Assembly: GCF_050920415.1 (NCBI RefSeq)
Contig: NZ_CP169309.1
Length of the DNA stretch: 64,000 nucleotides
DNA from: Escherichia coli
GTDB lineage: Bacteria; Pseudomonadota; Gammaproteobacteria; Enterobacterales; Enterobacteriaceae
Reading direction: 5' to 3' (one strand)
Shown here: positions 1-64,000 of the stretch, in pieces
Numbering within the stretch: position 1 is the first letter of the stretch
How the letters are laid out: the number at the start of each line of letters is the position of its first letter
The notes under the pieces: model-generated
The model's database searches: none
What the model was told of the DNA's origin: nothing
Seen by the model: only the letters and a program-made list of their open reading frames with translations
Program-made: the position numbers and the translations under genes

Positions 1-51
1 TGAAGGCACGGGGGTACGCCATCCTGTGCAGGCTTTACTGGAGATTATTAA

Positions 52-462
52 ATGATATGGAAACGAAAAATCACCCTGGAAGCACTGAATGCAATGGGTG
101 AAGGAAACATGGTGGGGTTGCTGGATATTCGCTTTGAACATATTAGTGATGACACCCTTGAAGCGACAATGCCAGTAGACTCGCGGACAAAGCAGCCTTT
201 CGGGTTGCTGCATGGAGGGGCATCCGTGGTACTGGCCGAAAGTATCGGTTCCGTTGCCGGTTATTTATGTACCGAAGGTGAGCAAAAGGTGGTTGGTCTG
301 GAAATCAATGCTAACCACGTCCGCTCGGTACGAGAAGGGCGGGTGCGCGGCGTATGCAAACCGTTGCATCTCGGTTCGCGTCACCAGGTCTGGCAGATTG
401 AAATCTTCGATGAGAAAGGGCGTTTGTGCTGTTCGTCACGATTGACGACCGCTATTTTGTGA
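52..462 (+). CDS. menI: 1,4-dihydroxy-2-naphthoyl-CoA thioesterase (hotdog fold), MenI/YdiI
   Basis: 136-aa ORF; translation recognised as E. coli YdiI/MenI; ATG at 52. Confidence 0.9.
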   Translation: MIWKRKITLEALNAMGEGNMVGLLDIRFEHISDDTLEATMPVDSRTKQPFGLLHGGASVVLAESIGSVAGYLCTEGEQKVVGLEINANHVRSVREGRVRGVCKPLHLGSRHQVWQIEIFDEKGRLCCSSRLTTAIL

Positions 463-561
463 CGTTGTCACCAGAAAAGTGTGACGCATATTGCTTTTGG
501 TCATTATCTGCACAGTAAACGGTGGTATACTGTGCAGGTCTTGTCTAAAAGCGAGGATGCT

Positions 562-750
562 ATGTCTACTCAACTTGATCCCACCCAGCTGGCCATTGAA
601 TTTTTACGTCGTGACCAGAGCAATCTTTCACCTGCCCAATATCTCAAACGTCTGAAACAACTAGAACTTGAATTCGCTGACTTGCTTACTCTCTCTTCTG
701 CTGAATTAAAAGAAGAAATCTACTTTGCCTGGCGTTTGGGCGTGCATTGA
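562..750 (+). CDS. ydiH: small protein YdiH (62 aa)
   Basis: In-frame ATG at 562 preceded by SD gaggat; the 89-aa ORF from 481 begins at GTG with no SD, so the shorter form is preferred; sequence MSTQLDPTQ... recognised. Confidence 0.8.
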   Translation: MSTQLDPTQLAIEFLRRDQSNLSPAQYLKRLKQLELEFADLLTLSSAELKEEIYFAWRLGVH

Positions 751-904
751 TCCTGACGTAATGCCGCGAGTTCGCCAAATCGGCCTGGATTAATCTTCGT
801 CCAGGTTCGAGGGCCTTCTTAATACTGCTTTTCTACCCGCCTGATAACGTTCAAAAATAATACAAATCGCAGTTTGTGCTAAAACAGCGGCTTAGCTTTA
901 TGAG

Positions 905-1018
905 ACTATTCTTATCGCCCCTTCAAGAGCTAAGCCACTGTGAGTGCCGGAGATAAGCGCCGGATGGGGTAGAAACCCTTAAGCCTGTGATGCACAGACT
1001 TAAGGGTTTTCTTATTTC
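905..1018 (+). ncRNA. rydB: candidate small RNA in the ydiH-sufA intergenic region (position consistent with RydB); boundaries uncertain
   Basis: Structured non-coding stretch (inverted repeats gcttagc/gctaagc) ending in a strong intrinsic terminator; RydB is known to lie between ydiH and sufA; exact ends not determinable by eye. Confidence 0.3.
973..1018 (+). terminator. rho-independent terminator (hairpin aaacccttaag / cttaagggttt followed by a T-run)
   Basis: 11-bp perfect stem at 973-983 and 999-1009, then ttttcttatt. Confidence 0.6.
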
Positions 1019-1038
1019 TGAACGCTGCACTTTTTTAC

Positions 1039-1053
1039 CTATCTCTTAAATAG
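1039..1053. promoter_or_regulatory. OxyR-like half-site (CTAT-N7-ATAG) upstream of sufA
   Basis: ctat ctcttaa atag; suf is a known OxyR target with a distal upstream site; only a partial motif seen. Confidence 0.3.
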
Positions 1054-1101
1054 TCATTTTCAATACAACTTTTTCTTTTTCATCTCAGCCTTAATGCTCC
1101 T

Positions 1102-1120
1102 TAGATAATAATCATTATCT
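1102..1120. promoter_or_regulatory. AT-rich Fur-box-like / IHF-like motif (tagataataatcattatct) in the distal suf promoter
   Basis: Resembles the Fur consensus GATAATGATAATCATTATC; also compatible with the IHF site reported in this region. Confidence 0.35.
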
Positions 1121-1238
1121 AACAATGAGATACCTAATTCTTAGCGTGCCTGTTAACCCACACATCAGGGTCTATGCTTATTAAAAGCAGGCAAAAAGCA
1201 TGTTTTACGGTAAAGCCCCTGCGTTTGCTGGGTTGAAC

Positions 1239-1253
1239 TGATAATCATTATCA
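1239..1253. promoter_or_regulatory. Fur box overlapping the sufA core promoter (tgataatcattatca)
   Basis: Close match to the Fur consensus, about 46 bp upstream of the sufA ATG; suf is a known Fur-repressed operon. Confidence 0.55.
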
Positions 1254-1298
1254 CTAACATGCTGTTATACGCTGAAAGCGATGAAGTGAGGTAAATCG

Positions 1299-1667
1299 AT
1301 GGACATGCATTCAGGAACCTTTAATCCACAGGATTTCGCCTGGCAGGGCTTAACGCTGACACCCGCAGCCGCTGTCCACATCCGTGAGCTGGTGGCAAAG
1401 CAACCAGGTATGGTCGGCGTGCGCTTAGGCGTGAAGCAAACGGGCTGCGCGGGATTTGGCTATGTGCTCGACAGTGTTAGCGAGCCAGACAAAGACGATC
1501 TGCTGTTTGAACATGACGGCGCGAAGCTGTTTGTCCCGCTGCAAGCGATGCCGTTTATTGATGGCACGGAAGTCGATTTCGTTCGTGAAGGACTTAATCA
1601 GATATTCAAATTTCACAACCCGAAAGCCCAGAATGAATGTGGCTGTGGCGAAAGCTTTGGGGTATAG
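1299..1667 (+). CDS. sufA: Fe-S cluster assembly A-type carrier SufA
   Basis: 122-aa ORF; C-terminal CGCGESF motif; first gene of the suf operon. Confidence 0.95.
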
Positions 1668-1675
1668 GCGGTACT

Positions 1676-3163
1676 ATGTCTCGTAATACTGAAGCAACTG
1701 ACGATGTCAAAACCTGGACCGGCGGCCCGCTGAATTATAAAGAAGGATTCTTCACCCAGTTAGCCACTGATGAGCTGGCAAAGGGGATAAACGAAGAGGT
1801 GGTGCGCGCAATATCGGCGAAGCGTAATGAGCCGGAGTGGATGCTGGAGTTTCGTCTCAAAGCTTATCGCGCATGGCTGGAGATGGAAGAGCCGCACTGG
1901 CTGAAAGCGCACTACGACAAGCTGAATTATCAGGAATACAGCTACTACTCAGCACCATCGTGCGGTAATTGTGACGACACTTGCGCGTCGGAACCCGGCG
2001 CGGTGCAGCAAACTGGCGCGAACTCCTTTTTAAGTAAAGAGGTGGAGGCGGCGTTTGAGCAGTTGGGCGTTCCCGTACGGGAAGGCAAAGAAGTGGCAGT
2101 GGATGCCATTTTCGACTCTGTTTCGGTTGCCACCACTTATCGTGAAAAACTGGCGGAGCAGGGAATTATTTTCTGTTCCTTTGGCGAGGCGATCCACGAT
2201 CACCCGGAACTGGTGCGGAAATATCTCGGCACCGTGGTGCCGGGGAATGACAACTTCTTTGCCGCGCTTAATGCGGCGGTGGCCTCTGACGGTACATTTA
2301 TTTATGTGCCTAAAGGCGTGCGCTGCCCGATGGAACTCTCCACCTATTTTCGCATTAACGCGGAAAAAACCGGACAGTTTGAGCGCACCATTCTGGTGGC
2401 CGACGAAGACAGCTACGTCAGCTACATTGAAGGCTGTTCCGCTCCGGTGCGTGACAGCTATCAGTTACACGCGGCGGTGGTGGAAGTCATCATCCATAAA
2501 AACGCCGAGGTGAAATATTCCACGGTACAAAACTGGTTCCCTGGCGATAACAACACCGGCGGTATTCTCAATTTCGTCACCAAGCGTGCTTTGTGCGAAG
2601 GCGAAAACAGCAAAATGTCATGGACGCAATCAGAAACCGGGTCAGCGATTACGTGGAAATATCCCAGCTGCATTTTGCGCGGCGATAACTCCATTGGTGA
2701 GTTTTACTCGGTGGCACTGACCAGCGGTCATCAGCAAGCGGATACCGGCACCAAGATGATCCACATCGGTAAAAACACCAAATCGACCATTATCTCGAAA
2801 GGGATCTCTGCCGGACACAGCCAGAACAGTTATCGCGGCTTAGTGAAAATCATGCCGACGGCAACCAATGCACGTAACTTCACCCAGTGCGACTCAATGC
2901 TGATAGGCGCTAATTGTGGGGCGCATACTTTCCCGTATGTCGAATGTCGCAATAACAGCGCGCAACTGGAGCACGAGGCAACGACATCACGTATTGGTGA
3001 AGATCAACTGTTTTACTGCCTGCAACGCGGGATCAGCGAAGAAGACGCCATCTCGATGATTGTTAACGGTTTCTGCAAAGACGTGTTCTCAGAACTGCCG
3101 CTGGAATTTGCCGTTGAAGCACAAAAACTCCTCGCCATCAGTCTTGAACACAGCGTCGGATAA
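1676..3163 (+). CDS. sufB: Fe-S cluster assembly scaffold SufB
   Basis: 495 aa from ATG at 1676 ([10 protein letters not shown]...); the 508-aa ORF from 1637 is an upstream extension. Confidence 0.93.
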
Positions 3164-3172
3164 GGAATAAAC

Positions 3173-3919
3173 ATGTTAAGTATTAAAGATTTACACGTCA
3201 GCGTGGAAGATAAAACTATCCTGCGCGGATTAAGCCTCGACGTTCGTCCCGGCGAAGTTCACGCCATTATGGGACCCAATGGTTCGGGGAAAAGTACCTT
3301 ATCGGCAACGCTTGCCGGACGCGAAGATTATGAAGTGACGGCTGGCACGGTTGAGTTTAAAGGCAAAGATTTGCTTGCGCTGTCGCCGGAAGAACGTGCA
3401 GGCGAAGGCATCTTTATGGCCTTCCAGTATCCGGTGGAAATACCCGGCGTCAGTAACCAGTTTTTCCTGCAAACGGCACTTAATGCGGTACGCAGCTATC
3501 GCGGCCAGGAAACGCTCGACCGCTTTGATTTTCAGGATTTGATGGAAGAGAAAATCGCTCTTCTGAAAATGCCGGAAGATTTATTAACGCGTTCGGTAAA
3601 CGTTGGTTTTTCCGGCGGCGAGAAAAAGCGCAACGATATTTTGCAAATGGCGGTGTTGGAACCGGAGTTATGCATTCTTGATGAGTCGGACTCCGGGCTG
3701 GATATTGACGCATTAAAAGTGGTTGCCGATGGCGTGAACTCGCTGCGTGACGGCAAGCGTTCATTCATCATTGTTACGCACTACCAACGCATTCTCGACT
3801 ACATCAAGCCTGATTACGTCCATGTGCTGTATCAGGGACGAATTGTGAAATCCGGCGATTTCACGTTGGTCAAACAACTGGAGGAGCAGGGTTATGGCTG
3901 GCTTACCGAACAGCAGTAA
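3173..3919 (+). CDS. sufC: Fe-S cluster assembly ATPase SufC
   Basis: 248 aa; Walker A GPNGSGKST and ABC signature LSGGE. Confidence 0.95.
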   Translation: MLSIKDLHVSVEDKTILRGLSLDVRPGEVHAIMGPNGSGKSTLSATLAGREDYEVTAGTVEFKGKDLLALSPEERAGEGIFMAFQYPVEIPGVSNQFFLQTALNAVRSYRGQETLDRFDFQDLMEEKIALLKMPEDLLTRSVNVGFSGGEKKRNDILQMAVLEPELCILDESDSGLDIDALKVVADGVNSLRDGKRSFIIVTHYQRILDYIKPDYVHVLYQGRIVKSGDFTLVKQLEEQGYGWLTEQQ

Positions 3920-5165
3920 CGCGCTGCAACAGTGGCATCACTTGTTTGAAGCCGAGGGTGCAAAACGCTCCCCGCAAGCACAGCAGCATTTACAACAATT
4001 GCTGCGTACCGGACTGCCGACACGTAAACATGAAAACTGGAAATATACGCCGCTGGAAGGGCTGACCAATAGCCAGTTTGTCAGTATTGCGGGGGAGATA
4101 TCCCCACAGCAGCGTGATGCCTTAGCGTTAACGTTAGACGCCGTGCGGCTGGTGTTTGTCGATGGACGTTACGTGCCCGCGCTGAGCGATGCAACTGAAG
4201 GCAGCGGATATGAAGTGAGCATTAACGATGACCGCCAGGGGTTACCCGACGCTATTCAGACGGAAGTGTTTCTGCATTTGACGGAAAGCCTGGCGCAAAG
4301 CGTGACGCATATCGCCGTGAAGCGCGGTCAACGACCGGCAAAGCCATTGCTGTTAATGCATATTACCCAGGGCGTGGCAGGTGAAGAGGTGAACACTGCC
4401 CATTACCGACATCATCTGGATCTGGCGGAAGGTGCCGAAGCGACGGTGATCGAACATTTTGTCAGCCTTAATGATGCTCGTCATTTCACCGGAGCGCGCT
4501 TTACCATCAATGTCGCAGCGAACGCCCACTTGCAGCATATCAAGCTGGCGTTTGAAAACCCGGTCAGTCACCACTTTGCCCATAACGATTTGTTGCTGGC
4601 TGACGATGCTACCGCATTTAGCCACAGTTTCCTGCTTGGTGGCGCAGTGTTACGACACAACACCAGTACGCAACTCAATGGCGAAAACAGCACGCTGCGG
4701 ATCAATAGTCTGGTGATGCCGGTGAAAAACGAGGTGTGTGATACCCGTACCTGGCTGGAACACAATAAAGGTTTTTGTAACAGCCGACAGTTGCACAAAA
4801 CTATCGTCAGCGATAAAGGCCGCGCGGTATTTAACGGTTTGATCAACGTCGCGCAGCACGCCATCAAAACGGATGGTCAGATGACCAACAATAATCTGCT
4901 GATGGGCAAACTGGCAGAAGTGGATACGAAACCGCAGCTGGAAATCTATGCAGATGATGTGAAATGCAGCCACGGCGCGACGGTGGGGCGTATTGATGAT
5001 GAACAGATGTTCTATCTGCGCTCGCGTGGGATCAATCAGCAGGATGCCCAGCAGATGATCATTTACGCCTTTGCTGCCGAACTGACGGAAGCACTGCGTG
5101 ATGAGGGGCTTAAACAGCAGGTGCTGGCCCGAATCGGTCAACGACTGCCAGGAGGTGCAAGATGA
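3894..5165 (+). CDS. sufD: Fe-S cluster assembly protein SufD
   Basis: 423 aa; start overlaps the sufC 3' end by 26 nt. Confidence 0.93.
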
Positions 5166-6382
5166 CTTTTTCCGTCGACAAAGTGCGGGCCGACTTTCCG
5201 GTGCTTTCTCGTGAGGTAAACGGTTTGCCGCTGGCTTATCTCGACAGCGCCGCCAGTGCGCAGAAACCAAGCCAGGTGATTGACGCCGAGGCCGAGTTTT
5301 ATCGTCATGGCTACGCGGCGGTGCATCGCGGTATTCATACCTTAAGCGCCCAGGCGACCGAGAAAATGGAGAACGTGCGCAAGCGTGCTTCGCTGTTTAT
5401 CAATGCCCGTTCCGCGGAAGAATTGGTGTTTGTCCGCGGCACCACGGAAGGCATTAACCTGGTCGCCAATAGCTGGGGCAACAGCAACGTGCGAGCGGGC
5501 GATAACATCATCATCAGCCAGATGGAGCACCACGCTAACATTGTTCCCTGGCAAATGCTTTGCGCGCGAGTGGGTGCAGAGCTGCGTGTGATTCCTCTCA
5601 ACCCCGACGGTACGTTGCAGCTGGAGATACTGCCTAATCTGTTCGATGAGAAAACTCGCCTGCTGGCAATTACCCATGTCTCCAACGTGCTTGGGACAGA
5701 AAATCCGCTGGCCGAGATGATCACCCTTGCACACCAACATGGCGCAAAAGTACTGGTGGATGGCGCTCAGGCGGTGATGCATCATCCGGTGGACGTTCAG
5801 GCGCTGGATTGCGATTTTTACGTGTTCTCCGGGCATAAACTGTATGGCCCCACTGGAATTGGCATTCTTTATGTCAAAGAAGCCTTGTTGCAGGAGATGC
5901 CGCCGTGGGAAGGGGGCGGTTCTATGATCGCCACCGTAAGCCTGAGTGAAGGCACTACCTGGACTAAAGCACCGTGGCGGTTTGAAGCCGGTACACCCAA
6001 TACCGGAGGTATCATTGGTCTTGGCGCGGCACTCGAGTATGTTTCGGGGCTGGGGCTTAATAACATAGCCGAGTATGAACAGAATCTGATGCATTACGCG
6101 CTGTCACAGCTGGAATCTGTACCGGATCTCACTCTCTATGGTCCCCAGAACAGACTTGGCGTTATTGCTTTTAATCTTGGTAAACACCACGCCTATGATG
6201 TTGGCAGTTTTCTCGATAATTACGGCATTGCTGTGCGTACCGGCCATCACTGCGCTATGCCATTAATGGCCTATTACAACGTTCCTGCCATGTGTCGGGC
6301 GTCGCTGGCTATGTATAACACCCATGAAGAAGTGGATCGTCTGGTGACCGGCCTGCAACGTATTCACCGTCTGCTGGGATAA
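5162..6382 (+). CDS. sufS: cysteine desulfurase SufS (PLP-dependent)
   Basis: 406 aa; ATGA overlap with sufD; SGHK PLP-lysine motif. Confidence 0.95.
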
Positions 6383-6394
6383 CAGGGAGGCACT

Positions 6395-6811
6395 ATGGCT
6401 GTATTGCCGGATAAAGAAAAATTGCTGCGTAATTTTTTACGCTGCGCCAATTGGGAAGAGAAATATCTCTACATTATTGAGCTGGGCCAACGTCTGCCAG
6501 AATTACGCGACGAAGACAGAAGCCCACAAAATAGCATTCAGGGCTGCCAGAGTCAGGTGTGGATTGTCATGCGCCAGAATGCGCAGGGAATTATTGAATT
6601 GCAGGGCGACAGCGATGCGGCGATTGTGAAAGGGCTTATTGCGGTGGTCTTAATACTCTACGATCAGATGACGCCGCAGGATATTGTCAATTTCGATGTG
6701 CGTCCGTGGTTTGAAAAAATGGCGCTCACCCAACATCTCACCCCATCTCGTTCACAAGGTCTGGAAGCGATGATTCGCGCAATTCGCGCCAAAGCCGCTG
6801 CACTTAGCTAA
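6395..6811 (+). CDS. sufE: sulfur acceptor SufE
   Basis: 138 aa; recognised SufE sequence. Confidence 0.95.
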
Positions 6812-6959
6812 ACTAAAGGGACAGCTTTCATCCGGTTGGCTCACATTGCCGGGTGGTCAATGTTTACACTGGCCTGCACAGGAGTGTTTTGGTTTCAGGT
6901 GAACATAAGCGCCATCCGACGTTTCAGCGTGAGTCTCCGGCAAATACAGGAGGTTTACA

Positions 6960-7964
6960 ATGAAACGCGCGTCTTTGCTTACACTCACGCTTATCGGCGC
7001 TTTTAGCGCCATTCAGGCTGCCTGGGCGGTTGATTATCCGCTACCACCAACCGGAAGCCGACTGGTTGGGCAAAATCAAACGTATACGGTGCAAGAAGGG
7101 GATAAAAACCTTCAGGCCATCGCCCGACGTTTTGATACTGCGGCAATGTTGATACTTGAAGCCAATAACACTATCGCCCCGGTGCCAAAACCTGGTACGA
7201 CGATAACTATTCCTTCGCAACTGTTATTGCCTGATGCGCCGCGTCAGGGGATTATCGTTAACCTTGCAGAGCTGCGCCTTTATTATTATCCGCCGGGAGA
7301 AAATATCGTGCAGGTCTATCCGATAGGTATTGGTTTGCAGGGGCTGGAAACGCCGGTGATGGAAACGCGTGTGGGACAGAAAATCCCTAATCCAACCTGG
7401 ACGCCAACGGCGGGCATTCGTCAGCGTTCGCTGGAGCGTGGCATTAAATTACCGCCCGTCGTTCCTGCCGGGCCAAATAACCCGCTAGGACGTTACGCAC
7501 TGCGCCTCGCGCATGGTAATGGCGAATACCTCATTCATGGCACCAGTGCGCCGGACAGCGTCGGTTTGCGCGTCAGTTCAGGGTGTATTCGCATGAATGC
7601 ACCGGATATTAAAGCCTTGTTCTCCAGCGTGCGGACGGGAACGCCGGTGAAAGTGATCAACGAACCGGTGAAATATTCTGTGGAGCCTAACGGGATGCGT
7701 TATGTGGAAGTGCATCGACCACTATCAGCAGAAGAACAGCAGAACGTTCAGACAATGCCTTACACACTGCCAGCAGGCTTCACGCAATTTAAAGATAATA
7801 AGGCTGTAGACCAGAAGTTAGTCGATAAAGCGTTGTATCGTCGGGCAGGGTATCCAGTTGCCGTGAGCACTGGCGCAACGCCTGTAGCCAGCAATGCGCC
7901 TTCAGTAGATTCAGCGCAGAATGGTGAACCAGAGCAAGGGAATATGTTACGCGCGACGCAGTAG
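6960..7964 (+). CDS. ldtE: L,D-transpeptidase LdtE (YnhG) with LysM and YkuD domains
   Basis: 334 aa; signal peptide; catalytic SSGCIRM motif. Confidence 0.9.
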
Positions 7965-7981
7965 CGGTAAATGGCAGGCAA

Positions 7982-8012
7982 AAAAATGGCGCACAATGTG
8001 CGCCATTTTTCA
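7982..8012. terminator. bidirectional intrinsic terminator between convergent ldtE and lpp
   Basis: Perfect palindrome aaaaatggcgcac/gtgcgccattttt with A-run and T-run flanks. Confidence 0.7.
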
Positions 8013-8026
8013 CTTCACAGGTACTA

Positions 8027-8275
<249 letters not shown>

Positions 8276-8300
8276 CTAGATTGAGTTAATCTCCATGTAG

Positions 8301-8337
8301 CGTTACAAGTATTACACAAAGTTTTTTATGTTGAGAA
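8301..8337 (-). promoter_or_regulatory. lpp promoter (-35 ttctca, 17-bp spacer, -10 taatac; TSS about 8301)
   Basis: Hexamers read on the minus strand; leader gctacatggagattaactcaatctagagggtattaataATG matches the lpp 5' UTR as I recall it. Confidence 0.55.
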
Positions 8338-8510
8338 TATTTTTTTTATGGGAAGGCACTTATTTTTGATCGTTCGCTCAAAGAAGCATCGAACGCTGGG
8401 TTTTAGATAAAAAAATTGAGAGAAAACAGGATGCTTCCATCGGATTCATCTTAGATAAAGTGGGATTATATAGTGAAATCCGATTTGATTTTTTATTGCT
8501 TCTGGTTATC

Positions 8511-8543
8511 GATTAAATAAAAAAAGCGCCCATCAGGGCGCTT
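8511..8543 (-). terminator. pykF intrinsic terminator
   Basis: Hairpin aagcgccc-atca-gggcgctt followed, on the minus strand, by a U-run (tttttttatt). Confidence 0.65.
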
Positions 8544-8573
8544 CGATATACAAATTAATTCACAAAAGCAATA

Positions 8574-9986
8574 TTACAGGACGTGAACAGATGCGGTGTT
8601 AGTAGTGCCGCTCGGTACCAGTGCACCAGAAACCATAACTACGACGTCACCTTTGTGTGCCAGACCGCTCTGCAGAGCCAGTTCTTTACCCAGACGGTAG
8701 AAATCATCAGTAGAAGTGATTTCTTTAACCAACTGCGGCACAACGCCTTTGCTCAGTACCAACTGATGAGCCGTTTTTTCGTTGGTGGTCAGTGCCAGGA
8801 TGGTGGCATCCGGGAAGTATTTACGTACTGCACGAGCAGATTTACCGCCCTGGGTAGCAACCACGATCAGCGGAGCATCCAGTTTTTCAGCAGTTTCAAC
8901 CGCGCCACGGCATACTGCTTCGGTAATGCGCAGTTTACGGTTGTCATTGTTGAACTCGAGACGGCTGTTCATAACGCGGTCGGTACGTTCGCAGATGGTC
9001 GCCATGATAGAAACTGCTTCCAACGGGTATTTACCTTTTGCGGATTCACCAGACAGCATTACTGCGTCAGTACCGTCGAGGATGGCGTTCGCAACGTCAC
9101 CGGCTTCTGCGCGAGTCGGGCGTGGGTTTTTGATCATTGAATCGAGCATCTGGGTCGCAGTGATAACGACTTTACGTGCACGGATACATTTTTCGATCAT
9201 CATCTTCTGGGCGAAGATAACTTCTTCTACCGGGATTTCTACACCCAGGTCGCCACGCGCAACCATGATGCCGTCAGAGGCTTCGAGGATTTCGTCGAAG
9301 TTGTTGAGGCCTTCCTGGTTTTCGATTTTGGAGATGATTTGGATGTTTTCACCACCGTGTGCTTTCAGATGTTCACGGATTTCGATAACGTCAGAACGCT
9401 TACGAATAAAGGAAGCAGCAACAAAGTCTACGCCTTGTTCGCAACCGAAGATCAGGTCTTGTTTGTCTTTTTCAGCCAGTGCTGGCAGGGCAATAGAAAC
9501 ACCCGGCAGGTTCACACCTTTGTTTTCGCCCAGGTCGCCGTTGTTCAGCACTTTACAGATAACTTTGTTACCTTCAATGGCGGTAACTTCCATACCGATC
9601 AGACCATCGTCAACCAGTACGGTGTTGCCAACAGACAGGTCAGTAGTGAAACCTTCATACGTTACCGCAACCATTTCGCTGTTGCCGATAACAGATTTAT
9701 CAGTGGTGAAAGTAAAGGTCTGACCCGCTTTCAGAGAAACGTCGTTACCGCCTTCCAGTTTCATGGTGCGGATTTCCGGACCTTTGGTATCAAGCAGGAT
9801 AGCGGCGGTTTTACCGGTTTTGCTCATCACGTTGCGCAGATTCTGAATGCGCTGACCGTGTTCTGCATAGTCACCATGAGAGAAGTTCAGACGCATAACG
9901 TTCATGCCAGCGTCCAGCATTTTAGCTAACATCTCTTCAGATTCGGTTTTCGGTCCGATGGTGCAAACAATTTTGGTCTTTTTCAT
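8574..9986 (-). CDS. pykF: pyruvate kinase I
   Basis: 470 aa from ATG at 9986 ([12 protein letters not shown]...); the ORF track's 542-aa form is an upstream extension. Confidence 0.95.
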
Positions 9987-10542
9987 GACAGTCTTAGTCT
10001 TTAAGTTGAGAAGGATGGGAGAAACTTGCTTTCTGGGCGCACTGCCGGAAAGCGAATTCGGTATTACGAAAGTGGTGGTGCCTCGCTCTAAGGATAGGTG
10101 ACATCGAAAAAGCGTGCAGAGGAATGTGTGCTTGTGTCTCAGCCCAACGTGAGTGCCTGTTTTTGAGTCGTTGAGTTCTACAGTCCAAAGTGCTGAAACC
10201 ATTCAAGAGTCAATTGGCGCGCATTATACGCTGAAATTAATCCAAAAGGAAAACAAAAACAGCGTTTCAAAAAATATACAACTCGTTAGACAATAAATTG
10301 TTATCAAAGATTTAACGTTCCAGGGAAAACGTTACGCAAAAACTTCGCTGTTTGCGCAACGTCTGGAGTCAGATTTGTCAGTGTGAGGACGAGTGAAAAT
10401 TCATTAGGTGTACAAATACATCATCGCTAAATTGCTTCAGTTAAAATAATTTATCGCGTTATTTGTATGATTTTCTTTGGTTTTTGTTTAATTGGTTAGA
10501 TTGATATATGCTGATAGTTGGCATGATAAATAGGTATAAAGA

Positions 10543-10752
10543 ATGGGAAACCGGACAAAAGAGGATGAACTGTACCGAGAAATGTGCAGAGTTGTCGGTA
10601 AAGTTGTGCTGGAAATGCGCGATCTGGGGCAGGAACCAAAGCATATTGTTATCGCAGGCGTATTACGTACAGCATTAGCCAATAAACGCATTCAGCGCAG
10701 TGAGCTGGAAAAGCAGGCGATGGAAACCGTCATTAACGCACTGGTTAAATGA
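10543..10752 (+). CDS. fumD: small protein YdhZ (fumarase D)
   Basis: 69-aa ORF recognised as YdhZ. Confidence 0.8.
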   Translation: MGNRTKEDELYREMCRVVGKVVLEMRDLGQEPKHIVIAGVLRTALANKRIQRSELEKQAMETVINALVK

Positions 10753-10756
10753 CCAT

Positions 10757-10793
10757 TCAGGATGAGGCGGTAAGCTTCATCCTGATATTCTTA
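10757..10793 (+). terminator. probable ydhZ terminator hairpin
   Basis: Stem tcaggatga / tcatcctga followed by a T-rich tract. Confidence 0.45.
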
Positions 10794-10992
10794 GTTCAGT
10801 TGCAGTCCAGTTAATCATTCTAAATAACAACTGCTGAAATTATACAAATTTCGGTATGTATTTTAATTTATAGCGCTAATGTTATTTTTATTTTCTGTAA
10901 TAAAAGTCACAAATAATTGTCGCTTAAGTTAAATTTATTTTAAATGATAATAAATATCAGTTCACTTATAATTTCTTGCTTTGTGATTTTAA

Positions 10993-11006
10993 TTGATAAC
11001 GATCAA
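10993..11006. promoter_or_regulatory. FNR box TTGATaacgATCAA upstream of ydhY
   Basis: Perfect match to the FNR consensus TTGAT-N4-ATCAA; the ydhY operon is known to be FNR-activated. Confidence 0.6.
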
Positions 11007-11207
11007 TGTTAAGAGCTCAGAATAATCACATTATTTTTCCTCCTAACCATAAAGGATTAGTTTATCAGCGTTAAATCTTTTCTCATACACTATCGGGTTA
11101 GGGAAAATATCTGGTGTTGGGGACAGAGTCAGCAGCGTATTAGTTGAATGCTTAATATCAGGCTGCTGAATTGTCAGCACTGTGTTTGCGAAGAGGATGC
11201 GAAATAA

Positions 11208-13957
<2,750 letters not shown>

Positions 13958-13969
13958 GGAATGGGTGAG

Positions 13970-14620
13970 ATGAACCATCAGGATGTCTTGCCGTTAGCGG
14001 AAGTCAGCGAAATTGACGAGGCGAAGCGGCAATGGTTGCAGGGGATGCGCCACCCCGTTGATACGGTAAGTGAAGACATCACAGAACCAGAACCTGCTGA
14101 AATCCTGGCAGAGTTCATTCGCCAGCATTCTGCGGCTGGGCAGTTGGTGGCGCACGCCGTGTTTCTCTCGCCACCCTATTCGGTTGCAGAAGAGGAACTG
14201 TCAGTTTTGCTGGAAAACATTAAGCAGAACGGAGACTACGCGGATATCGCGTGTATGACGGGAAGCCAGGATGATTACTATTACTCAACGCAGGCCATGA
14301 GTGAAAACTACGCGGCGATGTCTTTGCAAGTTGTGGAGCAGGACATTTGTCGCGCTATTGCACACGCCGTTCGTTTTGAGTGCCAGACATATCCCCGTCC
14401 TTACAAAGTCGCCATGCTGATGCAAGCGCCATATTACTTCCAGGAAGCGCAGATTGAAGCCGCGATCGCCGCGATGGATGTTGCACCTGAATATGCCGAT
14501 ATACGGCAGGTGGAGTCATCGACGGCGGTGTTGTACTTGTTTAGCGAGCGATTTATGACCTATGGCAAAGCTTATGGCTTATGCGAATGGTTCGAGGTAG
14601 AGCAGTTTCAGAACCCCTGA
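13970..14620 (+). CDS. ydhW: uncharacterised protein YdhW
   Basis: About 216 aa; start chosen at ATG 13970 (better SD spacing) rather than ATG 13961. Confidence 0.75.
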   Translation: MNHQDVLPLAEVSEIDEAKRQWLQGMRHPVDTVSEDITEPEPAEILAEFIRQHSAAGQLVAHAVFLSPPYSVAEEELSVLLENIKQNGDYADIACMTGSQDDYYYSTQAMSENYAAMSLQVVEQDICRAIAHAVRFECQTYPRPYKVAMLMQAPYYFQEAQIEAAIAAMDVAPEYADIRQVESSTAVLYLFSERFMTYGKAYGLCEWFEVEQFQNP

Positions 14621-14683
14621 AATTTCAGGGAGATGTCATGGATAGGGTGGACAGTTGTAGCCACTGCATTAGGGGATAATCAG

Positions 14684-15352
14684 ATGTCCTTCACTCGACG
14701 CAAATTTGTTCTGGGGATGGGAACAGTAATCTTTTTTACTGGTTCAGCGTCTTCTCTGTTAGCGAACACGAGGCAAGAAAAGGAAGTTCGGTATGCCATG
14801 ATTCATGACGAGTCACGGTGCAATGGCTGTAATATTTGCGCCCGCGCATGCCGTAAAACCAATCATGTCCCCGCTCAGGGAAGCCGTTTATCGATAGCAC
14901 ACATACCGGTCACCGATAACGACAACGAAACGCAGTATCACTTTTTTCGCCAGTCATGCCAGCACTGTGAAGATGCTCCTTGCATCGACGTTTGCCCAAC
15001 AGGAGCGTCATGGCGTGATATGCAGGGGATCGTGCGGGTAGAAAAATCGCAGTGCATCGGCTGCAGTTATTGCATTGGCGCTTGCCCGTACCAGGTTCGC
15101 TACCTTAACCCTGTCACTAAAGTTGCAGATAAATGTGATTTCTGCGCTGAGTCCCGACTGGCAAAAGGCTTTCCGCCCATTTGCGTCAGCGCCTGTCCGG
15201 AACACGCATTGATCTTTGGTCGCGAAGATAGCCCAGAAATTCAGGCGTGGTTGCAGGAAAATAAATACTATCAATATCAGCTACCTGGTGCCGGGAAACC
15301 GCATCTGTATCGCCGATTCGGTCAACATTTGATTAAAAAGGAAAATGTATGA
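14684..15352 (+). CDS. ydhX: Tat-signal 4Fe-4S ferredoxin-type protein YdhX
   Basis: 222 aa from ATG at 14684; twin-arginine motif TRRKFVLG; Cys clusters. Confidence 0.88.
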   Translation: MSFTRRKFVLGMGTVIFFTGSASSLLANTRQEKEVRYAMIHDESRCNGCNICARACRKTNHVPAQGSRLSIAHIPVTDNDNETQYHFFRQSCQHCEDAPCIDVCPTGASWRDMQGIVRVEKSQCIGCSYCIGACPYQVRYLNPVTKVADKCDFCAESRLAKGFPPICVSACPEHALIFGREDSPEIQAWLQENKYYQYQLPGAGKPHLYRRFGQHLIKKENV

Positions 15353-16134
15353 ACCCGTCGCAACATGCTGAACAGTTTCAGAGCCAGTTGGCGAACTATG
15401 TGCCACAGTTCACTCCCCAATTTTGGCCGGTGTGGTTGATCATTGCTGGACTATTGCTGGTAGGGATGTGGTTTGTGCTGGGGCTGCATGCCTTGCTTCG
15501 TGCTCGTGGCGTGAAGAAATCAGCCACCGACCATGGTGAGAAGGTTTATCTTTACAGCAAAGCGGTCAGATTATGGCACTGGTCGAATGCGTTACTCTTT
15601 GTATTGTTGCTGGCAAGTGGGCTGATAAATCACTTTGCGCTGGTGGGCGCAACTGCGGTTAAAAGTCTGGTTGCGGTGCATGAAGTTTGCGGATTTTTGT
15701 TACTGGCATGCTGGCTCGGCTTTGTTCTGATCAATGCCGTTGGGGGTAATGGTCACCACTATCGCATTCGTCGTCAGGGGTGGCTGGAGCGAGCGGCAAA
15801 ACAAACGCGATTCTATTTGTTTGGCATTATGCAGGGGGAAGAACATCCTTTCCCGGCAACAACCCAGTCTAAATTTAATCCCTTACAGCAGGTTGCCTAT
15901 ATTGGTGTCATGTATGGATTGCTGCCGTTGTTACTATTGACGGGGCTGCTGTGTCTCTATCCGCAAGCCGTGGGAGATGTGTTTCCTGGCGTAAGATACT
16001 GGTTATTGCAGGCGCATTTTGCTCTGGCATTTATAAGCCTCTTTTTTATCTTCGGTCATCTTTATCTTTGCACCACGGGGCGTACGCCACACGAAACCTT
16101 TAAAAGCATGGTCGATGGCTATCACCGGCACTAA
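15349..16134 (+). CDS. ydhU: membrane b-type cytochrome-like protein YdhU (PhsC family)
   Basis: 261 aa; hydrophobic with multiple transmembrane segments; start overlaps the ydhX stop. Confidence 0.88.
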   Translation: MNPSQHAEQFQSQLANYVPQFTPQFWPVWLIIAGLLLVGMWFVLGLHALLRARGVKKSATDHGEKVYLYSKAVRLWHWSNALLFVLLLASGLINHFALVGATAVKSLVAVHEVCGFLLLACWLGFVLINAVGGNGHHYRIRRQGWLERAAKQTRFYLFGIMQGEEHPFPATTQSKFNPLQQVAYIGVMYGLLPLLLLTGLLCLYPQAVGDVFPGVRYWLLQAHFALAFISLFFIFGHLYLCTTGRTPHETFKSMVDGYHRH

Positions 16135-16137
16135 CGA

Positions 16138-16950
16138 ATGATCATTACACGAGCAGACCTGCGAGAATGGCGTATCGGAGCGGTGATGTATCGCTGGTTC
16201 CTGCGCCATTTCCCACGCGGCGGTAGTTATGCCGATATTCATCATGCACTTATTGAGGAAGGATATACGGACTGGGCGGAGAGTCTGGTTGAGTATGCGT
16301 GGAAAAAATGGCTGGCGGATGAAAACTTCGCGCATCAGGAAGTTTCTTCTATGCAAAAACTGGCCATAGATCCCGGAGATAGACCATTTTGCAGTCAGTT
16401 TGCCCGCAGCGACGATCATGCTCGCATCGGCTGTTGTGAGGATAATGCCAGAATCGCAACTGCTGGGTATGCCGCGCAAATTGCCAGTATGGGTTATAGC
16501 GTGCGGATTGGAAGTGTCGGCTTTAACAGTCACATTGGCAGCTCCGGTGAACGCGCACGGGTTGCTGTAACCGGTAATTCTTCGCGGATAAGCAGCGCTG
16601 GAGATAGTAGTCGGATTGCGAATACCGGAATGCGAGTACGCGTTTGCACATTGGGTGAACGGTGTCATGTCGCCAGTAATGGTGACCTGGTGCAAATCGC
16701 CAGCTTTGGCGCAAACGCCAGAATTGCCAACAGCGGCGACAATGTACACATCATTGCCAGCGGTGAAGATTCAACAATAGTGAGCACGGGCGTGGTCGAC
16801 TCAATTATTCTCGGGCCAGGGGGAAGCGCCGCACTGGCATATCATGACGGCGAAAGAGTTCGCTTCGCCGTCGCCATTGAAGGTGAAAACAATATTCGAG
16901 CCGGAGTCCGCTATCGCCTTAATGAACAGCATCAGTTTGTTGAGTGCTGA
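16138..16950 (+). CDS. ydhT: uncharacterised protein YdhT with nonapeptide repeats
   Basis: 270-aa ORF; last gene of the ydhY cluster. Confidence 0.88.
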   Translation: MIITRADLREWRIGAVMYRWFLRHFPRGGSYADIHHALIEEGYTDWAESLVEYAWKKWLADENFAHQEVSSMQKLAIDPGDRPFCSQFARSDDHARIGCCEDNARIATAGYAAQIASMGYSVRIGSVGFNSHIGSSGERARVAVTGNSSRISSAGDSSRIANTGMRVRVCTLGERCHVASNGDLVQIASFGANARIANSGDNVHIIASGEDSTIVSTGVVDSIILGPGGSAALAYHDGERVRFAVAIEGENNIRAGVRYRLNEQHQFVEC

Positions 16951-16955
16951 TAGCT

Positions 16956-18566
16956 TTACATTTGATCAAACGAAAGACGCCGACGAGCACGGGATGCAGG
17001 CTTTACGACCGCCTGAGCCATCGCCTCACCAATTTCTGCACATGCCGTAAGTCCCTGTACGAATGGCCGGTCGTGCATCAACCAGGGCAACGCGCCGAAC
17101 GCTACGCGCCCACGAATTTCTTCGGGTTGCTGTAGCGTATAATCTTCGCCAACATCAGGGATTTCATCCCCTGTTTTCTGTAATTGTTCGCGTAGTCCAG
17201 GGAAAGGAATATCTTTCACTTTAAGCGGACGCTGCCCGCGGGCATCAATAAAAACGTCAAACGAGTAGCTATCGTCTTCCGTTTTCAGGACGGTGCGCGA
17301 CTCATTAATTTCCATTTCGTAGTCTTCACCGAGGGCGAGAATATGAATGATTCCCGCTTCACGTAAGGCCAGTAGTCGACGAATAGACTCTGAAGGGATT
17401 GCCGCATAATTATCGATGAAAACCCGGGCAAGGCCTTTACTGAACCGTTTATGGTCGTGTTCATTCAGATGAGGAACAATTTCCTGTACGGCTTCATGCA
17501 GGCGCAGAATGACATAACGCCAGGGAACAGTATGTTTTTCTCGTTTATTGCGTTCGACTTCCTGGAGATTTTTTTCTGCCCAGTCGAATGGGTCGCGTTG
17601 TTTGCGCTCGGCAAACCAGGCTTGAGCAAAGGAATCGACATTCAGGCTCTCTAAGGCTATGCGTTGGCTCCAGTCTGGATCAGCAAATTTGATTTCCTCT
17701 ACTATTAATTCGAATACTCGATCCAAAAGGCCCTCTTCGCCTTTTTGAATCTCCGCATTTAATGCCTGTTCAGTGACGATGTGTAAGGGCTCGTAGGGAA
17801 TAGGGCAATAGAAATCGGCTTCGGGTAAAATACCCGTGCGCGACATCAACGTAATATTTAGCTTTTCACTTGCGTTATCGCGGTGAAAAACGACGTGTTG
17901 TTTATCATCTTCAATGAACGAACCATGCTGAATAGCCACTGCCATTGCCGCATCCAGTCCGCTCAAGGATGTTCCCATAATACCCACGTTACACGCATCG
18001 ACCTTTGCTTCCATCAGGCCTGACCACGGGCTGGGAAAATACGTTCTGGTTGCTTCTTCTTCATCAGGCCAGACGTGACCCGTCGCGATCACCGCTAAAT
18101 CAAACGTCTCGCTGGGTAAATCCTGATTTGTAGCGAGCATGACGCCAGCATTTATAATTTGCAGATCGGTAACCTGGCATGATTCATAAACAGCCACTGC
18201 AAATTTTTGCTGTCGTGCCTGGTCTACTAATCGTAAAAATTGATCGCGGAAATATTCGCCCAGCAGAATTCGCGGTAAAAACTGGCGATCGTGCAAGGTT
18301 TCTTTTTTAACGCCATAACGCTGGAGATGGCTGGCTTCTTGCTTTTGTAGCCATTCGAGATACGTACAATAAATCGGCGGTATTTCAATACTGGCAATAT
18401 TTGCCAGCATCAGTTTTGAGTTTTCCTCATCACTGTATGGCATCCCGACACCGGCTTCGTCAGCCTGCTCGAAGATAGAAATAGAAAGTGGAGTTTGTTG
18501 CTGTAGAAGCGAGAATAAGGTGTAGATCCCCGTAGGCCCGGCACCCACAATAGCAATTTTTTTCAT
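16956..18566 (-). CDS. ydhS: FAD/NAD(P)-binding protein YdhS
   Basis: 536-aa ORF; N-terminal GAGPTG dinucleotide-binding motif. Confidence 0.88.
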   Translation of the reverse strand: MKKIAIVGAGPTGIYTLFSLLQQQTPLSISIFEQADEAGVGMPYSDEENSKLMLANIASIEIPPIYCTYLEWLQKQEASHLQRYGVKKETLHDRQFLPRILLGEYFRDQFLRLVDQARQQKFAVAVYESCQVTDLQIINAGVMLATNQDLPSETFDLAVIATGHVWPDEEEATRTYFPSPWSGLMEAKVDACNVGIMGTSLSGLDAAMAVAIQHGSFIEDDKQHVVFHRDNASEKLNITLMSRTGILPEADFYCPIPYEPLHIVTEQALNAEIQKGEEGLLDRVFELIVEEIKFADPDWSQRIALESLNVDSFAQAWFAERKQRDPFDWAEKNLQEVERNKREKHTVPWRYVILRLHEAVQEIVPHLNEHDHKRFSKGLARVFIDNYAAIPSESIRRLLALREAGIIHILALGEDYEMEINESRTVLKTEDDSYSFDVFIDARGQRPLKVKDIPFPGLREQLQKTGDEIPDVGEDYTLQQPEEIRGRVAFGALPWLMHDRPFVQGLTACAEIGEAMAQAVVKPASRARRRLSFDQM

Positions 18567-18691
18567 TGTTACTTACCTGTACGCATTCTTTCGAATTTAG
18601 TGTTATCAGATAAGTTTGGTTGAAATTTTTAGAATTTGAGAAATTTCAGACAGGGATGAAAAGGGCGCTAACCGCCCTTGGTTAAAATCTG

Positions 18692-18997
18692 TCAGGCGAG
18701 TTTTGCCTGATTGATTTGACTCAGTGGCTCATTGACATCGAAAACTTTGGCGACAACTTCCTCAACGCCGAGATTTTTCAGTCGGGCAGTATGTTTTTCC
18801 AGATAGGCAAGGGCGCTTTTTTCATCAGTGAAAAGGTAGATCCCACCGGCTTCGTGGTTCTTTTCACTTTCTGTCCATACCTTCCACAGAAAACCAGGTT
18901 CCTGATTAATTGACTCAGCAAGCGGTTTAAGCTGCTCAGCCATTGCGTCGCCAAATGGGCCATTAAAAGCAAAATGAAGTTGTAACAAAGTTGCCAT
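18692..18997 (-). CDS. ydhR: putative monooxygenase-like protein YdhR
   Basis: 101-aa ORF recognised as YdhR. Confidence 0.85.
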
Positions 18998-19104
18998 AGC
19001 GATTCTCCTTCTGATAACGCATACGAAGACAGTGTAAATCTTTTAACGTATTGGATACAGAGAAGAAACAGAGGGAAAAAGGAGAAGACCAGATTAAGAA
19101 AATC

Positions 19105-19181
19105 TGGTGCGTCCGAGTGGACTCGAACCACCGACCCCCACCATGTCAAGGTGGTGCTCTAACCAACTGAGCTACGGACGC
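19105..19181 (-). tRNA. valW: tRNA-Val (anticodon GAC), downstream copy
   Basis: 77-nt cloverleaf with 3' CCA; anticodon loop CTTGACATG; valV/valW naming assigned by transcription order only. Confidence 0.9.
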
Positions 19182-19185
19182 AGGA

Positions 19186-19262
19186 TGGTGCGTTCAATTG
19201 GACTCGAACCAACGACCCCCACCATGTCAAGGTGGTGCTCTAACCAACTGAGCTATGAACGC
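19186..19262 (-). tRNA. valV: tRNA-Val (anticodon GAC), upstream copy
   Basis: 77 nt; same anticodon; differs from the neighbour by compensatory changes in the acceptor and T stems. Confidence 0.9.
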
Positions 19263-19288
19263 AACGTTGTAGGTGACAACGGGGACGA

Positions 19289-19317
19289 ATATTAGCGGCA
19301 GAGTGGGAAGGTGGCAA
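19289..19317 (-). promoter_or_regulatory. candidate promoter for the tRNA-Val pair (-35 ttgcca, 17-bp spacer, -10 taatat, GC-rich discriminator)
   Basis: Read on the minus strand; discriminator tcgtccccg is typical of stringently controlled stable-RNA promoters. Confidence 0.45.
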
Positions 19318-19568
19318 GAGGCAAAACGTATTTTTCTGCGGTATTTCGACCGTTTGCAGAGCTTTTAAGCAAATTGGCTATATTTTGTTGATTTGCAAGG
19401 GCGATTTTTATTCAGGATCGCATTTACATCTGACACAACCCAATAATCTTTATCAGAGTTTAAACAGAGTTGTTTGCCACCATCTCAAAATCTGTCGTGG
19501 ATAAATCCTCCGTAGCCTTTACACTTAGGTAGCAATAAAGGCACACAGATGCAGCAAAGGAATAAATC

Positions 19569-20825
19569 ATGGGATCTGATGCGAAAAACTTGATGAGCGA
19601 CGGGAACGTGCAAATTGTTAAGACCGGCGAGGTCATTGGCGCGACGCAACTTACTGAAGGTGAGTTAATTGTTGAAGCTGGCGCAAGAGCCGAAAATACC
19701 GTGGTCACGGGGGCCGGTTGGTTGAAAGTGGCAACCGGTGGGATCGCCAAATGCACACAGTACGGCAACAATGGCACGCTATCGGTCAGTGACGGTGCCA
19801 TTGCCACAGATATTGTTCAGTCAGAGGGAGGCGCAATTAGTCTCTCTACGCTCGCTACGGTTAATGGCCGCCATCCAGAAGGTAAATTTAGCGTTGATCA
19901 AGGTTATGCCTGCGGTTTGTTGCTGGAAAATGGCGGTAACCTGCGTGTACTGGAAGGCCATCGCGCGGAAAAAATCATTCTCGATCAAGAGGGCGGCCTG
20001 TTGGTCAATGGGACAACCTCAGCGGTCGTGGTAGATGAAGGTGGTGAATTGTTGGTGTATCCAGGTGGGGAAGCCAGCAATTGTGAGATTAATCAGGGCG
20101 GCGTTTTTATGCTGGCGGGGAAAGCCAGTGATACATTGCTTGCTGGTGGCACCATGAATAATCTCGGTGGTGAAGACTCTAACACTATTGTTGAGAATGG
20201 AGCCATTTATCGTCTGGGGACGGATGGCCTTCAGCTCTATAGTTCCGGTAAGACGCAAAACCTGTCCGTTAATGTGGGTGGTCGGGCTGAAGTGCATGCT
20301 GGTGCGCTGGAAAACGCGGTAATACAAGGTGGGACAGTGATCTTGTTGTCACCCACCAGCGCGGACGAAAATTTTGTCGTAGAGGAAGATCGCGCACCGG
20401 TTGAACTGACCGGGAGTGTTGCATTACTGGACGGCGCTTCAATGATTATTGGCTATGGCGCAGATCTGCAACAATCATCGATTACTGTACAGCAGGGCGG
20501 TGTGTTGATTTTCGATGGCAGCACGGTAAAAGGTGACAGTGTCACTTTCAATATTGGTAACATCAATCTGAATGGTGGAAAACTGTGGCTGATCACTGAT
20601 GCGGCAACGCATGTGCAACTGAAAGTGAAACACCTGCGCGGAGAGGGAGCGATTTGCCTGCAAACCAGTGCGAAAGAAATTTCACCTGACTTCATCAATG
20701 TGAAAGGGGAAGTTAACGGTGATATACACGTTGAGATAACCGATGCCAGTCGGCAAACTCTGTGTAACGCACTGAAACTACAGCCAGACGAAGACGGGAT
20801 TGGCGCAACGCTCCAGCCTGCGTAA
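19569..20825 (+). CDS. ydhQ: autotransporter-adhesin-related beta-helix protein YdhQ
   Basis: 418 aa; Gly-rich degenerate repeats; no N-terminal signal peptide and no C-terminal beta-barrel. Confidence 0.88.
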   Translation: MGSDAKNLMSDGNVQIVKTGEVIGATQLTEGELIVEAGARAENTVVTGAGWLKVATGGIAKCTQYGNNGTLSVSDGAIATDIVQSEGGAISLSTLATVNGRHPEGKFSVDQGYACGLLLENGGNLRVLEGHRAEKIILDQEGGLLVNGTTSAVVVDEGGELLVYPGGEASNCEINQGGVFMLAGKASDTLLAGGTMNNLGGEDSNTIVENGAIYRLGTDGLQLYSSGKTQNLSVNVGGRAEVHAGALENAVIQGGTVILLSPTSADENFVVEEDRAPVELTGSVALLDGASMIIGYGADLQQSSITVQQGGVLIFDGSTVKGDSVTFNIGNINLNGGKLWLITDAATHVQLKVKHLRGEGAICLQTSAKEISPDFINVKGEVNGDIHVEITDASRQTLCNALKLQPDEDGIGATLQPA

Positions 20826-20831
20826 AAACAC

Positions 20832-20865
20832 AGGCGCAACCCGTGAAGGTTGCGCCTTGTCTTTA
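20832..20865. terminator. terminator hairpin between convergent ydhQ and mdtK
   Basis: Stem aggcgcaacc-cgtgaa-ggttgcgcct followed by tgtctttatt. Confidence 0.6.
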
Positions 20866-22260
<1,395 letters not shown>

Positions 22261-22453
22261 TTATATGAGAGACTAAAAAGCCGCCTGAATGGGCAGCAAA
22301 AAGAAGAAGCAGGGGAAATTCAGTCTATTGTAGCGAGGATTTATTAATTCTCCAGTGAAAAAATAGCCATTCTTACCCCTTCACTGGTAAGGGCGTTTTC
22401 CACCTGCTATTGTGCTGAACAGAATGTCTTAACTGATTTCAGGAGTTGTGAGT

Positions 22454-23095
22454 ATGTTTACGGGGATTGTACAGGGCATCGCAAAACTGGTGTCGATTGA
22501 CGAGAAACCAAATTTTCGCACACATGTGGTTGAGTTACCTGACTACATGCTGGACGGGCTGGAAACCGGTGCGTCCGTGGCGCATAACGGTTGCTGCCTG
22601 ACCGTAACGGAAATTAACGGCAACCATGTCAGTTTTGACCTGATGAAAGAAACGTTACGCATTACTAATCTTGGCGATTTAAATGTGGGGGATTGGGTAA
22701 ACGTTGAGCGTGCGGCGAAATTCAGCGATGAAATTGGCGGACACTTAATGTCAGGTCATATTATGACCACCGCTGAAGTGGCGAAAATATTAACCTCGGA
22801 AAATAATCGTCAGATCTGGTTTAAAGTCCAGGATAGTCAGTTGATGAAATATATCCTGTACAAAGGATTTATTGGCATCGACGGTATTAGCCTGACCGTC
22901 GGCGAAGTCACGCCAACGCGTTTTTGCGTCCATTTAATTCCGGAAACACTGGAACGCACTACCCTTGGGAAGAAAAAACTCGGCGCACGCGTCAACATTG
23001 AAATCGATCCACAAACTCAGGCAGTGGTAGATACGGTAGAACGTGTGCTGGCGGCACGAGAAAATGCCATGAATCAACCAGGTACAGAAGCCTGA
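22454..23095 (+). CDS. ribC: riboflavin synthase
   Basis: 213 aa from ATG at 22454 (MFTGIVQG...); the ORF track starts 6 nt upstream at GTG. Confidence 0.92.
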
Positions 23096-23101
23096 TCTGA
23101 A

Positions 23102-23124
23102 ATCGCCCCCGGAGCGGGGGCGAT
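23102..23124. terminator. GC-rich hairpin between convergent ribC and cfa
   Basis: Perfect 10-bp stem atcgcccccg-gag-cgggggcgat; weak U-tract. Confidence 0.45.
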
Positions 23125-23134
23125 AGAATAGCCT

Positions 23135-24283
23135 CTAGCGAGCGACTCGAAGGCCGTTTTCGACTCCGCGAGAGAACACCACCTGCCAGAGCTGAATATC
23201 ACGGGCGCGGAAAGCACCTGCACAGGCATTCAGATAATAGGTAAACATCCGTTTAAAGCGTTCACTGTAGTTATCCGCAATTTCTGGCCATGCAGCGAGG
23301 AAACGTTCATACCACGCCATCAACGTAGTATCGTAATCAGCACCGAAGTTATGCCAGTCTTCCATCACAAAGTGGGGTTCGCTGGACTGAGCAATCTGGC
23401 GTACAGAGGGCAGGCAACCGTTCGGGAAAATATATTTATTAATCCAGGGATCAACATTCAGATCGGTTTTTTTCGAACCGATAGTATGGAGCAGGAATAT
23501 ACCTTCCGGTTTCAAATTACGATCCACCACCGCAAAATAGGTATCGTAATTTTTCGGTCCGACGTGCTCGAACATCCCCACAGAAACAATACGATCAAAC
23601 TGGTCGTTCAGGTCACGATAATCTTGCAGCAAAATGGTGACATCCAGGCCTTCACAGCGTTCCTGAGCCATTTTTTGCTGTTCAGCAGAAATGGTGACGC
23701 CCACCACGCTTACGTCATAGTTAGACGCCATGTAATGCGCCAGTCCGCCCCAACCACAGCCAATATCCAGTACGCGCATCCCTGGTTTTAACTGCAATTT
23801 TTCACAAATCATTTTGAGCTTCGCCTGCTGGGCAGATTCCAGATTATCGGCATCTTTCCAGTAAGCGCAGGAATATTGCATGAACGGATCAAGCATGCGA
23901 CTGAATAAGTCATTACCCAAATCGTAATGCTCTTTGCCGACTATCCAGGCACGTTTTTTACTCTGCAGATTGAAGAGACGAGCGCTGGCAATACGCAGCG
24001 TGTCTTTGAAATGATGGGGGAGTTGGTTCTCGAGACCTGCGCGTAAGACTTTGCTAAAAAACATATCCAGTCGGTCACATTCCCACCAGCCATCCATATA
24101 ACTTTCGCCTAACCCCAACGATCCTTCCTGCAGAACGCGTTTAAAAAAATCGGGATTTTTCACACGAATATCCGCCGGGGCAGAACCGTTAATGGCTATA
24201 CCGGCACGGCTAAGTAATTCGTTGGCGATACGGTACCAGTTGTCATCCGGTACGCTGACTTCTTCTATACACGATGAACTCAT
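23135..24283 (-). CDS. cfa: cyclopropane-fatty-acyl-phospholipid synthase
   Basis: 382 aa; SAM-binding VLDIGCGWG motif. Confidence 0.95.
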   Translation of the reverse strand: MSSSCIEEVSVPDDNWYRIANELLSRAGIAINGSAPADIRVKNPDFFKRVLQEGSLGLGESYMDGWWECDRLDMFFSKVLRAGLENQLPHHFKDTLRIASARLFNLQSKKRAWIVGKEHYDLGNDLFSRMLDPFMQYSCAYWKDADNLESAQQAKLKMICEKLQLKPGMRVLDIGCGWGGLAHYMASNYDVSVVGVTISAEQQKMAQERCEGLDVTILLQDYRDLNDQFDRIVSVGMFEHVGPKNYDTYFAVVDRNLKPEGIFLLHTIGSKKTDLNVDPWINKYIFPNGCLPSVRQIAQSSEPHFVMEDWHNFGADYDTTLMAWYERFLAAWPEIADNYSERFKRMFTYYLNACAGAFRARDIQLWQVVFSRGVENGLRVAR

Positions 24284-24573
24284 AGTTTCTCCATCACTGG
24301 TCGGTGATCAGAACCTTAAAACAGCGTAGACGCTTTTTGGGCTTTGTGAGAAATCTCGCAGAAAAAACTGCGAGTCTATAATCCGACGTAGAACAGAGGG
24401 AAAGGAGGAACCCTTGCCGAAATGACCATCCATAGTGAGTAGGGAACGTTCCTGTCCCCATAAAAACATAATATTTATCGTAGTCTTAACAACTCGAAAT
24501 TAGTATAGGCCGCTAATTTCAATCATACAACAAAATTTTGTTAGCAGCCTAAGTATAAGCATATCGATATAGA

Positions 24574-25785
24574 TCAGTGTGATTCGCTATGCGCCACTTC
24601 GGCATTGCCATGGCTCTGGCAATCCACTTCTTCACTGCGTTGCATCATGTAACCGAGAGCGACCAGCACTACTGTTGATAACATCACGCTGGTGGTGGTG
24701 AGCAATGGCGTACTGATACTGATAAGCCAGGACACTACCAGACTTGCGAGGAAGCACAGACCCAGTTGTAGAGTGTTCTGCAACGCTGCGGCGCGACCAG
24801 TTGCATGTGGGAAAGGACGCAGTGCCTGGGCGACAACAATCGGGTAGATCGCGCCGTTGGCAATCGCCATCACACAGAATGGGATCAGGATTTCGGCCAG
24901 CGACACATGGCTAATGAAGCCCGCAGCCCAGGTCGCAATGACGCTGACAGCAAACAGCACCAGCAACCACGGTAATAACTGCTTGCCTTGCCATTTTTGT
25001 AGTGCGGCGCGACAGCCATAGCCACCAATCAGAAACGCGATAGTTTGCGGGACATAGCTTAAACCAATCACTGCCGGGCTGTAACCCATTTCGCTAAGGA
25101 TGAACGGTGAACCGGTCAGCCATGCAAAAAAACTGGCTGAACAGGCCGCGTAAATCAGCACGTTGCCGCGATAGGTTTTAGAACGTAGCAGATCGGTAAA
25201 GGTCAGACCATCCTGACTATTGTTACGGGCCTTCGTCGTGGGTTTAAGCCAGAAAATAGGCAAAATCAGTACCACGGTAATGGCAAACAGTGTGGCGAAA
25301 ATCGCCTGCCAGGAAAAATGGACCAGAAGCCAACTTCCTAAAAGAGGAGCCAGTGCCGGAGATAGACCCACTAGCGGCATGATGGTCGCAAAAATACGGT
25401 TAACTTTCTGTGAAGGATAATAATCCGTCACTAACGCTTGCCAGATAACCGCCGCGGCGCAGACACCTATAGCCTGTACAAAACGCAATACCAGCAGCGT
25501 GGCGGCGTTTTCAACCCACAGCATCCCCATACTACCTAACGCAAAAATTGTCAGGCCGATTAATAACACCGGTTTACGACCATAACGGTCGGAGAGCGGC
25601 CCCCACAGAAGCTGGGCTGCGGCAAATCCGGCAAGGAACAGACTAAGGCTGGCACTGACAGCAGACGCAGGCGTTTGCAGGTCGGCCTGTATGGCGGCGA
25701 AAGCAGGCAGATACATATCGGTTGCCAGAAAACCGAGTACGCTCAAACCTGCCAGCCAGACTAAAAATCTTTTCCCAGGTTGCAT
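24574..25785 (-). CDS. punC: MFS transporter PunC (YdhC)
   Basis: 403 aa; 12-TMS MFS. Confidence 0.9.
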
Positions 25786-25897
25786 GTATATTCTCTAAAT
25801 CTCTCAATTAAACACCGCCGCAAAGTGTAGGGAGTGAAATTAGTGTTGTGAAACGGTAATATTTGATGACTGGTTTCAAAAATTTTGCAGGCAGACT

Positions 25898-26830
25898 ATG
25901 TGGTCAGAATATTCACTCGAAGTTGTTGATGCGGTAGCGCGTAATGGTAGTTTTAGCGCTGCAGCCCAGGAGTTGCATCGCGTTCCTTCTGCGGTCAGCT
26001 ATACCGTGCGTCAGCTGGAAGAGTGGCTGGCGGTGCCGCTGTTTGAACGACGTCACCGTGATGTGGAACTGACCGCTGCCGGGGCGTGGTTTCTCAAAGA
26101 AGGGCGCTCTGTTGTCAAAAAAATGCAGATCACTCGGCAGCAATGTCAGCAGATAGCGAACGGCTGGCGCGGTCAGTTAGCTATCGCAGTGGATAATATT
26201 GTCAGACCAGAACGTACACGGCAGATGATCGTTGATTTTTATCGCCATTTTGATGATGTCGAACTTCTTGTCTTTCAGGAAGTGTTTAACGGTGTCTGGG
26301 ATGCGCTTTCCGACGGGCGCGTGGAACTGGCGATTGGCGCAACACGCGCGATTCCGGTAGGCGGTCGTTATGCCTTCCGGGATATGGGGATGCTAAGCTG
26401 GAGTTGCGTTGTTGCCAGCCACCACCCGCTGGCGTTGATGGATGGCCCGTTCAGCGATGATACGTTGCGCAACTGGCCGTCATTGGTGCGCGAAGACACC
26501 TCGCGAACGCTACCTAAACGTATTACCTGGTTGCTGGATAACCAAAAAAGACTTGTCGTGCCTGACTGGGAATCATCGGCAACCTGTATCTCGGCAGGAT
26601 TATGCATAGGGATGGTGCCAACACATTTCGCCAAACCGTGGCTTAATGAGGGGAAGTGGGTAGCATTAGAACTGGAAAACCCCTTTCCGGATTCGGCATG
26701 TTGTCTGACATGGCAGCAAAATGATATGTCGCCTGCGTTAACCTGGTTGCTTGAGTATCTCGGCGATAGTGAGACGCTGAATAAGGAGTGGCTGCGGGAG
26801 CCGGAAGAGACTCCCGCAACGGGTGATTAA
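25898..26830 (+). CDS. punR: LysR-family regulator PunR (YdhB)
   Basis: 310 aa; N-terminal HTH; divergent from punC. Confidence 0.9.
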
Positions 26831-27852
26831 CGACGATAGTCTCGGAACGGGCCGTCAGCCACGGAGCGGCGTTCAATCAAGCGCGGATGCACTTCAATGG
26901 ACTGCGGTTCTTCACGTTTGTTGACGATACGATCCAACAGCATGTTGAACGCTGTTTCACCCAGCGAATCTTTTGGCTGATGGATCGTGGTCAGCGCCGG
27001 CGTAAAATAGCGGGCGTTGCGCACGTTATCATAACCGATCAGCGAAACATCCTGCGGGACGCGCAGACCCATTTCATCAGCAGCACAAAGTGCGCCCATT
27101 GCCATGATATCGCCACCACAGAAGACGGCAGTAGGGCGATGCGGCTGCGACAGTATTTGCTGCATGGCGCGATAACCGGATTCAGGTTCAAAGTCACCCT
27201 GTACAATCCAGCTTTCCGGCACTTTGATCATCGCTTCTTCCATTGCCTTCATAAAACCGGCAAGGCGGCCTGCACCAGTGTTACGTTCCAGAGGACCGGG
27301 GATAACGCCGATTTCACGGTGACCACGTTCAATCAGATAACGCCCGGCCATGTAGCCGCCTTCAAACGCGTTATCAATGACTGCATCGGTAAAGTCTGCC
27401 TTTGCTTCACCCCAGTCCATCACCACCATTGGGATATGGCGATACTCTTCCAGCATCGCCAGCAGCGGCTCTGGGTACTCAGAACACATCACCAGCAGAC
27501 CATCGACGCGTTTTTGCGCCATCATCGACAGATAAGCCCGCTGTTTCTCAAGATTGTTCCACGCATTACCCAGAATCAGGGTGTAACCTTTCTGGAAGCA
27601 ATTTTTTTCAACCGCTTCAATGATCTCGGCAAAATAGGCCGCTTCGCTGCTGGTCGCCAGCAAACCGATAGACTTGGTGTGGTTAACCTTCAGGCTACGC
27701 GCCACCGCGCTAGGGGAGTAGTGTAATTCTTTAATCGCTGCCCACACGGCGTTGCGCGTTTCTTCAGCGACGAAACGTGTTTTGTTGATTACGTGTGACA
27801 CAGTTGTAGTGGAAACGTTTGCTCGTTTCGCTACATCTTTTATTGTTGCCAT
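26827..27852 (-). CDS. purR: purine repressor PurR (LacI family)
   Basis: 341 aa; [27 protein letters not shown]. Confidence 0.97.
27809..27824. promoter_or_regulatory. PUR-box-like operator inside the purR 5' coding region (ggaaacgtttgctc)
   Basis: AAACGTTT core; 88 bp from the upstream box, matching the known spacing of the two purR autoregulatory operators. Confidence 0.45.
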
Positions 27853-27896
27853 TCCATTTCACTCCAGACCCTAACTTCAGCTCCTGCAAAATCGCA

Positions 27897-27912
27897 AGGT
27901 AAACGTTTGCCT
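27897..27912. promoter_or_regulatory. PUR box (aggtaaacgtttgcct) in the purR leader
   Basis: Near-perfect 16-bp palindrome with AAACGTTT core, about 45 bp upstream of the purR start codon. Confidence 0.5.
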
Positions 27913-28150
27913 TTACACACCTTACGCACAACAAAAATGTTGCGGTACGCCGGAAAAACGACACGGAGCGTCAGGAAGGGGTCAATGGCCAGTACGCAAA
28001 TAGTGTAAGCGTGGAATTTTGGCCGATCTTGACGAAAAGGGGAAGTGGTAAAAACACTTATCATTATAAATGACGGGAGATTTTTTCATCACAGTGTGTA
28101 AAAATGCGTAATATCACTTTTTGTGTGGTAATAAAAAAGGAGAAAACTTG

Positions 28151-28240
28151 ATGAGCACCGACCTTAAATTTTCACTGGTAACAACAATTATCGTCCTCGG
28201 TTTGATCGTGGCCGTGGGTTTGACTGCCGCGCTGCACTGA
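28151..28240 (+). CDS. ynhF: small hydrophobic protein YnhF (29 aa)
   Basis: ATG with SD aaggagaaaa; encodes MSTDLKFSLVTTIIVLGLIVAVGLTAALH, a single transmembrane segment; below the ORF-track size cutoff. Confidence 0.7.
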   Translation: MSTDLKFSLVTTIIVLGLIVAVGLTAALH

Positions 28241-28405
28241 TTTCCTCTCGAGGGAGCGCGTTCTCCCTCGCATCTCCTTCCTGTTTGTTAGCAAAATGGC
28301 AAAAGTGTTTTCTCTTTTTGTTATTTTCATTTTTTTGTGATTGCTGTCATGCTTTCGCCACTTTAATGAATATCGCGTAATGACGCGAAGAGGTGGAGAT
28401 AAGGC

Positions 28406-29575
28406 ATGAAAATTAACTATCCGTTGCTGGCGCTGGCGATTGGCGCGTTTGGTATCGGGACAACGGAGTTCTCGCCAATGGGCTTGTTGCCCGTCATTGC
28501 GCGCGGTGTGGATGTCTCGATTCCCGCTGCCGGAATGTTAATCAGTGCCTATGCAGTTGGCGTAATGGTGGGCGCGCCGCTGATGACGCTTCTACTTTCT
28601 CATCGTGCCCGCCGCAGTGCGTTGATTTTCCTGATGGCGATTTTCACGCTCGGCAACGTACTTTCCGCCATCGCGCCGGATTATATGACCCTGATGCTTT
28701 CACGCATTTTGACCAGCCTGAATCACGGAGCATTTTTTGGTTTGGGTTCAGTCGTGGCCGCAAGCGTGGTGCCAAAACATAAACAGGCCAGCGCAGTTGC
28801 CACTATGTTTATGGGGTTAACCCTGGCAAATATCGGTGGCGTGCCGGCGGCGACCTGGTTGGGTGAAACCATCGGCTGGCGGATGTCATTTCTGGCAACG
28901 GCGGGGCTGGGCGTGATTTCAATGGTAAGTCTGTTCTTCTCATTACCTAAAGGTGGCGCAGGGGCGCGACCTGAAGTGAAAAAAGAGCTGGCGGTATTAA
29001 TGCGTCCGCAGGTGCTGTCTGCATTGCTGACGACGGTGCTGGGAGCTGGCGCCATGTTTACCCTCTACACCTATATCTCTCCGGTACTGCAAAGTATTAC
29101 CCACGCAACACCGGTGTTCGTCACGGCAATGCTGGTGCTGATTGGTGTCGGGTTCTCTATTGGGAACTATCTCGGCGGCAAACTGGCAGATCGTTCAGTT
29201 AACGGCACGTTGAAAGGCTTTTTGTTGCTGCTGATGGTGATTATGCTGGCAATCCCGTTCCTGGCCCGCAATGAGTTTGGCGCAGCTATTAGCATGGTGG
29301 TGTGGGGAGCAGCAACCTTTGCGGTCGTACCGCCGTTACAGATGCGCGTGATGCGTGTCGCCAGTGAAGCGCCTGGTCTGTCTTCATCAGTCAATATTGG
29401 TGCCTTTAATCTAGGAAATGCGCTGGGAGCAGCTGCTGGTGGTGCGGTAATTTCCGCTGGGCTGGGATACAGTTTTGTGCCGGTGATGGGGGCGATTGTC
29501 GCGGGACTGGCATTATTGCTGGTGTTTATGTCAGCCAGAAAACAACCTGAGGCAGTTTGCGTTGCCAACAGCTAA
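28406..29575 (+). CDS. ydhP: MFS transporter YdhP
   Basis: 389 aa; 12-TMS MFS. Confidence 0.9.
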   Translation: MKINYPLLALAIGAFGIGTTEFSPMGLLPVIARGVDVSIPAAGMLISAYAVGVMVGAPLMTLLLSHRARRSALIFLMAIFTLGNVLSAIAPDYMTLMLSRILTSLNHGAFFGLGSVVAASVVPKHKQASAVATMFMGLTLANIGGVPAATWLGETIGWRMSFLATAGLGVISMVSLFFSLPKGGAGARPEVKKELAVLMRPQVLSALLTTVLGAGAMFTLYTYISPVLQSITHATPVFVTAMLVLIGVGFSIGNYLGGKLADRSVNGTLKGFLLLLMVIMLAIPFLARNEFGAAISMVVWGAATFAVVPPLQMRVMRVASEAPGLSSSVNIGAFNLGNALGAAAGGAVISAGLGYSFVPVMGAIVAGLALLLVFMSARKQPEAVCVANS

Positions 29576-29585
29576 TTAAACAAAA

Positions 29586-29609
29586 ACGCAGAAGGATAAC
29601 CTTCTGCGT
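29586..29609 (-). terminator. intrinsic terminator at the end of the sodB 3' UTR
   Basis: Stem acgcagaagg-ataa-ccttctgcgt followed, on the minus strand, by a U-run. Confidence 0.6.
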
Positions 29610-29638
29610 TACAGTTGCTGGCAACGTGCGATTTATCT

Positions 29639-29698
29639 TGCCGGATGCGGTGTTAACGCTTCATCCGAGTTGGCATGGTAAGCGAAGCGCATCAGGCA
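29639..29698. repeat. REP-like (repetitive extragenic palindrome) sequence
   Basis: gccggatgcggtgttaacgcttcatccg closely resembles the REP consensus GCCGGATGCGGCGTGAACGCCTTATCCGGC; followed by ...gcgcatcaggca. Confidence 0.4.
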
Positions 29699-29720
29699 AT
29701 GTTGCATTTGCCATCAGTTA

Positions 29721-30302
29721 TTATGCAGCGAGATTTTTTGCTACGAATTCCCAGTTCACCAGCGCCCAGAAGTGCTCCAGATAGCCAGGACGTGCATTGC
29801 GATAGTCGATGTAATAAGCGTGTTCCCAGACATCAACGGTCAGCAGTGGAGTCGCATCGGTGGTCAGCGGAGTACCCGCGTTAGAGGTTGAAACGATAGC
29901 CAGTTTGCCATCGCTGTTTTTCACCAGCCAGGTCCAGCCAGAACCAAAGTTTTTGATTGCTGCATCAGTAAACTGTGCTTTGAAATCGGCAAAGCTGCCA
30001 AAAGATGCGGCGATAGCTTCAGCGACTTTTCCAGTCGGTTCGCCACCCGCGTTCGGTGCCAGGCAGTTCCAGTAGAAAGTATGGTTCCAGACCTGAGCTG
30101 CGTTGTTGAATACGCCACCTTCAGAGCTGCGAATAATCTCTTCCAGTGATTTACCTTCAAACGCGGTACCTTTAATCAGGTTGTTCAGGTTAGTGACATA
30201 AGTCTGATGATGCTTGCCGTAGTGATACTCGATGGTTTCCGCAGAAATGTGCGGTGCCAGAGCATCTTTAGCATATGGTAGTGCAGGTAATTCGAATGAC
30301 AT
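29721..30302 (-). CDS. sodB: Fe superoxide dismutase
   Basis: 193 aa; recognised SodB sequence. Confidence 0.97.
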
Positions 30303-30357
30303 TGCTACTCTCCTTTATTATTAATTTGCATACGTACAATAGCCTTATTGTGCGTAT
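30303..30357 (-). promoter_or_regulatory. sodB 5' UTR (RyhB sRNA target region around the SD and start codon)
   Basis: Minus-strand leader atacgcacaataaggctattgtacgtatgcaaattaataataaaggagagtagcaATG matches the sodB leader as I recall it. Confidence 0.5.
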
Positions 30358-30397
30358 GGATAGGGTAGCAAATTAAAAGGTGAGACAAAAGATGAAC

Positions 30398-30425
30398 TTA
30401 CCCTGTTGCCGTAACAACAGGGTAA
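30398..30425 (-). terminator. mepH terminator hairpin
   Basis: 11-bp stem ttaccctgttg-ccgtaa-caacagggtaa immediately after the mepH stop. Confidence 0.5.
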
Positions 30426-30429
30426 AGTT

Positions 30430-31257
30430 TTAGCGAAGTGTTTTTGGGGTCATTACCCGGCGAGCGCCAACATAGTGGCGCTGCCAGTAGTCTTCACTGA
30501 GAGAAGTGATTTGAATTTCCTGACCCGTACGCGGTGACTGAATAAATTTGCCGTTGCCGACATACACGCCGACATGATCGGCTGTACCGCGTCCCTGAGT
30601 ACGGAAGAAGACCAGGTCGCCGTTTTTCAGTTCACTACGTTCGATAGGTGCTGCATCACGCAGGTGATACATTTCATTCGCCGTACGCGGAATACGAATT
30701 TTTACCAAATCTTTATAAGCGTAATAAACCAGACCGCTGCAATCAAAACCGGTACGCGGTGAGCTGCCACCCCAACGATATGGCTTACCAATTTGCTGCA
30801 TCAGTTTATTCATTGCCACTTTTGTGGCTTTTTGCACCTTCGCTTTGTGTGCGTCGGCAAGGGTTCCTGACGCGGCATTTTTGACTTTCACACAATGCGA
30901 TTTATAGCCCTTACGTTTGGTACACTTTTCGGTAAAGCTGGCTGAGGCCGTTTTATTGACGACGTGTTTGCTGCGAGTTTTGGCGTTTTTAGAAGCGGTA
31001 ATGGAAGATTTTTTAACGGAGGAAGCGGTTTTGCTTTTGGTCGTACTTTTACTGGCGGCTTTTTTCGCTGTTTTCTGGCTGGCTTTCTGGGTCTTTTTGG
31101 TGGTTGCCGTGCTTTTCTTTTTATCTGCTTTTTTGGTGATATGAGTGGTAGCAGAACTCTCCCTGGCTTGCTTTGAAGCATGGGCCATAGGCATTAAAGG
31201 CAGGGTGGTAAAAAGTAAAGCACAGAGCGTGATCGAAATACGGTTTATCCGCGCCAC
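30430..31257 (-). CDS. mepH: NlpC/P60 peptidoglycan DD-endopeptidase MepH (YdhO)
   Basis: 275-aa ORF; signal peptide, Lys/Thr/Ser-rich linker, catalytic DCSGLV motif. Confidence 0.9.
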   Translation of the reverse strand: MARINRISITLCALLFTTLPLMPMAHASKQARESSATTHITKKADKKKSTATTKKTQKASQKTAKKAASKSTTKSKTASSVKKSSITASKNAKTRSKHVVNKTASASFTEKCTKRKGYKSHCVKVKNAASGTLADAHKAKVQKATKVAMNKLMQQIGKPYRWGGSSPRTGFDCSGLVYYAYKDLVKIRIPRTANEMYHLRDAAPIERSELKNGDLVFFRTQGRGTADHVGVYVGNGKFIQSPRTGQEIQITSLSEDYWQRHYVGARRVMTPKTLR

Positions 31258-31591
31258 TGAGCGTCCCTCTGTTAAGGCAGGTCTATCATGCCTGCGTCTG
31301 ATTTACAAAACTTGATAATTCTAATGCATAGAAGAAGAGAAAGTTAATAGCTTTTATTGTTAAAAAATACGTTTCGTCGGCGAGCGCAAAAAAATGCAGC
31401 AGTGGAAGCTAAAAATGGTTATAAATACGCCAGTTTGCCGTGCATAAGGGAAGAAACGAATATTTGAAATGCAACAAATAGAACAAAGGGATAAAATAGC
31501 AAAAGCGTGATGAAAATGTTATTTTCCGATGCCGCACTGACCCGCTACAATGTCAGATTACTGCCGTAAAGAAGTTTGAGGAAGCAAGACA

Positions 31592-31939
31592 ATGAGCACC
31601 ACTATCGAAAAAATCCAACGCCAGATTGCTGAAAACCCGATCCTGCTGTACATGAAAGGTTCACCGAAACTGCCGAGCTGCGGTTTCTCTGCCCAGGCAG
31701 TCCAGGCGCTTGCCGCATGTGGCGAACGTTTTGCCTATGTTGATATCCTGCAGAATCCGGACATTCGTGCGGAACTGCCGAAATATGCTAACTGGCCGAC
31801 CTTCCCGCAACTGTGGGTTGACGGCGAGCTGGTCGGCGGTTGTGATATCGTGATCGAAATGTATCAGCGTGGCGAACTGCAGCAGCTGATCAAAGAAACT
31901 GCCGCTAAATACAAGTCTGAAGAGCCGGACGCTGAATAA
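31592..31939 (+). CDS. grxD: monothiol glutaredoxin Grx4
   Basis: 115 aa; CGFS active-site motif. Confidence 0.95.
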   Translation: MSTTIEKIQRQIAENPILLYMKGSPKLPSCGFSAQAVQALAACGERFAYVDILQNPDIRAELPKYANWPTFPQLWVDGELVGGCDIVIEMYQRGELQQLIKETAAKYKSEEPDAE

Positions 31940-31953
31940 TCCGTCCTGCAATA

Positions 31954-31988
31954 CTGACGGATGCGAACGGGCATCCGTCAGTCCTTTC
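31954..31988 (+). terminator. grxD terminator hairpin
   Basis: Stem ctgacggatgc-gaacgg-gcatccgtcag followed by tcctttctc. Confidence 0.55.
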
Positions 31989-31989
31989 T

Positions 31990-34900
31990 CTATCCCCAAT
32001 CCAGTCCTTGTGGCGAACTTGAAAATCCCGCCTCACGCAGCAGCGTAAACATCGGCGTTTGCCGGACCGGTAGGTCATTCACTTCTGTTAGCGTAAAGCG
32101 CAGCCGTGGTTCGCGACGCAGTGCGGTAGTCAGCGCGTGGAAAATCTCTGGGGCGAGTAATTCCTCTTTTTCCTGCCAGACCAGCATTTTTTTGCCACCT
32201 TGCGCCAGATAGAGTAACAATTTGCCGCCAGAAACGACCACCAGCGCACCCGCCCGACGCGTTGGTATCAGCGTTGCCGGATGTGCAGGCCAGGGCAGAA
32301 GATTTCCCCATGCATTAGCCGGATCGTTGGCAGAGAGCGCCACTGGTGTATAGTGGCGCGTTTGCGTGGCTTGTGTCGCCAGATCGCGCAATCGGTCAAT
32401 AGTCAGACGTTCAGCGAATTGCGCGCCACCCAGACTTTCTACAAAACGACCTCGCATAATTCGCCCGGAGTCTTCCATACTTCGACAAAGCGTTTGCATC
32501 GATGGAAACCCGCCAGGGATATTTTCGGCTATCACCGCCTGACGACTGATGATGCCGTAGCGGTCGAGCATATTTTCCGCCAGCGCCAGCATCCTTTCGG
32601 TATCGTTTAGTGGCTCCACCTGCAATAACGACCAGCGTCCAGCCAGATTTGGTGTGTTGTAAGATAGCAGCGGCGAGACGGGTTGCGCATAGACAGGACG
32701 TCCACGACGAGCCCGGTGGCTGCGACGAGTTGAGGTGCGTGTGTTGGTACTGCTGCGGGTGAGGGCGCGTAACGGTGCCCAAATGTCGCTGGTGATGACG
32801 CCTTGCCAGACCAGCGCCCATAACGCCTCTTGCAGGGCTGAGGGAGCAACCGATTCGTCGATTTTATCGCGTATCCGTTGGCTGATTTGTTGTGCAAACC
32901 AGGCTCCTCCGTCAGCCAGAACCGTGACTATCGCTTGCTGCAGCGCCGAACGATTCGCCTGATTCGCTTCGGCGGGAGTGAACGATTCTGCGGCATATTC
33001 CTGTAGATGCAGTGCCACCAGACCGTCATCTTCACCCAGTTTTTTTTGCCCCGACCAGATAACCGCACCGGTTGCCAGTAATTCATCGAGCATTTCTGGC
33101 GAATAGTCGCGTACGCGGGCAGGCAGGATCTGGCTTTCCCAGAGTGAGGCGGGTAAACCGACTCCGGCAAGCTGTTCGATCACCCGCACGACGCCATCCA
33201 CACCCTCATAAACGCCTGGCGATGTTGAGGCAAAGAGTGCCGGGCTACCATCGGTGGCGGGTAATACGCCCTGACGTTCCAGCAGCAATCGCGCATAGGT
33301 CGTGGCCGCAACGGGACGTGTCGCTTCTCTGGCGGCTTGCAGCGAGCGCAAACGCAGACGACGAAATACTTCATCGCTCACCCAGATGCCTTGTTGCAGA
33401 TTCATCACCAGCCCCTGTTCGCGCAGTTGCTGAAGTTGCTCTTCGACAATGGCAATACCGAGACTAAACTCATGAGCCAGTTGTTCAGACGTGACCAGAG
33501 CATGAGCCCGGAGATAGCGCAGAAAGAGGTCGCGAAGCGGGTAACTGACTCGGTGCAAATAAATCTCTGGCAGTGACTCTGGTAGTCGTACGCCGAGGGC
33601 ATCGCGCAGCCTGGCGGCATCATCCATACAGGCAAGACGCTCCTGCCCGCTAATCATCGTCGGGAAGATTCGTTTTACTGCAAGAAGATTTTCCAGATAC
33701 GACGCAATCTTTTCACTGCTGCCTGTATGCCGTTGCGCCAGGTCTTCAACGGTCATTGGCCCCAGTTCGCGCAGCAGGTCGAACAATCCTTCTTCACCTT
33801 TCGCTCTTCTACCAGAAGCCAGTCGTTGCAACTCTTCTTCCACCTGGCGAATGACCTGCGGGTCGAGTAATTCCCCCGGATCGACCTGTCCGAGTAGATT
33901 GCGCAGTAACTCGCTGTCCAGCGACAGTACGGATGCCCGGCGCTCTGCCAGCGGGGCGTCGCTCTGGTACATAAATTCCGCGACATAGCCGAACAATAAA
34001 CTGGCGGCGAAAGGCGAAGGCGTAGGGGTCGTTACATCGGATATTTGAATTTCGCCACCGTTCAGGCGACGCATCAAACGTTCCAGCGCGGGAAGATCAT
34101 AAACATCTTGCAGACATTCGCGTAGGGTTTCGAGAATGACCGGAAAATCCGGATATCCCTGAGCGATTTCCAGCAACTGACTGGCGCGTAGCCGTTGTTG
34201 CCAAAGCGGGGTGCGATGGCCCGGCGTGCGGCCCGGCATTAATAATGCCCGCGCGGCGCATTCGCGAAAACGGGCGGCGAAAAGTGCCGAGCTGCCTACC
34301 GCCTCGCGGACAATTTGCAGCAACTTTTCTGGTTCAAACAAAAAAATCGCGGCATCGGGCAATTTACCATCGGTGTCAGGAATGCGCGCAACAATGCCGT
34401 CATCACTGGCAACCACAGACGCGTCAGCGCCCCATAGTGCATGTATTCGCCCGGCAATCGCCAGCGCCCAGGGTTCATGCACCCGTCTTCCATAGGGAGA
34501 GTGCAAAATAATACGCCAGTCGCCAATTTCATCACGGCACCGTTCGAGGACCAGATGACGACTACCCGGAACGATGCCCGTCGCGTTGCGCTGCTCGTCA
34601 ATCAACCCCTGAATATTGGCGATCGTATTTTCTTCTGCCAACCACGGGGGAATAGTCCCGGAAAAGAACGCGCCATCCGCCAGTAAATGGAGAAAATCGC
34701 CGATCATCTCGCCTAATTCTGCCGGACGTCCGTTACCTTCACCACGCCAGAAGGGAAGGCGGGCAGAACGACCTGGAGCAGGAGTCACAATCACCTGATC
34801 GCGGGTGATTTGCTGGATCCGCCATGAGGTAGCGCCGAGAGTGATAATGTCGTTCACCCGCGACTCATATACCATCTCCTCATCCAGTTCACCCACCCGC

Positions 34901-36606
34901 CGCGAACCGGCCTGTTCTTCACCTTCGGGTAATAACACGCTATACATGCCACGATCCGGAATGGTGCCACCGCTGGTAACCGCCAACAGCTGAGCGCCAG
35001 GTCGGGCGGTCAATATCCCGGTCTCCCTGTTCCAGACCAGTTTTGGTCGAAAAGCAGAAAAATCGCCAGAGGGATAGCGCCCGGAAAGCATATCCAGCGT
35101 GGCGTCAAAAACACGTCTTGGCAGATCTTTCCACGGTGCGGCACGGCGTACGCGGGAGTACCATTCGTCTGCCTGTAATGCATCCATCGCCGCGGTGGCA
35201 ACGGTCTGCTGCGCAAGGACGTCGAGTGGATTATGCGGTGGTGTCAGGTTTTCCAGCCTGCCTGCGAACATACACTCAACAATGACTGCGGAATCGACTA
35301 AGTCACGCCTGGTTCGGGGGAAAAAAAGCCCTTTGGAGATACCACCTACCTGGTGTCCGGCACGTCCAATGCGTTGTAACCCACTGGCAACAGAAAGCGG
35401 CGTTGCCACCTGAATTACCAGATCCACCGCGCCCATATCAATCCCCAGTTCGAGACTGGAGGTTGCGACCACGCAGCGTAATTCACCCGATTTCAGCGCC
35501 TGTTCGGTGATGGCTCGTTGTTCTTTAGACACGGAGCCGTGGTGTGAGCGGGCAATAAAAATGTCGCTACTTTGTACACGGTTAGAGGTTGCGCCGGAGG
35601 TCGACTCGAAATGGGCCGCATCAACGGCGATAGACGGGGAACGCTGTAAGCGTGCGGCGTAAAGCTCATTCAATCGTGCCGTCAGTTTTTCCGCCAGCCC
35701 GCGTGAATTAGTAAAGACAATGGTCGAGCGATGGCGCAAAACTTCATCAAGGATACCCGTTTCAATATATGGCCAGATGGAGCCTTCTCGGCCGGCATGG
35801 CTGTCTTCGCCGGTGCCGCTGGCGACCGATGAGACATCATCCATATTGGCGACCGGTACGACAATCCGTATCTGCGGATGGCGCATTGCGGGCGGGTTGA
35901 CTACCGTAACCGGGCGATCGCCACCAAGAAATGCTGCCACATCGCTGGCTGAGCGTACAGTGGCAGAAAGGCCAATTCGCTGTGCTGAGGTGTGGAGCAG
36001 CGCATCGAGCCGCTCCAGACTTAACGCCAGATGCGCACCACGTTTACTGCCCGCTACCGCGTGGACTTCATCAATAATTACCGTTTCGACGCCGCGTAGC
36101 GTTTCGCGCGCGCGGGAGGTCAGCATCAGATAGAGTGATTCGGGTGTGGTGATCAGAATATCCGGCGGATTACGGGTGAGTTTGCTGCGTTCCTGTGCAG
36201 GCGTATCGCCAGTACGGATCCCCACGCGAAGATTGACTTCCGTTTCGCCGCGCCGCCGCCGTTCATCGGCAATACCCTGTAACGGGATCTGCAAGTTGCG
36301 CTGAACGTCGGTGCCCAGAGCTTTGATCGGTGAAATATAGAGAATGCGTGAGGTTTTACGCTTATGCGCCTCGCGGGTATCTTCGCCGCCTTCGCGGAAG
36401 AGCTGATCGAGGGCGTAGAGAAATGCTGCCAGCGTTTTCCCGGAGCCAGTCGGTGCAATCACCAGCGCATGTTCGCCTCGCGCCGCCACATGCCAGGTTT
36501 GCGACTGGACAGCGGTCGGCTGTTTAAAGGCGCGAAGAAACCAGTCGCGGGTCGCCGGTGAAAACACGTCCGGCAGGGGCGATGAAGGGTTTAGATTATC
36601 TGCCAT
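31990..36606 (-). CDS. lhr: ATP-dependent helicase Lhr (large helicase-related protein)
   Basis: 1538 aa; superfamily-2 helicase motifs (GSGKT, DEVH). Confidence 0.95.
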   Translation of the reverse strand: MADNLNPSSPLPDVFSPATRDWFLRAFKQPTAVQSQTWHVAARGEHALVIAPTGSGKTLAAFLYALDQLFREGGEDTREAHKRKTSRILYISPIKALGTDVQRNLQIPLQGIADERRRRGETEVNLRVGIRTGDTPAQERSKLTRNPPDILITTPESLYLMLTSRARETLRGVETVIIDEVHAVAGSKRGAHLALSLERLDALLHTSAQRIGLSATVRSASDVAAFLGGDRPVTVVNPPAMRHPQIRIVVPVANMDDVSSVASGTGEDSHAGREGSIWPYIETGILDEVLRHRSTIVFTNSRGLAEKLTARLNELYAARLQRSPSIAVDAAHFESTSGATSNRVQSSDIFIARSHHGSVSKEQRAITEQALKSGELRCVVATSSLELGIDMGAVDLVIQVATPLSVASGLQRIGRAGHQVGGISKGLFFPRTRRDLVDSAVIVECMFAGRLENLTPPHNPLDVLAQQTVATAAMDALQADEWYSRVRRAAPWKDLPRRVFDATLDMLSGRYPSGDFSAFRPKLVWNRETGILTARPGAQLLAVTSGGTIPDRGMYSVLLPEGEEQAGSRRVGELDEEMVYESRVNDIITLGATSWRIQQITRDQVIVTPAPGRSARLPFWRGEGNGRPAELGEMIGDFLHLLADGAFFSGTIPPWLAEENTIANIQGLIDEQRNATGIVPGSRHLVLERCRDEIGDWRIILHSPYGRRVHEPWALAIAGRIHALWGADASVVASDDGIVARIPDTDGKLPDAAIFLFEPEKLLQIVREAVGSSALFAARFRECAARALLMPGRTPGHRTPLWQQRLRASQLLEIAQGYPDFPVILETLRECLQDVYDLPALERLMRRLNGGEIQISDVTTPTPSPFAASLLFGYVAEFMYQSDAPLAERRASVLSLDSELLRNLLGQVDPGELLDPQVIRQVEEELQRLASGRRAKGEEGLFDLLRELGPMTVEDLAQRHTGSSEKIASYLENLLAVKRIFPTMISGQERLACMDDAARLRDALGVRLPESLPEIYLHRVSYPLRDLFLRYLRAHALVTSEQLAHEFSLGIAIVEEQLQQLREQGLVMNLQQGIWVSDEVFRRLRLRSLQAAREATRPVAATTYARLLLERQGVLPATDGSPALFASTSPGVYEGVDGVVRVIEQLAGVGLPASLWESQILPARVRDYSPEMLDELLATGAVIWSGQKKLGEDDGLVALHLQEYAAESFTPAEANQANRSALQQAIVTVLADGGAWFAQQISQRIRDKIDESVAPSALQEALWALVWQGVITSDIWAPLRALTRSSTNTRTSTRRSHRARRGRPVYAQPVSPLLSYNTPNLAGRWSLLQVEPLNDTERMLALAENMLDRYGIISRQAVIAENIPGGFPSMQTLCRSMEDSGRIMRGRFVESLGGAQFAERLTIDRLRDLATQATQTRHYTPVALSANDPANAWGNLLPWPAHPATLIPTRRAGALVVVSGGKLLLYLAQGGKKMLVWQEKEELLAPEIFHALTTALRREPRLRFTLTEVNDLPVRQTPMFTLLREAGFSSSPQGLDWG

Positions 36607-36698
36607 TAACGCTATTCCCCGTGAATATCATGCATGATGCGTGGAATAGCCTCACTATAGATGCCTGAATCATTGCATGTCATCAGGCATCGACTCGA

Positions 36699-37346
36699 TT
36701 ACACCTCTTCGGCGGCAGGTAGCGGCCAGCCTCCCAGACGTTTCCAGCGGTTGACGATTTCACAAAACAGCACAGCAGTGCGTTCGGTGTCGTACAGCGC
36801 GGAGTGCGCCTGGGTGCTGTCGAAGTCCATGCCAGCGGTCTGGCAAGCCTTTGACAATACGGTTTGTCCGAGTGCCAGCCCGGCCAGTGCAGCAGTGTCA
36901 AAAGTGGCGAAAGGGTGGAACGGGTTACGTTTCAGTGAGGCGCGTTCTGCGGCGGCCATCATAAAGCTGTGATCAAAATTGGCGTTGTGCGCCACCATAA
37001 TGGCGCGGTTACAGCCGCTCGCTTTAATGCCTTTACGTACAACTTTAAAAATTTCGTGCAGCGCCTCGTATTCGCTGACCGCGCCGCGATCGGGATCGTT
37101 CGGGTCAATGCCGTTGAAGGCGAGGGCCTCTGGCTGCAAATTTGCGCCGACAAATGGTTCTACGTGGAAATGTAATGTGGTGTCCGGCATCAGCCAGCCT
37201 TGTTCATCCATTTTCAGGGTGATGGCGGCAATCTCAAGCAGCGCATCGGTTTTAGCGTTAAATCCGGCTGTTTCAACATCGATCACAACAGGATAAAAAC
37301 CACGAAAACGGTCGCACAGACCGGTAAGTTGAGCGTTATCGGACAT
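36699..37346 (-). CDS. rnt: ribonuclease T
   Basis: 215 aa; DEDDh exonuclease. Confidence 0.95.
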
Positions 37347-37448
37347 CTGATTCTCTTAATACGGATAAATTGCAGCGCGCATTATGACAAATATTACTTG
37401 TCGATGCAGTAAAGATGCGGGCGCGATGAGTTCACGCCCGGCAGGAGA

Positions 37449-37856
37449 TTAGTTGCCCAGACCGCGACCGGCGTCTTTCTCTTCGATTAATTCAATTTTG
37501 TAACCGTCCGGATCTTCCACAAACGCGATAACCGTAGTGCCGCCTTTTACCGGACCCGCTTCACGGGTGACGTTACCGCCGTTCTGACGGATTTTTTCGC
37601 ACGCTTCAGCGGCGTTATCTACGCTAAGCGCGATGTGACCATAAGCAGTGCCGAGTTCGTATTTATCCACGCCCCAGTTGTAGGTCAGTTCAATCACCGC
37701 TTCTTCGGTTTCCGGGCCATAGCCAACAAACGCCAGTGAGTATTTGTATTCCGGGTTTTCGCTGGTACGCAGCAGTTTCATGCCCAGTACTTTGGTATAA
37801 AAATCGATGGAGCGTTGCAGATCGCCAACGCGCAGCATGGTATGAAGAAGACGCAT
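37449..37856 (-). CDS. gloA: glyoxalase I
   Basis: 135 aa; recognised GloA sequence. Confidence 0.95.
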
Positions 37857-37936
37857 CTTTATATCCTCAAAATGGCTAACAGATTCAAAATGTTGTTTTA
37901 GTATAGCGGCGGCTTTGCGCCGCTCGCAATGCTGGA

Positions 37937-39034
37937 TTACAGCGTCGGGTAATCGGTATAGCCTTCCGCGCCGCCACCGTAGAAACTTTCGGCACGCTGT
38001 GGGTTAAGCTCAGCTTTGCGCTGCAAGCGGGCAACCAGATCCGGGTTCGCAATCCAGTCACGACCAAATGCCACCGCATCAATTAACCCTTTGCCGATCA
38101 GCGTTTCAGCTTTTTCTACCGTGTATGCCCCTGCGCCGATAATCGGACCGTGGAAACGGGCACGTACTTTTTCGCGGAACGCATCAGTATACGGTTCACC
38201 TCCCGCCCAATCTGGTTCTGACATATGCAGATAAGCAATGCCGCGTTTGCCCAGTTGTTCAATCAGATACAGTGCATCGGCTTCTTCATTTGGGCCATTA
38301 TCCGTGTTCTGGAAAGTACCGATTGGCGAAACACGAATGCCAATGCGATCGGCACCCCATTCTTCAATCCCGGCATCGACCACTTCCAGCACCAGACGTG
38401 CGCGATTTTCCACGCTGCCGCCGTACTGATCGGTACGATGGTTTGAAGAAGGAGAAAGGAACTGATGCAGTAAATAACCGTGAGCAGAGTGTAGCTCCAC
38501 CAGATCAAACCCAGCTTCACGGGCGTTAGCGATGGCCTGGCGGAAATCATTGACGATGCCCGGAATCTCTTCCCGTTCCAGTGCTCGTGGCATGGATGTT
38601 TCAACGCGGATCGCCTGACCTTTTTCATCGCGCAGAGAAGTACGCGTTCCCGCGCTAAGTGCAGAAGGCGCTACCGGTGCCTGACCGCCAGGCTGCAGGC
38701 TGGCGTGAGAAATTCGCCCCGTGTGCCACAGCTGCACGGCCATATGACCATTTTCAGCATGAACGCCAGCGGTGATTTTTTTCCATGCGGCAATTTGCTC
38801 CGGACTATGGATGCCAGGCGCGCCTGCATATCCTTTTGCCTGGGCGGAAATTTGCGTGGCTTCGCTAATAATCAAACCGGCACTGGCTCGTTGGCGATAG
38901 TATTCCGCCATCAACGGGGTAGGGATGTCACCCGGTTCAATACTGCGCAGACGCGTCAGCGGTGCCATAAAAATACGGTTTGCCGCCGTGATCGCGCCCA
39001 CTTTCAGTGGGGAATACAGTTTTTCAGATGACAT
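37937..39034 (-). CDS. nemA: N-ethylmaleimide reductase (old yellow enzyme family)
   Basis: 365 aa; recognised NemA sequence. Confidence 0.95.
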
Positions 39035-39070
39035 AAAGGCTCCCGGTGGTCTGGTGATAAAAAATGCCTG

Positions 39071-39670
39071 CTAAACGGCAGGCGTCGCAATAATGGTTTT
39101 TACATGGGCCAGCGCGTTTTCCAGTGGCTCGAAACTGCGCGAAATTTTGGCCTGCAAATTCGCGCCAAGCCACAGTGCGTAAAGCACTTGTGCCTGTTGC
39201 AGCGGTTCGCCACAAAAGGTTAAACAATGGTTCTCACGGCCATTTTCCAGCGCCTGAGAGAGCAGGGCGATTACGCCGCGAGCCCCTTTATCCATCGCGC
39301 TGCGCATATCTTCTGACAGATCGCACACTTCGGCAGAGAGTTTTACTGTCAGGCAACCACTGATGGTTCCATGTTGGCAAAACTGGTTCAGTGTTTGCTG
39401 GTAATAAGCCAGTATGCGGTCGCGGTAGTTACCTTCGCCGGATTGCAGCAACTCCGTCAGTCGCTGGTGATATGCGGCGTAATGGCGCTCAAGCATGGCA
39501 ACGCCAAACGCTTCTTTAGAGCGAAAGTAGTGATAGAAGGACCCTTTCGGCACTTCAGCCGTTTTTAGTAATTCGCTTAGCCCCATCCCGGTGAATCCAC
39601 GTTGCAGGCAAAGTTGCTCGCCCGTCGCCAGGAGATGTTCGCGAGTATCATGTTCGGTGTGTTTGTTCAT
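39071..39670 (-). CDS. nemR: TetR-family electrophile-sensing repressor NemR
   Basis: 199 aa; N-terminal HTH. Confidence 0.93.
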   Translation of the reverse strand: MNKHTEHDTREHLLATGEQLCLQRGFTGMGLSELLKTAEVPKGSFYHYFRSKEAFGVAMLERHYAAYHQRLTELLQSGEGNYRDRILAYYQQTLNQFCQHGTISGCLTVKLSAEVCDLSEDMRSAMDKGARGVIALLSQALENGRENHCLTFCGEPLQQAQVLYALWLGANLQAKISRSFEPLENALAHVKTIIATPAV

Positions 39671-39684
39671 GTGTTGGAGTGTAG

Positions 39685-39700
39685 TAGACCAGTCGGTCTA
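39685..39700. promoter_or_regulatory. NemR-box-like palindrome TAGACC-agtc-GGTCTA
   Basis: Perfect inverted repeat 15 bp upstream of the nemR start codon. Confidence 0.55.
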
Positions 39701-39772
39701 GTGCAAGCAAAGTTGCTACTTTGGGCATTAACAGCTTCAATAATGGTAATAATCTTATCTGAGGAGGGCGAG

Positions 39773-40012
39773 GTGGCGGAGCAATTAGAGTTCTTTCCCG
39801 TCCAGAGCCCGTGCCGGGGAATTTGCCAGTCTGACGAACGCGGATTTTGTCGCGGCTGTTTTCGTAGTCGGGATGAGCGTTTTAACTGGAATAAAATGAG
39901 CGATGGCGAAAAACAAGAGGTGCTGCGCCTTTGTCGGCAGCGATTAATGCGCAAATTACGTGCAATTAAGCCAGCGTCATCAGACGAACCGGAGCAACCA
40001 TCACTCTTTTGA
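39773..40012 (+). CDS. ydhL: DUF1289-family small Cys-rich protein YdhL
   Basis: 79 aa from a GTG start at 39773 with SD gaggaggg; the ORF track's 136-aa form runs upstream through nemR. Confidence 0.7.
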   Translation: MAEQLEFFPVQSPCRGICQSDERGFCRGCFRSRDERFNWNKMSDGEKQEVLRLCRQRLMRKLRAIKPASSDEPEQPSLF

Positions 40013-40060
40013 GCCTAATCTTGCGTATACTCCTCTCATATCTGATAAGAGGAAGCGATT

Positions 40061-40957
40061 ATGGTTCAGCGTATTACTATTGCGCCGCAAGGCCCGGAGT
40101 TTTCCCGTTTTGTGATGGGCTACTGGCGATTGATGGACTGGAATATGTCCGCCCGCCAGCTGGTCAGCTTTATTGAAGAGCATCTGGATCTCGGCGTAAC
40201 TACCGTGGACCACGCTGATATTTATGGCGGCTATCAGTGCGAAGCAGCGTTTGGCGAGGCGCTGAAACTGGCACCTCATCTGCGTGAACGGATGGAAATT
40301 GTCAGCAAATGCGGTATCGCGACGACCGCGCGTGAAGAAAACGTCATTGGTCATTACATTACTGACCGCGATCACATCATTAAGAGCGCCGAACAGTCGC
40401 TGATTAATCTCGCGACCGATCATCTGGATCTGCTGTTGATCCACCGCCCGGACCCGTTAATGGATGCCGATGAAGTGGCGGACGCGTTTAAACACCTGCA
40501 TCAGAGCGGCAAAGTGCGCCATTTTGGCGTATCGAACTTTACGCCTGCGCAATTTGCGCTGTTGCAATCACGCCTGCCGTTTACCCTTGCCACTAATCAG
40601 GTGGAAATATCCCCGGTGCATCAGCCGTTACTGCTGGATGGCACGCTCGACCAACTGCAGCAACTGCGTGTTCGTCCGATGGCGTGGTCTTGCCTTGGTG
40701 GTGGTCGTCTGTTTAATGATGATTATTTCCAGCCTCTGCGTGATGAACTGGCTGTGGTGGCGGAGGAGTTAAACGCGGGCTCTATTGAACAGGTGGTTTA
40801 CGCCTGGGTTTTACGTTTACCGTCGCAGCCGCTGCCGATAATCGGCTCCGGTAAAATTGAGCGCGTGCGAGCAGCTGTTGAAGCAGAAACCCTGAAAATG
40901 ACTCGCCAACAATGGTTCCGTATCCGTAAAGCGGCACTGGGTTACGACGTACCGTAA
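40061..40957 (+). CDS. ydhF: aldo/keto reductase-family oxidoreductase YdhF
   Basis: 298 aa; recognised YdhF sequence. Confidence 0.9.
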   Translation: MVQRITIAPQGPEFSRFVMGYWRLMDWNMSARQLVSFIEEHLDLGVTTVDHADIYGGYQCEAAFGEALKLAPHLRERMEIVSKCGIATTAREENVIGHYITDRDHIIKSAEQSLINLATDHLDLLLIHRPDPLMDADEVADAFKHLHQSGKVRHFGVSNFTPAQFALLQSRLPFTLATNQVEISPVHQPLLLDGTLDQLQQLRVRPMAWSCLGGGRLFNDDYFQPLRDELAVVAEELNAGSIEQVVYAWVLRLPSQPLPIIGSGKIERVRAAVEAETLKMTRQQWFRIRKAALGYDVP

Positions 40958-41037
40958 GCACTTTTAGGAATAGCCGCCGTTCAAAAAAGTGTCACTGGTT
41001 TACACTTATTCAGGAATGCACAATGAACGGAGGTCCT

Positions 41038-41559
41038 ATGAAACGTTTTAGTCTGGCTATTCTGGCGCTGGTTGTTGCTACCGGCGCGCAAGCTGCCAGT
41101 GAAAAAGTCGAGATGAACCTCGTCACGTCGCAAGGGGTTGGGCAGTCAATTGGTAGCGTCACCATTACTGAAACCGATAAAGGTCTGGAGTTTTCGCCCG
41201 ATCTGAAAGCATTACCCCCCGGTGAACATGGCTTCCATATTCATGCCAAAGGAAGCTGCCAGCCAGCTACCAAAGATGGCAAAGCCACAGCGGCGGAATC
41301 CGCAGGCGGGCATCTTGATCCACAAAATACCGGTAAACATGAAGGGCCAGAAGGTGCTGGGCACTTAGGCGATCTGCCTGCGCTGGTTGTCAATAATGAC
41401 GGGAAAGCTACCGATGCCGTCATCGCGCCTCGTCTGAAATCACTGGATCAAGTCAAAGATAAAGCGCTGATGATCCACGTTGGTGGCGATAATATGTCCG
41501 ATCAACCTAAACCGCTGGGCGGTGGCGGTGAACGCTATGCCTGCGGTGTAATTAAGTAA
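41038..41559 (+). CDS. sodC: periplasmic Cu/Zn superoxide dismutase
   Basis: 173 aa from ATG at 41038 with SD ggaggt; signal peptide; His-rich metal ligands. Confidence 0.93.
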   Translation: MKRFSLAILALVVATGAQAASEKVEMNLVTSQGVGQSIGSVTITETDKGLEFSPDLKALPPGEHGFHIHAKGSCQPATKDGKATAAESAGGHLDPQNTGKHEGPEGAGHLGDLPALVVNNDGKATDAVIAPRLKSLDQVKDKALMIHVGGDNMSDQPKPLGGGGERYACGVIK

Positions 41560-43572
41560 TTAAGAGGCCAGCGTACCTTGCGGCGGTGCTTGCTCAAGTT
41601 GCGAAAGCGAGCAGTACAGCCGCCAGACAATTGCCGCCAGGTCCTGGGCGGCAGGTTGATGATGACGGGCAAGGCTGTCGCAAATCCGCTGTAATTCTGC
41701 AAGTGTGGCCGCCAGTGATTTTTGCTGAACGCCACGCTCACTCATCACTCCACGTAACAATGAAATACAGTTATCCCGTACTCGCGATAACGGATCGGAA
41801 CGCGATTCCCATTCGCGCAATTGCCAGACAACATGAGAACAGTTCAACAACACCACCCCCCAGCGTAATAACCAACGGCGAGCCAGCGCATCCTGGCTGT
41901 TACTTAACTGACTGACGTGATGATAAGTGAGTGATTCAAAATCGCTTTCACTCAGTGTTGGATGGCGGCTTAGTTGGTCGACAAAATCCCGGCGCAGTGC
42001 GCGAATATGACGACGGCTTTTACGAGCATCCGACCCAGGTCGCAGAATGGCGAACGCTAGCCACGCCAGCGCTACGCCAACAATTTTTGCCAGATTATCA
42101 TTAAGAAAATCAGCGAAATCATACACCGGAGGATTAGTGACAGCGATAAACGACCCCATAAATACAATCAGTTGTCCCCAAAGCGCGGCAAATTTGGGCA
42201 TCTGCAATTTAAGAAGCTGCATTGTCGCCAGTAGTGGGAAGAGAAACAGTAAAAATTGCCACAGATCGCTAATCTGAACCATCAGGCCAAATTTGACCGC
42301 AAAGCTAAATAGCGAAAGTAACACTAGCGTGCGCATTAGCAGTGACAAGGACTTAAACGGTGCCGCGACGGCGGAGTAGAGTACGCAGCTAATTGCGGCC
42401 AGCGTTAATGCATTGGCACCGGCATCCCATTGTGAAGCGATACTCCATGCGCCAATTATCATCAATGTACAAAATGTTCGTAGTCCGCTCCACATAGCTT
42501 CGGCGTTATCGGTATGACGTGCCAGGCCGGATGTCCGTGGGAGTTTGGCATGATCATCTACGCCGCTTTGCAGACGATGTAATTCCTGACTGCTTTGCAG
42601 ATAAAGATGGCAAAAATAGCGTAGTCGCTGCCAGAAGGCGACGTGCCGGTAGTCGGCGACGTTGGTCGGGCGTAGCGGGGCAATAATACGTGCGACGGTG
42701 TAAACATCTGTTTGCGAACTGGCGAGCGCCGTCAGCAACTGTTCGAGAATTTCTCGTGTGGCACCTGGCGGTGAGGGCCAGTTGAGCAACATACGTCGCA
42801 GGCTGGAAATGACGCTGGTCATACGTAATTGCTGGTGGAGCAGCGCATTAAGGCGCGCGTTTTGCTGGCGAAAACGATAGTGGCTCCAGAAAGCCTGGAT
42901 ACGCAGCAAATTCATGGTCAGTATCTGCCCAATCACCCCCTCATGTGCTGCACGAATGGCATCGGTTGTTTCAGGCTGCCAGAGTAAACTGGCATGTTCC
43001 AGCAATCGGGCGTGCATGTTTTTCAATGCGGTTAAAAGGGCTGTAGCATCGGAACTGCTCGGCAGGATCATCATCATCATGCCGCCGCACAAAATACCGA
43101 CAATCACCTCGCAAACGCGCGCCTGAGCGATATCCCACAGCTGGCTGGCCTCAGTAATATTAACCATCGGAAAGGCGATGATGGCAGCCGTGTAGCCCGC
43201 CAGTTGAAATGCATACGCGACGTTATTCGTGAAGTGCGCACAGGCCCAGGTACAAAAGCCAATCCATGCTGACATACTCAATAGAAAAAACCACGGCTCG
43301 TTGAGCGTATGTCCGGCAAGAAGCAATGCCGCGATGGCTCCCAGCAAACTACCCGCGATGCGTCCGAGGCTTTTGCTGATCACACCGCCAACGGTGGGAA
43401 AGCTAACCACGGCAGCCGAGGTCATCGCCCAATAGGGCTCATCAAGATTCAAATAATAGGCAATCGTCAGCGCCAGACACATGGCAATGGTATTGCGTAA
43501 CGCATAACGCCATTGCGCCAGCGTGGCCCTGAACCAGGGCAAATTGCGCAAGGACCATGACGATGCACTCAT
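41560..43572 (-). CDS. ydhK: FUSC-family (AaeB-like) membrane protein YdhK
   Basis: 670 aa; polytopic. Confidence 0.88.
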
Positions 43573-44429
43573 TATTGACCTACGGCAATGCTACAGGTGG
43601 TGCCCGACACCAGCGTGACATCGCCTGGGACTTTATCCAGCGCAAAGCGGACCGGAACACGTTGGGCGAGGCGAACCCAGGGGACGTTAGGTTTCACATC
43701 CGGAATAAGGCTTGAGTCACTTTCAACGCTCTGATCATAAATCGCCCGACCGATACTGGAAACGTGACCCTGTAACGTTTTGTTATCACTATAGAGGGTA
43801 ATTTGTGCTGGTGCACCTTCGCGGATATGGCGCAACTTGGTTTCTTCAAAATAACCAATGACGTAAAACGAGTGGCTATCGACAAGAGCAAACAGCGGTT
43901 TCCCGGTGTCAGCGTAATCGCCGATGCGGGTAGTAAGATTAGTCACCCATCCGCTCACCGGGGCGCGAATTTCCGTTTGCGCCAGTTGCCATTGTGCCTG
44001 TTTCAACGTCGCCTGTGCGGCATCAACACTGGCCTGCATCGCTTTAACATTGAGGTTAGCGGTATCGAGTTCTTCGGCAGAAATAAAATTTTGTGAGAGA
44101 TGACGACGACGATTCGCTTCGTTATTGGCTTTTGCGAGGTCAGATTGCGCTTTCGCCAGCTGAGCCTGTGCGTTCAGCTCGGCGATCTGAAAGGGCGTTT
44201 TATCGATCGTGAGCAGAAGATCCCCCGCGTTAACCAGCTGGTTGTCTTTTATATTCAGCTCAACAATACGTCCCGACACCTGTGGGGTGATAGAAACCTG
44301 TTCTGCGCGTATTTTCCCGTCGCGTGTCCACGGAGATTGCATGTAATAATTCCACAGCCACCATCCGGCAAGAACCGCAACTACCGCTACAATGATTGTT
44401 GAGAAATACTTAATTGTTTTAATTGACAT
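43572..44429 (-). CDS. ydhJ: HlyD-family membrane fusion protein YdhJ
   Basis: 285 aa from ATG at 44429 (MSIKTIKYF...); single N-terminal transmembrane segment plus coiled coil. Confidence 0.88.
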
Positions 44430-44431
44430 AG

Positions 44432-44668
44432 TTACCACGCAATCAGTATTGCCAGGGAAAGGCAAACGCAAATCGCAAACAGCGATAAATCCATTAACAA
44501 GGGATGCCAGATGTCACCGGCGTAGATCCAGCCACGAAGCAGGCGGTGTACGACAAGCCAGATGACGAATCCAAACGCGAAGGCTTTGAAAAACGGAGGA
44601 AAGTAGACGGACGCACCGAACACCAGATCTTGTAAGGGCAATCCTGTTGCATTGAGCATAAACTTCAC
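44432..44668 (-). CDS. ydhI: small membrane protein YdhI (DUF1656, AaeX-like)
   Basis: 78 aa; two hydrophobic segments. Confidence 0.85.
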
Positions 44669-44840
44669 AAAGTAGATTCCTTTACGACCGAATATATTGC
44701 GTTAGATTAATAAATATTCTTTAAGTGCGAAAAATTTACGCGCAATTTCTGAAAAGTATGTCTGACGGTAACCAAATGCAGCAATACATTTGTTTTAGCA
44801 ATACAATTGCTGCACACTATTCTAAAAGCCGCATAATATC

Positions 44841-44852
44841 TTAGCAAGCTAA
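44841..44852. promoter_or_regulatory. SlyA-binding palindrome TTAGCAAGCTAA
   Basis: Exact match to the reported SlyA consensus, about 10 bp upstream of slyA, in the slyA-ydhI divergent region. Confidence 0.6.
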
Positions 44853-44862
44853 TTATAAGGAG

Positions 44863-45303
44863 ATGAAATTGGAATCGCCACTAGGTTCTGATCTGGCACG
44901 GTTGGTGCGCATATGGCGTGCTCTGATAGACCATCGCCTGAAACCGCTGGAGTTAACACAAACCCATTGGGTCACGTTACACAATATCCATCAGTTACCT
45001 CCAGACCAGTCGCAAATTCAACTGGCAAAAGCGATTGGCATCGAGCAGCCATCACTGGTCCGTACTCTGGACCAACTGGAAGAAAAAGGGTTAATTTCGC
45101 GTCAAACTTGTGCCAGCGATCGTCGGGCTAAACGTATTAAACTGACGGAAAAGGCAGAGCCGCTGATCAGCGAAATGGAAGCTGTTATTAACAAAACCCG
45201 CGCGGAAATTTTACATGGCATCTCCGCAGAGGAACTGGAACAACTGATTAAGCTCATCGCAAAACTTGAGCATAATATCATTGAGTTACAGGCCAAAGGG
45301 TGA
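44863..45303 (+). CDS. slyA: MarR-family transcriptional regulator SlyA
   Basis: 146-aa ORF from ATG at 44863; the annotated start may instead be the TTG at 44869 (144 aa). Confidence 0.9.
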
Positions 45304-45314
45304 AATAAAGGGGG

Positions 45315-45340
45315 CGTGTGGTCAGTAACCTGACCACACG
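45315..45340. terminator. hairpin between convergent slyA and slyB
   Basis: 11-bp stem cgtgtggtcag-taac-ctgaccacacg. Confidence 0.5.
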
Positions 45341-45349
45341 CAAACTTAT

Positions 45350-45817
45350 TTAGCGCGGGGAAACGGTCACCTGACTGCCATTGCTGGCCAGTACGACACG
45401 TTGGCCCGGAGAGAAACGAGTGTTGCCTTGTTTCTGTACCACCATGATGGTATTACCATCGTCTTTACGAATTTCCAGCTCGACACCCTGCGTTTTGTTC
45501 ATTGCACTCTGTACGCCCTGACCGGCTACGCCACCTGCAACAGCGCCTGCTGCAGTAGCCAGAGAACGCCCGGTTCCGCCACCAACAGTATTCCCCAGGA
45601 AACCACCAAGAACAGCACCGCCAATTGCGCCGATAACGTTGGAATCATCACCGCCCTGAATCTGTACCGGACGTACGTTAACGATGGTGCCATAGCTGAC
45701 ATTCTGTACTTGTTTCGCTTCAGAAGCGGTATAAACATCCCCTGACAGGGTGTCGTTATTAACACAACCGACAAGAGACAGACCTACCATTGAAACAACC
45801 AATACGCGTTTAATCAT
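45350..45817 (-). CDS. slyB: outer membrane lipoprotein SlyB
   Basis: 155 aa; lipobox LVGC; Gly-rich. Confidence 0.93.
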   Translation of the reverse strand: MIKRVLVVSMVGLSLVGCVNNDTLSGDVYTASEAKQVQNVSYGTIVNVRPVQIQGGDDSNVIGAIGGAVLGGFLGNTVGGGTGRSLATAAGAVAGGVAGQGVQSAMNKTQGVELEIRKDDGNTIMVVQKQGNTRFSPGQRVVLASNGSQVTVSPR

Positions 45818-46090
45818 TGAAAAATCTCCTGTTCACCATGAAACGCCACGCAAGCATCCCTCATGGTCAAAGTATATGGCATATGTGAATCCATGGTTAC
45901 ATGTTCTACCAAATATGAGCAAATCATAATGAAAGTAGGATCAACCAATTATAAACAAAACATTCATGATGATTATTGATTTGAAGATAATGTTTTACTA
46001 CCAACGGTAAAAATCGGTCATTCCGCATGGTATTCACGAAAAGTTTATGTTTGAGTGGTGCGCAAACGTCAGATTGAAAAAGGATGAACT

Positions 46091-47200
46091 ATGAAATCGG
46101 GCCGCTTTATTGGCGTTATGTCAGGCACCAGCCTTGATGGTGTTGATGTTGTGTTGGCGACAATTGATGAACACCGGGTCGCACAGCTGGCAAGTTTGAG
46201 CTGGCCGATCCCGGTGTCTCTGAAACAGGCTGTACTGGATATTTGCCAGGGCCAGCAGCTTACACTTTCGCAGTTTGGACAGCTTGATACTCAACTCGGG
46301 CGACTTTTTGCTGATGCGATCAATGCCTTGCTTAAGGAACAAAACCTGCAGGCGAAAGATATCGTTGCGATCGGCTGTCACGGTCAAACCGTCTGGCATG
46401 AACCGACGGGCGTGGCACCACACACTTTACAGATTGGCGATAACAATCAAATTGTGGCACGCACCGGAATTACGGTTGTCGGTGATTTTCGCCGTCGAGA
46501 TATTGCCTTGGGAGGACAAGGCGCACCGCTGGTACCTGCGTTCCATCATGCGCTGCTGGCTCATCCAACCGAGCGACGAATGGTGCTCAATATTGGTGGC
46601 ATCGCCAATCTGTCACTGCTCATTCCTGGGCAGCCGGTAGGGGGCTACGATACCGGCCCTGGTAACATGCTGATGGATGCCTGGATCTGGCGTCAGGCAG
46701 GTAAACCTTACGATAAAGATGCCGAGTGGGCACGGGCGGGTAAAGTCATTCTCCCACTGCTGCAAAATATGCTCAGCGACCCGTATTTCTCGCAACCTGC
46801 ACCGAAAAGCACCGGACGCGAATACTTTAACTACGGCTGGCTGGAGCGCCATTTGCGCCATTTTCCGGGTGTTGATCCCCGTGATGTACAGGCGACACTG
46901 GCAGAACTCACCGCCGTGACCATTTCTGAACAAGTTTTGTTGAGCGGTGGCTGCGAACGATTGATGGTATGTGGTGGAGGAAGTCGTAATCCGCTACTCA
47001 TGGCGCGTCTGGCGGCATTACTGCCAGGCACAGAAGTCACCACCACCGATGCCGTTGGCATTAGTGGCGATGACATGGAAGCATTGGCTTTCGCCTGGCT
47101 TGCCTGGCGGACGCTGGCGGGATTACCAGGAAATCTGCCTTCCGTCACTGGCGCAAGCCAGGAGACGGTACTCGGGGCTATTTTCCCCGCTAACCCATGA
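46091..47200 (+). CDS. anmK: anhydro-N-acetylmuramic acid kinase
   Basis: 369 aa; recognised AnmK sequence. Confidence 0.93.
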
Positions 47201-47297
47201 TATCAGAGTTAACTGAATTTTTCTTACCGCGTCTGCCGTTACACTTGGAACGTTAGGGAGGGCGTATTGCCCTCCAGACCAGGAAAGTCTTCGGGAT

Positions 47298-47627
47298 ATG
47301 TCTATGAAAAAACTGTTACTGATCTGTTTGCCGGTCCTTCTCACCGGCTGTAGCGCGTTCAATCAACTGGTTGAGCGCATGCAAACCGATACGCTGGAAT
47401 ACCAGTGTGATGAAAAACCGTTGACGGTCAAACTGAATAATCCGCGCCAGGAAGTCAGTTTTGTTTACGATAATCAACTACTGCATCTCAAACAGGGCAT
47501 TTCTGCGTCTGGTGCACGTTACACCGACGGGATCTATGTTTTCTGGTCGAAAGGCGAGGAAGCGACTGTCTATAAACGCGATCGCATCGTCTTGAATAAC
47601 TGTCAGTTACAAAATCCACAGCGTTGA
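47298..47627 (+). CDS. mliC: membrane-bound lysozyme inhibitor of C-type lysozyme (MliC/YdhA)
   Basis: 109 aa; lipoprotein signal LLTGCSA. Confidence 0.9.
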
Positions 47628-47685
47628 GATTTTTCCAGGGGCGGCGCACAATAGCGTCACCCACTGACAATCCGTAAAGAAAACC

Positions 47686-48342
47686 ATGTCTGATAACGAC
47701 GAATTGCAGCAAATCGCGCATCTGCGCCGTGAATACACCAAAGGCGGATTACGCCGCCGCGATCTTCCCGCCGCTCCATTAACCCTTTTTGAACGCTGGC
47801 TCTCTCAGGCGTGTGAAGCCAAACTGGCGGACCCTACCGCGATGGTGGTCGCTACCGTGGATGAACATGGTCAGCCTTATCAGCGCATCGTTTTACTCAA
47901 ACATTACGACGAAAAAGGCATGGTGTTTTACACCAACCTCGGCAGCCGTAAAGCACATCAAATCGAAAATAATCCGCGCGTTAGCCTGCTGTTCCCGTGG
48001 CATACCCTTGAGCGCCAGGTGATGGTGATCGGTAAAGCGGAACGACTTTCGACTCTCGAAGTGATGAAATATTTTCATAGTCGCCCCCGTGATAGCCAGA
48101 TTGGTGCATGGGTTTCGAAGCAGTCCAGTCGCATTTCTGCCCGCGGTATCCTTGAAAGTAAATTCCTGGAGCTGAAGCAGAAGTTTCAACAGGGCGAAGT
48201 GCCATTGCCGAGTTTTTGGGGCGGTTTTCGCGTCAGCCTTGAACAGATTGAGTTCTGGCAGGGCGGTGAGCATCGCCTGCATGACCGCTTTTTGTACCAG
48301 CGTGAAAATGATGCGTGGAAGATTGATCGTCTTGCCCCCTGA
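47686..48342 (+). CDS. pdxH: pyridoxine/pyridoxamine 5'-phosphate oxidase
   Basis: 218 aa; recognised PdxH sequence. Confidence 0.95.
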
Positions 48343-48470
48343 AAAGATGCAAAAATCTTGCTTTAATCGCTGGTACTCCTGATTCTGGCACTTTATTCTA
48401 TGTCTCTTTCGCATCTGGCGAAAAGTCGTGTACCGGCAAAGGTGCAGTCGTTATATACATGGAGATTTTG

Positions 48471-49745
48471 ATGGCAAGCAGTAACTTGATTAAACAATTG
48501 CAAGAGCGGGGGCTGGTAGCCCAGGTGACGGACGAGGAAGCGTTAGCAGAGCGACTGGCGCAAGGCCCGATCGCGCTCTATTGCGGCTTCGATCCTACCG
48601 CTGACAGCTTGCATTTGGGGCATCTTGTTCCATTGTTATGCCTGAAACGCTTCCAGCAGGCGGGCCACAAGCCGGTTGCGCTGGTAGGCGGCGCGACGGG
48701 TCTGATTGGCGACCCGAGCTTCAAAGCTGCCGAGCGTAAGCTGAACACCGAAGAAACTGTTCAGGAGTGGGTGGACAAAATCCGCAAGCAGGTTGCCCCG
48801 TTCCTCGATTTCGACTGTGGAGAAAACTCTGCTATCGCGGCGAACAACTATGACTGGTTCGGCAATATGAATGTGTTGACCTTCCTGCGCGATATTGGCA
48901 AACACTTCTCCGTCAACCAGATGATCAACAAAGAAGCGGTTAAGCAGCGTCTCAACCGTGAAGATCAGGGGATTTCGTTCACCGAGTTTTCCTACAACCT
49001 GTTGCAGGGTTATGACTTCGCCTGTCTGAACAAACAGTACGGTGTCGTGCTGCAAATCGGGGGTTCTGACCAGTGGGGTAACATCACTTCTGGTATCGAC
49101 CTGACCCGTCGTCTGCATCAGAATCAGGTGTTTGGCCTGACCGTTCCGCTGATCACCAAAGCAGACGGCACCAAATTTGGTAAAACTGAAGGCGGCGCAG
49201 TCTGGTTGGATCCGAAGAAAACCAGCCCGTACAAATTCTACCAGTTCTGGATCAACACTGCGGATGCGGACGTTTACCGCTTCCTGAAGTTCTTCACCTT
49301 CATGAGCATTGAAGAGATCAATGCCCTCGAAGAAGAAGATAAAAACAGCGGTAAAGCTCCGCGCGCTCAGTATGTTCTGGCGGAGCAGGTGACACGTTTG
49401 GTGCACGGTGAAGAAGGTTTGCAGGCAGCAAAACGTATTACCGAATGTCTGTTCAGTGGTTCCTTGAGTGCGCTGAGTGAAGCGGACTTCGAACAGCTGG
49501 CGCAGGACGGCGTACCGATGGTTGAGATGGAAAAAGGTGCAGACCTGATGCAGGCGCTGGTCGATTCCGAACTGCAACCTTCCCGTGGTCAGGCGCGCAA
49601 AACTATCGCCTCCAATGCCATCACCATTAACGGTGAAAAACAGTCTGATCCTGAATACTTCTTTAAAGAAGAAGATCGTCTGTTTGGTCGTTTTACCTTA
49701 CTGCGTCGCGGCAAAAAGAATTATTGTCTGATTTGCTGGAAATAA
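48471..49745 (+). CDS. tyrS: tyrosyl-tRNA synthetase
   Basis: 424 aa from ATG at 48471 (SD ggag); HLGH and KFGKT class I motifs. Confidence 0.95.
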
Positions 49746-49760
49746 TGCATTAAGTGGAAA

Positions 49761-49793
49761 GGGGGAGTGAGAAATCACTCCCCCTGGTTTTTA
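49761..49793 (+). terminator. tyrS intrinsic terminator
   Basis: Stem gggggagtga-gaaa-tcactccccc followed by tggttttta. Confidence 0.6.
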
Positions 49794-49803
49794 TACAGGG
49801 AAC

Positions 49804-50667
49804 ATGATGAAAAATATTCTCGCTATCCAGTCTCACGTTGTTTATGGTCATGCGGGTAACAGTGCGGCAGAGTTTCCGATGCGCCGCCTGGGCGCGAACG
49901 TCTGGCCGTTGAACACCGTTCAATTTTCTAATCACACTCAATACGGCAAATGGACTGGCTGCGTGATGCAGCCCAGCCATTTAACCGAAATTGTGCAAGG
50001 CATTGCCGCCATTGATAAATTACACACCTGTGATGCCGTATTAAGTGGCTATCTGGGTTCGGCGGAGCAGGGTGAACATATCCTCGGTATCGTTCGTCAG
50101 GTGAAAGCAGCGAATCCGCAGGCGAAATATTTTTGCGATCCGGTAATGGGTCATCCGGAAAAAGGCTGTATCGTTGCACCGGGTGTCGCAGAGTTTCATG
50201 TGCGTCACGGTTTGCCTGCCAGCGATATCATTGCGCCGAATCTGGTTGAGCTGGAGATACTCTGTGAGCATCCGGTAAATAACGTCGAAGAAGCGGTTCT
50301 GGCAGCGCGTGAACTCATTGCGCAAGGGCCACAAATTGTGTTGGTTAAGCACCTGGCGCGAGCTGGTTACAGCCGTGACCGTTTTGAAATGCTGCTGGTT
50401 ACCGCCGATGAAGCCTGGCATATCAGCCGTCCGCTGGTGGATTTTGGTATGCGCCAACCGGTAGGTGTCGGTGATGTGACGAGCGGTTTACTGCTGGTGA
50501 AACTGCTTCAGGGGGCAACGCTGCAGGAGGCCCTGGAACATGTGACCGCTGCAGTATACGAAATCATGGTGACCACCAAAGCAATGCAGGAATATGAGCT
50601 GCAAGTGGTTGCTGCTCAGGATCGTATTGCCAAACCAGAACATTATTTCAGCGCAACAAAGCTCTGA
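49804..50667 (+). CDS. pdxY: pyridoxal kinase PdxY
   Basis: 287 aa; recognised PdxY sequence. Confidence 0.95.
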
Positions 50668-50679
50668 AATATCTCATTT

Positions 50680-50703
50680 CGGCCCACAACAACCTGTGGG
50701 CCG
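50680..50703. terminator. hairpin between convergent pdxY and gstA
   Basis: Stem cggcccaca-acaacc-tgtgggccg; weak U-tract. Confidence 0.4.
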
Positions 50704-50710
50704 ATGGCTA

Positions 50711-51316
50711 TTACTTTAAGCCTTCCGCTGACAGCGCGTCTTGTACTTCCGGACGTTCAGCCATACGTTGCATAAATGCCGCGATGTGCTCTAACCCTTC
50801 CAGATTCAGTTTCACCGCGTATGCCCAGCGCAGAACCGTAAACAGATAGGCATCAGCAATTGTAAATCGTTGCCCGCAGATCCAGTGCTCATCCTTCAGT
50901 GCATCGTTCACATATTGCAGCTTCTTCTCCAGCTGCGCGCGAACTGTCGGTTTGTACTCTTCCGGTGTATCAGGGCGAAACAGAGGTGTGAAGCCTTTAT
51001 GCAGCTCGGTGGCGATGTAATTCAGCCATTCGATGGTTTTATAGCGGGAAATACTGTTTACCGGTGCCAGCAACTGGCGGTCGGGGACGCTGTCGGCAAG
51101 ATACTGCATAATTGCTACGCCTTCCGTCAGCAAAGTACCATCGTCCAGCAGCAATGCAGGCACCTGTCCCTTAGGGTTAACGGCAAAGTAATCGTCACCG
51201 TTTTCGAGACGTTTTTTCATTAAATCCACACTGACGAGCGTAAAATCCTTTCCGCTCTCACGCAGGGTGATATGGGAAGCGAGAGAGCAGGCGCCCGGTT
51301 TGTAGAACAATTTCAT
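50711..51316 (-). CDS. gstA: glutathione S-transferase
   Basis: 201 aa; recognised GstA sequence. Confidence 0.95.
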
Positions 51317-51363
51317 CGGTAACTCCTTTTGTCTGTGGTTTAAAGTATGGTAGTGCGTTGCTG

Positions 51364-51400
51364 AACAAAAAAAAAGCCGCTAACGAAAAGTTAGCGGCTT
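51364..51400 (-). terminator. dtpA intrinsic terminator
   Basis: Stem aagccgctaac-gaaaa-gttagcggctt with a 9-nt U-run on the minus strand. Confidence 0.65.
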
Positions 51401-51421
51401 GTAAAAGAGTTTCCCTGAATT

Positions 51422-52924
51422 TTACGCTACAGCAGCTTTCGCCGCTTTGTCTGCAGCGTCATCCTGCGTCATGCGGTGCAGTTTCGGCGCGGTCAGCAGC
51501 ATCAGTACTGCAATAACGGCAGTAGCGACACCAATCTGCAAGAATACGCGACCATAGACTTCCAGTGACATCAGTGGATCGGTAACGTTATCCGGCACAG
51601 CCATCATACCCGCAACATAACCACCAATCAGGTTTGCACCGGCAGTGGTCAGGAACCAGCTACCCATAATGAAGCCCATCAGACGCTGCGGAACGAGTTG
51701 TGCAACCATTGCCAGACCCAGACCAGAGATCATAAGTTCCCCGATACTCTGCAGGCCATAGCTTGCGACCAGCCAGCTTACAGACACGATACCTGCGTCA
51801 GACGCGAATTTTGCACCCAGCGGCAGAATCAGGAACGCACCAGAACACATCACCATACCGATTGCAAACTTAGTTGGCATCGGCAGGGTATCGCCCATCT
51901 TGTTATAGATAGCGGCCAGAATCGGGCTACCAATGATAATCCAGAACGGGTTCAGTGCCTGATACTGCTCAGGTTCTACGGCCAGGCCCAGAATGGTGTG
52001 TTCAACGTTACGAATCGCAAAGAAGTTCAGTGACGTTGGCATCTGGCTGTACAGCACGAAGAAGATAATGGCTTCGAGCATCAGGATGAAGGCAACGATC
52101 ATTTTACGACGCGCAGCACCTTTCATCGCGAAGGCTTCTTTACCGAAGATAACCACGATACCAAAGGCAACAACGCCCAGCGCCATACGCGCAACTTCCT
52201 GATTGTGCAGCAGCCAGGTGGCGATAGCGATCAGTGCCACAACACCAATAATGGTCAGCAGCAGGTTACGGTAGTTGATAGGCTCGAAGTCTGGTTTTGA
52301 ACCGTACTGTTTAACCCAGCGTTGGCAGAAGGCAAAGTTAACGATAGTGATCAGCAGGCCTACAACGCTCAACGCAAACGCAACACTCCAGCCGTATTTC
52401 GCGGCCAGCCACGGGGTGGCGATCATAGAGAAGAAAGAGCCGATGTTGACGGACATGTAGTACATGGTGAATGCACCGTCCAGACGCGGGTCGTTTTTCT
52501 CATAGCATGTAGAAAGCAGAGAAGACGGGTTAGCTTTAAATAGGCCGTTACCGACCGCAATAGCCGCCATACCCATATAAACGATACCGGCGTCGTGACC
52601 AGACCAGGCAACCAGAGCATAACCAATCGCCAGCACAATAGCGCCAAGCATAATTACGCGTTTAGTACCCAGTACCTTGTCACCTAACCAGCCGCCGATA
52701 GCGACCAGACCATAAACCAGGGCACTAAAGGAAGAGAAAAGGGTGATTGAATCCGCTTCAGACATACCCAGTTGTTTAACCAGGTAAACAGCCATAATTC
52801 CTTGTAGGCCGTAATAACCAAAACGTTCCCATAACTCAATCGAGAAGATGAGATAGAACGCCTTCGGTTGTTTGAAAGCGTTCAAACTGACGCTTTCAGT
52901 TGGTTTTTGGTTTGCAGTGGACAC
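51422..52924 (-). CDS. dtpA: proton-dependent di-/tripeptide permease DtpA (TppB/YdgR)
   Basis: 500 aa; POT-family membrane protein. Confidence 0.95.
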
Positions 52925-53534
52925 TTTTACCTCTTTTTTTACATCCCATATTAACGGGGGTGCTTTCTCGCGTTATGCCTAAAAAACATACGCGCAATTG
53001 TTATAGTGGGAGGGGAAACGGCAGGTAATGTTCACTATCTTGCACTTTCAGACAAGTCCTTTGTAATAATCTGTTACATATAACTGAGGCGGGGAATTCA
53101 ACCATTCCGGGAAATGTTATCCAGCGTTAAATTTTTCAAAAAACGTAACGGCAGATTTTTTCACTACCCTGAGAGGGGGATGATGGCTTAACGGCGATAT
53201 GTTCTGCTATTTAGCGTTTTTCCTAGTGAGATAGTCCAGTTTCTGAAAAATAGCCAGTGTAATGTTTTGTAGGTCAATATTTGTTGCGTGTGTAAATTTA
53301 AATGATTTTAACCTAGTTCTTGCAATGTTTTTACATTGCCACAGCATCGTGATCTTGATCACGAATGAATAGAAAATTTCGCTATTAAAAAAACAATTAA
53401 CCTGCATTTTTGGTTATCCGCAAACGGATTACCTGATGATAACGCTAAGCAATGGCATCATTGACGTTAAAAAGATGTTTTAAAAGAGGATAAAGAAAGG
53501 TTATCAATGGGGTAATCGGTGTTACCCCTTTTCT

Positions 53535-54170
53535 TCAGATGTCAACTTTCTCTTTGTATTCACAAAGATCTTCAATAATACAAGAGCCACAGCGAGGCTT
53601 GCGGGCAATACAGGTATAACGCCCGTGCAGGATCAACCAATGGTGGCAGTCGACTTTAAACTCTGCCGGAACCACTTTCAGTAGCTTTTCTTCTACCTGT
53701 TCGACGTTTTTCCCCGGCGCAAATTGAGTACGATTACAAACGCGGAAAATGTGCGTGTCGACAGCAATAGTCGGCCAGCCGAATGCAGTGTTTAATACGA
53801 CGTTGGCTGTTTTACGACCTACACCAGGCAGGGCTTCAAGCGCAGCACGATCTTCCGGAACCTCGCCATTATGCTGTTCCAGTAAGATACGGCAGGTTTT
53901 GATGATATTTTCTGCTTTGCTGTTATAAAGCCCAATGGTTTTGATATAGGTTTTCACCCCTTCGACGCCCAGTTCAAGCATCGCTGCAGGCGTATTCGCT
54001 ACCGGGTAGAGTTTCGCCGTCGCCTTATTAACACTGACATCGGTCGCCTGAGCGGAAAGCAGTACGGCAATCAGCAATTCAAAAGGCGAACTGAAATTAA
54101 GCTCGGTGGTGGGATGAGGATTGTTCTCACGCAGGCGAGTGAGGATCTCCAGGCGTTTTGCTTTGTTCAT
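53535..54170 (-). CDS. nth: endonuclease III
   Basis: 211 aa; HhH-GPD domain and C-terminal Cx6Cx2Cx5C Fe-S cluster loop. Confidence 0.95.
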   Translation of the reverse strand: MNKAKRLEILTRLRENNPHPTTELNFSSPFELLIAVLLSAQATDVSVNKATAKLYPVANTPAAMLELGVEGVKTYIKTIGLYNSKAENIIKTCRILLEQHNGEVPEDRAALEALPGVGRKTANVVLNTAFGWPTIAVDTHIFRVCNRTQFAPGKNVEQVEEKLLKVVPAEFKVDCHHWLILHGRYTCIARKPRCGSCIIEDLCEYKEKVDI

Positions 54171-54865
54171 CAGACATTCCCTGTTTCACCGTTTGGCAAT
54201 GCACGTTCGGCAGCTGCTTCAGCACGGCGCTTTTTCATTCTTTCATCAATCAGGTATTTCCCTGCCAGCATCAGTCCCAGGCCAATAAATGCACCTGGTG
54301 GCAGCATTGCCAGCAGGAAAGGGGAGTCGGTGTGGAAAATCTCCACGCGTAATACTTTGGCCCAGCTACCTAACAGCGCATCTGCACCGTCAAACAACGT
54401 GCCATTGCCGATAATTTCGCGTAGTGAACCCAGCACGAACATGGCACAGGTTGCGCCCATACCAATCGAAAAACCATCCAGTGCCGAAAGTGCCGGACCT
54501 TTTTTAGCAGCGAAGGCTTCAGCGCGCCCCACAACAATACAGTTAGTGACAATCAGCGGAATAAAAATCCCTAACGATTGATACAGACCAAAGGCGTAGG
54601 CGTTGATCAGCATCTGTACAGCGCTGACCACCGAGGCGATGATCATCACGTAAATGGGAATGCGGATCTCGGCTGGCGTCCAGTGACGCAGCGTCGAAAT
54701 GGTCAAGTTGGTCAGCGTCAGTACCAGCGTAGTCGCAAGTCCTAAACCCAGAGCGTTAGTGGCAGTGGACGTGACCGCCAATAGCGGACAGAGGCCGAGC
54801 AGCTGGACCAGCGCAGAGTTGTTTTTCCACAACCCCTGAACAATAACGTCTTTAATTTCGCTCAC
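54170..54865 (-). CDS. rsxE: Rnf-type ion-translocating oxidoreductase subunit RsxE
   Basis: 231 aa; membrane protein. Confidence 0.93.
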
Positions 54866-54868
54866 GCT

Positions 54869-55489
54869 TTATTCTCCACAGGCAGGAAGTTGAGAAAGTT
54901 GTGACGGTAACGTCTGAGCGTACAATCCGGCGCGTTTTACCGCATTAACCACCGCGCGGGGAGTAATCGTCGCGCCGGTGAACTGGTCGAAATCACCACC
55001 ATCTTTCTTCACCGCCCAGTGCGCATCATCCGCACCACTGATTTTTTTACCCGCAAAATGGGTGATCCAGTCAGAAAGGCGCAGTTCGATTTTATCGCCA
55101 AGCCCTGGCGTTTCGTGGTGCTCTGTCACGCGCGTGCCAAGTACCGTGCCGTTAAAATCGGCTCCCACCAGCAGCTGAATCGCACCGGAATAGCCATCTG
55201 GCGCGGTTGTTTCCAGAACGGCGGCTACCGGTTTGTCATCCTGTTTGGCGATGTAAACCCGATGCTCACCTTTACCTAACTCTGGCGCAGTTACCAGATA
55301 GCAACTCTGTGCCAGCGCATTGTTATAGCGTTCGGCTGGCAGCACCTGATCAAATAACGCCTTTTGTTGCAGACTGGCCTGTTCAGCAATCGTCGTTTTG
55401 GTCATCTGGTTGATGGCCGCAGTTAACCCTGTTGAGCCCGCTGCAAATAGCGCCAACGTAATGCCGTGTTTTCGGATAGTTTTCAGCAT
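54869..55489 (-). CDS. rsxG: Rnf-type complex subunit RsxG (FMN-binding)
   Basis: 206 aa; recognised RsxG sequence. Confidence 0.93.
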
Positions 55490-55492
55490 GGT

Positions 55493-56551
55493 TTACCCTT
55501 TGCGATGGCCGTAGACGCGCGGACGCGTGTAGTAATCGATCAGAGGAACCGTGATGTTCGCCAGCAGGACGGCAAAAGCCACGCCGTCAGGATAGCCGCC
55601 GAAACTGCGGATCAACCAGACTAATAAGCCCGCCAGCGCGCCGAAAATAAGACGACCACGATTGGTCGTAGAAGCGGTAACCGGGTCAGTCAAAATAAAG
55701 AATGCGCCGAGCATGGTCGCTCCAGACAGCAGATGAATTTGCGGTGCTGCCAGTGTTTCTGGTGAGAACAACCAGCCCAACGTTGCGCATAACGCCAGCG
55801 TTACTAAGAAGCTGAGGGGAATATGCCAGCGAATCGCTTTCTGCCACAGCAACCATACGCCGCCAGCCAGCCAGGCGAGATTTACCCATTGCCAACCAAC
55901 GCCCGCCAGCATACCGCTGTAGATCGGATATTGCATAATCTGTTCAACCGAATGACCGGCACGGACAGAGGTTTTAAATGTATCCAGCGGTGTTGCCTGA
56001 CTTATGCCATCAATACCTAAGCGTAGCGTGTTCATATCACCACCACTGGCGGTATGTCCGCTGAAAATAACCTGTATGGCGTCGATAAAACCAGGGATGT
56101 TGACCGCAATTTCATGTGGCGGTAACCAGCTGGTCATCTGCACCGGGAAGGAGATCAGTAAGACCACATAACCAATCATTGCCGGATTAAACGGGTTTTG
56201 CCCCAGACCGCCATACAACTGTTTAGCGATGATCACCGCAAACACCGTACCCAGCACGACCATCCACCACGGCGCGAGGGGGGGAATACTTACCGCCAGC
56301 AATAAGCCTGTCAGCATTGCTGAGTTGTCTTTCAACGTTGCGGCTACTGATTGCTTGCGTAGTTTGAGTACGAGAGCTTCGGCTAACAGAGCACTGACCG
56401 ACGCCAACAGGATCTGAACGAGAGTACCCCAACCAAAAAACCACAGTTGCGCTGCGATTCCTGGCACGGCTGCGAGCAACACCAACAGCATAATGCGCGA
56501 TGTTTGGCGCTGGTTATGGGTATAAGGGGAGCTAGCTATTCTGAATACCAT
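55493..56551 (-). CDS. rsxD: Rnf-type complex subunit RsxD
   Basis: 352 aa; polytopic. Confidence 0.93.
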
Positions 56552-59344
<2,793 letters not shown>

Positions 59345-59345
<1 letters not shown>

Positions 59346-59926
59346 TACAACTTCACCAAACCACTAAAGCCCATAAAGGCCAGAGACATAAGACCTGCGG
59401 TAATTAACGCAATGGCATTACCGCGAAAAGGTGCCGGGACATCAGCCACAGCAAGGCGTTCGCGGATGGCGGCGAAGAGCACCATCACCAGCGAGAAACC
59501 GACAGCGGCGGAAAAACCGTACAGCGCCGACTGCAAGAAATTGTGCCCGAGATTGATATTCAGCAACGCCACGCCGAGCACTGCACAGTTGGTGGTGATA
59601 AGCGGCAAAAAAATCCCCAGCAGACGGTAAAGCACCGGGCTGGTTTTGCGCACCACCATCTCGGTGAACTGCACAACCACAGCAATTACCAGAATAAACG
59701 CCAGGGTGCGCAGGTAAATCAGATTAAGCGGGATCAAAATCCACGTATCGATAAGCCAGGCGCAAATAGACGCCAGCGTCATCACAAACGTTGTAGCCAG
59801 CCCCATGCCCATCGCGGTTTCCAGCTTTTTGGAAACCCCCATAAACGGACAGAGACCGAGAAACTTGACCAGTACAAAGTTATTGACCAGTACAGTTCCG
59901 ACAAACAGTAACAGGTAGTCAGTCAT
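59345..59926 (-). CDS. rsxA: Rnf-type complex subunit RsxA
   Basis: 193 aa; membrane protein. Confidence 0.93.
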
Positions 59927-60002
59927 TTTTCGGCCTGAAATAAAAAAGCCGCCTATTATCCGTTAATCCAGAGCAGGCGACAACAGGTTAACTGTAAGGT
60001 TA

Positions 60003-60443
60003 TTACGGATTCACAAACGTCGCTTTCACCCGCGACGAGCGTTTAAAATAAGGGACGATCAATGCGGTTGCCAACAAAGTAAACAGTAACTGGCGAACGG
60101 CTATGCCATCTTCCACGGGTGAAAAAGCGAACGCTTTTACTGCCAGCAATACGGAAATAAGCAGCCAGATAATATAGTGTTTAGGAACACAACGCCGACG
60201 TTTAAAGAAAGCGATGGTCAACCACAGTGTGTAATACCACATGGCGATAGCGGTAATAAAAGAAACGCCCCATAAGATTTGTGTCGTCAGTGCTTGTTCG
60301 CCGAGCGTTTGAAATGTTTGCGGAGAAGATAACGCAGCGGTATACAGCAACAACGCCAGCGTCGTACTTAACAGAGCGACTAAAAGCCAGGCCAATGGAC
60401 CAAGCAACCAGCCTCCAATACGTTGTGGCGTTGTGGTGGTCAT
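60003..60443 (-). CDS. ydgK: inner membrane protein YdgK
   Basis: 146 aa from ATG at 60443 (MTTTTPQRIG...); the ORF track's form extends 8 codons upstream. Confidence 0.8.
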   Translation of the reverse strand: MTTTTPQRIGGWLLGPLAWLLVALLSTTLALLLYTAALSSPQTFQTLGEQALTTQILWGVSFITAIAMWYYTLWLTIAFFKRRRCVPKHYIIWLLISVLLAVKAFAFSPVEDGIAVRQLLFTLLATALIVPYFKRSSRVKATFVNP

Positions 60444-60528
60444 AGGTTCTCCAGAATAGCGACGCAAACAGGCAAATCTAATTTTAGGGGCGTTATTATA
60501 AGGCTTTTATAACCGATCGCTACTTTCT

Positions 60529-60744
60529 TTATTGGACATAGTGCCAGACGGACTTCGGTACCTGGCCGAGGTCAAACAAACGCCCGCCAGAAACCAGCTC
60601 TGCGCGACGGTGATCGGCAGCACGATACATATTGATCAGTTCCTGATCGTCCGTCAGGGTGTAATTAAGATGGTCGTAGAGTTTTTCCAGACTTTCGAGT
60701 GAACTGATTTTGCGAAATTTTAATAAGTAGTCCTGAACAGTCAT
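60529..60744 (-). CDS. cnu: Hha-family nucleoid-associated protein Cnu (YdgT)
   Basis: 71 aa; recognised Cnu sequence. Confidence 0.92.
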
Positions 60745-61016
60745 AAAAGGTCCATAAAATAATTAATACCAAAGGGGTAGGTATTATTAGTGATGATAAA
60801 ATTTCACCAAAAGTGAACGTTTGTATTATTACAATAATAAGAATGCGCTGATGGTAAATATTCAGGGATGAAAAACTGCTCTGAAAAGAGTAACGCGCTT
60901 TACTATCCCTGACAATCACCAACAACATCGAACAAGATAATAAATTCCTGGTTTAATATCCGACAAGTTAAAACATGCACCCAGTCGGGCAGCATGTCGC
61001 TCTACAAGAGTAGAGC

Positions 61017-61142
61017 TTACTTGTGTTGTACCGTAGCACTCTGTTCAGGTGGCTGATAGTTGTCAATGTGACTCGCCACGCCAAGAAGAATGACTGAAAC
61101 GACAAGAACGATCCAACCTGTTAATTCAATAAGACGATTCAT
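61017..61142 (-). CDS. blr: small membrane protein Blr (41 aa)
   Basis: Internal ATG at 61142 gives MNRLIELTGWIVLVVSVILLGVASHIDNYQPPEQSA..., a single transmembrane segment; the 66-aa ORF is an extension. Confidence 0.7.
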   Translation of the reverse strand: MNRLIELTGWIVLVVSVILLGVASHIDNYQPPEQSATVQHK

Positions 61143-61384
61143 TACAGCCCACATCTCTGTTGATTGATCCATTAACTTCAGGGGGTAAATGTTACTTAGC
61201 AATAATAGCTCCAGCAAGATTTTTACTGAGGTTTTTGCGATATTTAGCTTTTGTCGTTGGAAAATTCGCTATTTTTTTGACTTAAGTTAAACAACATCCC
61301 TTATTGCTGGCAGGTTATTAAACTGTTGAGCGAGGGTAAAGGATAGTGTCAAATAGCCATCATACTTCAATGAGAGGCAATGAC

Positions 61385-62425
61385 ATGAGCGACAACATCC
61401 GTGTTGGGTTGATTGGGTATGGTTATGCGAGCAAAACCTTCCATGCGCCCCTGATTGCGGGCACGCCCGGGCTGGAACTGGCGGTAATCTCCAGCAGCGA
61501 TGAAACAAAAGTAAAAGCCGACTGGCCAACGGTTACGGTTGTCTCTGAGCCGAAGCATCTGTTTAACGATCCCAACATAGACCTGATTATCATCCCTACA
61601 CCCAACGATACCCATTTCCCGTTAGCCAAAGCGGCTCTTGAGGCGGGTAAACATGTGGTCGTTGATAAACCCTTTACCGTGACACTGTCACAAGCGCGAG
61701 AGCTGGAAGCGCTGGCAAAAAGCCTGGGGCGTGTGCTGTCTGTATTCCATAACCGTCGCTGGGATAGCGATTTCCTGACGCTTAAAGGTTTGCTCGCGGA
61801 AGGCGTACTGGGTGAAGTTGCTTACTTTGAGTCTCATTTTGACCGCTTCCGTCCGCAGGTGCGCGATCGTTGGCGTGAACAGGGCGGCCCTGGCAGTGGT
61901 ATCTGGTACGATTTAGCACCGCATCTTCTTGATCAGGCCATTACGCTATTTGGTTTACCGGTTAGCATGACGGTAGATTTGGCACAGTTACGGCCCGGAG
62001 CGCAGTCGACTGATTATTTCCACGCCATCTTGTCCTATCCGCAGCGGCGAGTCATTTTACACGGTACCATGCTGGCAGCCGCTGAGTCAGCACGGTATAT
62101 CGTGCATGGATCCCGAGGCAGTTATGTGAAATATGGCCTCGATCCACAGGAAGAACGTCTGAAAAATGGCGAGCGTCTGCCGCAGAAAGACTGGGGCTAC
62201 GATATGCGTGATGGCGTACTTACCCGCGTGGAAGGTGAGGAACGTGTCGAAGAAACGCTGTTGACCGTGCCGGGGAATTATCCGGCTTACTATGCGGCTA
62301 TTCGTGATGCGTTAAATGGCGATGGTGAAAATCCGGTTCCGGCAAGTCAGGCAATCCAGGTAATGGAGTTGATTGAGCTGGGCATCGAATCCGCCAAACA
62401 TCGCGCGACGCTGTGCCTTGCGTGA
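61385..62425 (+). CDS. ydgJ: Gfo/Idh/MocA-family oxidoreductase YdgJ
   Basis: 346 aa from ATG at 61385 (SD gagagg); Rossmann motif GLIGYGYASK. Confidence 0.88.
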   Translation: MSDNIRVGLIGYGYASKTFHAPLIAGTPGLELAVISSSDETKVKADWPTVTVVSEPKHLFNDPNIDLIIIPTPNDTHFPLAKAALEAGKHVVVDKPFTVTLSQARELEALAKSLGRVLSVFHNRRWDSDFLTLKGLLAEGVLGEVAYFESHFDRFRPQVRDRWREQGGPGSGIWYDLAPHLLDQAITLFGLPVSMTVDLAQLRPGAQSTDYFHAILSYPQRRVILHGTMLAAAESARYIVHGSRGSYVKYGLDPQEERLKNGERLPQKDWGYDMRDGVLTRVEGEERVEETLLTVPGNYPAYYAAIRDALNGDGENPVPASQAIQVMELIELGIESAKHRATLCLA

Positions 62426-62429
62426 AAAG

Positions 62430-62459
62430 AGGATGGTGCAATTAGCACCATCCATTTTT
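62430..62459. terminator. terminator between convergent ydgJ and add
   Basis: Stem ggatggtgc-aatta-gcaccatcc followed by atttttgtt. Confidence 0.6.
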
Positions 62460-62460
62460 G

Positions 62461-63462
62461 TTACTTCGCAGCGACTTTTTCTCGCAGTGCGCGTTTTTCC
62501 TCTGCGCTGAGGAAAGCCATTTCCAGACCATTAATCTGCGCCTGGCGGATTTGCTCGCGGGATAACCCAGCAGCCGGCGCGGCAACGGTATATTCGTGAA
62601 TGATATCCACTCCCTGTACGCCGGGATCGTCAGTGTTAATGCTGGCACGAATGCCATGCTCAAGGAACGTTTTCAGCGGATGTGCCGCCAGCTCTGCCAC
62701 GGTGCTGGTCTGAATATTGGAGGTCAGACAGGATTCAATACCAATTTCCTGCTCGGCGAGAAAATCCATCAGCGCCCGATCTTCAATGGCTTTTACGCCA
62801 TGTCCAATACGTTCCGCCCCCAGTTCACGAATCGCCTGCCAGATGCTTTCCGGCCCGGCAGCTTCGCCTGCATGGACGGTAATATGCCAGCCCGCATCAC
62901 GCGCGCGGTTGAAGTGAGAAAGGAACAGACTTCCCGGGAAACCAAGTTCATCACCGGCTAAATCAAGTGCGGTAATCTGGTCACGGTGGGCTAAAAAGGC
63001 CTCCAGTTCTTGCTGACAGGCGGCTTCACCGAAGGTCCGGCTCATAATGCCGATAAGCTTCGCCTGCACACCAAAGGTGCGGCAACCTTCACGAACGCCA
63101 TCGATCACCGCTTCGACAACACCCGCTACAGGCAGCTGATGTGCCATTGCCATGTAGCCCGGTGAAAAACGCAGCTCGACATAGTGCAGGCCGTTACGGG
63201 CTGCATCTTCAATGTTTTCAAATGCCACGCGGCGGCAAGCATCAAGAGAGGCGAGAACTTTAACGCCCCAGTCAAGTTTGGTCAGAAAGCTCACAAGATC
63301 GGGTTCGTTGGCAATGACCTGAACGTGGGGAATCAGTGTTTCCAGGGATTGTGCAGGAAGCGAGATATTATACTGGCGGCCAAGTTCAAGAATGGTCTGG
63401 GGACGAATGTTGCCATCAAGGTGGCGATGGATATCAGTTAATGGCAGGGTGGTATCAATCAT
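62461..63462 (-). CDS. add: adenosine deaminase
   Basis: 333 aa; recognised Add sequence. Confidence 0.95.
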
Positions 63463-63565
63463 GGTCGCACTCTTTTTCTGGATATAAAAGTGCGCACCAT
63501 TATAAAAACAAAGCAGGGTAAAAATCCACGATTGCGCAACGATTTTTTACGTTGCGCAATTGGGG

Positions 63566-64000
63566 TTAACGAACAGCGCGGATGGCGTTAATTAATCCAG
63601 CAACACCTTTTTCCAGTTTCGAACGTGGGCAGCCGGCATTGAGACGGACAAAACCACGACCTTCTTCACCGTAGGTATACCCCGGCATGATCGCGACCTT
63701 CTCTTGCTCGATAAGCGCTTTTTGCAACGCGTTGTCGTCAATATTCAACGGACGTAGATCAAGCCAGGCCAGATAAGTGGATTGCGGGATCTGCCAATTG
63801 AGTTCAGGGAACGCGGCGTTCATTTTATCTGCAATATACGTCAGGTTATCTTTCAGATAGACGCGTAAGGCATCCAGCCACGGCGCGCCTTGCTGATAGG
63901 CGGCGATATGGGCAGTTAACGCCAGTACTGAAGGGGAAGAAAGGCCATCACGTCCTTTCAGTGCCGATAAATAGGCATCACGGCTGCTGCTATTTTCTAT
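63566..64000 (-). CDS. malY: MalY (cystathionine beta-lyase / mal regulon modulator), 3' portion only; gene continues past the window end
   Basis: C-terminal sequence ...AVR recognised; the reading frame on the minus strand runs to position 64000. Confidence 0.8.
   Translation of the reverse strand: MENSSSRDAYLSALKGRDGLSSPSVLALTAHIAAYQQGAPWLDALRVYLKDNLTYIADKMNAAFPELNWQIPQSTYLAWLDLRPLNIDDNALQKALIEQEKVAIMPGYTYGEEGRGFVRLNAGCPRSKLEKGVAGLINAIRAVR

Follow-up and report, generated by a model that had tools for sequence, protein, structure and literature searches.

Published work on the Escherichia coli suf promoter (PsufA) describes repression by Fur, activation by IscR, and a contribution of OxyR from a far-upstream site by way of IHF bending (Lee 2004, Outten 2004, Yeo 2006, Lee 2008, Mettert and Kiley 2014). 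Upstream of sufA lies the gene for the small RNA RydB (RF00118; b4430; tpe7; IS082). Both RydB and the Fur/IscR/IHF/OxyR architecture of PsufA are well studied parts of textbook E. coli iron–sulfur cluster biogenesis, so that the main finding reported here adds little to what was already known. The modest value of the analysis lies in a clean-up of the rydB coordinates and in three candidate leads: a marbox-like element with an extended −10 upstream of rydB, a conserved block at 1166–1187, and a mismatch between the rydB terminator and the mature RydB 3′ end.

We analyzed a 64-kb stretch of E. coli DNA (hereafter, the window), whose positions 1–1700 comprise menI-ydiH-rydB-sufA in the order of the RefSeq K-12 annotation. 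Over this region an E. coli chromosome matched with 100% identity, and 5421 of 5426 complete genomes contained it. We propose, with a probability of about 0.9, that it consists of a rydB unit with its own promoter, a terminator and a processed 61-nt core, followed by a suf module controlled by Fur, IscR, OxyR, and IHF; these are two independent, previously described units that adjoin in Escherichia (Table 1). A sequence-only reading of positions 905–1298 had likewise seen RydB and a Fur/OxyR/IHF/IscR-controlled suf promoter there, an assignment on which the Rfam match, the K-12 annotation, the literature and phylogenetic footprints concur, and every feature that it listed was present where it had been placed or a few bases away. 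A generic promoter and terminator scan missed PsufA as well as the promoter and terminator of rydB because its rules are strict, not because the features are absent.

Table 1 Features of the rydB–sufA region in window coordinates; numbers with a minus sign are relative to the sufA transcription start
Feature	Position	Strand	Basis
Conserved marbox-like element GCAGTTTGTGCTAAA, candidate class II MarA/SoxS/Rob site	869–883	+	weight matrix, conservation
Predicted rydB extended −10, TGaGACTAT, no recognisable −35	901–909	+	invariance across 25 sequences
Mature RydB sRNA, 61 nt	917–977	+	Rfam RF00118, Term-seq 3′ end, covariation, orthologs
Predicted intrinsic terminator of the rydB primary transcript	973–1018	+	hairpin 973–1009, T-tract to ~1018
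OxyR site (−239 to −203)	1028–1064	.	motif elements in register across loci
AT-rich palindrome TTAGATAAT-N4-ATTATCTAA, IHF 5′ A/T flank with Fur-like box 1106–1120	1101–1122	.	
IHF core TAACAATGAGATA (−147 to −135)	1120–1132	+	conserved homologous position
Invariant block CAGGGTCTATGCTTATTAAAAG (−101 to −80), sigma-S −10-like, predicted start A1185	1166–1187	+	conservation
IscR type-2 activator site (−55 to −30)	1212–1237	+	consensus match, published mutants
Fur operator (−28 to −14), fills −35/−10 spacer	1239–1253	.	perfect 7-1-7 palindrome
sufA −10 TAACAT (1255–1260) and transcription start A1267	1255–1267	+	conservation, mutant numbering
Shine-Dalgarno GAGG (1288–1291) and sufA CDS (1299–1667)	1288–1667	+	annotation

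Ends and expression of RydB

A covariance search identified RydB, as the sequence-only reading had suggested for the structured stretch ahead of the terminator: the Rfam model RF00118, whose gathering score is 50 bits, matched 917–977 over its full length (model positions 1–61 of 61) on the plus strand and scored 83 bits (E = 3e-19). Orthologs in 24 loci scored 70–83 bits with the same model. The window sequence shares with the described RydB this full-length match, the ydiH and sufA flanks, the strand and the Term-seq end, and differs from K-12 in a single loop base (T941 instead of A) and in nothing essential. Three of the five pairs of the closing stem showed compensatory changes, with 96.8% of cells paired, and the two internal hairpins were invariant and uninformative on covariation. 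The structure test as a whole found 95.7% of cells paired, compared to 88.5% in shuffles, and 15 compensatory pairs, a result that none of 500 shuffles equaled; the 61-nt core itself folded no better than shuffled sequence (z = −0.08).

In published Term-seq data RydB has a single 3′ end, at K-12 position 1764708, which corresponds to window position 977 and was covered by 2.2–4.1 million reads; this very abundant end indicates that an RNA of RydB size is made. Position 977 is the fifth base of the 5′ arm of the downstream hairpin and does not lie in the U-tract, and the Term-seq tables contained neither a full-length RydB of ~100 nt nor a 3′ end at the U-tract (none near K-12 1764667). Because of the Term-seq end we set the RydB boundaries at 917–977 rather than 905–1018: the abundant RydB in vivo is 917–977, with a 5′ end at ~G917 that we infer from the Rfam boundary and the promoter geometry, compared with a RefSeq start at 905. 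The extent of the sRNA, left unsettled by the sequence-only reading, is thereby resolved on its 3′ side. The database coordinates of rydB, which in RefSeq K-12 correspond to window 905–972 (68 nt), conflict with both the covariance model and the measured 3′ end.

The hairpin that follows has 17-nt arms (973–989 and 993–1009) with one mismatch, a 3-nt loop and then TTTTCTTATTT, and folds at −22 kcal/mol (z = −6.8 vs shuffles); because of the internal mismatch it had been missed by a simple terminator scan. It is the element that had been recognised by eye as a strong intrinsic terminator. Among 25 orthologs both partners have changed in 12 of the 17 pairs, and in four genera its place is taken by a hairpin with another sequence. 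This pattern of covariation is that expected of an RNA stem and not of a DNA operator. These observations bear on the possibility that the annotated 68-nt RydB is the true primary transcript and that the hairpin has nothing to do with it, serving instead, say, as a palindrome for protein binding or as an insulator that works in both directions. EcoCyc agrees with RefSeq on 905–972, and an empty U-tract in the Term-seq tables would suit such a transcript, but the Term-seq end falls at 977 instead of 972, the Rfam model spans 917–977, and no −10 suited to a start at 905 is conserved upstream of that position. Moreover, the hairpin, with its compensatory pairs and its replacement in four genera, always accompanies rydB, even where rydB lies 0.8–1.9 kb from sufA. 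We therefore regard an independent hairpin behind a 68-nt transcript as the least probable of the alternatives considered here, and hardly credible.

Structure and conservation instead point to termination at this hairpin, and the 61-nt RNA is probably the processed product of a terminated transcript of ~100 nt. In Salmonella, rydB is annotated as 105 nt, a length that would take the RNA from its start through the whole terminator. The Rfam model excludes the conserved terminator found downstream of rydB, and mature RydB is without it, which implies a processing step and fits the weak Hfq association of this RNA. We propose that endonucleolytic cleavage would remove the terminator hairpin from the primary transcript and that 3′ trimming would stall 7–8 nt beyond the closing stem, so that the 61-nt core is the species that accumulates. 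In addition, the terminator may insulate the suf control region, which starts 19 bp past the hairpin, from upstream transcription, shielding it from strong rydB transcription.

We further propose that rydB would be transcribed from its own conserved promoter, consisting of an extended −10 with no −35. T901, G902, G904, A905, and T909 were invariant in 25 sequences, in which the preceding 15 nt were variable, and the predicted start, G917, is located 7 nt downstream of the −10 hexamer. The competing explanation is that RydB is a stable fragment of the 3′ untranslated region of ydiH, or of menI-ydiH, and that the hairpin is the terminator of that mRNA. The two genes share a strand, 167 nt separate the stop codon of ydiH from rydB, and the gap between them contains just a weak terminator-like hairpin (794–813) at which Term-seq records no 3′ end; the mature 3′ end is clearly processed, and a generic sigma-70 scan found no rydB promoter. 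However, the invariant TG, the invariant GAYTAT and a conserved block upstream of them occupy exactly the positions expected of a promoter that starts at G917, whereas the sequence from ydiH to that block is not conserved. Furthermore, rydB occurs without ydiH in Leclercia and Silvania (loci L067 and L075), which rules out a fixed tie between the two, it is preceded by unrelated sequence in several Citrobacter, and the long-range pairing with upstream sequence that is seen in E. coli is not conserved. An origin of RydB from the ydiH message is thus very unlikely, and transcription from a promoter of its own remains our preferred reading.

Two other interpretations of the same stretch were considered and rejected. 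A larger structured RNA is suggested in E. coli by the pairings 884–897/928–941, 848–865/1007–1024, and 830–838/967–975 and by the fold of 828–1026 (z = −4.1), and was ruled out since the upstream partners fall in non-conserved columns and the 884–897/928–941 pairing was formed in 45% of cells, the same as in shuffles. A small open reading frame in rydB from the ATG at 899 was excluded by one-base indels between genera, which shift the frame.

Control elements of the suf promoter

PsufA in the window has the order and spacing known from E. coli, with OxyR farthest upstream, IHF at an intermediate distance, IscR covering the −35, and Fur between −35 and −10, and the published mutations fall inside the predicted sites. 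Across 81 Enterobacteriaceae loci the control module retains these elements and their spacing. The roles of the four regulators are those established in the literature.

The sufA start is A1267, as fixed by the numbering of the published Fur* and IscR mutants, and lies 32 nt before the ATG; the sequence CACTAACAT at the −10 and start was invariant in 28 genera. The Fur box over the core promoter, reported before from inspection, proved to be a perfect operator: TGATAATCATTATCA agrees at 15 of 15 positions with the 7-1-7 inverted repeat TGATAATNATTATCA. Three matches to this motif with ≤2 mismatches occurred in the window, compared to 0.18 expected, and the proximal box was retained with ≤2 mismatches in 78 of the 81 loci at a fixed spacing. 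The Fur* mutation of the literature, which turns ATA into TAT at −26 to −24, corresponds to window positions 1241–1243, within the operator. IscR control had been named in the sequence-only reading, which did not place a site for it; we find one that matches all 24 specified positions of AWARCCCYTSNGTTTGMNGKKKTKWA, is the sole match in the 64-kb window at ≤4 mismatches, and overlaps the −35 hexamer TTGAAC (1233–1238). Published mutants that affect IscR binding, one lacking −56 to −51 and one with G in place of C-50, map within it. Under this arrangement apo-IscR bound at −55 to −30 would activate suf transcription, and Fe2+-Fur on the operator between −35 and −10 would block both RNA polymerase and IscR. 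The footprints of Lee et al. from 2004 are said to cover −236/−197 for OxyR, −156/−126 for IHF, and −56/−35 for the element called ORE-III.

The OxyR-like CTAT-N7-ATAG half-site noted at 1039–1053 is present and belongs to a longer conserved motif. It is the only such match in the window, and is not significant alone because 0.38 matches are expected by chance; its position is fixed and conserved across genera. The full OxyR motif has four ATAG/CTAT elements at 10-bp spacing (ATAGnTnnnAnCTAT-N7-ATAGnTnnnAnCTAT), of which the window carries CTAT at 1039–1042, ATAG at 1050–1053, and CAAT at 1061–1064 (CTAT in most genera), matching 13 of 20 specified positions. The homologous position has ≤7 mismatches of 20 in 70 of the 81 loci, with Citrobacter down to 3–4. 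Conservation in register extends to three of the four elements (e2, e3, and e4 are exact in 58, 79, and 48 of the 81 loci, respectively) and never to the leftmost. Reviews place an OxyR site far upstream of PsufA and attribute its delivery to the promoter to an IHF bend, IHF binding itself being known from the literature; at this locus oxidised OxyR at −239 to −203 would reach the promoter through a bend centred at about −141.

At the position homologous to the IHF core, the consensus WATCAANNNNTTR is perfect in 45 of 81 loci and has one mismatch in another 24 (chance rate at ≤1 mismatch, 0.5%); the core of Escherichia, including the window, has two mismatches. Its 5′ flank is 73% A+T. This flank accounts for the distal AT-rich motif at 1102–1120, which the sequence-only reading had found and left open between Fur and IHF: comparative footprinting assigns the motif to IHF, as the A/T-rich side of its conserved site, and not to Fur. 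The flank contains a palindrome of two 9-nt arms around 4 nt, in which a Fur-like box has two mismatches to the 7-1-7 motif and matches 14 of 19 positions of the 19-mer consensus. The known PsufA has C at 1112; the T that the window carries there makes the flank look more like a Fur box.

The resemblance might mean that the palindrome is a real second Fur operator, at which Fur would compete with IHF and block OxyR activation when iron is plentiful. In its favor, the box agrees with the motif at 13 of 15 positions, includes 12 nt (ATAATCATTATC) that are an exact copy of the core of the proximal operator, adjoins the IHF core, and lies in a window in which matches of this quality exceed expectation. 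However, the Fur-like match is confined to Escherichia among the orthologous promoters, and is absent in E. albertii, Citrobacter, Salmonella, Enterobacter, and Klebsiella, where the IHF core is conserved. It is also polymorphic within E. coli: K-12 has C1112, giving three mismatches, the segment 1086–1146 is identical to the window in 1987 of 5411 genomes, and the box is weakened in K-12 and ~63% of genomes. Finally, a single mutation, in the promoter-proximal Fur site, is used in published work to abolish Fur control. A second operator is therefore unlikely, and an IHF flank that resembles a Fur box is the reading we retain.

Candidate elements upstream of rydB and sufA

Comparative footprinting also revealed a deeply conserved block in this heavily studied promoter. 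All 81 loci carry the sequence GTCTAT[G/C]CTTA, at a distance that does not vary, and in 80 of them A1185 is kept as an A; the block contains GTCTATGCTTA. The sigma-S −10 consensus is KCTAYRCTTAA, which TCTATGCTTA, invariant in the 81 loci, matches at 10 of 10 positions with a C at −13, and the predicted +1 is a purine in all 81. In a single sequence, the sigma-S-like motif by itself does not reach significance. The suf literature that we covered, a limited part of it, assigns no regulator to −101 to −80. The dps promoter, which uses OxyR in growth and IHF with sigma-S in stationary phase, resembles suf in combining sites for OxyR and IHF with a sigma-S-type −10 that has C at −13; unlike at dps, the sigma-S-like element at suf would form a promoter of its own, 82 bp upstream of the mapped start.

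To score the marbox-like element upstream of rydB we derived a weight matrix from 87 ChIP-seq sites in the literature. At 12.9 bits it ranked third among 127,972 window positions, and a score of ≥10.9 bits was reached in 22 of 24 rydB orthologs. The element is in forward orientation, its center is 41 bp upstream of G917, and it replaces the −35, which is the published class II geometry. It is identical at 13 of 15 positions to the lpxC site GCTCTTTGTGCTAAA and shares with the class II promoters of MarA/SoxS/Rob (cf. micF) the orientation, the center at −41 over a missing −35, and the neighboring TG-extended −10; this is a resemblance of sequence and geometry rather than demonstrated membership of the class. 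A microarray study listed RydB as SoxR-dependent after paraquat, and a table of Salmonella ChIP-seq peaks contains none at the rydB locus.

We tentatively suggest, as a possibility that we hold to be less than even, that the block CAGGGTCTATGCTTAnTAAAAG is a fifth cis element of suf, serving either as a second, sigma-S promoter starting at about A1185 or as an operator for some regulator that has yet to be connected with suf, and that rydB is in parallel a class II target of SoxS/MarA/Rob. If so, general-stress and superoxide inputs would act at a locus that was thought to be fully mapped.

Other readings of the block were discarded. A leader peptide from the invariant ATG at 1175 was ruled out, as it stops after 3–12 codons in many genera and the codon is ATC in four loci. 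When CRP, sigma-54, sigma-E, FadR, MntR, Fis, Lrp, and NsrR were compared by eye as readers of the conserved blocks, none fitted. Half-sites resembling those of NsrR fit better at 1194–1204 (minus strand) and 1256–1266.

RydB and its place in the sufA upstream region

Positions 1–1700 of the window correspond to E. coli menI-ydiH-rydB-sufA, with every gene on the plus strand, and the stretch from 750 to 1300 matches one E. coli chromosome at 100% identity and occurs in 5421 of the 5426 complete genomes of this species. The K-12 annotation of the same stretch comprises sufA (b1684), rydB (b4430; 1764713–1764780, minus strand) and ydiH (b1685), and pairwise alignment maps window positions 905, 917, 977, 1267 and 1299 to K-12 positions 1764780, 1764768, 1764708, 1764418 and 1764386, respectively. 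A sequence-only reading had flagged 905–1298 as a dense regulatory region; our analysis confirmed that observation and supported its interpretation. The essentials of the rydB/suf locus are already known; the analysis adds refinements (RydB ends at 917–977, a terminator belonging to the gene only, a distal site assigned to IHF, and an IscR site at 1212–1237) and three small leads. Between the menI stop and ydiH start codons, 504–541 forms a near-perfect inverted repeat, CTGCACAGTA-N10-TACTGTGCAG, where an Rfam match to mir-1278 was rejected as spurious (22 bits; gathering score 61).

Features of the menI–sufA region, with sufA promoter elements numbered from the transcription start (+1)
Feature	Window position	Strand	Position from +1	Sequence
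menI	52–462	+		
ydiH	562–750	+		
Marbox-like element (candidate)	869–883			GCAGTTTGTGCTAAA
OxyR motif	1028–1064		−239 to −203	
IHF core	1120–1132		−147 to −135	
Conserved block	1166–1187		−101 to −80	CAGGGTCTATGCTTATTAAAAG (= CAGGGTCTATGCTTAnTAAAAG)
IscR type-2 site	1212–1237		−55 to −30	
sufA −35 hexamer	1233–1238		−34 to −29	TTGAAC
Fur operator	1239–1253		−28 to −14	TGATAATNATTATCA
sufA −10 hexamer	1255–1260		−12 to −7	TAACAT
sufA	1299–1667	+		

When 1–6000 was searched against all Rfam families, the sole significant match was RF00118 (rydB) at 917–977 on the plus strand, scoring 83 bits (gathering score 50, E = 3e-19) and covering all 61 model positions; it falls within 880–1020, the interval that had been proposed for an Rfam check of the suspected RydB. 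In a set of 80 sufA loci, each drawn from a different species of Enterobacteriaceae, 24 carry rydB no more than 2 kb upstream of sufA (Escherichia, most Citrobacter, Salmonella, some Leclercia, Silvania confinis and Pseudenterobacter), with nhmmer and Rfam concordant at 70–83 bits, and none was found in 16 loci tested from Enterobacter, Klebsiella, Kluyvera and others. The gene has no fixed link to ydiH, since it directly follows menI in one Leclercia and one Silvania locus (L067 and L075) and other sequence in several Citrobacter. In four loci from Citrobacter species and Salmonella enterica subspecies (L016, L017, L020 and L025), rydB and its terminator stand 0.8–1.9 kb upstream of sufA rather than 0.3 kb, while the OxyR-IHF-IscR-Fur module remains joined to sufA; the rydB unit and the suf module are thus separable.

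In an alignment of 25 sequences, the RydB core (917–972) is near-invariant, and three of the five pairs of the closing stem are altered on both sides in a compensatory manner, for example to GCTCC/GGAGC in Leclercia and Silvania and ATCCC/GGGAT in Pseudenterobacter. The two internal hairpins are uninformative because neither ever varies, and the 61-nt RNA folds no better than shuffled sequence (z = −0.08).

Terminator, 3′ end and putative promoter of rydB

The strong intrinsic terminator proposed at 973–1018 was borne out in structure: arms of 17 nt each (973–989 and 993–1009, one mismatch) enclose a 3-nt loop, are followed by TTTTCTTATTT, and fold at −22 kcal/mol (z = −6.8). Twelve of the 17 pairs are altered on both sides, with 93.6% of cells paired, and rydB and the hairpin are conserved together as a unit; over the whole structure the paired fraction is 95.7% of cells, compared to 88.5% in shuffles, and none of 500 shuffles reached the observed values. 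C. koseri, two other Citrobacter and Pseudenterobacter carry a hairpin of different sequence at the same place, which, together with the compensatory pairs, indicates a selected RNA stem.

Published K-12 Term-seq data record just one rydB 3′ end, at 1764708, which is very abundant (2.2 and 4.1 million reads, versus 0.08–0.18 million for lpp), and no 3′ end at the U-tract or elsewhere between sufA and ydiH. This end is window position 977, where the Rfam match also stops and which lies no further than the fifth base into the hairpin 5′ arm, implying that the terminator hairpin is removed from abundant RydB. The boundaries of the RNA, left unsettled by eye, are now placed at 917–977 by the Rfam model and the Term-seq end, and the description of a terminator-ended element fits the rydB gene, not the mature RNA. 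In RefSeq the feature (905–972) is offset at both ends from these measured and modelled ends, and Salmonella rydB is annotated at 105 nt, a length equal to the span between the Rfam start and the terminator end. We infer that a terminated transcript of ~100 nt would undergo rapid processing to the 61-nt core; the tail of 7–8 nt beyond the closing stem is the expected leftover of a stalled 3′ exonuclease.

A generic sigma-70 scan returned no promoter at rydB. In the 25-sequence alignment, T901, G902, G904, A905 and T909 are invariant and 885–897 is free to vary; we read 901–909 as a putative extended −10 element, TGnGAYTAT, which would put the rydB start at about G917. There is no recognisable −35 element; in its place stands a conserved block. 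Within this block, in the putative promoter region (866–917), a marbox-like element shares 13 of 15 bases with the validated lpxC site of a published MarA/SoxS/Rob/RamA ChIP-seq table. On a weight matrix trained on 87 sites from that table it scores 12.9 bits, ranking third among 127,972 window positions and above the median training site; 22 of 24 orthologs score at least 10.9 bits. Its centre lies 41 bp upstream of G917, and −41 is the published class II position. A microarray study placed RydB among SoxR-dependent, paraquat-induced RNAs. Against a marbox, a preprint grouped RydB with CRP-regulated sRNAs, and the ChIP-seq table, which is for Salmonella, lists no peak near rydB. We regard the element as a small candidate, a lead rather than a finding.

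The suf control module and its distal site

According to strain descriptions in a 2025 paper, the Fur-site mutant has ATA changed to TAT at −26 to −24, and the IscR-site mutants either lack −56 to −51 or carry C−50 to G. We set +1 at A1267, 32 nt before the sufA ATG, because it is the sole origin that fits the sequence to this numbering. The Fur box recognized over the core promoter is a perfect match; at up to two mismatches the 64-kb window has three Fur-box matches (0.18 expected), and the proximal box is kept at this threshold, with fixed spacing, in 78 of 81 suf control regions. The third match, TGATAATAAATATCA (10945–10959, one mismatch), is intergenic and sits ~250 nt upstream of a plus-strand ORF of 208 aa (11208–11834) that we take, from its map position, to be probably ydhY.

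Placement of the IscR site refines the earlier account: it agrees at 24 of 24 specified positions with the type-2 consensus and is the sole window match at up to four mismatches. The CTAT-N7-ATAG proposed as an OxyR half-site is not significant by itself (one match, 0.38 expected), but the motif to which it belongs, matched at 13 of 20 positions in the window, recurs at the homologous position with at most seven mismatches in 70 of 81 loci (three to four in some Citrobacter), and, of its four tetranucleotide elements, three match exactly in 58, 79 and 48 of the 81. The mapped positions agree with the 2004 footprints of Lee and co-workers, which reportedly cover −236/−197 (OxyR), −156/−126 (IHF) and −56/−35 (ORE-III). 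Reviews describe Fur as the repressor of suf, apo-IscR as an activator that acts through a type-2 site within the −35 region, and OxyR as bound far upstream and needing IHF to reach the sufA promoter; together with the mutant numbering and the conserved sites, they support the Fur/OxyR/IHF/IscR control that the sequence-only reading had named for this promoter.

The distal AT-rich motif at 1102–1120, undecided between Fur and IHF by eye, is a 9/4/9 palindrome, TTAGATAAT-N4-ATTATCTAA, at 1101–1122. At the position homologous to 1120–1132, the IHF core WATCAANNNNTTR (e.g., AATCAATGCATTG) is perfect in 45 of 81 loci and has one mismatch in a further 24, all in register (chance of at most one mismatch, 0.5%), and the 20 nt on its 5′ side are 73% A+T. 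A strain-specific second Fur site might be read from the box at 1106–1120 inside the palindrome, which has two mismatches and copies 12 bases of the proximal operator exactly; we consider it unlikely, since the match is confined to Escherichia, is missing even in E. albertii, and falls to three mismatches in K-12, where C replaces T at 1112 and breaks the 12-nt copy. Over 1086–1146, no more than 1987 of the 5411 complete E. coli genomes (about 37%) share the sequence of the window. Because the IHF core is kept across loci and the Fur-like match is both Escherichia-only and polymorphic, we assign the conserved function of the distal site to IHF; the earlier coordinates mark its A/T flank, ending at the first core base. 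The polymorphic Fur-like box is a small candidate that we note as a lead.

An invariant block and NsrR-like arms

The block at 1166–1187 lies inside the flagged interval and had gone unmentioned. All 81 of the 81 Enterobacteriaceae loci have its GTCTAT[G/C]CTTA, at constant spacing relative to the other sites. The sigma-S type −10 consensus is KCTAYRCTTAA, with C at −13; the block agrees at 10 of 10 positions, this C included, and an A occupies the predicted start, A1185, in 80 of the 81. By itself the motif has two matches in the window (0.56 expected), so the weight lies solely with its conservation. The block may act as a second promoter or as an operator for some regulator, and we offer it as a small candidate, again a lead. 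An ORF from its ATG was discarded because it is not conserved.

NsrR has been reported as a suf repressor. We rejected it as the reader of this block, since NsrR-like half-sites fit better, by eye, at 1194–1204 and 1256–1266. These 11-nt inverted-repeat arms, AAAAGCATGTT on the minus strand and AACATGCTGTT on the plus strand, agree with the half-site AANATGCATTT at 9 of 10 and 8 of 10 positions, respectively, and the plus-strand arm overlaps both the −10 hexamer of sufA and its transcription start.

Follow-up and report, generated by a model that had tools for sequence, protein, structure and literature searches.

YdhQ, a leaderless and barrel-less protein with an autotransporter passenger fold, is maintained by purifying selection across Escherichia

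Organization of the ydhQ locus

The ydhQ coding sequence is located at positions 19,569 to 20,825 on the plus strand of the window, i.e. the complete stretch of 64 kb of Escherichia coli DNA that was analyzed, and encodes 418 amino acids plus the stop codon. The open reading frame was assigned to the NCBIfam equivalog NF007409 (PRK09945), with 928 bits compared to a cutoff of 830 and residues 1-418 covering profile positions 1-418, and is 96-97% identical to the common E. coli and K-12 ydhQ alleles. It is a gene already known in E. coli, annotated in the genomes of this species as ydhQ or as 'AIDA repeat-containing protein'. The neighboring genes are ydhR, ydhS and ydhT-ydhX as well as mdtK, ribC and cfa, in the same order as in K-12.

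Two tRNA-Val(GAC) genes on the minus strand, valV (19,186-19,262) and valW (19,105-19,181), diverge from ydhQ. Both were detected by ARAGORN and by the Rfam tRNA model (70 and 69.6 bits, respectively) and are annotated in K-12. A preliminary description of this DNA started the ydhQ region at 19,105 and thus took in the tRNAs. The spacer between valV and the ydhQ start comprises 306 bp. Its valV-proximal part (19,263-19,357, minus strand) represents the valV-valW promoter block, with the -35 element TTGCCA and the -10 element TAATAT at 19,317-19,289; these approximately 95 bp are conserved with Salmonella and Enterobacter and are older than ydhQ. The remaining part (19,358-19,568, plus strand), which holds the ydhQ promoter and leader, is Escherichia-specific: it could not be aligned to the mdtK-valV spacer of Salmonella or Enterobacter and is well conserved within Escherichia, especially at 19,358-19,404 and 19,500-19,568. 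A published FlhDC gSELEX site in the ydhQ/valV spacer maps within the promoter block. The idea that this site might point to a flagellar regulation of ydhQ or to an export via flagella was rejected, since the block is shared with genera that do not possess ydhQ and hence provides no evidence for flagellar control of this gene.

Both ends of ydhQ are fixed. The Shine-Dalgarno sequence AAGGA (19,557-19,561, plus strand) lies 7 nt 5' of the ATG and is invariant in E. albertii, E. marmotae and an ortholog with 70% identity; the start codon is conserved, too. The same sequence is one of three conserved GGA motifs that are candidate CsrA sites, and ydhQ has been predicted as a CsrA target (PMC5389547). 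The leader RNA did not fold better than shuffled sequences (z 0.37), so that the arguments for CsrA are limited to the conserved GGA motifs and the literature; the expression of YdhQ is probably tuned post-transcriptionally via these motifs over the ribosome-binding site. An N-terminal extension of the protein is impossible because of several in-frame stops 5' of the ATG. When the 306-bp spacer is translated in this frame, it is full of stops, and neither of the flanks of ydhQ showed remains of a barrel or of the 5' end of an autotransporter gene. Beyond the 3' end, a bidirectional terminator hairpin (20,832-20,857), an inverted repeat with perfect arms of 10 bp, is common to the convergent genes ydhQ and mdtK; it starts 7 nt after the ydhQ stop codon and is kept at the orthologous Escherichia loci. 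The stop codon of mdtK (20,866-22,239, minus strand), which encodes a MATE efflux pump, is only 40-41 nt away from that of ydhQ. This gene represents a conserved flank and directly abuts valV in other genera.

Architecture and fold of YdhQ

The preliminary description of YdhQ as a Gly-rich, repeat-bearing, passenger-like protein is fully supported. Glycine makes up 14.8% of its residues, and its self-similarity shows maxima at lags of 17-19, 36 and 54 residues with z values up to 4.6 in comparison to 300 shuffles. This rung periodicity of approximately 19 residues corresponds to AIDA repeats, and Pfam AIDA (PF16168) indeed matches in 4-6 stretches (E 6.5e-29, 100 bits compared to a cutoff of 27), the best of them at residues 99-159. 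The AlphaFold2 model is all-beta and has high scores (pLDDT 90.3, pTM 0.88). Hence, YdhQ possesses a beta-helical passenger domain of the kind found in the self-associating autotransporters (SAAT, type Va) Ag43, TibA and AIDA-I, which likewise form a right-handed beta-helix of AIDA rungs. Ag43-type passengers were found by phmmer with an E value of 7e-26, the best Ag43 match spanning YdhQ residues 27-142, and the NCBIfam model auto_Ag43 gave a partial match.

As in SAAT proteins, the helix is followed by a pertactin-type autochaperone segment, which is incomplete. It comprises residues 330-403 (20,556-20,777, plus strand), matches positions 2-78 of 121 in Pfam PF03212, thus covering about profile 1-78 of the type 1 autochaperone (PF03212, PF18883), and includes the motif L.G.G.f...t....D.l.V.G...G. 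The comparison with full-length autotransporters, which had been proposed as a check, revealed a collinear alignment in which the YdhQ end 'ATLQPA' pairs with 'AFTLG/AFSLA', right before the 'VEAGAYNYNL' end of complete autochaperones. The open reading frame therefore ends inside the autochaperone at about two thirds of its length, exactly before the terminal strands by which this domain is completed and capped in secreted passengers.

A second difference to the aligned passengers is an acidic loop at residues 264-276 (20,358-20,396, plus strand; SADENFVVEEDRA). This loop is a YdhQ-specific insertion, since each of the six homologous segments from autotransporters is gapped at this place of the alignment, and it is conserved among YdhQ orthologs; AlphaFold2 gives pLDDT values below 50 at residues 264-274. 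YdhQ as a whole is acidic as well (pI 4.46). With three conserved cysteines its Cys content reaches 1.2%, approximately two to three times the median of homologous passengers (0.45-0.5%), and 9 of 94 homologues show 1% or more, so that Cys content is a weak marker of a cytoplasmic life of YdhQ. Residues 149-179 matched TIGR04415, a strand-loop-strand repeat predicted to be a target of O-heptosylation (43.6 bits compared to a cutoff of 30). One could imagine, as a purely inferential idea to which we give hardly any weight, that a cytoplasmic YdhQ is tied to autotransporter biogenesis, for example as decoy or regulator for the cytoplasmic heptosyltransferases of autotransporters or for factors that keep SAAT passengers unfolded. 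However, the heptosyltransferases Aah and TibC are accessory genes of few pathotypes, whereas ydhQ belongs to the core genome. A PADLOC search revealed no defence-system match for ydhQ, and its PHROG matches were exclusively unannotated AIDA-like phage proteins.

In contrast to the passenger fold, the export machinery of an autotransporter is missing. The maximum of a 10-residue Kyte-Doolittle window within the first 70 amino acids is 1.19 compared to 2.4-2.7 in two ESPR-bearing homologues, and residues 1-12 include one basic and two acidic residues, i.e. no Sec signal peptide exists. Neither an ESPR nor the autotransporter beta-domain PF03797 was matched in YdhQ even at E<=10, and an alpha-helical linker and a 12-stranded barrel are also lacking. 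YdhQ has 418 amino acids compared to about 1,000-1,300 in SAAT proteins and is at most 38% identical to any complete autotransporter. Since signal peptide and translocator are both absent and neither boundary can be corrected, given the upstream stops and the downstream terminator, YdhQ is not a classical type Va autotransporter. The earlier statements that both elements are missing and that the protein as encoded cannot be a secreted autotransporter were therefore right, the latter with regard to the classical type Va pathway. This situation deserves attention, because the gene is near-universal in E. coli and yet annotated or cited as 'adhesin' or 'autotransporter' without either defining device.

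Conservation and selection

The gene had also been called an orphan and a possible remnant, and both terms have to be given up. Among 5,426 complete E. coli genomes, 5,424 carry ydhQ, which is thus a single-copy core gene of this species. Orthologs in synteny, with the same flanks, exist in E. albertii, E. marmotae, E. ruysiae, E. sp. E4742 and one deeper lineage. All of them are intact and comprise 418 codons, apart from the deeper lineage with one extra codon (419), and no other indels were detected among the eight taxa. The dN/dS values were 0.10-0.15 in comparison to five Escherichia species and 0.048 in comparison to the 70%-identity ortholog, taken at dS of 0.4-1.0 or more, where synonymous sites are nearly saturated. 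For the neighbors mdtK and cfa we obtained 0.012-0.02 and for ydhR mostly 0.06-0.09. The ratio of ydhQ is thus 5-10 times that of the housekeeping neighbors, which indicates that the constraint is real but moderate.

The constraint is also unevenly distributed. In the block of residues 76-150 (19,794-20,018, plus strand), the AIDA-type unit closest to Ag43/AIDA-I, approximately 10% of the amino-acid sites are variable compared to 30-50% elsewhere, while 60-90% of its codons still vary.

These data bear on the assumption that ydhQ is a non-functional relic, whose frame would have stayed open fortuitously or owing to a role of the DNA for the neighboring tRNA genes or mdtK. Both functional autotransporter ends are gone, knock-outs are viable, the locus is in use as a neutral integration site, and no function is known for YdhQ, which would all fit such a relic. 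Nevertheless, the assumption is already contradicted and deserves next to no credence: the dN/dS values of 0.05-0.15 are far from those near 1 of a pseudogene, frameshifts and stops are missing in the orthologs, and simulated neutral evolution up to the synonymous divergence found here produced 10-16 stop codons, with open frames in less than 1 in 5,000 cases. Moreover, amino-acid constraint differs along the protein, with synonymous sites changing freely, both the Shine-Dalgarno sequence and the start codon have been retained, and the protein has been detected by mass spectrometry, including its quantification by whole-cell proteomics (PMC6561319). An intact frame under purifying selection across Escherichia points to a working protein and not to a dead remnant. 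The 'neutral' chromosomal integration site ydhQ is, hence, not neutral in evolutionary terms. The preliminary description had named clear vertical conservation with a defined cytoplasmic function as an outcome that would speak against it; the conservation of frame, flanks and low dN/dS has materialized, the defined function has not.

Several autotransporter genes of E. coli K-12, namely ydbA, yejO, ycgH and yaiT, are disrupted, IS elements or frameshifts having turned them into pseudogenes at the level of strains. Like ydhQ, they are autotransporter-derived coding sequences without the full secretion apparatus, and the C-terminal half of YdhQ shows similarity to P0040 and P0056, which are fragments from one E. 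coli gene family of this kind. However, ydhQ differs from them by its clean and fixed boundaries, its near-universal presence in Escherichia and the purifying selection. An exhaustive HMMER search found no near relative of YdhQ outside its own family, the next best hit being an autotransporter of 1,534 amino acids with 38% identity. P0076, which shares 53% identity and the same N-terminus, was tried as a distant ortholog and rejected, since it is E. coli ydhQ from a long-read assembly riddled with frameshifts. Likewise, the small AIDA/pertactin proteins P0056, P0040, P0108 and P0111, which are of similar size, were rejected as parallel YdhQ-like genes, because they represent parts of ordinary autotransporters that are broken or cut off by contig ends.

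Origin of the ydhQ insert

The gap between mdtK and valV amounts to approximately 150 bp in Salmonella and Enterobacter, where it contains no ydhQ, compared to approximately 1.6 kb in Escherichia with ydhQ inside. From this difference it follows that ydhQ is situated on an Escherichia-specific insert of approximately 1.5 kb at the promoter (5') side of the tRNA genes. The proximity to tRNA genes, which are common integration sites, had already been pointed out. The valV-valW hotspot is indeed real: SPI-2 in Salmonella and a T6SS cluster in Enterobacter are found on its 3' side, and SPI-2 was reportedly placed at valV by Hensel and colleagues in 1997. The position of ydhQ does not fit this picture, since it is located 5', between mdtK and the valV promoter.

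It is therefore very unlikely that ydhQ was brought in as cargo by a classical genomic island that targets tRNA genes and had integrated at valV-valW, although its lineage-specific presence relative to Salmonella and Enterobacter and the islands 3' of the tRNAs would be in line with it. Integrases act at the tRNA 3' end, whereas ydhQ is found at the promoter side. The absence of island hallmarks noted before was also corroborated: no integrase or other mobility gene is annotated adjoining ydhQ, no further copy of the tRNA 3' end exists in the 64-kb window, direct repeats flanking ydhQ were not found, and the GC content across ydhQ (0.48-0.53) is like that of the flanks. Furthermore, SPI-2 and other valV-valW islands, which share with ydhQ the occurrence as lineage-specific DNA in the mdtK-valV-valW neighborhood, comprise tens of kb, while the insert with ydhQ has just 1.5 kb, carries no mobility signatures and is fixed across Escherichia. 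The map of this hotspot is thereby sharpened, with large islands 3' and a small ancient insert at the promoter side.

With moderate confidence, we regard YdhQ as an Escherichia-specific, exapted SAAT passenger fragment that is vertically inherited and acts as a partner-binding beta-helix in the cytoplasm. Its source would be a type Va autotransporter of the SAAT group (AIDA-I/Ag43/TibA type), from whose passenger it is derived. It keeps approximately 14 beta-helix rungs and the autochaperone up to two thirds of its length, and lacks the signal peptide, the autochaperone end, the linker and the beta-barrel. A single event in the ancestor of Escherichia may have brought in the fragment or shortened it; it is situated in the insert that separates the mdtK terminator from the valV-valW promoter and would have been passed on vertically ever since.

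Localization and possible function

Because YdhQ has no route of its own over the inner and outer membrane, the native protein probably stays in the cytoplasm, where it would fold as a soluble, acidic (pI 4.5) beta-helix. Genus-wide purifying selection argues for the existence of another, probably intracellular, function. YdhQ may bind a partner via its surface, most likely via the constrained block 76-150, rather than act as a surface adhesin. The purifying selection also implies that a SAAT passenger can reach a productive fold when it is not secreted vectorially, a point of relevance to models of how autotransporters fold. Published localization data come from a display study of 2026, which reports that SignalP 6 is negative for YdhQ, that YdhQ fusions fluoresce and are located in the cytoplasm as long as no signal peptide is added, and that agarase fusions have no external activity (PMC13101318). 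The option of a cytoplasmic beta-helix protein, raised in the preliminary description, agrees with these fusions. For the native, untagged protein, no localization report was found in the accessible literature.

The opposite assumption is that YdhQ is a surface or secreted adhesin which promotes initial adhesion and leaves the cell by a non-classical route. Such a route could be an export that needs no leader, the type III pathway of the flagellum, release in vesicles or a piggy-back passage with other self-associating autotransporters. We consider this assumption unlikely. In its favor, YdhQ has the same SAAT-type fold as the adhesins Ag43 and TibA, and its COG is listed in extracellular-vesicle proteomes. 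PMC9110714 counts ydhQ among biofilm and antibiotic-resistance genes, credits it with an early-adhesion phenotype by citing Roux et al. 2005 and reports some positively selected sites, a pattern that is commoner in exposed proteins. The FlhDC gSELEX site in the ydhQ/valV spacer could be added to this list, but it belongs to a valV promoter block that genera without ydhQ possess as well. The missing signal peptide and barrel, the cytoplasmic leaderless fusions and the inactive agarase fusions all argue against an adhesin. YdhQ has been used as a display anchor, and display activity was reported after addition of an exogenous signal peptide (PMC13101318). However, the passages of this paper on barrels that were covered (12 of 13) do not discuss the missing one in YdhQ, and the readouts could reflect a periplasmic location or leakage. 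Hence, surface-display claims for a barrel-less YdhQ scaffold call for a mechanistic check.

Among intracellular functions, an action of the exapted beta-helix on the translation or RNA machinery is hinted at by three observations: the recovery of YdhQ as RNA-associated protein by OOPS (PMC11066096), its co-purification with EF-Tu (PMC2672614) and its divergent orientation relative to valV-valW. We regard such a role as distinctly unlikely, and with its pI of 4.46 YdhQ is unlikely to be a direct RNA binder. If true, YdhQ would be the first case in which a SAAT-type fold functions without being secreted; a YdhQ at the cell surface without signal peptide or own barrel would be an equally unorthodox alternative. 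EF-Tu, for its part, is a common contaminant in co-purifications.

Gene boundaries and protein architecture

The ydhQ reading frame (19569-20825, + strand) encodes a protein of 418 amino acids, which is identified by the NCBIfam equivalog NF007409 (928 bits, cutoff 830) and is named 'AIDA repeat-containing protein' in RefSeq and 'putative adhesin-related protein' in K-12. Upstream, an extension of the frame is closed by several stops; downstream, a bidirectional terminator (20832-20857) begins 7 nt past the stop codon and is followed by the convergent mdtK. Hence, the frame is not extendable, and correction of its start or end, a check suggested in the preliminary description, which could have overturned that description, adds neither a signal peptide nor a translocator.

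YdhQ is acidic (pI 4.46), contains five Cys and 14.8% Gly, and its self-similarity is highest at lags of 17-19, 36 and 54 residues (z up to 4.6 against shuffles), which is the degenerate repeat of beta-helix rungs. The Gly-rich, passenger-like repeats noticed at first reading were also recovered by Pfam as AIDA repeats (E 6.5e-29), together with a pertactin domain at residues 330-403 that covers only profile positions 2-78 of 121. Neither the signal-peptide extension ESPR nor an autotransporter beta-domain was found in a Pfam search relaxed to E<=10. Moreover, a hydrophobic core is missing from the N-terminus (MGSDAKNLMSDG...), where the maximal 10-residue Kyte-Doolittle value is 1.19 compared to 2.4-2.7 in two ESPR-bearing homologues. 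The gene and its lacking signal peptide were already known; what is under-appreciated is that the translocator is missing too, and that the truncation is old, with purifying selection acting on the shortened form.

The AF2 model, built with orthologs and six collinear autotransporter segments as input, is all-beta (pLDDT 90.3, pTM 0.88), with low confidence limited to residues 1-6 and the acidic loop 264-274. In a multiple alignment YdhQ is collinear with the passengers of complete autotransporters; its end 'ATLQPA' aligns with their 'AFTLG/AFSLA', and the strands '..VEAGAYNYNL..', which finish the autochaperone (the pertactin-type domain ending the passenger), start right where YdhQ stops. 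Because of this collinearity and the stop before the final strands, YdhQ corresponds to an interior part, approximately 14 rungs and the first two thirds of the autochaperone, of a self-associating autotransporter (SAAT, such as AIDA-I, Ag43 or TibA). It differs from SAAT passengers by a new 12-residue N-terminus and its own acidic loop (SADENFVVEEDRA).

When 1.84 billion cluster representatives were scanned exhaustively with HMMER, the YdhQ family formed a single cluster plus fragments. The next-best match was a 1,534-aa autotransporter with ESPR, 11 AIDA stretches and autochaperone (38% identity to YdhQ); the remaining matches, at about 36% identity or less, were mostly large proteins of the AIDA-repeat or autotransporter type. 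AIDA/pertactin proteins of YdhQ-like size were rejected as parallels, being broken or contig-truncated autotransporters, and an apparent distant ortholog was discarded as an assembly artefact. No full-length autotransporter allele occurred at the ydhQ locus among the retrieved loci.

Conservation and selection

A single copy of ydhQ with at least 80% of its length is present in 5,424 of the 5,426 complete E. coli genomes. Orthologs were found in E. ruysiae (89% identity), Escherichia sp. E4742 (86%), E. marmotae (83%) and E. albertii (80%), all with 418 aa, and in a deeper lineage (70%; 419 aa, one extra codon), each between ydhR/valVW and mdtK. This lineage stands at or near the base of Escherichia, since its MdtK identity to that of the window (95.2%) lies between the values for E. 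albertii (97.4%) and Salmonella (92.1%).

Pairwise Nei-Gojobori comparisons (dS 0.4-1.0 or more) gave dN/dS values of 0.10-0.15 for ydhQ, and 0.048 against the deepest ortholog; the corresponding values are 0.012-0.02 for mdtK and cfa and mostly 0.06-0.09 for ydhR. No indels exist among eight taxa. In neutral simulations at the observed synonymous distances 10-16 stop codons accumulated, and the frame stayed open in none of 5,000 trials per species. The constraint is uneven: approximately 10% of the sites vary in residues 76-150 compared to 30-50% elsewhere, while 60-90% of the codons of this block vary. Furthermore, the orthologs do not differ in the start codon, the Shine-Dalgarno sequence or the first residues. 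Taken together, the conservation of ydhQ reflects selection on the protein. A dead relic is hence hardly credible despite the truncation, as it is contradicted by purifying selection and the genus-wide intact orthologs. The observation in the preliminary description was thus confirmed, and its interpretation is partly supported: the suggestion of a remnant fell.

Insertion beside the valine tRNA genes

The gene order ydhYVWXUT-ydhS-ydhR-valW-valV-ydhQ-mdtK-ribC-cfa-punC is identical to that of K-12. The two tRNA-Val(GAC) genes valW (19105-19181) and valV (19186-19262), both on the - strand, are read in the opposite direction, away from ydhQ, and a spacer of 306 bp separates them from its start, in agreement with the adjacency first described. 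In Salmonella and Enterobacter, valV-valW start approximately 150 bp past the mdtK stop, pointing away from mdtK; in Escherichia, mdtK and valV are about 1.6 kb apart. Common to the three genera are about 95 bp upstream of valV including its promoter (19263-19357), followed in Escherichia by a specific segment of about 1.5 kb (19358-20865), which holds ydhQ with its promoter and leader as well as a new terminator.

The DNA 3' of the tRNA pair is lineage-specific: Salmonella has SPI-2 there, starting from ssaU, and Enterobacter a T6SS cluster; ydhS is missing in E. albertii and ydhYVWXUT in E. marmotae. valV-valW is therefore a true island hotspot, which could suggest that ydhQ arrived as tRNA-island cargo. 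This origin is very unlikely. According to the comparison with Salmonella and Enterobacter, ydhQ lies 5' of the tRNAs, on the promoter side, which is not where an integrase would insert DNA. As already remarked from the sequence, island hallmarks are missing: there is no integrase in the gene order around the locus, no tRNA 3'-end repeat within the 64-kb window, and no direct repeats or GC deviation at ydhQ. It is rather an old insertion of small size that has become fixed in the genus.

A published FlhDC genomic-SELEX site of the ydhQ/valV spacer (~19300-19350) falls inside the shared valV promoter block; it predates ydhQ and more likely concerns valVW. A full-length Rfam match to RF02194 'HPnc0260 bacterial antisense RNA' (18981-19143, + strand; 112 bits, gathering score 59) runs antisense to the 3' end of valW, its terminator and the 5' region of ydhR, and a second, weaker and partial match is antisense to valV.

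Localization and possible function

We regard it as fairly probable that YdhQ is an exapted fragment of an autotransporter passenger, an expressed protein that folds in the cytoplasm and is selected for a function other than classical surface adhesion. Its architecture, fold, boundaries, selection, distribution and insertion site are shown by the analysis; that the native protein acts in the cytoplasm is inferred. Whole-cell proteomics quantified YdhQ, with a 5.5-fold drop in vanillin (PMC6561319). A 2026 toolkit paper treats it as a 'leaderless autotransporter' for which SignalP 6 finds no signal peptide; YdhQ-pFAST without added signal peptide was fluorescent and cytoplasmic, and leaderless agarase fusions had no activity outside (PMC13101318). 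That YdhQ is an adhesin exported non-classically appears unlikely next to these data, even if early adhesion is stated to require ydhQ (PMC9110714, citing Roux et al. 2005; ydhQ is also included in its positive-selection scan) and display activity was reported with an exogenous signal peptide (PMC13101318). As none of the 12 passages covered, of 13 'barrel'-matching ones in the latter paper, takes up the missing barrel of YdhQ, this display result comes, as far as they go, without a known mechanism.

The exapted fragment would act in the cytoplasm, probably as a binding scaffold through its constrained block (residues 76-150). YdhQ co-purified with EF-Tu (PMC2672614) and was among 17 unannotated RNA-associated proteins in OOPS (PMC11066096). 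A SAAT fold in an intracellular translation- or RNA-linked role, or alternatively a barrel-less surface exposure, is distinctly unlikely; that YdhQ is a cytoplasmic decoy in autotransporter modification, or regulates it, is highly improbable. ydhQ is computationally predicted as CsrA target (PMC5389547); its leader has three conserved GGA motifs, one of them the Shine-Dalgarno sequence, and folds no better than shuffles. In published use, ydhQ serves as a routine neutral integration site.

Further observations

The ydhT product (16138-16950, + strand; 270 aa) has short degenerate repeats (..ARIxxxGxxxxIxSxG..) in its C-terminal half, which suggests another solenoid-like protein; a Pfam scan gave no match, and the NCBIfam YdhT equivalog was the only one. 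In one genome of a spread sample, E. coli FORC 064 (NZ_CP022664.1), an IS3-family insertion lies inside the ydhR-ydhQ-mdtK stretch, which aligns in two pieces with about 1.3 kb extra. Finally, 18600-22300, and by implication the whole window, matches E. coli MFDS1022581 at 100% identity and some 5,420 further complete genomes of the species at only about 96.4-97.5%, with at least 99% in only 4-7; given this and a dS to K-12 of 0.09-0.13 (ydhQ, mdtK, cfa), the source seems to belong to a rare and divergent lineage of E. coli.

Follow-up and report, generated by a model that had tools for sequence, protein, structure and literature searches.

The region examined here lies on the minus strand at 19105-19317 of the window, by which we mean the whole 64-kb stretch of E. 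coli DNA that was analyzed, and carries two tandem tRNA-Val(GAC) genes behind one promoter. We identify it as the known E. coli valV-valW operon, which encodes tRNA-Val2A and tRNA-Val2B, with a probability of about 0.97. The features of the region, from upstream to downstream, are as follows.

19318-19342, minus strand: A/T-tract region ACCGCAGAAAAATACGTTTTGCCTC, from -60 to -36 (sequence; partial conservation)
19312-19317, minus strand: -35 hexamer TTGCCA, a 5/6 match to TTGACA (consensus scan, conservation, published score of 5/6)
19295-19311, minus strand: 17-bp spacer CCTTCCCACTCTGCCGC, of fixed length and with a sequence nearly free of information across taxa
19289-19294, minus strand: -10 hexamer TAATAT, a 4/6 match to TATAAT (scan, conservation, published score of 4/6)
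19281-19288, minus strand: discriminator TCGTCCCC, 6/8 G+C, ending in the two mapped starts C19282 and C19281
19263-19282, minus strand: 5' leader of about 19-20 nt, removed by RNase P (sequence and published mapping)
19186-19262, minus strand: valV, tRNA-Val(GAC), the upstream copy, with acceptor GCGUUCA and T stem GUUGG (ARAGORN, Rfam)
19182-19185, minus strand: 4-nt intergenic spacer UCCU (TCCT in DNA), with the RNase P cut at its 3' edge forming the valW 5' end
19105-19181, minus strand: valW, tRNA-Val(GAC), the downstream copy, with acceptor GCGUCCG and T stem GGUGG (ARAGORN, Rfam)
19088-19108, minus strand: predicted trailer hairpin ACCAGAUU-UUCUU-AAUCUGGU, terminator-like in a scan and by folding
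19040-19087, minus strand: C-rich, G-poor, pyrimidine-rich trailer, a candidate Rho-dependent termination region (base counts)

Both gene order and sequence support the identification. A 1.2-kb query taken around the locus found a match in 5425 of 5426 complete E. coli genomes, and the genes annotated under the match are ydhR, ydhQ and two tRNA-Val genes. In the annotation of K-12 MG1655, valV (b1665) and valW (b1666) lie between the divergent ydhQ and ydhR-ydhS, and the window is 100% identical to this strain from the -35 hexamer through both tRNAs to the ribosome-binding site of ydhR; the two differ solely further upstream, at a few positions of the ydhQ-valV intergenic region that include -52 and -42. 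The window thus shares both synteny and sequence with b1665-b1666, including ydhQ in divergent orientation, ydhR and ydhS downstream, the 4-nt UCCU spacer, the promoter scores and the start region, and strain background alone sets it apart from the K-12 operon. Because of this sequence identity, experiments performed in K-12 apply directly to the window. E. coli strain MFDS1022581 is 100% identical to the window across the 1.2 kb. A query of 266 nt, which takes in the promoter, the two tRNAs and the trailer, was recovered at an identity of at least 95% and a coverage of at least 80% in 5424 of the 5426 complete genomes, and at an identity of at least 99% in 4854 of them. Nothing was found that contradicts the identity of the operon or its promoter, and gene identity is backed by the present comparison. 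The name and map position of valV-valW are decades old, and its start site and processing pathway are already in print; the additions of the present analysis are a cross-order promoter footprint, a trailer hairpin and a link between spacer length and neighbor identity.

One genome departs from this picture: in E. coli strain CEC96047, the sole genome of the 5426 with less than 80% query coverage, an IS3-family element lies inside valV (1440-1620 of the retrieved locus), so that the last bases of valV (CACCA) and the TCCT spacer remain and an intact valW is separated from the operon promoter. Elsewhere in the window, the Rfam small RNAs rydB (83 bits) and STnc550 (395 bits) were matched on the plus strand at 917-977 and 27853-28243, respectively.

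The first-pass annotation, made from the sequence alone, had described two 77-nt tRNA-Val(GAC) genes separated by 4 nt, and two independent detectors call both of them on either side of the TCCT gap. ARAGORN reported exactly two tRNA genes on the 64-kb window, both tRNA-Val(gac) on the minus strand with the anticodon at position 35, and Rfam model RF00005, with a gathering score of 29, gave the two genes 69.6 and 70.1 bits. Rfam matches to Plastid-ycf2 and YrlA over the same genes fall below their gathering scores and were rejected as tRNA-like similarity. Each gene is 77 nt long with an encoded CCA and ends in ...GCACCA. Aligned to each other, valV and valW show six differences, at linear positions 5, 7, 51, 65, 67 and 69, which are the two sides of three base pairs and are exactly compensatory.

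Pair 5:69 in linear numbering (5:68 standard): U-A in valV, C-G in valW
Pair 7:67 in linear numbering (7:66 standard): A-U in valV, G-C in valW
Pair 51:65 in linear numbering (50:64 standard): U-A in valV, G-C in valW

The earlier claim that the copies differ solely at paired acceptor and T-stem positions therefore stands, as do the strings GCGTCCG and GCGTTCA quoted for the two acceptors. On the named cloverleaf (7-bp acceptor, 4-bp D, 5-bp anticodon and 5-bp T stems), 21 of 21 pairs are standard in both genes, each of which also has a 7-nt anticodon loop with GAC at 34-36, as in a bacterial elongator tRNA-Val(GAC). Pair counts on this cloverleaf were used as the tRNA test because the minimum free energy (MFE) fold of each single sequence, while recovering the acceptor, D and anticodon arms, missed the T arm; T-arm misprediction is a known weakness of thermodynamic tRNA folding. 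The identity elements for ValRS are the discriminator base A73 and anticodon bases A35 and C36. Both genes carry A73, GAC and the genome-encoded 3' CCA, and the six differing positions leave these bases untouched. Val2A and Val2B have been assigned to valV and valW (PMC3378859) and both carry acp3U47 (PMC6895100), so that both mature species are backed by published experiment; the Val2 pool is reported in the literature to be about 38-47% aminoacylated.

Homologous loci were collected with a pattern built solely from tRNA sequence, by which a single genome of each species was scanned for two Val(GAC) genes separated by 1-30 nt. The scan returned at least 120 loci, mostly from Enterobacterales with a few from Aeromonas, Rheinheimera and Chromatiaceae, and 17 distinct Val(GAC) variants are present among the matches listed. 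Scored against the named cloverleaf, these variants have 99.7% of cells paired and 7 pairs altered on both sides (among the matches listed), with the D and anticodon arms fixed by the search pattern and covariation visible in the acceptor and T stems only. None of 500 shuffles reached the observed pairing values, and sliding the 3' partners by one to three columns reduced pairing to 27-52%; the Val(GAC) homologues thus keep their structure by compensatory change. The valW type is the commonest variant, accounting for 126 of 281 Val(GAC) genes among the matches listed, and occurs in most families. Among the same matches, Enterobacteriaceae are characterized by an upstream partner of the valV type, Erwiniaceae have different upstream partners that are equally compensated, and Serratia, Rahnella, Proteus and Morganella have arrays of identical Val(GAC) copies. 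By this distribution, the two E. coli genes are thus old, maintained isodecoders and not a recent or decaying duplicate. It is very hard to sustain that one copy is redundant and decaying, with stem differences that reflect drift and not maintained structure: valV and valW decode the same codons, and the one strain in 5426 whose valV is destroyed by the IS3-family insertion is evidently viable, but all six differences are compensatory, the tRNA model gives each gene about 70 bits, the two variant types persist in an unchanged order over many Enterobacteriaceae genera (among the matches listed), and mature Val2A and Val2B are both recognized and both modified.

A third tandem Val(GAC) gene, with the compensated acceptor GCGTTTA...TAAACGC, was observed between the valV-type and valW-type genes at ten loci, separated from its neighbors by spacers of 2-8 nt. 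The carriers belong to Klebsiella, Raoultella, Kluyvera, Pluralibacter, Trabulsiella and Pseudocitrobacter.

Upstream of valV, the first-pass annotation had placed a promoter composed of ttgcca, a 17-bp spacer and taatat, followed by a G+C-rich discriminator, and each element was found at its site. TTGCCA/17/TAATAT matches the consensus at 9 of 12 hexamer positions and has a spacer within the 16-18 bp of sigma-70 promoters, and the discriminator TCGTCCCC is G+C at 6 of 8 positions. Mohanty and Kushner (2007) scored the valV promoter at 4/6 for the -10 and 5/6 for the -35 hexamer (PMC2190699). TAATAT and TTGCCA give these same scores, and the promoter read from the raw sequence is therefore the published one. 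The transcription start is backed by published primer extension, which put the two starts on C residues lying "18 and 19 nt" upstream of mature valV and gave no longer product (PMC2190699). Counting upstream from valV, -18 is a G and a C run occupies -19 to -22, with the nearest C residues at -19/-20; from the sequence, the numbers in the paper seem to be shifted by one nucleotide, and the starts would be C19281 and C19282. These mapped starts fall 7-8 nt downstream of TAATAT, in agreement with the promoter as first placed, and with C19282 as +1 the hexamers lie exactly at -35 to -30 and -12 to -7. It is scarcely credible that the hexamer pair is a chance match and that transcription of the tRNAs begins at a promoter lying further upstream within the 307 bp that separate ydhQ and valV: a hexamer scan returned 2 overlapping sites versus 1.2 +/- 1.2 in shuffles, which is not beyond chance alone, but primer extension yielded nothing longer than the products of the two starts some 19 nt upstream, and the hexamers, their spacing and the discriminator are conserved across the order. 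We accept the promoter as real because of the published 5'-end mapping together with this conservation across Enterobacterales.

TAATAT was found within 70 nt of the first tRNA at 104 of the 110 loci with enough upstream sequence (among the matches listed). From these matches, 94 distinct upstream segments were aligned on TAATAT; they range from Escherichia to Proteus and Xenorhabdus and are mostly from Enterobacterales. Because the loci had been retrieved by tRNA pattern only, the resulting footprint is independent of how they were found. Among the matches listed, all 94 segments have TTGNNN exactly 17 bp upstream of TAATAT, as TTGCCA in 61, TTGCCT in 19, TTGCAA in 10, TTGTCA in 3 and TTGCAT in 1, and TCGTCCCC is exact in 81. 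In the same 94 segments the spacer sequence is nearly random except for its last five bases, 'tgcCG', and the distance from the -10 hexamer to the tRNA varies from 13 to 43 nt, the range also given for leader length among taxa. By this alignment, the discriminator itself is under strong constraint. Further upstream, the A/T motif consensus 'agaAAa.tgc..tTTtcc.C' is partly conserved in the 94 segments among the matches listed, and these upstream tracts may provide an UP-element-like contact for the alpha subunit of RNA polymerase. In the window the A tract extends from -53 to -49 and the T tract from -44 to -41, upstream of the -35 hexamer, in the region where -52 and -42 differ from K-12.

Processing of the transcript has been studied in K-12. 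The 4-nt UCCU spacer is without an RNase E site, and the dicistronic valV-valW precursor accumulates only when RNase P is inactivated (PMC2190699). Because precursor builds up solely on loss of RNase P, this enzyme separates the two tRNAs while making their 5' ends (PMC2190699), and its requirement was confirmed in later papers from the same laboratory, so that RNase P processing, too, is backed by published experiment. The gene ydhR downstream does not share a transcript with valV-valW, and pnp rnb mutants show a precursor that is longer by about 35 nt (PMC2190699). The leuQ-leuP-leuV, secG-leuU, valU and lysT operons likewise have short spacers that are not A/U-rich and are cut only by RNase P, and their tRNAs are therefore separated independently of RNase E. 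Unlike valU, lysT and leuU, valV-valW has no Rho-independent terminator according to PMC2190699, while a weak CCA-pairing hairpin was found here.

In this operon, as the cited experiments show, sigma-70 RNA polymerase initiates at two adjacent C residues 7-8 nt past TAATAT and produces a transcript with, in order, a leader of about 20 nt, valV, UCCU, valW and a short trailer. RNase P cuts at the 5' end of each tRNA, accomplishing 5' maturation and separation in one step, and 3' exonucleases, among them PNPase and RNase II, trim the trailer. What results is a pair of isodecoders, tRNA-Val2A and tRNA-Val2B, both with anticodon GAC and reading GUC and GUU, in which three acceptor and T-stem pairs have changed on both sides so that the cloverleaf is kept in both.

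In the trailer a hairpin is predicted, and the unpaired ACCA that ends valW opens its 5' arm. The hairpin has 8 bp, including 3 G-C pairs, with a folding energy of -9.4 kcal/mol (z = -4.2), and 0 of 200 shuffles were as stable. The tract after the stem is CUUCUCCUUUUU (tail CUUCUCCUUU) and not a clean U run. Relatives carry a longer GCACCA...UGGUGC hairpin at the same position, with energies of -14 to -18 kcal/mol and inner pairs that differ yet remain complementary, as located at six of the collected loci and at others. Strong hairpins of this kind occur in Citrobacter, Enterobacter, Lelliottia, Klebsiella, Kluyvera, Pseudescherichia and Trabulsiella; a U run comes after some of them. The predicted E. 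coli hairpin contradicts the published remark of no predicted structure downstream of valW: the authors saw no secondary structure there and assigned termination of valV-valW to Rho (PMC2190699). A literature search on valW and bicyclomycin for direct evidence of Rho dependence found no paper.

The hairpin does not overturn the Rho assignment in E. coli, which stands because the stem is weak, the U run is not clean, the trailer is C-rich and G-poor, and a precursor about 35 nt longer is produced. It is rather improbable that the trailer hairpin, which includes the ACCA end of valW, instead acts as an intrinsic terminator at which transcription ends. Its stability is significant given its composition, it was flagged as terminator-like, and its homologue in Citrobacter, Pseudescherichia and Kluyvera reaches -14 to -18 kcal/mol with a U run directly after it; against this, the E. 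coli stem has only 3 G-C pairs and is followed by CUUCUCCUUUUU. In addition, the pnp rnb precursor exceeds VW1 by about 35 nt even with its 5' leader trimmed, which places its 3' end beyond the approximately +25 expected for the hairpin. The 40-nt windows over the first 60 nt of the trailer contain 11-13 C versus 3-4 G, as in Rho-utilization regions, and Rho dependence is the authors' own assignment (PMC2190699). The hairpin of E. coli could be an intrinsic terminator that has decayed, or else a signal for 3'-end processing.

The same part of the window gave a full-length match on the plus strand to Rfam RF02194, HPnc0260 ('bacterial antisense RNA'), at 18981-19143 with 112 bits; this stretch is antisense to valW in its 3' part, to the spacer between valW and ydhR, and to the opening codons of ydhR. 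We rejected this match as a sign of an antisense RNA: at its 3' end the model has 40 nt that correspond to the T arm and acceptor strand of a tRNA in reverse complement, the antisense strand of valV was also matched at 36.6 bits, and in published data for E. coli O157:H7 (EHEC) the same annotation is untranscribed, with 1 RNA-seq read. HPnc0260 at this position is probably not a real RNA.

Spacer length between adjacent tRNA genes is associated with whether the neighbors are identical. Among the matches listed, 104 distinct pairs could be compared; the spacer is at least 17 nt in 30 of 31 pairs of identical copies and at most 17 nt in 66 of 73 pairs of non-identical isodecoders, an association that is phylogenetically confounded and was drawn from a search pattern allowing triggering spacers of up to 30 nt. 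In equilibrium folding of valW-valW or valV-valV, the 3' acceptor strand of the first tRNA is predicted to form a helix with the 5' acceptor strand of the second at a probability of about 0.97, while in the native valV-valW order the probability of an inter-tRNA acceptor helix is 0.01. The compensatory pairs may therefore not be neutral but may prevent mutual pairing (and possibly recombination) of tRNAs 4 nt apart, which would let RNase P find its sites, an idea from the folding model that we regard as doubtful. The same model predicts homotypic misfolding even with a 20-nt spacer. We rejected thermodynamic folding of dicistrons as a way to test the spacer idea, as Serratia, Rahnella and Proteus naturally carry homotypic arrays with spacers of about 20 nt; since the model misfolds arrays that exist in nature, equilibrium folding is not the whole story. 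Co-transcriptional folding and the concerted evolution of recent duplicates are simpler explanations for the spacer pattern.

The remaining question is how the promoter is regulated. We consider it probable, and hold with fair confidence from its sequence, that the valV-valW promoter is down-regulated by ppGpp/DksA, as the earlier label "stringent-type" implied, and growth-rate coupling like that of other stable-RNA promoters is most likely. Both forms of control are thought likely because the promoter combines a near-consensus -35 hexamer, a 17-bp spacer, a weak -10 hexamer and a G+C-rich discriminator. With 6/8 G+C, TCGTCCCC has the discriminator composition of a stringently controlled stable-RNA promoter. 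Like rrnB P1, tyrT and argX, valV-valW drives a stable RNA from a non-consensus -10 hexamer with a G+C-rich discriminator and A/T tracts upstream of the -35 hexamer. Unlike them, it has a 17-bp spacer, starts 7-8 nt past the -10 hexamer, compared with 9 bp in rRNA promoters, and initiates with C. Haugen et al. reportedly found in 2006 that binding of sigma region 1.2 is disfavored by a C located two bases past the -10 hexamer, the arrangement of rrnB P1, and valV-valW has such a C as well. The rrn P1 promoters have a 16-bp spacer.

These differences from the rRNA promoters bear on an unlikely alternative, that the promoter is real and essentially constitutive, and that its discriminator serves start-site selection, promoter escape or a feature of the leader RNA. 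In favor of this alternative are the 17-bp spacer, where rrn P1 has 16 bp, and the start 7-8 nt from the -10 hexamer, where 9 bp is typical of rRNA promoters. Our literature searches (valV with ppGpp; tRNA promoters with discriminator) found no direct ppGpp/DksA measurement for the valV promoter, the valV and valW genes are not listed in the supplement of a Salmonella ppGpp transcriptome, and prediction from sequence is admittedly unreliable, a 2021 review stating that the response "remains challenging to predict" (PMC9304144). The same review notes that ppGpp-inhibited promoters typically have GC-rich discriminators, which mark such promoters genome-wide (PMC9304144), and the promoter of another tRNA gene, argX (pArgX), is reported as inhibited by ppGpp (PMC5137449). 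Across the order, TCGTCCCC is kept in 81 of 94 segments while neighboring positions drift (among the matches listed). We therefore favor repression by ppGpp/DksA, which is predicted because a G+C-rich, deeply conserved discriminator coincides with the general rule for ppGpp-inhibited promoters.

As the locus is present in essentially all E. coli genomes, it carries little weight for discovery, and its value is that of a positive control in which a reading of the raw sequence recovered two tRNA genes, their compensatory differences and an experimentally mapped promoter. The footprint provides a clean illustration of selection on a stable-RNA promoter, in which the -35 hexamer, TAATAT, TCGTCCCC and a spacing of 17 bp stay constant and the spacer is free to vary in sequence. 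Cheap, testable hypotheses on how packed tandem tRNAs may avoid misfolding come from the hairpin in the trailer and from the association of neighbor identity with spacer length.

Follow-up and report, generated by a model that had tools for sequence, protein, structure and literature searches.

The purR locus of Escherichia coli prompts one to ask whether a PUR-box-like element embedded in the coding sequence of a repressor gene is an operator for that same repressor, working alongside a second element in the leader, or whether it belongs to another regulator or merely reflects the protein that it encodes. We addressed this question in a 64-kb stretch of DNA, analysed over its whole length and referred to below as the window, for which a preliminary description had proposed such a pair of elements. 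The window belongs to the chromosome of E. coli: of 5426 complete genomes of this species, 5424 match a 601-bp piece around the two elements at an identity of at least 95%, and in the matched genomes this piece carries the annotation of purR and cydH. RefSeq names the gene 'HTH-type transcriptional repressor PurR' in 5424 of the 5426 genomes and likewise in MG1655 (b1658), around which the neighbours are arranged as they are in the window (punR, purR, cydH, ydhP and sodB). The purR start codon begins at 27852 on the minus strand, and the features discussed here are collected in Table 1.

The genes on either side of purR show two further points of organisation. punR/ydhB (plus strand, 25898-26830) is convergent with purR (minus strand), and the 3' ends of the two genes overlap by 4 bp at 26827-26830. 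On the other side, a 29-codon ORF, MSTDLKFSLVTTIIVLGLIVAVGLTAALH, at 28152-28241 on the plus strand is the annotated cydH (ynhF), which encodes an accessory subunit of cytochrome bd-I and is divergent from purR. The pairing of cydH with purR is kept in 7 of 11 extra purR loci across Enterobacterales, where a YnhF-family ORF of 29 aa (six loci) or 27 aa (one locus) lies upstream.

Table 1. Coordinates of the purR gene, its two operators and the associated leader and promoter features, given as window positions.
Feature	Position	Strand	Description	Evidence
purR CDS	26827-27852	minus	341-aa ORF, LacI/GalR-family purine repressor; regulated gene and source of the regulator	
O2, operator inside purR CDS	27809-27824	minus	sense GAGCAAACGTTTCCAC	sequence, matrix, wobble entropy, coordinates in PMC5110547 Table 4
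Putative Shine-Dalgarno GGAG	27862-27865	minus	in conserved block GGTCTGGAGTGA, between O1 and ATG	assigned by inference
O1, purR operator (PUR box) in 5' leader	27897-27912	minus	sense AGGCAAACGTTTACCT	sequence, matrix, ChIP table, conservation
Conserved block upstream of O1, probable purR promoter region	27947-28044	minus		conservation profile and relaxed hexamer scan
Best conserved promoter candidate	28044-28039 / 28021-28016	minus	TTCCCC-17-CAAAAT	relaxed scan; fully conserved

The leader element, O1, reads aggtaaacgtttgcct on the plus strand, and this string lies in the purR leader exactly at 27897-27912, where the preliminary description had put it. It occupies the interval from 45 to 60 nt upstream of the purR ATG, with its centre 52.5 nt upstream. 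The intragenic element, O2, covers nt +29 to +44 of purR, and its full 16-mer is gtggaaacgtttgctc on the plus strand. The range first proposed for it (27809-27824, inside purR) holds, but the string quoted with that range, ggaaacgtttgctc, is only 14 nt long and extends from 27811 to 27824. In the reading frame of the gene, O2 spans codons 10-15 (cGA GCA AAC GTT TCC ACt, encoding R10 A N V S T15), which form the part of the gene that encodes the turn in the helix-turn-helix of PurR itself. The centres of the sites, at 27904.5 for O1 and 27816.5 for O2, are 88 bp apart, in agreement with the spacing originally given.

How far such a pair could arise by chance depends on the string that is considered. 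The common core that had been pointed out, AAACGTTT, is present in both sites, but it is not rare in the window: the 64 kb hold three copies of this 8-mer where 1.87 would be expected, and by itself it is uninformative. Its third copy (41041-41048) was considered as a PUR box and rejected, as it belongs to codons 2-4 of sodC (ATG AAA CGT TTT) and has a poor matrix score. The longer string GCAAACGTTT, which O1 and O2 have in common on the same strand, was seen twice against 0.27 expected, a count reached in 5 of 100 shuffles. For a graded comparison we built a PurR matrix from 27 PurR ChIP-chip motifs (Cho 2011), with purR's own motif excluded, and scanned both strands of the window. O1 scored 21.5 bits, above the training median of 20.3, and ranked first among about 128,000 positions. 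O2 ranked seventh at 10.3 bits with the oriented matrix, a score equalled by about five unrelated sites of the 64 kb and lower than that of the weakest training site (11.85 bits); with a symmetrised matrix it reached 11.9 bits (training range 9.8-24.1). Set against the PUR box as a 16-bp imperfect palindrome resembling ACGCAAACGTTTGCGT with a central CpG, O1 shows 3 mismatches to the consensus, and O2 is a marginal example that retains the GCAAACGTTT core and the central CG. Judged by sequence alone, O1 is thus convincing and O2, which scores under the weakest training site, does not; it is the adjacency to O1 that makes O2 notable, the chance of a background site of its score lying within 100 bp of O1 being roughly 1.6% by arithmetic from the matrix scan.

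Published data place the same two sites in the same positions. O1 and O2 are identical in sequence and position in E. coli K-12 MG1655 (NC_000913.3, 1737784-1737799 and 1737872-1737887, respectively), and the window differs from MG1655 by 2 substitutions in the 440 bp around the sites, neither of them in an operator. For the transcription unit of purR, the PurR ChIP-chip study (Cho 2011, PMC3159470, Table 1) prints the motif AGGTAAACGTTTGCCT, located at 1,735,808-1,735,823 in older coordinates; this motif runs from -60 to -45 relative to the ATG and has the same letters as O1. The PurR-bound region of that study, 1,735,528-1,736,095 in the same older coordinates, was seen only with adenine and spans O1 and O2, at a resolution too coarse to tell one from the other (PMC3159470). 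The study also reports PurR binding within the ORF at purB and purR, with elongation blocked (Cho 2011, PMC3159470). A GalR ChIP-chip paper (PMC5110547) lists GTGGAAACGTTTGCT and AGGCAAACGTTTACC at ynhF/purR, with GAGCAAACGTTTCCAC at 1737872-1737887, and states that these sites overlap with the operators for PurR described by Rolfes & Zalkin in 1990. The title of the latter work announces that two control sites are required and that they lie downstream of the promoter, and, to judge by this title and by citing papers, the work comprised PurR protection in vitro and mutational relief of repression. The preliminary description had read the pair as the known dual-operator autoregulation of purR and had pointed to PurR ChIP data for comparison. 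This reading is supported: the sites coincide with the MG1655 positions, with the Cho 2011 motif and with the PMC5110547 coordinates, O1 is itself printed as the motif, and the ChIP region covers both sites. Autoregulation of purR through two operators is already known, having been published in 1990, curated in RegulonDB and confirmed by ChIP-chip.

We consider it very probable that purR is mildly autorepressed by corepressor-bound PurR dimers that bind O1 and O2 independently, downstream of the promoter. PurR would act here as a dimer of the LacI/GalR family that binds its 16-bp PUR box only with the corepressor hypoxanthine or guanine, and the loaded repressor would occupy O1 in the transcribed leader and, at lower affinity, O2 at codons 10-15. 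With both sites placed downstream of the promoter, as the published title has it, PurR would obstruct escaping or transcribing polymerase instead of competing for the promoter, following the roadblock logic of purB. The two dimers would act independently and without a DNA loop, and the outcome would be a mild negative feedback on repressor synthesis. The original operator study is reported to have located O1 downstream of the transcription start but ahead of the start codon, with O2 in the coding region, and PurR binding was reportedly non-cooperative, with an affinity about six-fold higher for O1 than for O2 and with both operators contributing to an autoregulation of about 2-3 fold. The matrix ranking, in which O1 stands far above O2, agrees qualitatively with this reported affinity order. 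On the basis of secondary sources, O2 is probably identical, base for base, to purRo2. Against the account of two PurR operators it can be held that O2 falls under every training ChIP site and is equalled by five unrelated sites, and that Cho 2011 (PMC3159470) gives O1 as the sole purR motif and elsewhere calls the binding regions exclusively intergenic.

Conservation among relatives provides evidence on O2 that its matrix score does not. We collected purR loci from 80 species representatives, mostly of Enterobacteriaceae genera and with PurR 92-100% identical, which gave a comparison set of 81 sequences. O1 is present in 81 of 81 sequences at -57 to -60; in 57 it is identical, and the others differ at one or two outer positions, so that it stands out, at 95% conservation or more, from the variable leader sequence on either side of it. 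Of the 81 sequences, 79 keep the O2 core GCAAACGTTTCCAC. Residues 1-20 of PurR are invariant throughout this set, and the test of O2 therefore rests on synonymous positions. At codons 11-14 (GCA AAC GTT TCC) the wobble entropy is 0.10, 0, 0 and 0.10 bit, respectively, against a gene mean of 1.01 bit over degenerate codons. Values of 0.10 bit or less occur in only 4.4% of the degenerate purR codons, and codons 11-14 are the most constrained of 268 four-codon windows in the gene. Four consecutive frozen wobbles show selection on the nucleotide sequence itself at O2, and both operators are conserved beyond what their surroundings or coding needs would account for.

Positions at the edge of O2 and beyond it have patterns of their own. 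The Arg10 codon (27823-27825), whose third base is position 2 of O2, is CGC in 44 species, the rare CGA in 35 including E. coli, CGG once and the common CGT never. Outside the 16-bp site, the wobbles of codon 16 (27805-27807; ACA in 80 of 81) and codon 19 (27796-27798; TCA in 81 of 81) are frozen, possibly through an extended footprint, a constraint on mRNA or translation, or another site. For the reading of O2 as a PurR operator this calls for some caution, as wobble freezing close to the start, with codons 16 and 19 frozen too, may reflect mRNA or translation constraints.

A second repressor also has a claim on these sites. It is possible, though on balance doubtful, that O1 and O2 are GalR/GalS operators, either instead of PurR operators or in addition, through which galactose signalling would act, by way of the galactose repressor, on the expression of purR or on chromosome architecture. 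GalR ChIP-chip gave a peak at 1737880 with a score of 9.5, ChIP-qPCR at purR validated it, and both sequences were inferred there as sites (PMC5110547). Read on the plus strand, O2 (GTGGAAACGTTTGCTC) agrees with 11 of the 12 specified positions of the GalR consensus GTGNAANCGNTTNCAC and is the sole 11/12 match in 64 kb, where 0.19 would be expected; at O2, a consensus match coincides with occupancy, the latter taken from PMC5110547. O2 is closer to the GalR than to the PurR consensus, and its conservation could partly serve GalR, which counts against attributing that conservation to PurR entirely. However, little or no GalR-dependent change in the expression of these genes was seen (PMC5110547), and O1 fits only 8 of the 12 GalR positions yet is the top PurR site of the window. 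At the Arg10 wobble, moreover, 79 of 81 sequences have C or A and none has T, the base that would make the GalR palindrome complete, whereas C gives a better match to PurR. GalR binding would be an added layer that is compatible with control by PurR.

To see what the same codons look like at greater distance, we used a control set of 8 purR loci from other Enterobacterales families, with 79-83% protein identity to E. coli PurR (genera Erwinia, Pantoea, Providencia, Xenorhabdus, Hafnia, Pectobacterium, Serratia and Yersinia). All eight encode A-G-V-S in place of A-N-V-S, and their codons vary at each residue (GCG/GCA/GCT/GCC, GGT/GGC/GGG, GTT/GTC/GTA/GTG and TCC/TCG/TCA/TCT). No PUR box was found at the place of O2 in any of the eight Gly12 control loci, where scores ran from -23 to -0.5 bits. 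A weaker O1-like box of 7-13 bits, typically AGGCAAACGATTAACA, is present in 6 of the 8, at -60 to -62 in five loci and at -77 in Xenorhabdus; its left half-site is conserved and its right half divergent. The purR loci of Providencia and Serratia microhaemolytica lack an O1-like box. According to a review, the purR loci of Vibrio and Pasteurellaceae are without an autoregulatory site.

The presence of O2 follows the identity of one residue of the repressor. PurR residue 12 (codon 27817-27819), in the turn of the helix-turn-helix, is Asn (AAC) wherever O2 exists. Among the 120 homologues listed, all with at least 79% identity, it is Asn in 21, almost all of which have at least 87% identity, and Gly in 94; O2 is likewise present in two further Asn12 purR genes, whose identity is 80% and 90%. 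The change from Gly to Asn at this residue takes two nucleotide changes. A sequence with Asp12 (P0014), considered as an intermediate on a path from Gly through Asp to Asn, was disregarded, since it comes from a metagenome contig of 0.4x coverage without operators. As O2 is absent and its codons are free in the Gly12 loci, which keep a weaker O1-like box, O1 appears to be the older site and O2 a derived, Enterobacteriaceae-type one. In purR genes of that type the operator is spelled jointly by the Asn12 codon AAC and the frozen codons that flank it. A more speculative reading, possible but short of likely, is that O2 is lineage-specific and arose together with the Gly12-to-Asn change in the repressor's DNA-binding motif, that the site may have shaped the protein, and that it may cross-wire purine and galactose control. 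The mildly new point of this analysis is that the intragenic operator is limited to Asn12-type purR and tied to a residue change in the helix-turn-helix.

These lineages also bear on the view that O2 has no operator function, being a by-product of coding for the A-N-V-S-T turn, with autoregulation exerted by O1 alone. That view, which we regard as very improbable, would fit the score of 10.3 bits, lower than all 27 training sites, the report of O1 alone as a motif in Cho 2011 (PMC3159470), and the invariance of residues 1-20, which holds regardless of any operator. A constraint on amino acids, however, cannot freeze four successive wobbles at four- and six-fold degenerate codons in a gene whose mean is 1.01 bit, and the lineages with A-G-V-S vary the same codons freely. 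Two control sites are, moreover, required according to the title of Rolfes & Zalkin 1990, and PurR is reported in the purR ORF (PMC3159470).

The arrangement of the sites could also recall lac and gal, with one assembly bridging the 88 bp between O1 and O2, including the ribosome-binding site and the start codon, a reading that we find hardly credible. Two operators of one LacI-family repressor in the same orientation, about 88 bp apart and with GCAAACGTTT in common, do suggest it, and comparable spacings occur at gal (about 113 bp for OE-OI) and at lac (92 bp for O1-O3), but PurR is a 341-aa dimer without LacI's C-terminal tetramerisation heptads, and the spacing among species (88 bp in 52 sequences, 87 in 22, 86 in 4 and 85 in 3) implies a change in helical phase of about 100 degrees. 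This drift speaks against a loop that would depend on helical phase and favours PurR binding each of the two sites on its own, and the pair shows neither conserved helical phasing nor a bridging repressor.

We also looked at the surroundings from which transcription would reach the operators. A sigma-70 promoter scan of 27780-28260 on both strands returned no promoter. In a relaxed hexamer scan all plausible conserved candidates lie upstream of O1, and O2 is downstream of the promoter by virtue of being in the ORF. A strongly conserved stretch at 27947-28032 on the minus strand contains TTGACC (27985-27980) and the candidate -10 hexamer CAAAAT, the TTCCCC of the candidate -35 element falling just outside it; a weak terminator-like hairpin followed by a T run is found within the same stretch, at 27973-27959. 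Downstream of O1, conservation of the block GGTCTGGAGTGA, with its putative Shine-Dalgarno, is at least 95% across 80 distinct upstream sequences. The purR leader RNA folded no better than its shuffles (z = -0.63), which lends no support to a structured leader or attenuator.

The opposite strand of the leader carries a match to an Rfam family, RF02081 (STnc550), with 395 bits over 27853-28243 on the plus strand; it takes in the purR-cydH intergenic region and the cydH ORF, includes O1 and runs antisense to the leader of purR. In the entries of the Sittka 2008 supplement, STnc550 is a low-read candidate (6 and 10 reads) with the Northern listed as 'nd', its coordinates equal the bounds of the purR/sodB intergenic region, and its probe lies inside the cydH (ynhF) ORF. 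We considered and rejected a placement of O2 in the promoter of such an antisense RNA, given the low reads, the boundary coordinates and the probe in cydH in those entries. The match reflects how well the intergenic region and cydH are conserved and does not amount to a mapped antisense transcript; the STnc550 family is probably a region of the cydH mRNA and not an sRNA.

As a discovery, the operator pair carries little weight; what the analysis validates is a call first made from the sequence with nothing else at hand, the intragenic element included. The locus indicates that a functional operator may hide in a coding region at a background matrix score and that conservation at synonymous sites exposes such sites. 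The coincidence of O2 with the Gly12-to-Asn change offers a minor but testable instance in which a regulatory code and a protein code overlap.

Among known systems, the locus corresponds to purRo1/purRo2 of E. coli K-12 (Rolfes & Zalkin 1990, J Bacteriol 172:5758; Meng, Kilstrup & Nygaard 1990), with the same organism, gene, sequences and ATG offsets; we detect no difference between the two, each having one leader site and one coding site. The purB operator, described as a roadblock (He & Zalkin 1992), is likewise an intragenic PUR box at which PurR blocks elongation far downstream of the start, and purB and purR are named together in reviews and in Cho 2011 (PMC3159470). The two genes differ in that purB has one intragenic site deep in the gene, whereas purR, the gene of the repressor itself, combines an untranslated site with a second one at codons 10-15. 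The purB operator lies at about codons 62-67. The boxes of purF, purL, purMN, purHD, purC and purEK share with the purR sites the 16-bp ACGCAAACGTTTGCGT palindrome and corepressor-dependent binding of PurR; they overlap the -35/-10 elements, block initiation and give strong repression, in contrast to the purR sites, which probably lie downstream of the promoter and would give weak repression. GalR operators (GTGNAANCGNTTNCAC) are matched by O2 at 11 of 12 positions and both purR sites are GalR ChIP targets, but O1 suits PurR much better than it suits GalR.

Follow-up and report, generated by a model that had tools for sequence, protein, structure and literature searches.

A decayed REP pair in the sodB 3' untranslated region of Escherichia coli, probably a near-neutral passenger

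The sodB-ydhP interval and its transcript

The window analysed here is a 64-kb stretch of an Escherichia coli chromosome. Its sodB and ydhP genes converge, and the 351 bases around the sodB 3' untranslated region (3' UTR) are 100% identical to strain 7/2. Those 351 bases are present in 5,425 of 5,426 complete genomes, where the genes are annotated as sodB and ydhP. The features of the interval are collected in Table 1.

Table 1. Features of the sodB-ydhP interval, listed from sodB towards ydhP
Feature	Position	Strand	Basis
sodB coding sequence (Fe superoxide dismutase, 193 aa)	29721..30302	-	ORF list; annotated sodB in 5,425 E. coli genomes
sodB stop codon TAA	29723-29721	-	
Predicted sodB 3' UTR, 139 nt, ending at the fifth T past the terminator hairpin	29582..29720	-	K-12 Term-seq, transferred
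Stop-proximal insertion flank UAACUGAUGGCAAAUGCAACAUU, unique sequence, forms the closing stem of the large hairpin together with the distal flank	29698..29720	-	Folds; 264-kb search
Z2-type REP GCCTGATGCGCTTCGCTTACCATGCCAAC, same sense as the sodB mRNA, 25/29 to consensus	29669..29697	-	Consensus alignment, shuffles
Y-type REP TGCCGGATGCGGTGTTAACGCTTCATCCG, inverted relative to the sodB mRNA, 25/29 to consensus positions 1-29	29639..29667	+	Consensus alignment, nhmmer, shuffles
Terminator-proximal insertion flank AGAUAAAUCGCACGUUGCCAGCAACUGU, unique sequence, other half of the closing stem	29611..29638	-	Folds; inverted repeat I1
sodB intrinsic terminator: hairpin 29610-29585 (11 bp, 4-nt loop) and T-rich tail	29575..29610	-	Terminator scan; conserved arms; Term-seq
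ydhP (MFS transporter), convergent with sodB, stop 9 nt before the hairpin	28406..29575	+	ORF list; genome annotations

The terminator hairpin, read on the minus strand and followed by TTTGTTT, is the only terminator-like site downstream of sodB. It is separated from the sodB stop by 110 nt (29720-29611), which agrees with the figure of about 110 nt given in the preliminary description of this interval. The REP pair itself does not qualify as an intrinsic terminator; there is no T-run after it, and the definition fits the separate hairpin instead. Term-seq data for K-12 (PMC7815308, supplementary file 1) place a 3' end of sodB-strand RNA at 1736114 (+), with ...CCTTCTGCGTTTTT before the end and GTTTAATTAG after it. 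We checked this position in the K-12 sequence and it is the fifth T past the hairpin, 155 nt after the sodB stop. In two of the Term-seq condition lists the neighbouring ends are at 1734542 and 1737422, and neither of these lists has a 3' end between the sodB stop and 1736114. The hairpin and T-run are identical in K-12 and the window, so we infer that the equivalent end in the window strain is 29582. Since transcription ends at the downstream terminator, the REPs should lie inside the sodB mRNA. Mapping of sodB 3' ends had been proposed as a check on the element, and the mapped K-12 end falls downstream of it, at the terminator T-run, which leaves the proposal standing.

The opposite strand is a different matter. 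The terminator scan did not call the shared hairpin on the plus strand, the sense of ydhP, where there is no T-run; past the hairpin this strand reads TTACAG, and ydhP has no terminator of its own. Transcripts of ydhP may therefore run into the REP pair, antisense to sodB. Salmonella has no ydhP at this position, and ynhF/cydH comes after sodB there.

A few other observations belong to the same neighbourhood. A 14-nt inverted repeat, 86% complementary, flanks the terminator hairpin (29560-29573 and 29613-29626); one arm falls within the final codons of ydhP and the other within the insert's distal flank, and the repeat may be due to chance. The sodB 5' leader (30273-30377, minus strand) has a weak Rfam match to SodB_thermometer at 31.4 bits and E=0.0014, where the gathering score is 98. 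The other Rfam matches, at gathering level (27853-28243 (+), 917-977 (+) and 18981-19262), are to STnc550, rydB, antisense HPnc0260 and two tRNAs, and the STnc550 match overlaps the small cydH/ynhF ORF upstream of ydhP. A search of the literature found no small RNA derived from the sodB 3' UTR.

Identity and structure of the two REP units

The consensus sequences used as queries for Y, Z1 and Z2 are those in the Methods of PMC11208160. In ungapped alignments, 29639-29667 (plus strand) agrees with the published Y consensus at 25 of 29 positions, and 29697-29669 (minus strand) agrees with the published Z2 consensus equally well, while Z1 reaches only noise level in the sodB-ydhP interval. When the window was shuffled 200 times with its dinucleotides preserved, no match exceeded 21/29, and the remainder of the real window reached 19/29 at best. 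Local alignment gives each unit a score of 38, compared with at most 26 elsewhere in the window and in the shuffles.

Profile models tell a similar story for the Y unit. We collected REPs from 200 kb of K-12, made up of four deliberately REP-rich 50-kb segments, and obtained 32 copies that are 90-100% identical to a consensus. HMMs were built from these. The Y HMM, made from 18 Y-type copies, finds 29639-29667 with nhmmer at E=0.0034, the sole match with E<1 across the 64 kb. The Z HMM mixes Z1 and Z2 and is too heterogeneous to score this Z2 copy; it gives the Z2 unit an E of 0.22, which is not significant. We instead assign this unit to Z2 from its match to the consensus and its positional orthology. 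Both units have 4 mismatches, and strict searching with the Y and Z2 consensus sequences at up to 3 mismatches therefore found nothing in the window. Rfam, at both permissive and gathering thresholds, has no family matching the sodB 3' UTR. At 86% identity to consensus, against 90-100% for the 32 K-12 copies, we take the two units to be the degenerate end of the REP family.

The preliminary description had reported a degenerate REP-like unit between the stop codon and the terminator, quoting two strings that we locate at 29640-29667 (gccggatgcggtgttaacgcttcatccg) and 29687-29698 (gcgcatcaggca). The REP-like character, the degeneracy and the position all stand, and comparison with the consensus families, proposed there as a check, does find similarity (25/29 for each unit, E=0.0034 with the Y HMM). 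The count needs correcting; there are two units, and they are inverted. They lie tail to tail with 1 nt (29668) between the aligned parts. Judged by sequence similarity, the interval holds a Y + Z2 inverted pair, which is a BIME-2-type composition.

Each unit is an imperfect palindrome. The Y unit's arms, 13 nt each, show 77% complementarity (inverted repeat I5). The Z2 unit's own outer stem, read from the sequence, is weakened to 5/7 by mutations in the tail, and its palindrome has ACCATGC in place of ATCAGGC. There is also pairing between the two units, along 12 nt that are 92% complementary (inverted repeat I4), and it appears in the fold as well.

The 3' UTR folds at -51.6 kcal/mol against a shuffle mean of -34.2 (z = -5.5), and 0 of 200 shuffles are as stable. 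The two REPs pair with each other in the predicted fold, the terminator hairpin stays separate, and the unique flanks CUGAUGGCAAAUGCA and UGCACGUUGCCAG lengthen the stem to within 4-5 nt of the sodB stop. The opposite strand folds similarly. When the 3' UTRs of K-12 and E. albertii are folded the closing stem made by the flanks is kept and the interior is different. The flanks (29698-29720 and 29611-29638) are complementary to each other, which makes the whole 110-nt insert one large imperfect palindrome.

It is important to realize how the pair compares with known arrangements. BIME-2, in the Bachellier/Gilson classification as summarised in PMC3333891, is Y + Z2, inverted, with a short linker. 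The window pair has this composition, orientation and linker, is extragenic at the 3' end of a transcription unit and varies in copy number between strains. It is unlike BIME-2 in being a single unit and not a tandem array, and in having two degenerate units without GTAG/CTAC. The same summary describes BIME-1 as Y + Z1 units joined by L, a long conserved linker with an IHF site (PMC3333891). BIME-1, or RIB, is likewise a REP pair at a gene's 3' end, but here the second unit is Z2, Z1 is at noise, the linker is 1 nt and there is no IHF consensus. We searched 29576-29720 with the consensus WATCAANNNNTTR, allowing up to 2 mismatches, and had no match, although about 1 is expected by chance at 2 mismatches. 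IHF binding, which had been suggested as a generic role for such elements, is thus not borne out at this locus.

REPs are common, dispersed elements. The pair at sodB is intergenic, and the consensus sequences match 32 sites in the 200 kb of K-12. The 71-nt window element, used as a query against a 28-Gb database, matches at a median of 3 sites per genome with E<=0.01. The flanks of the pair have no other copies in the 264 kb searched, and on that scope they are not the conserved extra-REP motifs known from BIMEs. The sodB-ydhP interval is the only detectable REP site within the 64-kb window. At 7229-7255 there is a hairpin that opens with a perfect REP head, TGCCTGATGCG, and scores E=0.039 with the Z HMM; it lies inside a 334-aa ORF (6960-7964), and we set it aside as a coincidence on that ground.

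Origin, alleles and decay of the insert

Alignment with strains that lack the element had been proposed as a check in the preliminary description, and related species offer such a comparison. E. fergusonii, S. enterica, S. bongori, two Citrobacter (Citrobacter werkmanii and Citrobacter sp. FP75), Enterobacter cloacae and Pseudocitrobacter all have the sodB stop, 5-10 nt and then the orthologous terminator hairpin (ACGCAGAAGG-loop-CCTTCTGCGT). No REP scoring 28 or more follows sodB in these seven relatives. E. fergusonii, for example, reads TAA, TTGTGAT and AACGCAGAAGG... after sodB. Judged by these relatives, the terminator came directly after the stop in the ancestor, and the 110 nt were inserted between the two.

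A Z2 + Y pair resembling that of the short E. coli allele is present in E. albertii, where the Z2 unit is more canonical. Its presence there and its absence from E. fergusonii might look like a conflict with the phylogeny, and we considered this. We dropped the objection since E. albertii is closer to E. coli at sodB (92.8% nucleotide identity) than E. fergusonii is (88.5%), so one insertion after the E. fergusonii split suffices. The borders of the insert carry a short direct repeat, AACTGAT / AACTGT. A target-site duplication with short terminal inverted repeats was considered as a reading of it and rejected; the ACTGAT of E. albertii belongs to the inverted repeat and there is no clean duplication.

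Within E. coli the interval exists in three allelic forms. The window form, with a 145-bp intergenic interval and a Z2 + Y pair, is found in 3,746 of the 5,425 genomes (about 69%). A long form of 234 bp has four alternating REPs (1,345 genomes, about 25%). The K-12 form is 161 bp and has a near-perfect Z2 (GCCTGAAGCGCTACGCTTATCAGGCCTAC) plus a hybrid inverted unit; its count of about 350 genomes (about 6%) is the remainder after the other two alleles. The K-12 Z2 lies at the matching position and is one mismatch from consensus, and the hybrid unit looks as if a deletion had joined the second REP of the 234-bp allele to the fourth. Flanks and terminator are identical in all three alleles, and the differences are confined to the REP block. 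REP number at the locus therefore varies between strains (two, a hybrid, or four), the window having one Y + Z2 unit and no long array. Both the K-12 and the long alleles have near-perfect REPs at the positions of the window units. In strain MS20657 (NZ_CP082077.1) ydhP is annotated as frameshifted, and the Z2 unit has a 4-base change, CTTAC to CGCGC.

A REP pair at sodB is already known in K-12. Table 2 of PMC10100675 lists REPv128ab against sodB, and we take the label from that entry; the NC_000913.3 record used here has no repeat_region features, even after yaaX, where a REP is expected. The window pair shares with K-12 REPv128a,b the locus, the flanks and the terminator, and aligns with it end to end outside the REP cores. 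It differs in length, 145 bp against 161 bp, and in having different and more degenerate units where K-12 has the near-perfect Z2 and the hybrid.

The decay of the window units extends to the motifs that matter for mobility. The GTAG/CTAC tetranucleotide at the foot is absent from both units. The Z2 tail has GCCAAC instead of GCCTAC, so that the GTAG motif reads GTTG, and the Y unit has no GCCTAC tail at all. The first two units of the K-12 and long alleles keep GTAG. E. coli TnpA-REP requires GTAG and tolerates no change in it (PMC8266576).

A second mobile system can be followed at the same place. IS621 is an IS110-family element with a bridge-RNA recombinase. Strain K99B (NZ_CM135133.1) carries IS621 (positions 2698-4110 of the stretch compared) in the sodB-proximal REP of a long-type allele. 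The insertion point is exactly ATCAGGCCT^AC, equivalent to about 29669-29675 of the window, and the junctions are ...ATCAGGCCT/TGTAT... and ...CAGTATCT/ACGCGG..., with the CT core at both. The natural target of IS621 is ATCAGGCCTAC with a CT core, located within REPs (PMC11208160). The long-type allele keeps the exact target; in the window ATCAGGCCTAC is absent and the site reads ACCATGCCAAC, matching at 8 of 11 positions. Since both GTAG motifs and the exact IS621 target have been lost, we infer that the window units are relics, probably no longer substrates for TnpA-REP and dead as mobile or targetable elements.

Divergence from E. albertii gives a measure of constraint. The window insert is identical at 85 of 111 positions (77%), compared with 155/194 (80%) at sodB third codon positions and 31/35 in the terminator region. 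Taken by segment, identity is 72-73% in the REPs and 69% in the distal flank, and the stop-proximal flank matches at 22 of 23 positions. Across six sequences, a two-sided (compensatory) change is seen in 1 of 45 predicted pairs, and several changes break pairs. The pattern in the REP block fits near-neutral drift, and the conservation of the stop-proximal flank could reflect some constraint.

Passenger or functional element

We believe this is probably a decayed E. coli REP pair that rides as a near-neutral passenger in the sodB 3' UTR, where it would form a hairpin of roughly 100 nt. The REP pair, flanked by some 25 nt of unique sequence at either end, would have been inserted between the sodB stop and the pre-existing terminator after the E. 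fergusonii split and before the split of E. coli and E. albertii, judging by sodB similarity. It would be transcribed as part of the sodB mRNA because transcription stops at the downstream terminator. In the RNA the REPs are expected to pair and the flanks to extend the stem, placing the large hairpin just upstream of an undisturbed terminator hairpin. The pair would work as a selfish or neutral passenger. Its sole likely effect would be passive, a second structured obstacle to 3'-to-5' exonucleases behind a strong terminator hairpin, and the change in sodB mRNA decay would be small at most.

Absence from relatives, copy-number polymorphism and near-synonymous divergence together argue against an important function, and suggest that the REP pair has little or none. 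Four things count on the other side. The element has been retained since E. coli and E. albertii separated, three different alleles keep the closing stem, the stop-proximal flank is conserved at 22 of 23 positions, and gyrase cleavage is enriched in the Y + Z2 class of elements (PMC6379681).

The strongest of the functional readings, though we consider it unlikely, is that the REP hairpin blocks PNPase and RNase II once the terminator stem has been breached, giving a longer sodB mRNA half-life and more SodB. The element does lie within the mRNA as we reconstruct it, its predicted structure is very stable and the K-12 and E. albertii folds retain its closing stem. Other genes have documented REP stabilisers, according to references given by PMC12306157 and PMC10100675. 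The pair resembles the malE-malF, gdhA and hisJ-type stabilisers cited in PMC12306157 in being a REP stem-loop in a transcript 3' of a coding sequence. Unlike them, it is not the 3'-terminal structure, the sodB 3' end being formed by the strong terminator downstream. That 11-bp GC-rich hairpin already guards the 3' end, and it is the only 3' structure in relatives that lack REPs. The REPs diverge at roughly the synonymous rate, with loss of pairs, and their copy number varies freely. In a fluoride/ATP-depletion study REP-stabilised transcripts went up, but sodB, listed with REPv128ab, was in a down-regulated cluster (PMC10100675).

Somewhat less likely, in our opinion, is that the whole 110-nt insert, with its paired unique flanks around the REP pair, is a selected RNA structure and not debris. 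This reading draws on the retention of the insert since the E. albertii split, on a closing stem that is made in three alleles through partly different sequences, and on the start of that stem 4-5 nt after the stop. The sodB mRNA is among the cell's most abundant mRNAs. If this reading is correct, the insert would tune sodB translation termination or 3' decay in Escherichia, unlike in E. fergusonii and Salmonella.

We give a slimmer chance to a role at the level of DNA, in which DNA gyrase would bind at the Y + Z2 site, and positive supercoils accumulating between the convergent genes sodB and ydhP would be relieved or insulated there. The composition is right and so is the arrangement of the genes, and a subset of BIME-2 has an excess of gyrase cleavage sites, with a preference for Y units (PMC6379681). 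However, it is only a subset of BIME-2 that is cleaved, and the window has a single degenerate unit. The sodB locus is mentioned neither in the text of PMC6379681 nor in the supplementary material searched. E. fergusonii, Citrobacter and Enterobacter share the convergent arrangement and do without the element.

It is quite improbable that the structure acts on translation by stalling the terminating ribosome near the stop and lowering SodB, the mechanism of Liang, Rudd and Deutscher. The predicted closing stem begins 4-5 nt past the stop, and the stop-proximal flank is conserved at 22 of 23 positions in E. albertii. The REPs that regulate translation are those within 15 nt of the upstream stop (Liang, Rudd and Deutscher 2015, as summarised in PMC12306157). 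Between the end of the stop codon at 29721 and the start of the Z2 unit at 29697 there are 23 nt, so the pair lies beyond that distance, and the outer stem that does come close is broken by bulges and is much weaker than a REP stem.

Finally, we reject with near certainty the idea that this is no REP at all, just a chance palindrome or part of the terminator: the empty search at up to 3 mismatches, the lack of an Rfam family and the non-significant mixed Z HMM speak for it, but both units match at 25/29, far above 200 shuffles, canonical REPs occupy the matching positions in other strains and IS621 targeted one of them, the label REPv128ab is published, and the mapped 3' end belongs to another hairpin, which is the true terminator.

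It has been recognised for some 40 years that E. coli genes can carry REPs at their 3' ends, and the sodB pair, real but ordinary, matters little in itself. What it does provide is a natural experiment: one gene and one terminator with 0, 2 or 4 REPs, or with 4 REPs and IS621, across close relatives and strains. The locus could be used for a clean test of whether a REP upstream of a strong terminator affects a highly expressed mRNA.

Follow-up and report, generated by a model that had tools for sequence, protein, structure and literature searches.

A basic, probably disordered N-terminal linker of Escherichia coli MepH occurs in two common lengths

Introduction

Listeria p60 (Iap) and the Bacillus enzymes LytE, LytF and CwlO are NlpC/P60 wall hydrolases that carry Thr/Ser/Asn-rich low-complexity sequence N-terminal to the catalytic domain, and the Thr-Asn repeat of Listeria iap differs in copy number between strains. 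Long, flexible low-complexity segments that tolerate changes in length also occur in the periplasm, in LpoB, TonB and TolA. The linker of the E. coli endopeptidase MepH, which concerns us here, is similar in these respects; LpoB, TonB and TolA are, unlike MepH, membrane-anchored and bridge a distance. Since mature MepH is predicted to be soluble, its linker has no obvious span to bridge. An Iap model aligns over MepH aa 33-268 and LytE (8i2e) over aa 57-267. However, linkers of the Iap/LytE type join LysM or SH3 wall-binding modules, whereas MepH is without a binding module, and the iap linker is a true short tandem repeat, of which the MepH linker has none.

A closer relative is MepS (Spr), which like MepH has a disordered segment ahead of an NlpC/P60 domain; the catalytic domains are homologous, with PDB entries 2k1g, 7v6s and 8xud matching MepH aa 149-270. 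Both enzymes are controlled by NlpI-Prc (PMC8996183, PMC11211486). MepH belongs to a set of three endopeptidases that are redundantly essential, and Prc degrades it with NlpI as adaptor (PMC8996183); DD-endopeptidase activity on 4-3 cross-links is attributed to it in work cited in PMC11211486. The lipoprotein MepS has a disordered segment of about 37 residues, which folds on NlpI (PMC11211486). In contrast, the MepH signal, as read from sequence, is of the signal peptidase I type and has no lipobox, and the MepH segment is unlike that of MepS in comprising about 80 residues, in being polycationic and in being followed by a two-cysteine hairpin. Our literature searches found no paper or experiment on the MepH linker itself.

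Here, we analyse the linker-encoding part of mepH in a 64,000-nt stretch of E. coli DNA (NCBI RefSeq assembly GCF_050920415.1, contig NZ_CP169309.1), referred to throughout as the window, and compare it with complete genomes, draft assemblies and orthologues from other genera.

Results

Identity and setting of the mepH gene

The 275-aa ORF contains NLPC_P60 (PF00877) as its sole Pfam domain (aa 157-267, E=8e-37) and matches, at 100% identity, a RefSeq gene named 'peptidoglycan DD-endopeptidase MepH'. The NCBIfam MepS equivalog scores the window protein at 85.8, far under the cut-off of 186, and the protein is therefore assigned as the MepH paralogue and not as MepS. The gene order grxD-mepH-sodB, with sodB at 29721-30302 (minus strand) and grxD at 31592-31939 (plus strand) followed by lhr, agrees with that of annotated loci. 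A whole-gene mepH match was obtained in 5,425 of the 5,426 complete E. coli genomes searched. Identity of at least 99% over mepH is seen in only 47 of these 5,425, strain MFDS1022581 being the best match, and the window thus comes from a less common lineage. The window protein has M22 in the signal peptide (codon 31192-31194) and V99 (codon 30961-30963), where most strains have T22 and either A or T at position 99. The coordinates of all features are collected in Table 1.

A 50-aa 'hypothetical protein' (WP_001299740.1) has been annotated between grxD and mepH in a single strain, 98193 (L018, 849-1001, minus strand); the locus corresponds to the intergenic 31258-31591 of the window.

Table 1. 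Features of the mepH locus, in window coordinates.
Feature	Position	Strand	Remarks
mepH (ydhO) CDS	30430..31257	-	275 aa, GTG start, long-linker allele; from ORF, Pfam, RefSeq match and synteny
Signal peptide, aa 1-27	31177..31257	-	presumed signal peptidase I type, judged from the sequence: MARINR, hydrophobic core, A-H-A before S
Polycationic low-complexity region, aa 28-107	30937..31176	-	predicted disordered; contains the flagged span 30957-31161
12-nt segment CCAGAAAGCCAG	31079..31090	-	gene nt 168-179; residues QKAS/KASQ 57-60; present here, missing in 65% of genomes
CCAGAAA 7-nt direct repeat	copy 1 31084-31090; copy 2 31072-31078	-	copy 1 lies inside the 12-nt segment; short allele retains one copy
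Direct-repeat pair ACCGCTTC(T/C), 30 nt apart	30991..31029	-	gene nt 229-237 and 259-267; bounds the rare 30-nt deletion (261-aa MepH)
A6 run (GTT AAA AAA TCT)	31009..31014	-	gene nt 244-249; site of the A6-to-A7 frameshift
Out-of-frame 97-aa ORF	30888-31181	-	+1 frame of the mepH strand; codon-composition by-product
Antisense ORFs	30917-31144 and 30964-31176	+	same codon-composition cause
Conserved beta-hairpin, aa 108-126	30880..30936	-	invariant C112 and C122 (alignment columns); predicted strands 108-113 and 121-126
NlpC/P60 catalytic domain, aa 157-267	30457..30789	-	C173, H228 and Q240 invariant in 29 orthologues; no indels in any orthologue

Composition and predicted disorder of the linker

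The flagged span covers codons 33-100, that is 68 residues (ESSATTHITKKADKKKSTATTKKTQKASQKTAKKAASKSTTKSKTASSVKKSSITASKNAKTRSKHVV), with 28% K, 19% S, 19% T and 15% A. Together K/T/S/A account for 81% of the span, as compared with 23% of the catalytic domain. The net charge is +18 (20 basic versus 2 acidic residues), hydrophobic residues are almost absent, and the Shannon entropy is 2.84 bits versus 4.06 for the catalytic domain. We derived a background from the 64-kb window, using every stop-free stretch of 150 aa or more: over 3,696 windows of 68 aa, the K/T/S/A fraction has a mean of 0.26 (sd 0.077), and every 68-aa window reaching 0.60 or above falls inside mepH. The composition of the linker is real and far beyond chance.

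An AlphaFold2 model built from an alignment of 29 orthologues (mean pLDDT 59) gives pLDDT values of 27-31 over aa 21-100 and stays under 50 throughout aa 17-108, where DSSP assigns no secondary structure, and aa 28-107 are probably disordered. Among the PDB matches, no solved structure extends N-terminal of aa 127 other than LytE chain 8i2e_B, for which the alignment starts at aa 57. The flanking regions are better defined. The signal peptide is ungapped and conserved in the 29 orthologues, and cleavage would fall at the A-H-A/S site. Downstream lies the hairpin motif TEKCTxRKGxKxxCVKVK, in which C112 and C122 probably form a disulfide, followed by a predicted helix (aa 133-154) between the hairpin and the NlpC/P60 fold. 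The first-pass annotation had described about 65 K/T/S/A residues between the signal peptide and the NlpC/P60 domain; the length and composition agree with our figures, but the stretch does not directly abut the domain.

The same annotation had called the linker reiterated. This is apt for its codon usage, which is biased (AAA 17 times, ACC 8 times), but no periodic or tandem repeat accompanies it: TRF reports none at a score of 30 or above in the linker, and a direct-repeat search found one weak 15-nt pair. A repeat array (VNTR/SSR) was considered and dropped, as neither search shows tandem structure and each of the deletions described below has different end points. We prefer to describe the region as low-complexity DNA with microhomologies, since no tandem structure was found.

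Two length alleles in E. coli

The first-pass annotation had suggested that the linker could vary in length between strains and proposed an alignment of mepH across E. coli. Length is indeed not uniform. A megablast search of 5,426 complete E. coli genomes, with the 205-nt linker as query, separates a 205-nt from a 193-nt class; in addition, rare in-frame deletions and differences in length between species were found, as set out below. The long form, as in the window, is present in about 1,877 genomes (35%) of 5,424, and the short form in 3,546 (65%), including K-12 and O157:H7. Here, the long class is defined by at least 95% identity (179+1,699 = 1,878 genomes, one of which is the truncated gene of ST2747) and the short class by 90-95%; the subject length was 205 nt or 193 nt, respectively, in every row sampled. 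In a whole-gene search, 59 evenly spaced rows comprised 21 of 828 nt and 38 of 816 nt. Except for two gene truncations, no linker length beyond the two common ones was found among the complete genomes.

When the window is aligned at the DNA level with Nissle 1917, a K-12 derivative and O157:H7, the 12-nt indel falls inside the flagged span. In the long allele, CCAGAAAGCCAG is followed by CCAGAAAACAG, and the short allele corresponds to the loss of one CCAGAAA copy together with the 5 nt between the copies. A loss of this form is classically left by slippage between short direct repeats, which would account for the 12-nt deletion. The MepH of E. albertii (P0002) has 275 aa and keeps the four residues ('NKASQK'), and the Citrobacter and Salmonella orthologues mostly have residues at the four indel columns. 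As E. albertii and other genera keep these residues, the long allele is ancestral and the 271-aa K-12/O157 form is derived.

Two complete genomes carry larger losses at the locus. E. coli ST2747 (L007, NZ_CP007394.1 2189-2501; window about 31057-31280) has a 225-nt deletion from -23 to +201 of mepH and so lacks the start codon and signal peptide as well as half of the linker; the gene is annotated as a pseudogene, and no junction microhomology was seen. In E. coli TUM2805 (L004, NZ_CP128950.1 3003-3116), almost all of mepH is deleted together with the grxD-mepH intergenic region, and the last 114 nt of the gene directly adjoin grxD. The TUM2805 genome is only 4.09 Mb.

Origins of the 12-nt deletion

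A haplotype table of 18 strains places the short allele on three SNP backgrounds, which are K-12-like, O157-like and S88/KE41-like. Each of these resembles some long allele (CFSAN027343, PapRG-04-4 and Nissle). CFSAN027343 (long) and K-12 (short) are identical downstream and differ upstream of the gene, and this pair is therefore also compatible with a recombination breakpoint. When a synthetic 'long S88' sequence was used as query, no exact progenitor was retrieved from the collection; the best matches reached 99.2%, still 2 SNPs off, and no long allele in the collection has all three S88 SNPs. Recurrent deletion and conversion tracts of less than about 300 nt explain the three backgrounds equally well.

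It is conceivable, but very improbable in our judgement, that the four-residue indel is non-neutral, having recurred at CCAGAAA and being held at 35:65 through an effect of linker length or charge on NlpI-Prc turnover or sacculus retention. If this were true, the disordered tail would be a regulatory element of cell-wall expansion.

The haplotype comparison also touches a neighbouring gene. The 4.6-kb lhr helicase gene is intact in the window (31990-36606). In S88, 82.0311, FDAARGOS_536, O170:H18 and KE41 (L005, L008, L011, L012 and L016; positions about 140-370), small annotated remnants of lhr lie between rnt and grxD. This large lhr deletion is linked to the mepH locus and co-occurs with both mepH length alleles; the lhr deletion of FDAARGOS_536 and O170:H18 is likewise present in the strains with S88/KE41-like short alleles.

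Rare in-frame deletions

A protein search revealed further forms of E. coli MepH, with lengths of 210 and 239-262 aa and, in nearly all cases, full query coverage. The corresponding in-frame deletions range from 27 to 183 nt (27, 30, 66, 78, 81, 96, 102 and 183 nt). Eight of nine touch aa 57-125 (P0010, P0011, P0014, P0015, P0018, P0019, P0020 and P0052) and one is located at aa 124-145. The natural E. coli variant P0052 is missing up to 61 residues, and the deletion in P0020 removes the first cysteine of the hairpin. These rare variants come mostly from draft or metagenome assemblies; one of them, P0010, was checked in DNA. Its 30-nt deletion falls between 9-nt copies of ACCGCTTCT and is found in the DNA of both an NCBI assembly and an independent Logan run (L023 and L024).

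Each deletion was placed on reference DNA, and the boundary microhomology is 9 nt for P0010. For the other forms it would be 5 nt (P0019, P0052, P0016 and probably P0011), 4 nt (P0020), 3 nt (P0015), 2 nt (P0014) or 1 nt (P0018). The deletions resemble slipped-strand deletions known from E. coli in that one repeat copy is lost together with the intervening sequence (7 nt for the 12-nt deletion, 9 nt for the 30-nt deletion). They differ in that some of the rare mepH deletions have just 1-3 nt of microhomology, and are otherwise nothing unusual.

Three proteins from ENA metagenome contigs (P0017, P0060 and P0063) combine a normal MepH N-terminus and linker with a divergent NlpC/P60 C-terminal half. 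They may be chimeric assemblies, or else the products of recombination with a different C40 gene.

Frameshifts and alternative reading frames

An A7 allele at the A6 run, which disrupts the normal mepH frame, is present in four loci (L019-L022; Logan ERR13763722, ERR13669413, ERR13763582 and ERR15567864) at locus position about 1355-1361, and in at least 39 sample blocks. It occurs in 0 of 5,423 complete genomes and is therefore confined to one set of draft/Logan samples. With A7, gene callers take the ATG in the open +1 frame as the start codon, which gives rise to the 246-aa 'putative exported hydrolase' P0037.

Several other frame-disrupted forms were set aside. P0013 is of full length with about 50 linker residues in the +1 frame, reached via compensating -1/+1 changes in two A-runs and still basic (GCA_900448615.1; L025, UGAW01000002.1 801-1628). 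It is probably a sequencing error, as grxD is likewise broken up in that assembly. The same probably holds for P0007 and P0068, which change frame several times.

That the length differences in general are sequencing or assembly artefacts of an A-rich, low-complexity stretch seems to us highly unlikely. P0013, with the broken grxD alongside, and P0007 and P0068, with several frame switches each, are what such artefacts would look like. However, the 12-nt indel cleanly splits 5,424 finished genomes and is linked to SNP haplotypes, the 30-nt deletion is identical in the NCBI assembly and the independent Logan run, and the A7 frameshift is seen again across its sample blocks.

The three overlapping out-of-frame ORFs that the first-pass annotation had ascribed to the reiterated codons all exist, and the ascription is borne out by shuffling of codon order. 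In the shuffled linker, at least three alternative frames with at most one stop each were obtained in 81% of trials, compared with 8% for the codons of the catalytic domain, and two alternative frames were stop-free in every trial. Overall, alternative-frame stops in the linker are not depleted (11 observed versus about 13, with 13.5 in mononucleotide shuffles). They are limited to two frames owing to strong biases at the codon positions, with 62% A at position 1, 81% A or C at position 2 and 7-22% T at each position. None of the three out-of-frame ORFs is a gene; they result from codon composition.

We attach next to no credence to the view that the region is a contingency (phase-variable) locus, or that it holds overlapping genes in its open alternative frames. 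The 240 nt of disordered-region DNA do contain six A5-A6 runs, the longest being A6, there is a lineage with the A6-to-A7 frameshift, and three alternative frames are open for 70-97 codons. Against this, A7 is absent from the complete genomes, TRF identifies no repeat tract, and the frames remain open under codon-order shuffling (P=0.81). An overlapping ORF could moreover not be conserved, since the underlying sequence is not conserved between genera.

Clustering of length changes in the linker

Comparison of 96 homologues (at least 62% identity) shows linkers of 44-95 aa in 25 different lengths, whereas the segment from GKPY to the C-terminus has 119 aa in 95 of the 96. In other Enterobacteriaceae, changes in length are limited to the linker region. 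The linker is present in every orthologue, and its composition is kept while sequence and length drift, both in the 29-orthologue alignment and among the 96 homologues. In the latter, the K/R/T/S/A fraction is 0.79 +/- 0.05 and the net charge has a mean of about +19 with a range from +9 to +26. Within E. coli, variable sites of the disordered region fall into amino-acid-changing codons in 8 cases and into synonymous-only codons in 5; for the catalytic domain the corresponding numbers are 2 and 19. Constraint on the sequence of the disordered region is thus relaxed.

At the DNA level, short direct repeats are 4-5 times as frequent in the disordered region as in the catalytic domain; for 6-mer direct-repeat pairs, the densities are 19.2 and 3.4 per 100 nt. 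Since an allele is seen only if it is in frame and viable, and deletions in the catalytic domain would be lost to selection, the clustering of length changes in the linker reflects tolerance together with mutability. Replication slippage or microhomology-mediated deletion at short repeats would generate the linker deletions. These may then persist, with selection acting on bulk properties (flexibility and a charge of about +19) and not on exact sequence or length. We consider it likely that the flagged span is the core of a basic, probably disordered N-terminus of about 80 residues in mature MepH, a periplasmic enzyme, and that its length varies by microhomology deletion within a tolerant segment.

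Discussion

What the linker does can be approached from the properties that are retained. Charge and flexibility are kept and sequence is not, and hydrophobic residues are few; on these grounds we rank a flexible polycationic tail ahead of an NlpI-Prc docking site, and the latter ahead of a spacer. The first of these, a tail that would keep soluble MepH on the polyanionic sacculus or envelope, is put forward tentatively, as a role that the composition of the segment suggests.

A docking site or degron for NlpI-Prc, conceived by analogy with MepS and with the length and sequence of the disordered region tuning MepH stability, appears unlikely, although several observations favour it. MepH levels and half-life are increased in prc and nlpI mutants (PMC8996183), and the N-terminal disordered region of MepS binds NlpI and folds on binding (PMC11211486). 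The first 20 or so residues of mature MepH are also better conserved than the remainder of the linker, with S28 invariant and A31, K42, K47 and K48 nearly so. However, the MepS contacts are sequence-specific and partly hydrophobic (PMC11211486), whereas the MepH linker is nearly devoid of hydrophobic residues and drifts between genera. The dependence of MepH on Prc and NlpI is known from genetics (PMC8996183), and our literature searches found no MepH-NlpI binding data. The status of MepH as a Prc/NlpI substrate (PMC8996183) is equally compatible with docking, with a degron and with a binding tail.

Alternatively, the linker could be a passive spacer, its composition merely tolerated in the periplasm and its indels neutral. 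The wide range of linker lengths among homologues is without evident consequence, P0052 is a natural variant despite its large deletion, and both 12-nt alleles are common. We nevertheless regard a mere spacer as quite unlikely, as net charge and K/R/T/S/A content are kept across genera despite sequence turnover, and the region is missing from no orthologue. The conservation of charge and composition in the face of turnover argues for selection on bulk properties. The conserved polycationic linker, together with the known control by Prc and NlpI, makes the proposed role of the polycationic tail worth testing.

The length variation itself is ordinary for a tolerant disordered segment, and public databases already contain mepH and both of its alleles, listed under one name. 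MepH being an already characterised enzyme, the importance of the present results is small beyond bookkeeping. Two points of bookkeeping follow. Because K-12 MepH (271 aa) is the derived deletion allele, its residue numbering is offset by 4 from that of roughly one E. coli strain in three. Moreover, composition or sequencing artefacts account for the alternative-frame ORFs and for some of the 'variant proteins' found in databases.

Elsewhere in the window, a 740-aa ORF with a ferredoxin-type cysteine motif (56552-58774, minus strand), which we take to be RsxC/RnfC-like, contains about five tandem units of ~28 aa near its C-terminus (about 56600-57200). The repeat is truly tandem and makes this ORF a better candidate than mepH for variation in copy number.
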